Shown here piece after piece: positions 1 through 8,447 of a stretch of DNA of 8,447 nt; the stretch's first letter is position 1, and each line of letters starts with the position of its first letter. The notes beneath the pieces were generated by a model. It was not told where the DNA came from. It searched no databases and worked only from the letters and a program-made list of their open reading frames with translations. The DNA is from Nanopusillaceae archaeon (lineage in GTDB: Archaea; Nanobdellota; Nanobdellia; Nanobdellales; Nanobdellaceae), in contig JBMFJL010000023.1 in the NCBI GenBank assembly GCA_049973735.1, forward strand, positions 1 to 8,447. The letters run 5' to 3'. The position numbers and the translations under genes are program-made.

Positions 1-444
1 AATACAGACATACCATTGCCTACGGAATATAAGAGAGAACTTTTAGAAGAAAAGAAAAAACAAATTATCGAATATATTAGAAGAGTTGCAATGGATGCTA
101 AAACAAAAATGCCTTTAACATATGAAAGAGCAAAAGAGCTACTTGAAATGAGTAAATACAATGTAAATTTGAATGATCCTATAGAAAAACAAGCAATGGA
201 GGCTATAGAAAAGATAAGAAAATTTTATCCATTAAAAATAGAATATAAAAATATTAGAATAATAGTACCACCAGAAAAATATAAAATAATAGGAATTATA
301 AAAAATAAGTATAAGGTTATTAAAGAAGACTGGAGTGAAAATTATGTTGCTATTGTAGAAGTACCAATTGGTTTATTGTCAGAATTTTATTCAGATATTG
401 GAAAACTATGCGGAGATTTATGTACAATTGAAGAATTAAAATAA
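1..444 (+). CDS. SBDS/Sdo1-family ribosome-maturation protein, C-terminal portion (5' end outside the window)
   Basis: Frame 1 is open from nt 1 (NTDIPL precedes the TTG that the track uses as a start), so the gene is cut by the window edge. The translation is collinear by eye with domains II-III of archaeal SBDS proteins (EEKKKQIIEYIRR..., PLKIEYKNIRIIVPPE, VAIVEVPIGLLSEF). Stop TAA at 442-444. Confidence 0.8.
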   Translation, partial: NTDIPLPTEYKRELLEEKKKQIIEYIRRVAMDAKTKMPLTYERAKELLEMSKYNVNLNDPIEKQAMEAIEKIRKFYPLKIEYKNIRIIVPPEKYKIIGIIKNKYKVIKEDWSENYVAIVEVPIGLLSEFYSDIGKLCGDLCTIEELK

Positions 445-445
445 A

Positions 446-1084
446 TTATTTTTTCTCTTGTTTTTGGGATGAACCTCCAGATTCTTTAGAATCAGAATCA
501 CCAGATCCCATTAATATTATACCAGTTCCAATTAAGATAAAGAAAATAACTAGAAATAAAATATATGGATTAAAAGTTTGATAATAAAAGTAGGAGAGAG
601 GATTTGTCCCTAGAGATAATGATATAAAATAATCCTGATAAGCATAGAATAATGATAACAATGCAAAGACTACTAGAAATATAAATATTATTAAGGGTAA
701 ATATTTTGCAGCATCTTTTGATGTATCCTTTAATTGAGATGATGAAAATTCAAATACTTTGCCACCAGTAAATATATTTGCTATTAATAAGAAAAAGAAG
801 AATATTAATACAGTGGTAATTACAAATGAAAGAAAATATTGTGTAAATAATAATAATCCAGAAAAAGTAGATAAAAAGAATCCTATCGATACACCTAATA
901 TCAATGATATAGCATGTATTAAATTTTTAACATCTTTATCTTTATCTCCTCTACTCGATACATAAGATTCTAATAAGAATCTAATTGTTACATAAGATAT
1001 TGCAAAATAAAATAAAAATAAAAATATCAGACCAATACCTAAATTATTCATTATTGTAATTATTACATTAGCGAAAGATCCCAT
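446..1084 (-). CDS. Integral membrane protein of unknown function (about 5 TM helices, Ser/Gly/Asp/Lys-rich C-terminal tail)
   Basis: A 212-codon ORF is very unlikely by chance in AT-rich DNA, where stop codons are frequent. It has five long hydrophobic segments (e.g. LGIGLIFLFLFYFAISYV, LIHAISLILGVSIGFFLSTF, FVITTVLIFFFFLLIANIF, LPLIIFIFLVVFALLSLFY, YILFLVIFFILIGTGIILMG) and a tail GSGDSDSKESGGSSQKQEKK. I recognise no family motif. It lies 26 nt downstream of the GT3 synthase on the same strand. Confidence 0.75.
   Translation of the reverse strand: MGSFANVIITIMNNLGIGLIFLFLFYFAISYVTIRFLLESYVSSRGDKDKDVKNLIHAISLILGVSIGFFLSTFSGLLLFTQYFLSFVITTVLIFFFFLLIANIFTGGKVFEFSSSQLKDTSKDAAKYLPLIIFIFLVVFALLSLFYAYQDYFISLSLGTNPLSYFYYQTFNPYILFLVIFFILIGTGIILMGSGDSDSKESGGSSQKQEKK
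449..465 (+). terminator. Oligo-T tracts (T6 at 449-454, T5 at 461-465) just after the SBDS stop; candidate archaeal intrinsic terminator
   Basis: Archaeal RNA polymerase terminates at runs of at least 5 T. These tracts begin 5 nt after the TAA and lie inside the opposing gene's lysine-rich C-terminal codons. Confidence 0.4.
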
Positions 1085-1110
1085 ATTATATTTAAATACT
1101 TCTTAATACT

Positions 1111-2739
1111 TTAAATATTTTCATATATATTGAAATATTCTACTACATTATCTTTCCATGAAAACTTTTTGGCTATTTCAAACATCTGCTTTTTAATTTC
1201 TAACCTTTTATACATGTCAAAAGAATAATACTCTTTTATTTTATTAAGAACATTTTCTAAATCTTTTTCAAAATTAAATGGATCTACAGGTATTATAAAA
1301 TCACTTTTTATACCTTTATTTATTAAATTTCTATAAAATCCAGTTTTATTTGATATTATTATTGGAACAAAGTTGTAGAGAGCTTCTAGAGAGGTATATC
1401 CATATGGTTCGTATCTGGATAAAAATACTCCAAAATCAAATACTGGCAATAAATATTCCAGTTCTATATTAAATATTATATCGTTTCCAACATAAACAGG
1501 GGCATATATTATTTTTACATAATTTTTCTCATCATTAATCAAATTATATGATGTAATTTTTCTAATTATAAAATTTTCAGTTGTTATATGGGTAGCAATT
1601 GGTGGATTCTTATGTTTTATTCTATCTCTATTATCTAATATCCTTCTACCAGTGTATAAAGATCTTATTATGTTATAGTCATTTTCATATATGAACTTCT
1701 TTGTGTTTATATAATCTTTGTACAATCTTACAACATCTGGATCTATTCCCTTTGTTTCGTATGGAACAAATATAAATGCTACAGTATTTATTTTATTTTC
1801 TTCTAAATATTTTAAAAGATCAATAAATAAATCTATCCCTTTATTGTATGGTTCATATCTACCTATTGTATATAATAATAAATAATTGTCTGGCAAATCA
1901 TAATATGGATAAAAATACCATGTCAAAAATTCCTCTATCCATCTTTTTCCAATATTATAGTAATAAATTAATTCTTTTTCTTTTACATCAATATAGTTAT
2001 ATGTTACATAATCTGGTTTTCTTCCAAATATTTTAATTGCTTCTTCAGATAAATTATCCGAAACAGTTGTAAACACATCTGTATGTATTATTGTTGCTTT
2101 TTCTAATTGATGTTTGAAATGTATTCCTAACCTATAGGAGTCCTGATCCGGATTTATTTTATCCAAATATTCATATACATTAACATTTTTTTCCGATATA
2201 CTTCTACCAATTACAGTACCATGAATTGTAAATACAGTTTTATAATTCAATCCTTTCTTTTTTACATATAAAACTGTACCGCCAGATAACCATTCGTGCG
2301 CATGCAAAATTTTCTTTTCATTGAAAAAATAATTATCCAATTTTTCTAATAATAATCCTACAGATACTGACCATAACAGAGGTTCGTCAAATGTAAAATC
2401 TGAAAATAGAGAATCTATTTTAAACCATTCCCAGTATTTATACTTCCAATAATCCCTCTCCTTTTTGAAGAATTCATTATAATCAACTAGCAAAACTTGG
2501 GGTTTTCCTTCTATATTCCAATATCCATAATATATTTTTATTGGATCTAAATCTCTATTTATTTCTTTTATATATTCTGGGGCTTCTGTTTGAATAAAAT
2601 CAGAATTATTTTTATATGGCCCAATTAAAAAATAGTTATTACCATATTTTTCTACATAATATTTTGCCTTTGTTGATATTACAGTATATATTCCCCCTAC
2701 TTTATTACAAACTTCCCAGGATTGCTCGAATATTTTCAT
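1111..2739 (-). CDS. Glycogen synthase, eukaryote-type (CAZy GT3-like), compact 542-aa form
   Basis: The GT3 signature blocks appear in the same order as in animal and fungal glycogen synthases: IFEQSWEVCNKVGGIYTVISTKAKYY (N-terminus), HAHEWLSGG, FTIHGTVIGR, HQLEKATIIHTDVFTTVSDNLSEEA, GRYEPYNKGIDLFIDLL and FLSRYEPYGYTSLEALYNFVPIIISNKTGF. The ATG at 2739 overlaps the upstream stop (ATGA). Confidence 0.9.
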   Translation of the reverse strand: MKIFEQSWEVCNKVGGIYTVISTKAKYYVEKYGNNYFLIGPYKNNSDFIQTEAPEYIKEINRDLDPIKIYYGYWNIEGKPQVLLVDYNEFFKKERDYWKYKYWEWFKIDSLFSDFTFDEPLLWSVSVGLLLEKLDNYFFNEKKILHAHEWLSGGTVLYVKKKGLNYKTVFTIHGTVIGRSISEKNVNVYEYLDKINPDQDSYRLGIHFKHQLEKATIIHTDVFTTVSDNLSEEAIKIFGRKPDYVTYNYIDVKEKELIYYYNIGKRWIEEFLTWYFYPYYDLPDNYLLLYTIGRYEPYNKGIDLFIDLLKYLEENKINTVAFIFVPYETKGIDPDVVRLYKDYINTKKFIYENDYNIIRSLYTGRRILDNRDRIKHKNPPIATHITTENFIIRKITSYNLINDEKNYVKIIYAPVYVGNDIIFNIELEYLLPVFDFGVFLSRYEPYGYTSLEALYNFVPIIISNKTGFYRNLINKGIKSDFIIPVDPFNFEKDLENVLNKIKEYYSFDMYKRLEIKKQMFEIAKKFSWKDNVVEYFNIYENI

Positions 2740-3401
2740 CTAAATATTATATCTAATATATTTCTCTTCCTCTTTTTTCCAACTAATAAATATGCCAACT
2801 CATCTATATATTTTAATGCCTTCGATCTTTCTCTATAATATATTATTGGAGCATACTGATATTGGTATTCATTAAAATCTTTTATTATTGGAATTGTTGT
2901 GTATAATTCTTTTTCAAATACATCCTCAACAAAATCTATGTCTAAACTTCTATCATATTTGTTTAATATTATCTTAACCTTATTTTTATTTAAAAAACCG
3001 TATATTTTTTTGTTTACGTATAATGAATACAAATCAGGATTGATCACTAAGAATATTATATCAGATACATTATGGACTTTAATTATTAAATTTGGATCTG
3101 GAAATACATCAAATATTATATAATTGTAGTATTTACTTAGAATAGATAAATCATTTTCAAATCCTTCATAAAGACCATTTGTTATTTTCAAATGAAAGAA
3201 TGGTAATATCTTTATATCTTGCCATAATCTAGTATTTGATATTAATTTATCTTTTATATACATTAAATTTGGTGAATACATTCCATTTGTATCTATTAAT
3301 AATACTTTATAATCATAAAGTTTCTTTATATAAGCTGCTAAATTTATTGCTAAAGTAGTTTTTCCTACTCCTCCTTTCATAGATATGAATGAAACTATCA
3401 T
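2736..3401 (-). CDS. ParA/MinD-family (SIMIBI) P-loop ATPase with deviant Walker A
   Basis: Deviant Walker A with signature lysine SMKGGVGKTT (nt 3354-3380), Walker A' VLLIDTN and Walker B YIIFDVFP. Length is 221 aa, with no HTH domain and no CxxC motif. The C-terminus is a basic-hydrophobic tail, GKKRKRNILDIIFR. ATGA overlaps are present at both ends (3398-3401 and 2736-2739). Confidence 0.9.
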   Translation of the reverse strand: MIVSFISMKGGVGKTTLAINLAAYIKKLYDYKVLLIDTNGMYSPNLMYIKDKLISNTRLWQDIKILPFFHLKITNGLYEGFENDLSILSKYYNYIIFDVFPDPNLIIKVHNVSDIIFLVINPDLYSLYVNKKIYGFLNKNKVKIILNKYDRSLDIDFVEDVFEKELYTTIPIIKDFNEYQYQYAPIIYYRERSKALKYIDELAYLLVGKKRKRNILDIIFR

Positions 3402-3718
3402 AGTTCAAAATTTTTTATAAATTCTATTTCAGCCTCTTCCCTCCTATATTTTCTTTTGTTATATTTTTCGTAATTTTTCAAATATTCTTCCAAAATTTTT
3501 ATTACTTCTTCTTTATTTTTTGCTTCTTCAATTCTTTTAGCTAATCTTTCTTCTTTTAAAGATTCTCTTATCCAATTTGAAAAATGCTTTCCAGCAAAAT
3601 GATAATAGAAATCATCCTTACTAGAATTATATATCCATAAGAGTAAATCCTGCAAACCATATAACTTTTGTCCGTCGACAGTGATAAAAGCTTCTTTTTC
3701 ATTTGATACAACTATCAT
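3398..3718 (-). CDS. Small (106 aa) hypothetical protein: compact N-terminal domain plus highly charged helical C-terminal half; first gene of the operon
   Basis: The ORF sits directly after a TATA-like element, and its stop overlaps the ParA-like start (ATGA). The N-terminal part is FITVDGQKLYGLQDLLLWIYNSSKDDFYYHFAGKHFSNWIRESLKEERLAKRI, followed by the K/E/R-rich EEAKNKEEVIKILEEYLKNYEKYNKRKYRREEAEIEF. I cannot assign a family with confidence. Confidence 0.7.
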   Translation of the reverse strand: MIVVSNEKEAFITVDGQKLYGLQDLLLWIYNSSKDDFYYHFAGKHFSNWIRESLKEERLAKRIEEAKNKEEVIKILEEYLKNYEKYNKRKYRREEAEIEFIKNFEL

Positions 3719-3743
3719 AATAACTTTATATAGTTAGTTATTA
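3718..3743. repeat. Perfect 8-bp inverted repeat TAATAACT-N10-AGTTATTA bracketing the GH57 TATA box (candidate operator)
   Basis: The sequence at 3718-3725 (taataact) is the exact reverse complement of 3736-3743 (agttatta). The 10-nt spacer contains most of the TTTATATA box. Confidence 0.35.
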
Positions 3744-3754
3744 AAAAATATTTT
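3719..3754. promoter_or_regulatory. 36-nt divergent promoter region with two crossed TATA-like boxes (leaderless transcripts implied)
   Basis: TTTATATA at 3725-3732 is centred about 26.5 nt upstream of the plus-strand ATG at 3755. TTTTTTAA, read on the minus strand at 3748-3741, is centred about 26.5 nt upstream of the minus-strand ATG at 3718. This spacing matches the canonical archaeal TATA-to-TSS distance if transcription starts at or next to the ATG. Confidence 0.55.
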
Positions 3755-4933
3755 ATGGTAAATTTGGTCTTTTACTTCCATGCACATCAACCTAGAAGGA
3801 TAAGATACTATTCCTTCTTTGATATAGGATCAAAAAATTATTTCAACGATGAATTAAATAAAAGAATTCTTGATAGAGTAGTAATGAAATCTTATAAACC
3901 GGCATTAGAAATGTTTTACGATGCAATTACAAAATATGACTTGAAATTTTCTTTTTCAATATCCGGAACATTAATAGAACAATTAGAGCAATATCATCCT
4001 GAGATAATAGATCTTTGGAGAGAATTAATAAATACGGGAAATGTTGAAATTGTTTCTGAAACTTATTATCATTCTGTGGCATATTTAATAGATAAAGAAG
4101 AATTTATAGAACAAATAAAGTTACATAGAAAGAAAATAAAAGAAGTCTTTGGATATAAAACTAGATCTTTCAGAAATTTTGAATTGGTATTTAATAATGA
4201 TATTGGAAAAATAGTATATTCTTTGGGATTTGTATGTGCATTAACTGAAGGAACAGAAAAGATTCTTGGATGGAGGAGCCCAAATTATTTGTATAAACTT
4301 AAACATAACAACCTTAGATTATTATTAAGAAATTATAAACTTTCAGATGATATAGCATTTAGATTTACAAATAGAGAATGGTCTGAATATCCATTAACAG
4401 CAGATAAATATTATCTATGGTTAAAAAATACTCCTGGAGATGTCATAAATATATTTATGGATTTTGAAACCATTGGAGAACATATATGGAAGGAATCTGG
4501 AATATTTGAATTCTGGAAAAAATTATTAGAATATATTGGTAAAGAAAAATATTTCAATACAATGACTGTATCCGAAGCGGCTGAGAATCTAGAAGTAAAA
4601 GGAGAACTTGATATTAAAGAATTAATTTCCTGGGCAGATATTGAAACAGATCTATCAGCATGGTTGGGTGATAGCATACAAAGGGAAGCTTTAAATTATT
4701 TAAAAGAATTGTATAAGAAGAACAAAAATAATAAAGAAATATTAAACATACTAAGATATCTTTCTACTTCGGACAACTTCTATTATATGAGTTTAAAATA
4801 TAATGCAGATGGAGATGTACATAAATACTTTAGAGAAGAGGCATTTGCATCTCCATACGATTCCTTTATATCTTACATGAATATATTAAGAGATATAGAG
4901 TTATCTTACCAAACTATTGAAAATTTGAATTAA
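3755..4933 (+). CDS. Glycoside hydrolase family 57 enzyme, alpha-amylase-like subgroup
   Basis: The five GH57 conserved regions are recognisable in order: FHAHQPRR (nt 3779-3793 encode HAHQP), GNVEIVSETYYHS, FRNFELVF (candidate nucleophile Glu), FMDFETIGEH (candidate acid/base Asp) and STSDNFYYMS. At 392 aa it is shorter than GH57 branching enzymes. Confidence 0.85.
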   Translation: MVNLVFYFHAHQPRRIRYYSFFDIGSKNYFNDELNKRILDRVVMKSYKPALEMFYDAITKYDLKFSFSISGTLIEQLEQYHPEIIDLWRELINTGNVEIVSETYYHSVAYLIDKEEFIEQIKLHRKKIKEVFGYKTRSFRNFELVFNNDIGKIVYSLGFVCALTEGTEKILGWRSPNYLYKLKHNNLRLLLRNYKLSDDIAFRFTNREWSEYPLTADKYYLWLKNTPGDVINIFMDFETIGEHIWKESGIFEFWKKLLEYIGKEKYFNTMTVSEAAENLEVKGELDIKELISWADIETDLSAWLGDSIQREALNYLKELYKKNKNNKEILNILRYLSTSDNFYYMSLKYNADGDVHKYFREEAFASPYDSFISYMNILRDIELSYQTIENLN

Positions 4934-6100
4934 TTTTTCTACAGAATTTTTCCAAGATAAATTCTTTATATCTTCCAAAGTTAATTTTATCTCTATTTCT
5001 CCCAATTTTGGATATTCTAGTAAAGCTAGTATATAATTCGCCATTTTATCAACATCCCAAAAATCCACTTTCAATGCACTTTTTAATACTTCAGAAACAC
5101 CACTTTGTTTTGATATTATAATATAATTTTTATATCTCAATGCTTCAAATGGCGTTAAACCAAATGGTTCAGATACTGAAGGTAAAACAAATATATCAGA
5201 AATTGAATATAAATATTCTGCTAATTCATCATCAACCCAACCAGTAAAAACAACATTCTTAGATATATTAAGATCTGCAGCCATTTTTATTAATTTCTCT
5301 AACATTTCACCAGTTCCAGCAAAAATGAACAGTATATCTTTTCTTTTTTCCAATATTTTTTTTGCAGCTAATAATAAATAATCTGGTCCCTTATGCAATG
5401 TCATTCTTCCTAGATATAAAACTATCTTATATTTTTCATTTATTTTTGTTCTTATTTTTTCTTTTATACTAAAGTCGTCATCTGGTGCATTATAAATTAC
5501 CTCAATTTTTTCTCCAGGAACATAATAGTATTTTTCTAATATTTCTTTTTCCCTTTTACTTACTACAATTATCTTATCTGCCAACATAGAACCTTCTAGT
5601 TCAATTCCATAATCATAATCAATTAAGTATTTTAAGTATTCTGGATTTGCGCCAACCCTATCATATGCTAATGAATGAAAATGCACTACCAATGGTTTCT
5701 TATATATTTTCTTAATTTCCATCGCTGCTGGTAAAGTTAACCAATCATATGCATAAATAATATCAAAATCCAAGTTTAACTTCTTCAATAGGTCTATAAC
5801 CTTTTCTTTATACTCCATAACTGCTTTTTTATAGTCTATGATATTTCTCTTATATAAAGTAAGAGATTCGTACTTAAAATAATCTATATAACTCTTTAAT
5901 ATATTCATATTTAATCCAAAGATCATTGAATTTCCTATTTTTCCTTTCCAAAATTCTATAACATCCTTTGTCAAGTTCGGAATTATCAAATAAACTACAT
6001 TTCCAAATTTAGTAAGATATTTAAAATAATAATATGTGGCTTTCTCAAGTCCACCAGTTTTTTGAGGAAGTATCCCCCAAGATAAAAATAATATTTTCAT
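4901..6100 (-). CDS. glgA: Archaeal-type glycogen synthase / GT-B glycosyltransferase (GT5/GT4-like, GlgA-like)
   Basis: MKILFLSWGILPQKTGGLEKA carries the KTGGL nucleotide-sugar motif (nt 6047-6061). Other blocks are YAYDWLTLPAAMEIKKIYKKPLVVHFHSL, GRMTLHKGPDYLL and the E-x7-E block PSVSEPFGLTPFEALRY. These are collinear by eye with Pyrococcus-type glycogen synthase. I prefer the start at 6100 (MKILFLS) over the track's 6139; see the findings. Confidence 0.8.
   Translation of the reverse strand: MKILFLSWGILPQKTGGLEKATYYYFKYLTKFGNVVYLIIPNLTKDVIEFWKGKIGNSMIFGLNMNILKSYIDYFKYESLTLYKRNIIDYKKAVMEYKEKVIDLLKKLNLDFDIIYAYDWLTLPAAMEIKKIYKKPLVVHFHSLAYDRVGANPEYLKYLIDYDYGIELEGSMLADKIIVVSKREKEILEKYYYVPGEKIEVIYNAPDDDFSIKEKIRTKINEKYKIVLYLGRMTLHKGPDYLLLAAKKILEKRKDILFIFAGTGEMLEKLIKMAADLNISKNVVFTGWVDDELAEYLYSISDIFVLPSVSEPFGLTPFEALRYKNYIIISKQSGVSEVLKSALKVDFWDVDKMANYILALLEYPKLGEIEIKLTLEDIKNLSWKNSVEKLIQIFNSLVR
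4934..4951 (+). terminator. Oligo-T tracts (T5 at 4934-4938, T5 at 4947-4951) immediately after the GH57 stop; candidate terminator
   Basis: T-runs begin directly after the TAA at 4931-4933, inside the convergent glycosyltransferase coding sequence. Confidence 0.4.
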
Positions 6101-6153
6101 AAAGGTAATAATTTTTAAAATAGTTATAAAACTTTTCATAGAAAAATAACATT
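6101..6153. promoter_or_regulatory. Bidirectional promoter: one palindromic TATA core (TTATAA, 6124-6129) midway between divergent start codons
   Basis: The TTATAA centre (6126.5) is 26.5 nt from the minus-strand ATG at 6100 and 27.5 nt from the plus-strand ATG at 6154. Purine-rich BRE-like sequence flanks it on each side (GAAAAG on the minus strand at 6137-6132; AAAATAG on the plus strand at 6117-6123). Confidence 0.6.
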
Positions 6154-7788
6154 ATGATAAACGAAATGAAATTATCACATTTTGATTATTCCCTAATAAC
6201 TGAAGGAAATAATATTTTCATTTTACCTTTACTATATAGTAGTAGGTATTTCGGTTTATTATCTAGATATAACAACTTTTATATCAAAACTATAGATAGA
6301 ATAGAAAACATGAATTTAAAAAATAAAAAAATTGAAGAAATAAAATTAAAAGACTATAACGAATTAGAAATTTTGTATGAAGATAATAGTTGGGAAAATT
6401 ATAAATTATTAGATGGAAAATTAATATATAAAACTAATAGAGAAGCATATTTGAAGGTATATTTTGATGTAAGGCACTTATATGATATAGATGAATGGGG
6501 AAGGATATATAATTACAGAAAAATTAATGATAATTTAGTAGAAATTACTTTTAATAAAGGAGAAATAAATTATATTATTAGAATTAAAGACTTCATATAT
6601 CTATATGAAAATAATGAAAAATGGGTAAAAGTATATTATAATTATGATGAATATAGAAAATCTCCTCCATATGATAGGTACCTATATGTACCATTTACAT
6701 TTTTATCAAATAAATTAGAGATCATACTTTCTAGTAATATTAAAAATAATATAGATGAAGATAGATTTAACATTAACAAGCTAATAAAGAAAAGATTAGA
6801 ATCTTTTATTTATGATAATAAAATTGCTGCCGGATTTCCATGGTATTTCCAAGAGTGGACTAGGGATGTTCTAATTTCCTTACCAGGATTATATAAAGCA
6901 GGATTTAAAGATCTTGTAAAGAAAAAATTAATCGAATATTCAGAGTTATTTTTAGATGATGGAAGATTAAGAAATATAAACGGACAAAATATAGGAAATT
7001 CTGATGGATTAGGATTATATATAAAAAGATTATTTGATTTCAAAGATTTATTTGATTCATTTGAATTTAATAAACTTTTATCAAATGCATTAATAGCTTT
7101 GAATTCATACGAATACAATTATCTTGATGATAAATATTTCCTTTTTAGAGCGTATCCAAATGAAACTTGGATGGATACATTAAATAGACAGTATCCAATC
7201 GAAATCCAGTTTTTAATGATGGATGTCTATGATAATCTATACAATCATACAAAAAATATTGAATATAAAGAAAAGTTGGAAAAATTAAAGAATTCTGTAA
7301 AACTTTATTATCTATCTGATTCATCTTTATACGATGATTTGAAAGACAGAAAAATAAGATGTAACATATTTTTATCCTACTATTATTATCCAAAATTGTT
7401 CTCCAATATTGAATGGGAGAAAATATTTGACTATGCAATGTTACATTTATATCTAGACTGGGGTGGAATTTCAAGTCTATCAAAATTAGATAAAAACTTT
7501 ATAAAAGATACAAACGAAGACAATTACTTCCTGAATGAGGGAAAATCAATGCACAATGGAGATTCATGGATATATATAAATAATATTGCGGCTATATCAT
7601 TATATAAAGTAAATAAAGAGAAATATAGAGATGAAATAAATAAAATTTTAGAATCAGATTTACAATTAATTAAAATGATAGGAACATTACCTGAGAGATC
7701 TAGCGCCAGTAAATTAAAACCTGCAGGGGCCCTACATCAACTCTGGTCTTTAGCTACTTATATTGAATTAAAAGATGTGGTGGCATAA
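6154..7788 (+). CDS. Archaeal-type glycogen debranching enzyme (amylo-alpha-1,6-glucosidase, GDE_C-like (alpha/alpha)6 domain) with an unassigned N-terminal domain
   Basis: From about residue 225 it shows AAGFPWYFQEWTRDVLISLPGL (the family's PW(F/Y)..WGRD..I.LPGL-type motif), then WMDTL, HNGDSWIYINN and ALHQLWSLATYIEL near the C-terminus. Residues 1 to about 225 are N/K/Y/I-rich with no motif I recognise. Confidence 0.85.
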   Translation: MINEMKLSHFDYSLITEGNNIFILPLLYSSRYFGLLSRYNNFYIKTIDRIENMNLKNKKIEEIKLKDYNELEILYEDNSWENYKLLDGKLIYKTNREAYLKVYFDVRHLYDIDEWGRIYNYRKINDNLVEITFNKGEINYIIRIKDFIYLYENNEKWVKVYYNYDEYRKSPPYDRYLYVPFTFLSNKLEIILSSNIKNNIDEDRFNINKLIKKRLESFIYDNKIAAGFPWYFQEWTRDVLISLPGLYKAGFKDLVKKKLIEYSELFLDDGRLRNINGQNIGNSDGLGLYIKRLFDFKDLFDSFEFNKLLSNALIALNSYEYNYLDDKYFLFRAYPNETWMDTLNRQYPIEIQFLMMDVYDNLYNHTKNIEYKEKLEKLKNSVKLYYLSDSSLYDDLKDRKIRCNIFLSYYYYPKLFSNIEWEKIFDYAMLHLYLDWGGISSLSKLDKNFIKDTNEDNYFLNEGKSMHNGDSWIYINNIAAISLYKVNKEKYRDEINKILESDLQLIKMIGTLPERSSASKLKPAGALHQLWSLATYIELKDVVA

Positions 7789-8447
7789 ATACGGATTTAT
7801 AAGAAATCCACTGGATATAAGACCAAATGAAGATCTAGTTGGAGTAGATGATATAGTAAAAAAAGTAAAATATGCTATTAGAAATGGAGAAATATTTCTT
7901 CTATACGGACCTATTGGATCTGGAAAAACCTCATTAGCTTTTAAAATAAAGAAAGATCTATCAGAAGAATATAATGTAATCTATATAAATGGAGAATATG
8001 AAAAAGATATAGATAAAAAAATAGAAGAAGAATCCTATATAAAGTTTTTATTCTTTAAATTTAAGAATAAATTACCCATAGTTTTAATATTGGATGAATT
8101 TTACAATTTTCCAGAAGAGATATCTAAGAAATTAAAATATATGTATGATAATGGGATTGTATATTCAATAATGTTAATACAACCTTCTCCACAAATTATG
8201 AATGCAACAGTATCTTTCTTGAATAGATTATATGAAAAAATAGAAATGCATTTTCCATCAGAAGATGATATAATAAATCTAATAAATAAAAAACTAAAGA
8301 ATAAAATTGTTTTTGACGAAAATTTCTTAAGAAATATAATAAGAAAAAATAATAATAATGTAAGATCTATTTTTATAGAGCTAAATAATATTTTATCTAA
8401 CATGAAACATCCTGTAAAAGGGGTTATTAAGAGTAATATAGATACAC
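7775..8447 (+). CDS. AAA+/P-loop ATPase (ExeA/AAA_22- or ORC-like architecture), 3' end outside the window; NOT in the supplied ORF track
   Basis: My own translation from the ATG at 7775 is open for 224 codons to the window edge: MWWHKYGFIRNPLDIRPNEDLVGVDDIVKKVKYAIRNGEIFLLYGPIGSGKTSLA... It has Walker A GPIGSGKTS (7907-7933), Walker B VLILDEF (8081-8101) and a sensor-2-like NVRSIFIELNNIL. The start overlaps the debranching-enzyme 3' end by 14 nt. Confidence 0.8.
   Translation, partial: MWWHKYGFIRNPLDIRPNEDLVGVDDIVKKVKYAIRNGEIFLLYGPIGSGKTSLAFKIKKDLSEEYNVIYINGEYEKDIDKKIEEESYIKFLFFKFKNKLPIVLILDEFYNFPEEISKKLKYMYDNGIVYSIMLIQPSPQIMNATVSFLNRLYEKIEMHFPSEDDIINLINKKLKNKIVFDENFLRNIIRKNNNNVRSIFIELNNILSNMKHPVKGVIKSNIDT

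Follow-up and report, generated by a model that had tools for sequence, protein, structure and literature searches.

The window, meaning the whole stretch of DNA analyzed here, comprises 8,447 nt (positions 1-8,447, forward strand) of contig JBMFJL010000023.1 in GenBank assembly GCA_049973735.1, from a Nanopusillaceae archaeon. It is a Nanopusillaceae glycogen island. The ORF coordinates and the sequence place four genes on the minus strand, in the order 106-aa protein, 221-aa ParA/MinD-fold ATPase, GT3 glycogen synthase, and membrane protein (Table 1). This is the layout proposed in an earlier sequence-only reading. The two ATGA stop/start overlaps that it reported (3398-3401 and 2736-2739) are both real, and its 26-nt gap between the GT3 gene and the membrane protein gene occupies 1085-1110. 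The ATPase is 221 aa long; a length of 212 aa belongs to the membrane protein.

Table 1 Features of the glycogen island, with positions in the window
Feature	Position	Strand	Evidence or description
Polytopic membrane protein, 212 aa, lineage-specific	446..1084	-	No significant Pfam or NCBIfam match
GT3 (eukaryote-type) glycogen synthase, 542 aa	1111..2739	-	Pfam Glycogen_syn PF05693, E 3.2e-71, 241 bits
Divergent archaeal MinD/FleN-type (ParA/MinD-fold) ATPase, 221 aa	2736..3401	-	Pfam CbiA E 2.7e-12, AAA_31 E 6e-12
C-terminal tail of the ATPase, G-KKRKR-NILDIIFR, aa 208-221	2739..2780	-	Basic cluster and short amphipathic helix
Switch I of the ATPase, D37-T38-N39	3285..3293	-	Asn at the canonical second (water-activating) Asp, from alignment with D-x-D-P-Q ParAs and D-G-D/D-G-N archaeal MinDs
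Deviant Walker A of the ATPase, M-K-G-G-V-G-K-T-T, aa 8-16	3354..3380	-	Signature Lys9 and Lys14
DUF5752/OrfY-like protein, 106 aa	3398..3718	-	Beta-hairpin and four-helix domain (aa 1-~65), then long K/E-rich C-terminal helix (aa 69-104)
Divergent intergenic region, 36 nt, between the small-protein operon and GH57	3719..3754	.	Contains TTTATATA
GH57 alpha-glucan-active enzyme (context gene)	3755..4933	+	PF03065, E 3.8e-78
GT4/GT5-type glycogen/starch synthase-like glycosyltransferase (context)	4901..6139	-	Glycos_transf_1 E 1.2e-33, Glyco_transf_5 E 6.4e-12
GDE_C amylo-alpha-1,6-glucosidase-like debranching enzyme (context)	6154..7788	+	PF06202, E 6e-18

Judged from its sequence, the 36-nt divergent region is presumably a promoter region shared by the small-protein operon and the GH57 gene. 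Homologues of the GT3 synthase (1840) were found in Nanopusillaceae, Woesearchaeota, Pacearchaeota, and Parcubacteria. The GT3 orthologue was also detected in the N. acidilobi proteome, where the ATPase, the small protein, and GH57 returned no values. The N. acidilobi annotation lists an uncharacterized membrane protein with a "5" in the adjoining column, which we read as five transmembrane segments. In two lineages (L010 and L093), a pair of inserted genes separates the GT3 gene from the membrane protein gene, and the membrane protein is tied only loosely to the trio of small protein, ATPase, and GT3. In addition, a protein with a TrmB-type HTH, encoded beside the glycogen cluster, is a candidate regulator.

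Family and motifs of the ATPase

The ATPase did not reach the cutoff of any NCBIfam subfamily model, the ParA partition model included. The best Foldseek matches of its AF2 model (pLDDT 91) were the MinD structures 4v02, 1g3q, and 1ion; FleN and BcsQ structures were matched as well, and HypB and NifH-type structures distantly. In N. acidilobi, the orthologue Nps_00380 carries the assignment arCOG00589, the FleN/MinD family. Furthermore, TIGR01969 (archaeal MinD) was the best-scoring model for the deep-branching orthologue of L010 and for the ATPase of L049, which belongs to a second DPANN lineage described below. The closest PDB sequence match was SegA (7DUT, E 7.5e-7, full length). Based on the closest folds, the arCOG assignment, and the C-terminal tail, the window ATPase is MinD/FleN-like rather than ParA-like. 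The ParA/MinD fold with its signature lysine and the junction with GT3 in the sequence-only reading are thus upheld, but the ParA-type character is not.

The ATPase had also been credited with every catalytic motif. It does have signature Lys9, Walker A Lys14/Thr15, Asp37, and Walker B Asp98, and K9, G10, G11, G13, and K14 are invariant in the alignment. However, the water-activating Asp of switch I is replaced by Asn39, which aligns with MinD D40, Soj D44, and BcsQ C39; this assignment depends on the alignment register, since D37 falls opposite the second Asp of SegA in an ungapped HMMER alignment. The AF2 strand 33-37 ends at D37. Nearly all orthologues have Asn at position 39, and L093 has Cys. 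BcsQ, with Cys or Ser at this position, forms stable ATP-bound dimers (PMC7840130).

The C-terminal tail is a candidate MinD-type membrane-targeting sequence. Its pattern is conserved across all orthologues, with a hydrophobic moment of 0.65-0.86, and AF2 places it outside the core fold at low pLDDT, with a short helix at 215-219. A basic, amphipathic tail is kept in both clades of glycogen-linked ATPases described here, and their non-glycogen relatives have a different one.

The small protein belongs to the DUF5752/OrfY family

The 106-aa protein scored 21.3 bits against PF19027, below the cutoff of 23, and seven of its ten orthologues matched this model (best E 1.2e-5). The profile of its family retrieved 1055 proteins (E ≤ 1e-3), and DUF5752 was present in 54 of the 66 larger proteins among them, some of which are fusions with KaiC-like, HerA-like, or ABC-2 proteins. 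A profile search also matched 4cso_A (E 8.6e-5). Meanwhile, the best Foldseek match of the AF2 model (pLDDT 90) was OrfY of Thermoproteus tenax (4CSO; probability 0.99, rmsd 2.0-2.4 Å, ~81 columns); beyond OrfY, the Foldseek search gave nothing significant and no DNA-binding fold was recognized. The protein, which had been regarded as an orphan, thus falls in DUF5752, a widespread family with a solved structure for OrfY.

In other lineages, mostly DPANN archaea, DUF5752 genes adjoin GH57/GT3 genes at 18 loci, often in two to three tandem copies per cluster. Because 17 of these loci have no adjacent ATPase, DUF5752 should be seen as a glycogen-cluster accessory and not as a ParA-specific partner, and the earlier picture of a fast-evolving protein dedicated to a ParA has to be given up. 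Membership in a known family with an unrelated function had been named as a result that would speak against the proposed unit. The profile search did place the protein in a family, but its contexts are not unrelated to glycogen, because they concern alpha-glucan synthesis and also trehalose synthesis, which we take to be a further known context of the family.

Conservation and recurrence of the gene trio

The synteny proposed for the small protein, the ATPase, and GT3 held within Nanopusillaceae. The trio was kept in all 11 lineages examined (the window, L001, L003, L005, L007, L008, L009, L010, L012, L013, and L093), among which ATPase identity to the window copy drops to ~36%. It was intact despite a rearranged downstream flank in L010 and L093, and every ATPase orthologue with enough context lay inside a glycogen cluster. 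However, the family keeps the order of the whole 15-kb region, in which SBDS, proteasome alpha, TFIIB, and Lon are also encoded, and genes often overlap in genomes as compact as these (20 of 58 other same-strand neighbor pairs, 34%; 5 by 4 nt). Thus, trio conservation within the family is weak evidence when taken alone. The two junctions of the trio overlapped in 15 of 16 cases over eight lineages, and 14 of these overlaps measure 4 nt; this excess over the background is supportive, and the relatedness of the lineages allows no clean statistic. Apparently, the three genes form one conserved, co-translated unit, and the gene of a small polytopic membrane protein usually comes next.

Outside Nanopusillaceae, GT3 genes had no adjacent ATPase except in one small clade, and most GT3 clusters of other archaea and bacteria do without such an ATPase. 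In this second DPANN lineage (L049, L094, L095, L097, and L104), the genes run GT4/5, GH57, DUF5752, long DUF5752 protein, MinD-like ATPase, and GT3, with an ATGA overlap at the ATPase; L104 retains only the 3′ end of the ATPase gene and GT3. A DUF5752 gene lies directly upstream of the ATPase in both ATPase-bearing lineages. In the two NJ trees, which are rough and have long branches, neither the ATPase nor the GT3 of the second lineage grouped with those of Nanopusillaceae in any of 100 bootstraps. The nearest relatives of its ATPase share 46-59% identity with it, and those in L101 and L102 have no glycogen genes within at least 4 kb on each side. Given the separate tree placement and the relatives without glycogen genes, the simplest reading is that an ATPase was inserted twice, independently, at the same DUF5752/GT3 junction.

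Possible function of the unit

Building on the directly established gene order, family and fold assignments, motif states, trio conservation, and independent recurrence, we tentatively propose (with a probability of roughly 0.4) that the unit serves glycogen synthase as a nucleotide-gated scaffold or switch at the membrane, in the manner of BcsRQ. The ATPase would be a divergent P-loop switch of the archaeal MinD/FleN family, in which signature Lys9 would mediate an ATP-dependent sandwich dimer. With its two basic, amphipathic tails, this dimer could bind the cytoplasmic membrane. Since the water-activating Asp is absent, ATP hydrolysis is expected to be slow and triggered by a partner, as in a nucleotide-gated scaffold of the BcsQ/FleN kind and not in a fast oscillator. 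The DUF5752 protein would mainly assist the GH57/GT3 alpha-glucan enzymes, because its genes adjoin theirs in other DPANN archaea, nearly always with no ATPase beside them, and in the window unit it probably links the ATPase with the synthase or with nascent glucan. As a result, the synthase, and with it the growing particle, may be recruited to the membrane or retained there in an ATP-dependent way, or ATP may gate the activity of the synthase.

The earlier remark that no ParA-type system for glycogen has been described agrees with a 2024 ParA/MinD review, in which glycogen is not mentioned, and we found no comparable glycogen-linked ATPase system in the literature searched. In these tiny, symbiotic archaea, a membrane-type MinD-family ATPase with an OrfY/DUF5752 protein in the operon of a eukaryote-type glycogen synthase suggests an undescribed, putative ATP-dependent organizer or switch of glycogen synthesis.

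Alternatively, the ATPase could be a housekeeping MinD/SegA-like protein for positioning of the division site, chromosome, or archaellum, placed between glycogen genes by genome compaction and family-wide synteny. The syntenic 15-kb neighborhood and the frequent overlaps would fit this idea, as would the chromosome-segregation ATPase SegA, equal in size, as closest sequence match and the many paralogues of arCOG00589, whose members are general regulators. However, N. acidilobi, with a genome of 606 kb, encodes another arCOG00589 paralogue at a different place (Nps_03280, listed a few genes behind an entry for "flagella biosynthesis"), so the glycogen-island copy need not be the housekeeping one. 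Together with the unrelated MinD-like clade in the identical slot of another DPANN lineage, the survival of the trio through flank rearrangements, and the position of every orthologue with enough context inside the cluster, this makes the housekeeping explanation unlikely.

It also appears doubtful that the two proteins are a regulatory pair, in which the MinD-like ATPase modulates a DUF5752 regulator in an ATP-dependent manner (as in FleN/FleQ or Soj/Spo0J) and glycogen gene expression follows energy status. The PDB names the 4CSO molecule "ORFY PROTEIN, TRANSCRIPTION FACTOR", the ATPase model matched FleN structures, a regulatory role connected with transcription factors has been described for arCOG00589 ATPases, and the operon and GH57 have the putative 36-nt control region in common. 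Yet Foldseek recognized no DNA-binding fold, the tandem copies and the fusions are unusual for a dedicated transcription factor, and the TrmB-type candidate regulator is already at hand.

The positioning module of the sequence-only reading could be pictured as a ParA-type nucleoid Brownian ratchet of the McdA/McdB kind, which spaces granules or synthase with the 106-aa protein as ATPase-stimulating adaptor. We consider this quite improbable, even though the signature lysine and Walker motifs are intact and the gene just upstream, with which the ATPase gene overlaps by 4 nt, encodes a small charged protein, DUF5752 preceding the ATPase in both lineages. The cells, which are cocci of 100-300 nm (Wurch 2016), leave little space for gradient-based spacing, and the replaced catalytic Asp argues against fast turnover. 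Furthermore, the DUF5752 genes next to GT3/GH57 in other lineages mostly have no adjacent ATPase, and the MinD-like folds, the score below the ParA partition model cutoff, and the membrane-type tail make a nucleoid gradient the less likely mechanism.

A maturation or chaperone NTPase (as in SIMIBI Mrp/NBP35, CooC, HypB, or Get3) for membrane protein insertion or GT3 oligomer assembly is very improbable: the membrane protein is often encoded downstream and HypB and NifH-type folds are distant matches, but the weak Pfam matches to NUBPL/Mrp-type "ParA" (PF10609) and ArsA/Get3 span only the P-loop region, no metal-binding CxxC is visible in the ATPase alignment, the membrane gene is not strictly linked, and we know of no GT3 cofactor that needs insertion.

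Comparison with known systems

The BcsR-BcsQ-BcsA system of E. coli-type cellulose secretion (PMC7840130) has the same arrangement of small protein, MinD/SIMIBI-fold ATPase, and glucan synthase. In addition, both ATPases have a non-acidic residue at the water-activating position (C39 or Ser in BcsQ, N39 in the window), and by analogy the window ATPase is expected to be a stable ATP-bound dimer or scaffold controlling the synthase. However, the two are not orthologous (TIGR03371, 34 bits vs cutoff 157.85; the Pfam BcsQ match covers only the P-loop), and BcsQ lacks the signature lysine. The client here is a soluble GT-B GT3 alpha-1,4-glucan synthase instead of a membrane GT2 beta-glucan synthase, a DUF5752 domain takes the place of BcsR as partner, and there is no c-di-GMP or BcsE component.

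With archaeal MinD/FleN ATPases (arCOG00589, TIGR01969; Haloferax MinD4, cited in PMC11407121), the window ATPase shares the fold, deviant Walker A, signature Lys, and C-terminal amphipathic tail, and its D-x-N switch I is that of DPANN MinD-like proteins. It differs in score (42 bits vs TIGR01969 cutoff 201.75), in being ~30 aa shorter, in its long-branch clade, and in its place in a glycogen synthase operon, not standalone or near archaellum/pilus genes. McdA/McdB and other ParA-type cargo systems (PMC11407121) likewise pair an A/D-family ATPase with a small partner beside metabolic-cargo genes, and the window unit might conceivably position a storage or metabolic body. However, McdA acts on the nucleoid, whereas the window ATPase has membrane-type features and a replaced switch I Asp; the small protein has relatives at 17 other loci without an adjacent ATPase.

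SegA of Sulfolobus (7DUT) is similar in length (220 vs 221 aa) and fold (TM 0.76) and has an adjacent small partner gene. However, its switch I is the canonical D-L-D-P, its aligned region shows no C-terminal amphipathic tail, the two genes stand in reverse order (the partner is upstream here), and the window has DUF5752 in place of SegB and a glycogen context. Finally, OrfY of Thermoproteus tenax (Pfam DUF5752) shares the fold and the H...N-D-F..W...L-A motif region with the small protein, but it consists of two repeats (216 aa) instead of one repeat and a long charged helix, and Nanopusillaceae proteins have K/D/N-H-F in place of N-D-F. The orfY gene reportedly lies directly upstream of treT, which encodes an NDP-glucose-using GT-B glucosyltransferase. 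If so, the link between DUF5752 and alpha-glucoside synthesis would be a recurring theme.

Gene Content and Arrangement of the Glycogen Island

The window (8447 bp, G+C about 25%) carries a compact glycogen island, and its features are listed in the table below. Judged from its sequence, the product of the GT3 gene is by family a glycogen synthase: it scored 241.2 bits against PF05693 (Pfam gathering score 27) over residues 5–469, and the GT-B motifs H-E-W-L and F-P-S-x-Y-E-P-[WFY]-G-Y were conserved. GT3 glycogen synthase was already known in Nanobdellota (K00693 in 55% of Woesearchaeales), and the glycogen genes of Nanopusillus have been discussed (Wurch 2016). In the Nanopusillus acidilobi proteome, the GT3 and GT4/5 transferases were detected, and no values were given for the ATPase, the small protein, and GH57.

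Features of the glycogen island in the window
Feature	Position	Strand	Family
SBDS, C-terminal part	16–444	+	
Polytopic membrane protein, 212 aa	446–1084	−	
GT3 glycogen synthase	1111–2739	−	PF05693
ParA/MinD-fold ATPase, 221 aa	2736–3401	−	
Small protein, 106 aa	3398–3718	−	DUF5752/OrfY-like
GH57	3755–4933	+	
GT4/GT5-type glycogen synthase-like transferase	4901–6139	−	
GDE_C debranching enzyme	6154–7788	+	
AAA_14 P-loop gene, 5′ part only	7775–8447	+	

The sequence-only reading had placed four minus-strand genes here, with two ATGA overlaps joining the small protein, ATPase, and GT3 genes and a 26-nt spacer before the membrane gene. Our ORF calls and the sequence agree with this in full. However, the ATPase has 221 aa, and the protein of 212 aa is the membrane protein. 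In eight related loci, which are non-independent samples of related lineages, 15 of the 16 junctions within the trio are overlaps (14 by 4 nt), and other same-strand neighbour pairs overlap in 20 of 58 (5 by 4 nt). This pattern fits a conserved operon. Since 34% of the other pairs also overlap, we do not take an ATGA overlap alone as strong evidence of coupling.

The small-protein operon and GH57 diverge from start codons only 36 nt apart (3719–3754), and the spacer contains a TTTATATA element. Thus, both are probably controlled from this one region. The clusters of other DPANN archaea have GH57, DUF5752, and GT3 all on the same strand, unlike the divergent arrangement of the window. At the other end of GH57, its 3′ end and that of the convergent GT4/5 gene overlap by 33 nt (4901–4933), and relatives have similar overlaps (for instance, 6478–6519 in L001, another Nanopusillaceae locus). 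In addition, the partial P-loop gene (MWWHKYGF...GPIGSGKTS...) starts 14 nt inside the end of the GDE gene. Its relatives always follow GDE and encode a full protein of ~305 aa with AAA_14 and a C-terminal TrmB/HTH_5/MarR-type DNA-binding domain, which makes the product a candidate for regulating transcription of the island in an ATP-dependent way.

The Small Protein Belongs to the DUF5752 Family

The small protein had been described as an orphan, a description that does not hold. A single-sequence search returned 10 Nanopusillaceae proteins, and a profile search of 1.84 billion representative proteins returned 1055 at E ≤ 1e-3. Two tandem copies of a domain of ~80 residues occur in many of these, and fusions to larger proteins in some. 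DUF5752 (PF19027) was found in 54 of the 66 larger profile matches (best E 9e-18). The window protein itself stayed below the threshold of this Pfam family (21.3 bits, gathering score 23), and 7 of 10 orthologues matched it at E ≤ 0.1 (best 1.2e-5). The cluster names of the DUF5752 relatives are all "hypothetical", and their occasional fusion partners are KaiC-like, HerA-like, and ABC-2 proteins.

The AlphaFold2 model (pLDDT 90) consists of a beta-hairpin, four short helices, and then a long charged helix. Foldseek matched it to 4CSO, the structure of OrfY from Thermoproteus tenax, with probability 0.99 and an rmsd of 2.0–2.4 Å over about 81 columns, and gave no other meaningful match. Furthermore, a profile of single-domain relatives (A5) matched both repeats of 4cso_A (E 8.6e-5) through an N-D-F-x-x-W...L-A motif. 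In T. tenax, orfY is reported to lie directly upstream of treT, which encodes a GT-B trehalose synthase (Kouril et al. 2008). No paper on DUF5752, OrfY, or 4CSO was found in the literature searched, and OrfY is absent from Zaparty 2013 and Stracke 2020.

The ATPase Is of MinD Type

In N. acidilobi, the orthologous genes carry only the annotations "uncharacterized protein" and "CobQ/CobB/MinD/ParA ATPase". The window ATPase passed the curated cutoff of no NCBIfam subfamily: it scored 42.8 bits against the ParA partition model (NF041546, cutoff 180), 42 bits against archaeal MinD (TIGR01969, cutoff 201.75), and 34 bits against BcsQ (TIGR03371, cutoff 157.85). With PF06564 (BcsQ), it scored 23.7 against 21.3, and only residues 3–39 were aligned. 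The deepest orthologue (L010, 65.5 bits) and the ATPase of L049, a locus of a second DPANN lineage (163.8 bits), both scored best against archaeal MinD TIGR01969. Close homologues (62–68% identity) came only from Nanopusillus, Nanobsidianus, Nanobdella, and related bins; more distant ones had ~42–55% identity, and the next ones ≤31%. Meanwhile, the best PDB match by sequence was SegA from Sulfolobus. The AF2 model (pLDDT 91) was nearest to MinD structures from Aquifex, Pyrococcus, and Archaeoglobus, with ParA, FlhG, BcsQ, and SegA close behind; the top Foldseek results were the MinD entries 4v02, 1g3q, and 1ion (E ~1e-11, TM 0.74–0.78). Furthermore, Wurch et al. placed Nps_00380, the N. acidilobi orthologue, in arCOG00589, which comprises regulatory ATPases of the FleN/MinD family.

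The claim that every catalytic motif is present stands for the signature Lys9, Lys14, Asp37, and Walker B Asp98, and fails for the second acid of switch I, which is Asn39. The deviant Walker A motif reads M-K9-G-G-V-G-K14-T-T, with K9 and K14 invariant in the ATPase alignment. Switch I reads D37-T-N39-G, not the canonical D-x-D-P-Q, whereas D-[LMA]-D-P-Q stands in the bacterial ParAs of that alignment, which keep the water-activating Asp. This register of Asn39 comes from the MAFFT alignment and from a predicted beta-2 strand ending at Asp37; an ungapped HMMER alignment with SegA would move it by two residues. Nearly all orthologues and all DPANN MinD-like proteins examined have Asn at this position. 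The orthologue in L093, also of Nanopusillaceae (6324–7004), has Cys (V-I-D-L-C-G), the residue found in enterobacterial BcsQ. BcsQ has Cys or Ser at the water-activating position and was isolated as a stable ATP-bound dimer (PMC7840130).

Beyond the core fold, the ATPase ends in the tail GKKRKRNILDIIFR, in which a short amphipathic segment comes after a basic cluster; the tail was modelled at low pLDDT with a short helix. All orthologues have this pattern (hydrophobic moment 0.65–0.86). MinD-like ATPases bind the membrane through a C-terminal amphipathic helix, and ParA-like ATPases bind DNA through a basic surface (PMC11407121). The tail is thus a candidate membrane-targeting helix of MinD type. 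In addition, both glycogen-linked ATPase clades end in a short amphipathic tail, whereas their non-glycogen relatives end differently.

The family comparisons and the predicted fold indicate that the ATPase is MinD-type. A ParA type is disfavoured by the score far below the ParA cutoff, the non-canonical switch I, and the MinD structures as closest folds. The small gene beside the ATPase is DUF5752 and falls outside the known ParB, ParG, and SegB families.

DUF5752 Genes Accompany Alpha-Glucan Enzymes

We scanned six-frame ORFs of 80 GT3 loci from species-representative genomes with our own profiles, and found 32 DUF5752-like ORFs in 18 non-Nanopusillaceae loci. These loci were mostly of Woesearchaeota type and other DPANN archaea, together with Altiarchaeales and one bin labelled Saccharibacteria. 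Each of the 32 ORFs shared its strand with a GH57 or GT3 gene at most about 730 bp away, a distance within which only 24% of the searched DNA lies from a core gene. The usual order was GT4/5, GH57, one to three DUF5752 genes, and GT3. By contrast, DUF5752 had no match in 69 unrelated ParA/MinD control loci, and only one of the 18 loci, L049, had an ATPase. Since DUF5752 genes adjoin GH57/GT3 nearly always without an adjacent ATPase, the family goes with the alpha-glucan enzymes, and by gene content it is an accessory of glycogen clusters. The idea that the small protein arose as a private partner of the ATPase therefore fails, as does the partner specificity of an McdAB-like pair.

A general linkage of GT3 with ParA was also rejected, an ATPase adjoining GT3 in 1 of 79 non-Nanopusillaceae loci (L049). 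Three other loci (L014, L051, and L052) had ordinary ParA/MinD genes 0.7–4 kb from GT3, which is about background. In Bacteroidota (L055–L090), GT3 lies within a fusion protein of ~1400 aa, preceded by GT4/5 and GH57, the same pair as in archaea, and these loci lack both DUF5752 and any ATPase. Thus, a core of GT4/5, GH57, and GT3 is common across domains.

In L011 (8785–11504) and L049 (11510–16782), a GalT/HIT-like nucleotidyltransferase gene follows GT3. The genes that come next in L049 are, as read from translations, phosphoglucomutase-like, GDE, and glucokinase-like. This set looks like a complete NDP-glucose-to-glycogen module, which is absent from the Nanopusillaceae island.

Conservation and Recurrence of the ATPase

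The synteny check in relatives found the trio in 11 of 11 Nanopusillaceae lineages, whose ATPases are as little as about 36% identical to that of the window. This conservation alone is weak evidence because the neighbourhood of SBDS, proteasome alpha, TFIIB, and Lon is also syntenic. In L010 and L093, an AI-2E-family transporter and a KaiC-like ATPase (PF06745 + DUF7125) lie between GT3 and the membrane gene (L010 5242–6989 and L093 8667–10357), and the trio and its overlaps are intact despite this insertion. The membrane protein, which matched no family in Pfam or NCBIfam, was therefore rejected as a core member of the trio. A link between DUF5752 and KaiC-like proteins may exist, because of this insertion and the DUF5752–KaiC-like fusions elsewhere.

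N. acidilobi has a second arCOG00589 paralogue at another place in the genome, Nps_03280, a few entries after "flagella biosynthesis"; thus, the copy in the glycogen cluster is not its sole MinD-like protein. Nps_03280 is preceded by an "uncharacterized protein" (Nps_03275–Nps_03280; Wurch 2016, supplementary file 2).

In L049, a locus of an unrelated DPANN lineage, the order is GT4/5, GH57, DUF5752, a gene for a long DUF5752 protein, one for a MinD-like ATPase (joined by an ATGA overlap), and GT3. Its metagenomic relatives L094, L095, L097, and L104, the last covering only the ATPase 3′ end and GT3, have ATPases of 70–80% identity. The long DUF5752 protein (7733–8842), directly upstream of the ATPase (8839–9615), has a long acidic low-complexity region, and the two proteins end in nearly identical C-terminal amphipathic motifs (...LHLKRVFK and ...SKIKRVFKK). 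Two loci with ATPases of 46–59% identity to the L049 type and enough flanking DNA (L101 and L102) had AsnC-type regulators, NUDIX, and HIT as neighbours, and no glycogen genes.

In rough neighbour-joining trees (100 bootstraps; distances in the ATPase tree capped against saturation), the Nanopusillaceae ATPases formed a clade in 100/100 replicates and the L049 group in 79/100, and the two were joined in 0/100. By GT3, the L049 group was recovered in 100/100 replicates next to Altiarchaeales clusters in which DUF5752 and GT3 occur and an ATPase does not, and it grouped with Nanopusillaceae in 0/100. Neither tree supports a single origin of the two ATPase-bearing clusters. Most simply, a MinD-like gene was inserted twice, independently, at the same DUF5752|GT3 junction. 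Two insertions at one junction are hard to explain otherwise, which points to a functional connection between ATPase and synthase. The trio's persistence beside an insertion, the second paralogue, and the recurrence in an unrelated lineage all add weight to this tie. A housekeeping MinD that lies here by coincidence, as the general synteny of the neighbourhood would allow, seems to us improbable.

Proposed Role and Competing Explanations

On the boldest reading, a MinD-family ATPase and a DUF5752/OrfY adaptor would form a dedicated nucleotide-gated organiser, which tethers or switches the eukaryote-type GT3 synthase at the membrane and was recruited twice independently in DPANN. This reading is tentative, and we give it a probability of roughly 0.3. 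As the most likely mechanism, we propose an ATP-dependent dimer of MinD type that would bind the membrane by its two tails. Its hydrolysis would be slow because the switch I Asp is missing. The GT3 synthase may then be held or switched by this dimer as a nucleotide-gated scaffold, and the DUF5752 protein, already an accessory of GH57/GT3, could serve as the bridge.

Alternatively, the ATPase and the DUF5752 protein might be a regulatory pair like FleN/FleQ. The PDB entry 4CSO names OrfY a "transcription factor", which favours this explanation, and we regard it as unlikely. A nucleoid-based spacing system like McdAB is less likely because the ATPase has MinD-type features, DUF5752 occurs at other loci without an adjacent ATPase, and the cells measure 100–300 nm. 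Finally, a maturation or chaperone NTPase is very improbable.

Implications and Comparison with Known Systems

ParA/MinD ATPases are the main spatial organisers in prokaryotic cells. The view that no ParA-type system for glycogen has been described agrees with the literature searched, in which we found none, and a 2024 review on the cargos of ParA/MinD ATPases is silent on glycogen (PMC11407121). If the boldest reading is true, the glycogen synthase or the glycogen particle would be a new client class for these ATPases. Furthermore, DUF5752 would receive its first function, as an accessory of GT-B enzymes that form alpha-glucosides, and this widespread family with a solved structure and fusions to many ATPases gains a concrete, testable context. 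The symbionts have no ATP-generating machinery of their own, and it was proposed that glycogen is their only energy buffer off the host (Wurch 2016). Thus, ATP-gated glycogen synthesis would bear directly on their lifestyle. In addition, with genomes of ~0.6 Mb, these organisms would hardly be expected to keep an idle extra gene.

Among described systems, BcsR–BcsQ–BcsA comes closest in design, and the window system stands outside that family. As in BcsQ (C39/S), switch I is non-acidic (N39, or Cys in L093), and as in the bcs genes, a small partner gene lies upstream of the ATPase and a glucan synthase gene downstream. However, the window ATPase has the signature lysine that BcsQ lacks, the proposed client is a soluble GT-B alpha-glucan synthase, unlike that of the BcsRQ system, and DUF5752 is unrelated to BcsR. 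The traits in common with BcsQ amount to a similar design and do not argue for orthology. What would be new, as known here from genomes, is the client served by a scaffold ATPase of MinD/BcsQ-like kind. If so, the BcsQ principle, in which an ATPase scaffold controls a glucan synthase, would extend to an intracellular storage polysaccharide and to Archaea.

Follow-up and report, generated by a model that had tools for sequence, protein, structure and literature searches.

How is a glycogen synthase of family GT3 primed and regulated in an archaeon? The question is raised by an 8,447-nucleotide stretch of DNA, referred to below as the window, from a tiny symbiotic archaeon of the Nanopusillaceae (DPANN), in which an initial annotation had noticed a GT3 protein that it called minimal and devoid of eukaryotic regulatory features. 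A 2024 review, according to which no archaeal GT3 has been biochemically assayed, has already described GT3 in DPANN together with its phylogeny and the lack of glycogenin (PMC11046441), and the protein taken alone is one more DPANN GT3. What is new here is a testable map of the glucose-6-phosphate (G6P) site residues that are kept or replaced across prokaryotic GT3. The reading that we favour, and consider likely, is that the window encodes an active GT3 glycogen synthase, inherited within DPANN in a conserved Nanopusillaceae glycogen locus, which is reduced and would work without G6P or phosphorylation control and without glycogenin.

Family, fold and genomic setting

The GT3 ORF is intact and runs on the minus strand (ATG at 2739-2737, stop at 1113-1111, 542 aa), a strand not given in the initial annotation. 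Its translation contains WEVCNKVGGIYTV, HAHEWLSGG, VFTTVS, GRYEPYNKG, YEPYGYTSLEA and KRLEIKKQMFEIAKKFSW, and ends in ...EYFNIYENI. Pfam PF05693 (Glycogen_syn) matches residues 5-469 with 241.2 bits (E 3.2e-71, cut-off 27), or 235.5 bits when searched at genome level, and a phmmer search against the PDB matches yeast Gsy2p and human GYS1 at E ~1e-58. Both of these eukaryotic enzymes belong to CAZy GT3 (EC 2.4.1.11), with PDB entries 7Q12 and 8CVX for human GYS1 and 3NB0 and 3NAZ for yeast Gsy2p. The AlphaFold2 model (pLDDT 93) has G6P-bound yeast Gsy2p, 3nb0_B, as its best Foldseek match (TMq 0.92), and its first 39 matches are without exception structures of Gsy2p, GYS1 or C. elegans GS (TMq 0.84-0.92). 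The conserved GT3 blocks that had been recognised from the letters are all present, and the match to the family is much stronger than chance could give. The protein shares with Gsy2p and GYS1 the Pfam family, the GT-B fold, the catalytic, diphosphate-binding and glucose-binding residues, the N-terminal KVGGI motif and the HEW, GRYE..NKG and YEP.GYT blocks.

GT5 structures, in contrast, enter the Foldseek list at TMq 0.56 and all stay at or below 0.57, and GT5 models score low on the protein (Glyco_transf_5, 45 bits; TIGR02095, 52 bits against a cut-off of 328). Profiles and fold both favour GT3, and the protein is not a member of CAZy GT5. The functional analogue in archaea, the GT5 glycogen synthase of P. 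abyssi (PDB 2BIS, 3FRO), is a weak match (TMq 0.56, 16-17% identity), and GT5 enzymes lack the GT3 insert and allosteric helix.

The features of the window are collected in Table 1. Its nine genes, of which seven are full ORFs and two partial, stand in an order that is found again in three single-contig congeners (605,887, 668,961 and 773,326 bp), and the MinD-like ATPase occupies the same place in these three and in one other family. The family of the 106-aa protein is found in GT4-GH57-small-small-GT3 clusters; literature searches on DUF5752 returned nothing relevant. GT4/GT5-like, GH57, DUF5752-like and GH133-type genes are all found in the window, and the same set, in another order, in most of 80 loci. 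As no recognisable branching enzyme was found in the searches made, the glucan product might not be classical branched glycogen.

Table 1. Coordinates, strand and basis of the features assigned in the window
Feature	Position	Strand	Details or basis
GT3 (PF05693) glycogen synthase (predicted), reduced Asp-501 subtype ('D-type')	1111..2739	-	542 aa
Helix equivalent to the eukaryotic arginine-cluster helix, codons 509-521	1177..1215	-	pairwise and profile alignments to Gsy2p and GYS1, 87-row alignment, codon check
Asp435 codon (human His501 / yeast His500, G6P phosphate ligand)	1435..1437	-	alignment
Leu427 codon (human Tyr493, one face of the uridine sandwich)	1459..1461	-	residue alignment
Codons 261-265: Tyr261 (human His297), Lys265 (human Lys301)	1945..1959	-	alignment
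MinD/ParA-type ATPase, 221 aa, KGGVGKT	2736..3401	-	stop overlaps GT3 start (ATGA)
Single DUF5752/OrfY-like module, 106 aa	3398..3718	-	stop overlaps ATPase start (ATGA)
GH57 glucan enzyme, 392 aa, without BE_C domain	3755..4933	+	divergent from the small-ATPase-GT3 operon
GT5-like / GT4 glycosyltransferase, 412 aa, KTGGL motif	4901..6139	-	best solved relative P. abyssi glycogen synthase
Amylo-alpha-1,6-glucosidase homologue (GDE_C, GH133-type), 544 aa	6154..7788	+	syntenic in congeners

Active site and priming

Catalytic and donor-contact residues are present in the GT3 protein (E149, H173, R179, R294, K300, E444 and E452), and the positions of human E181, H205, R211, R331, K337, E510, Y514 and E518 are identical in it and in 10/10 members of the clade of short proteins to which it belongs (hereafter the short clade). 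The Glu of the HEW motif (human E181) is counted as catalytic on the basis of the yeast E169Q mutant (entry title 4KQM). All the other human residues listed touch the diphosphate, ribose or glucose in GYS1, where the uridine is sandwiched by I367, F481 and Y493 (PMC9287172). Two members of this sandwich are conservatively replaced in the archaeal protein (I367 by F324, F481 by Y416) and the third, Y493, is L427; Tyr493 is missing in 10/10 short-clade members and kept in 63/73 rows of the other three groups tabulated. The protein is apparently an active retaining GT-B alpha-1,4-glucan (glycogen) synthase, an activity predicted from its residues. The NTP-transferase genes of its own genome number three, namely a CDP-glucose synthase, an RmlA-type fragment and a 264-aa nucleotidyltransferase, and there is no clear GalU or GlgC among them.

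GT8 (PF01501) gave no match with E <= 0.01 when searched for in the window, in the genome of the organism itself (86% complete) and in three congeners of the same genus whose genomes are single contigs, in line with the original remark that no glycogenin-like gene was visible; a control search with the same profile gave matches in 5/14 reference genomes. The presence inside the window of a second synthase homologue, GT5-like and of the Pyrococcus type, bears on the priming question. This protein matches the P. abyssi glycogen synthase end to end over residues 13-408, and its gene lies three genes from the GT3 gene. It is a candidate primer-maker: priming without glycogenin could proceed through chains started by this neighbour, or else through self-priming by the GT3 enzyme. 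The adjacent Pyrococcus-type synthase thus offers a simple hypothesis for glycogenin-free priming and, as cultured hosts exist for two congeners, tests are feasible.

The glucose-6-phosphate pocket

In human GYS1, the contacts to G6P include trans contacts at residues 290-292 (PMC9287172). The geometry of the archaeal pocket is deduced here by homology. The pocket residues H297, K301, H501, R579, R582 and R586 correspond to Y261, K265, D435, M509, R512 and K516, so that three of six are kept. Asp435 reverses the charge at position 501, where all short-clade members (10/10) have Asp; position 297 is Tyr or Phe in this clade, and 582 varies among R, K, F, I and Y. A deletion of four residues adjoins codons 261-265, in the loop that bears the trans contacts. 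G6P control of the protein is probably lost, because His501 is replaced by Asp435 and His297 by Tyr261, and the trans-contact loop is four residues shorter. Of the five phosphate ligands in the human site the protein retains three (K265, R512 and K516), and some phosphate-ester binding by these residues is possible.

Along the arginine-cluster helix, M509 corresponds to R579, Y510 to R580, R512 to R582, K516 to R586, Q518 to R588 and E521 to R591; the phospho-sensing arginines R579/R580 and R588/R591 are therefore absent, with M, Y, Q and E in their place. The initial annotation had seen no run of arginines in this helix, which is correct as far as it goes, but the two positions that contact G6P in the human and yeast enzymes are kept there as R512 and K516. 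The protein begins at the equivalent of human residue ~27 and ends 14 residues past the conserved Trp528, against 106-242 residues after this Trp in two longer eukaryote-clade rows. Since only the core is covered, both eukaryotic phospho-tails are absent, which agrees with the earlier observation that the C-terminal phosphoregulatory tail is missing; together with the lack of phospho-sensing arginines and the remodelled G6P pocket, it bears out the broader statement that eukaryotic regulatory features are lacking. Further differences from Gsy2p and GYS1 are the absence of N- and C-terminal phospho-sites, the substitutions H297Y and H501D, the lack of Tyr493 and the lack of a glycogenin partner in the genome.

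Residue states at these positions were tallied in an 87-row GT3 alignment. His is found at position 501 in 42 rows (His-type), with His297 in 42/42 and Arg582 in 40/42 of them. Asp is found in 38 rows (Asp-type), including the GT3 protein and all its clade; these have His297 in 5/38 cases, a variable position 582 and, in 37/38, basic residues at both 301 and 586. The whole pocket is kept by most long DPANN, CPR, PVC and Bacteroidota GT3. Literature searches on the arginine cluster in prokaryotic GT3 returned nothing relevant. In eukaryotic enzymes an insert forms the tetramerisation hairpin, a long helical hairpin. At 59 residues, the corresponding insert of the archaeal protein (P326-H384) is shorter than in any His-type row (74-89) and than in Gsy2p and GYS1 (79-81); the model shows it as two helices (334-352 and 354-362) that lead into a loop of low confidence. 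The enzyme is predicted not to form a tetramer of the eukaryotic type.

Descent, rival explanations and the recurrence of Asp-501

GT3 occurs in 213/400 sampled high-quality genomes of the organism's phylum, and K00693 in 55% of complete Woesearchaeales (preprint 10.64898/2026.05.13.725050). In this phylum the glycogen synthase usually encountered is a GT3, so that the expectation that prokaryotes typically use GT5 does not apply here. Among the matches listed, the nearest relatives of the protein all come from Nanopusillaceae, at 44-72% identity, and other DPANN come next at 33-39%. Trees were inferred under LG+G4 and LG+C20 PMSF, by quick searches with SH-aLRT support only and on compositionally skewed sequences. 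Under both models the short clade (SH-aLRT 100) is nested in long DPANN forms, as sister to two DPANN-type long-form rows of ~593 aa (support 96 and 94 in the two models), one of which bears the NCBI name Woesearchaeota; eukaryotes, Bacteroidota and Phycisphaerae make up a separate clade (support 100). The archaeal context of the protein is thus confirmed, and the GT3 phylogeny proposed in the initial annotation contradicts a recent bacterial or eukaryotic transfer.

The protein nests inside the clade of long-type DPANN/CPR GlgA-GT3 (PMC11046441 Fig. 6), with which it has GT4/GT5-like, GH57, DUF5752-like and GH133-type neighbours in common. The long forms, of ~595 aa, align nearly without gaps to human GYS1 25-615 (E 1e-169) and keep His297, Lys/Arg301, His501, Arg582 and Lys/Arg586, whereas the short clade has ~540-560 aa, an Asp pocket, a rearranged gene order and the inserted MinD-like ATPase. 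Because the short clade nests inside long DPANN forms that have the pocket and a 78-residue insert, it appears to be secondarily reduced, not primitive, a polarity that depends on rooting the tree at its midpoint and on how improbable it is that the His/His/Arg set was gained repeatedly. The term 'minimal' therefore holds for a short, core-only protein but would describe the outcome of a secondary reduction, and the suggested bearing on the origin of the eukaryotic enzyme is slight: the protein is not close to eukaryotes and, being reduced, says little on that origin, on which its long relatives say more.

We thus picture the enzyme as a reduced derivative of the ~595-aa DPANN form, in which the insert would have shrunk from 78 to 59 residues, the loop reaching the neighbouring subunit's G6P site would have lost four, and the allosteric pocket would have been remodelled (His297 to Tyr, His501 to Asp, Arg582 unconserved in the clade) around a retained Lys265 and Lys516. 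Such an enzyme would respond neither to G6P as an activator nor to phosphorylation of the eukaryotic kind; how active it is would depend on the supply of substrate and perhaps also on the two proteins encoded in the same operon, the MinD-like ATPase and the DUF5752-like protein.

Against this picture, the enzyme could still be G6P-activated, with a simplified pocket of Lys265, Arg512 and Lys516 binding the phosphate. The basic character of three of the five GYS1 phosphate-contact positions, and of 301 and 586 in all Asp-type rows but one, speaks for it; we nonetheless hold it unlikely in view of the acidic residue that replaces His501 throughout the clade, the aromatic residue at 297, the variation at 582 and the shortening of the very loop whose trans contacts drive activation. 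A different departure would be that the protein is not a storage-glucan synthase and uses another donor or acceptor, with ADP-, GDP-, CDP- or dTDP-glucose going, for instance, into a linear or surface glucan. The loss of the uridine-stacking Tyr493 throughout the short clade, the set of NTP-transferase genes without a clear GalU or GlgC, the failure to detect a branching enzyme and the second synthase-like gene three genes away all fit such a role, which we consider quite unlikely given that every residue contacting glucose and diphosphate is conserved, that the GH57, GH133-type and GT5-like neighbours form a cluster type common across the phylum, and that N. acidilobi has been proposed to store glycogen (PMC4935971).

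The protein could also be a pseudo-enzyme without activity that persists in the glycogen cluster as a scaffold, for which the loss of regulatory elements and the presence of a second synthase-like gene could be invoked. All tested catalytic and donor-binding residues are intact and invariant in the clade, and four genomes have the ORF at full length, with 64-72% identity, which makes this explanation very improbable. To a recent horizontal transfer from a bacterium or eukaryote we give hardly any weight: GT3 is best known in eukaryotes and DPANN-Bacteroidetes transfers have been proposed (PMC11046441), but such an event is rejected by the nearest relatives, by the nesting in DPANN in two trees, by identical synteny in four genomes and by the GC content of the gene, which at 24.8% equals that of its flanking genes. 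We therefore retain the active, DPANN-inherited and reduced glycogen synthase as the preferred explanation.

Beyond this locus, changes between His and Asp at position 501 number at least seven by parsimony, and a single origin of the Asp-type rows is rejected (AU test on monophyly, delta lnL 198, p-AU 0.0013). Other GT3 with Asp at position 501 and a short insert form a separate lineage that, unlike the short clade, keeps Tyr493; like the short clade it lacks His297 and Arg582 and is basic at 301 and 586, with inserts shortened to 16-39 residues. It includes long two-domain proteins and their unfused relatives, several exceeding 1000 aa, one of which (1425 aa) is named 'alpha-glucan family phosphorylase [bacterium]'. 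Insert length showed no joint change with the His/Asp state (0/6 independent pairs); a basic residue at 582 changed in the same direction as position 501 in ~3/6 pairs and never in the opposite one, a trend that is not significant. We tentatively propose, as a possibility more than an expectation, that the G6P pocket of GT3 is ancestral to the family and did not originate in eukaryotes, and that it was independently switched to Asp-501 at least seven times, Nanopusillaceae included, with phosphate mimicry and an altered donor. Lying between basic 301 and 586, the Asp-501 carboxylate would imitate the phosphate of the bound ligand and so keep the enzyme permanently activated without an effector, and the loss of Tyr493 in the short clade would relax or change its nucleotide-sugar donor. 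Pairs of prokaryotic GT3 with and without the pocket would provide a natural test of whether G6P activation predates eukaryotes, and the pocketless lineages would show how a GT3 enzyme works without the G6P site. As to the operon partners, a tie between the MinD-like ATPase and the Asp-type pocket was considered and rejected, as one locus (L070) has the ATPase beside a His-type GT3, and 30 His-type GT3 genes are found together with the DUF5752-like partner.

The GT3 synthase and its locus

The initial annotation of this ORF as a GT3 glycogen synthase holds, the sole correction being that it lies on the minus strand (see table), and all the conserved blocks it quoted are found in the translation. 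The product matches the Pfam model Glycogen_syn with 241 bits (E 3.2e-71, cut-off 27), scores far lower with the GT5 and GT4 Pfam models, and comes near the cut-off of none of the NCBIfam GlgA models. Among solved structures, its sequence matches yeast Gsy2p and human GYS1 best (E ~1e-58). With an AlphaFold2 model built from 33 homologues (mean pLDDT 93, pTM 0.89), the top Foldseek ranks were held by GT3 structures only, the best being 3nb0_B, the G6P-activated yeast enzyme (TMq 0.92; G6P, glucose-6-phosphate), whereas the Pyrococcus abyssi GT5 enzyme reached TMq 0.56. This is a genuine GT3 glycogen synthase.

Features of the glycogen locus and a nucleotidyltransferase of the same genome (G000); positions refer to the window unless stated
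Feature	Position	Strand	Remarks
GT3 glycogen synthase, 542 residues	1111..2739	minus	Pfam PF05693, structure matches
MinD/ParA-type ATPase (KGGVGKT) and 106-aa DUF5752/OrfY-like protein	2736-3718	minus	chained to GT3
Intergenic gap, 36 bp	3719-3754		A+T-rich
GH57 protein, 392 aa	3755-4933		sole GH57 of the genome; without BE_C
GT5-like, glucan-synthase-like gene	4901-6139	minus	Glyco_transf_5 and Glycos_transf_1 domains, KTGGL motif
AAA-type ATPase gene	7775-8446	plus	overlaps GDE_C gene end by 14 bases
Sugar-1-phosphate nucleotidyltransferase, 264 aa	G000:C6:16130-16870 (locus L037 1462-2256)	minus	

The window is one entire contig of a 786-kb genome that is 86% complete; its G+C content is ~24% throughout, and the GT3 gene, at 24.8%, does not differ from its neighbours in this respect. 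The order of its nine genes (seven complete ORFs and two partial ones: SBDS, membrane protein, GT3, MinD/ParA-like ATPase, small protein, GH57, GT5-like transferase, GDE_C glucosidase, AAA ATPase) is identical in three single-contig genomes of the genus (605,887, 668,961 and 773,326 bp), the AAA ATPase keeping its position in all three at 75-81% identity. The closest relative of the synthase is a 'Nanoarchaeota archaeon' protein on the 773,326-bp contig (72% identity), followed by those of Candidatus Nanobsidianus stetteri (69%) and Nanobdella aerobiophila (64%), by the remaining Nanopusillaceae (44-55%), and then by Woesearchaeota, Pacearchaeota and Parcubacteria (33-39%).

The GT3 start overlaps the ATPase stop and the ATPase start overlaps the stop of the 106-aa protein, both as ATGA; the trio is kept in the three congeners and in G085, which comes from a different family. 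With Pfam matches below threshold, the small protein consists of one DUF5752 module, and a profile matches OrfY of Thermoproteus tenax (4CSO, E 2e-6). Among 80 small-protein loci retrieved via the motif HHV..NDF, most show a GT4-GH57-small-small arrangement, and GT3 lies within 300 bp in 34. Given its TTTATATA box, the gap between the divergent small-protein operon and GH57 probably acts as an archaeal promoter region for both directions.

The G6P pocket and GT3 phylogeny

In GYS1 the phosphate of G6P is bound by Arg579, Arg582, Arg586, Lys301 and His501, and its sugar is contacted by a histidine printed as 'His287', Gln294 and Arg586 in cis and by His291 and Glu292 in trans (PMC9287172). Residues were mapped through pairwise, profile and 87-row alignments to Gsy2p and GYS1, followed by a codon check. 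Counted in the profile alignment to GYS1, the human equivalent of yeast His286 is residue 297; the yeast number, which we take to be that of the 2010 Gsy2p structure paper, agrees with our Gsy2p alignment. GYS1 H297, K301, H501, R579, R580, R582, R586, R588 and R591 correspond to Y261, K265, D435, M509, Y510, R512, K516, Q518 and E521 of the window enzyme, respectively. The alignment of the arginine helix and its lack of an arginine run, both claimed initially, were confirmed, and the arginines that sense phosphorylated tails are missing, but both G6P-binding positions of the helix are kept (R512, K516). Stronger signs against G6P control lie outside it, in the two histidine replacements (D435, Y261) and in a four-residue deletion within the loop bearing the trans contacts. 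The eukaryotic phospho-tails are absent, the C-terminal one as first annotated: the protein starts near human residue 27 and stops 14 residues past Trp528. Judged from its aligned residues, the enzyme is of a reduced subtype whose eukaryote-like G6P pocket is lost.

A profile of 33 DPANN and CPR GT3 proteins aligns almost gap-free with GYS1 25-615 (E 1e-169). Our 87-row set comprised the 10 proteins of the short clade to which the window enzyme belongs and long DPANN and CPR forms. To these were added representatives drawn from an exhaustive search, which gave 529 clusters at E <= 1e-30, and named sequences of Bacteroidota, Phycisphaerae and four eukaryotes (Dictyostelium, Carpediemonas, Aduncisulcus, Barthelona). 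Position 501 has two main states, His (42 rows) and Asp (38 rows). Every one of the 10 short-clade proteins falls in the Asp group, as do 14 rows with a short insert; several of these 14 are long two-domain proteins, one named bacterial alpha-glucan phosphorylase.

Pocket features by residue at human position 501
Feature	His-501 rows	Asp-501 rows
His297	42/42	5/38
Position 582	Arg 40/42	variable, often hydrophobic
Position 301 basic	42/42	37/38
Position 586 basic	39/42	37/38
Insert length (residues)	74-89	16-82

Quick maximum-likelihood searches under LG+G4 (87 rows) and LG+C20+F+G4 PMSF (79 rows), with SH-aLRT support alone, skewed composition and midpoint rooting, agree in placing the short clade (support 100) deep within the long DPANN forms. 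Its sister is a pair of DPANN-type long-form rows of ~593 aa (support 96 and 94), and eukaryotes, Bacteroidota and Phycisphaerae form a separate clade (support 100). From this placement, the window enzyme is read as inherited vertically in DPANN. A recent import is contradicted by the nesting of the short clade, and any special closeness to eukaryotes by their separate clade; the enzyme is 'minimal' through reduction and not primitive.

Could the Asp-type pocket have a single origin, or be a consequence of the operon partners? A single Asp-type clade is rejected by the AU test (delta lnL 198, p 0.0013), at least seven His/Asp changes at position 501 are needed by parsimony over the 87 rows, and His297 tracks the state of that position in 5-6 of six independent pairs (p about 0.03). 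The DUF5752-like and ATPase partners occur with His-type and Asp-type GT3 alike and so do not account for the pocket change. It is implausible that one and the same three-residue site was gained repeatedly; we therefore infer that an ancestral pocket was lost or remodelled several times to give the Asp-501 state, a polarity read from midpoint-rooted trees. At five G6P-site positions, here called phosphate-ligand (His297, Lys/Arg301, His501, Arg582, Lys/Arg586), most long DPANN and CPR forms keep His or a basic residue (87-row alignment; loci L002-L031), as do the relatives of eukaryotic GT3 in Bacteroidota and Phycisphaerae. Since most prokaryotic forms retain the residues of the human site, activation of GT3 by G6P may be ancestral and prokaryotic in origin. 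What is useful in this comparison is that pocket-bearing and pocket-less prokaryotic enzymes can be tested against each other.

Catalysis, priming and branching

The window enzyme and all 10 clade members share, without change, the residues that contact diphosphate, ribose and glucose in GYS1 and the glutamate of HEW, a conservation that makes activity very probable. Tyr493 of GYS1 forms one face of the uridine sandwich (PMC9287172). This position is Tyr in 63 of the 73 rows of the other three tabulated groups, but none of the 10 short-clade rows has Tyr there: they carry K, Q, P, L or I (Leu427 in the window enzyme), and in some members an aromatic residue two positions on might compensate. 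The nucleotidyltransferases of the genome are a CDP-glucose synthase, an RmlA-type fragment and the 264-aa enzyme; no clear GalU, UDPGP or GlgC was found in this 86% complete assembly. The 264-aa enzyme, which reaches the cut-off of no NCBIfam model and best matches, in part, archaeal GlmU, RmlA-long and GlgC N-domains, is a candidate maker of NDP-glucose for glucan synthesis.

No glycogenin-like GT8 gene had been seen in the window, and a search of the 86% complete genome and of the three single-contig congeners found none. The best solved relative of the GT5-like product is the P. abyssi GT5 glycogen synthase (residues 13-408, end to end, E 2e-16), and across the phylum many genomes have homologues of its gene beside GT3. 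Among bacterial GT5 synthases, at least that of Agrobacterium begins chains by itself. Taken together, the lack of GT8, the likeness to the P. abyssi enzyme and the Agrobacterium case favour two routes as the likeliest: this neighbour may start the glucan chains, or GT3 may prime itself. The GT5-like gene is thus a candidate for glycogenin-free priming. Two different synthase types thus share one glycogen locus in a genome of ~0.8 Mb (0.6-0.8 Mb in congeners).

GH13 (PF00128) had no match in the window's own genome, and neither BE_C (PF09210) nor any recognisable branching enzyme was found in this genome and congeners G248, G316 and G370. The short GH57 protein may supply the branching activity; alternatively, the storage glucan may have no branches.

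Distribution of GT3

GT3 is not unusual in this phylum: PF05693 turned up in 213 of the 400 high-quality genomes that were sampled across it and in 3 of 3 genomes of the genus. A search of the order's one single-contig genome of 0.5 Mb gave no match. The phylum counts take in three unpublished genomes (G360, G244, G322), on which no claim is solely based; G360 also contributes L003, one of 30 scanned loci of GT3 neighbourhoods and partners. According to a 2024 review, GlgA-GT3 occurs in DPANN and Euryarchaeota, the sequences from DPANN lie closer to those of PVC bacteria and eukaryotes, a glycogenin homologue could not be found, and no archaeal GT3 had been characterised (PMC11046441). K00693 is reported in 68/123 complete Woesearchaeales (2026 preprint, 10.64898/2026.05.13.725050), and glycogen storage in N. 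acidilobi was proposed in 2016 (PMC4935971). What seemed exotic at first, a eukaryote-type enzyme within an archaeon, is already known biology.

Many contigs titled 'uncultured Methanosarcinales archaeon' (loci L040, L041, L042, L053 and others) bear a DPANN-type GT4-GH57-DUF5752-GT3 cluster, and the L040 small protein is 100% identical to one of G051, a genome of the window's class; the NCBI titles look like mislabelled DPANN bins.
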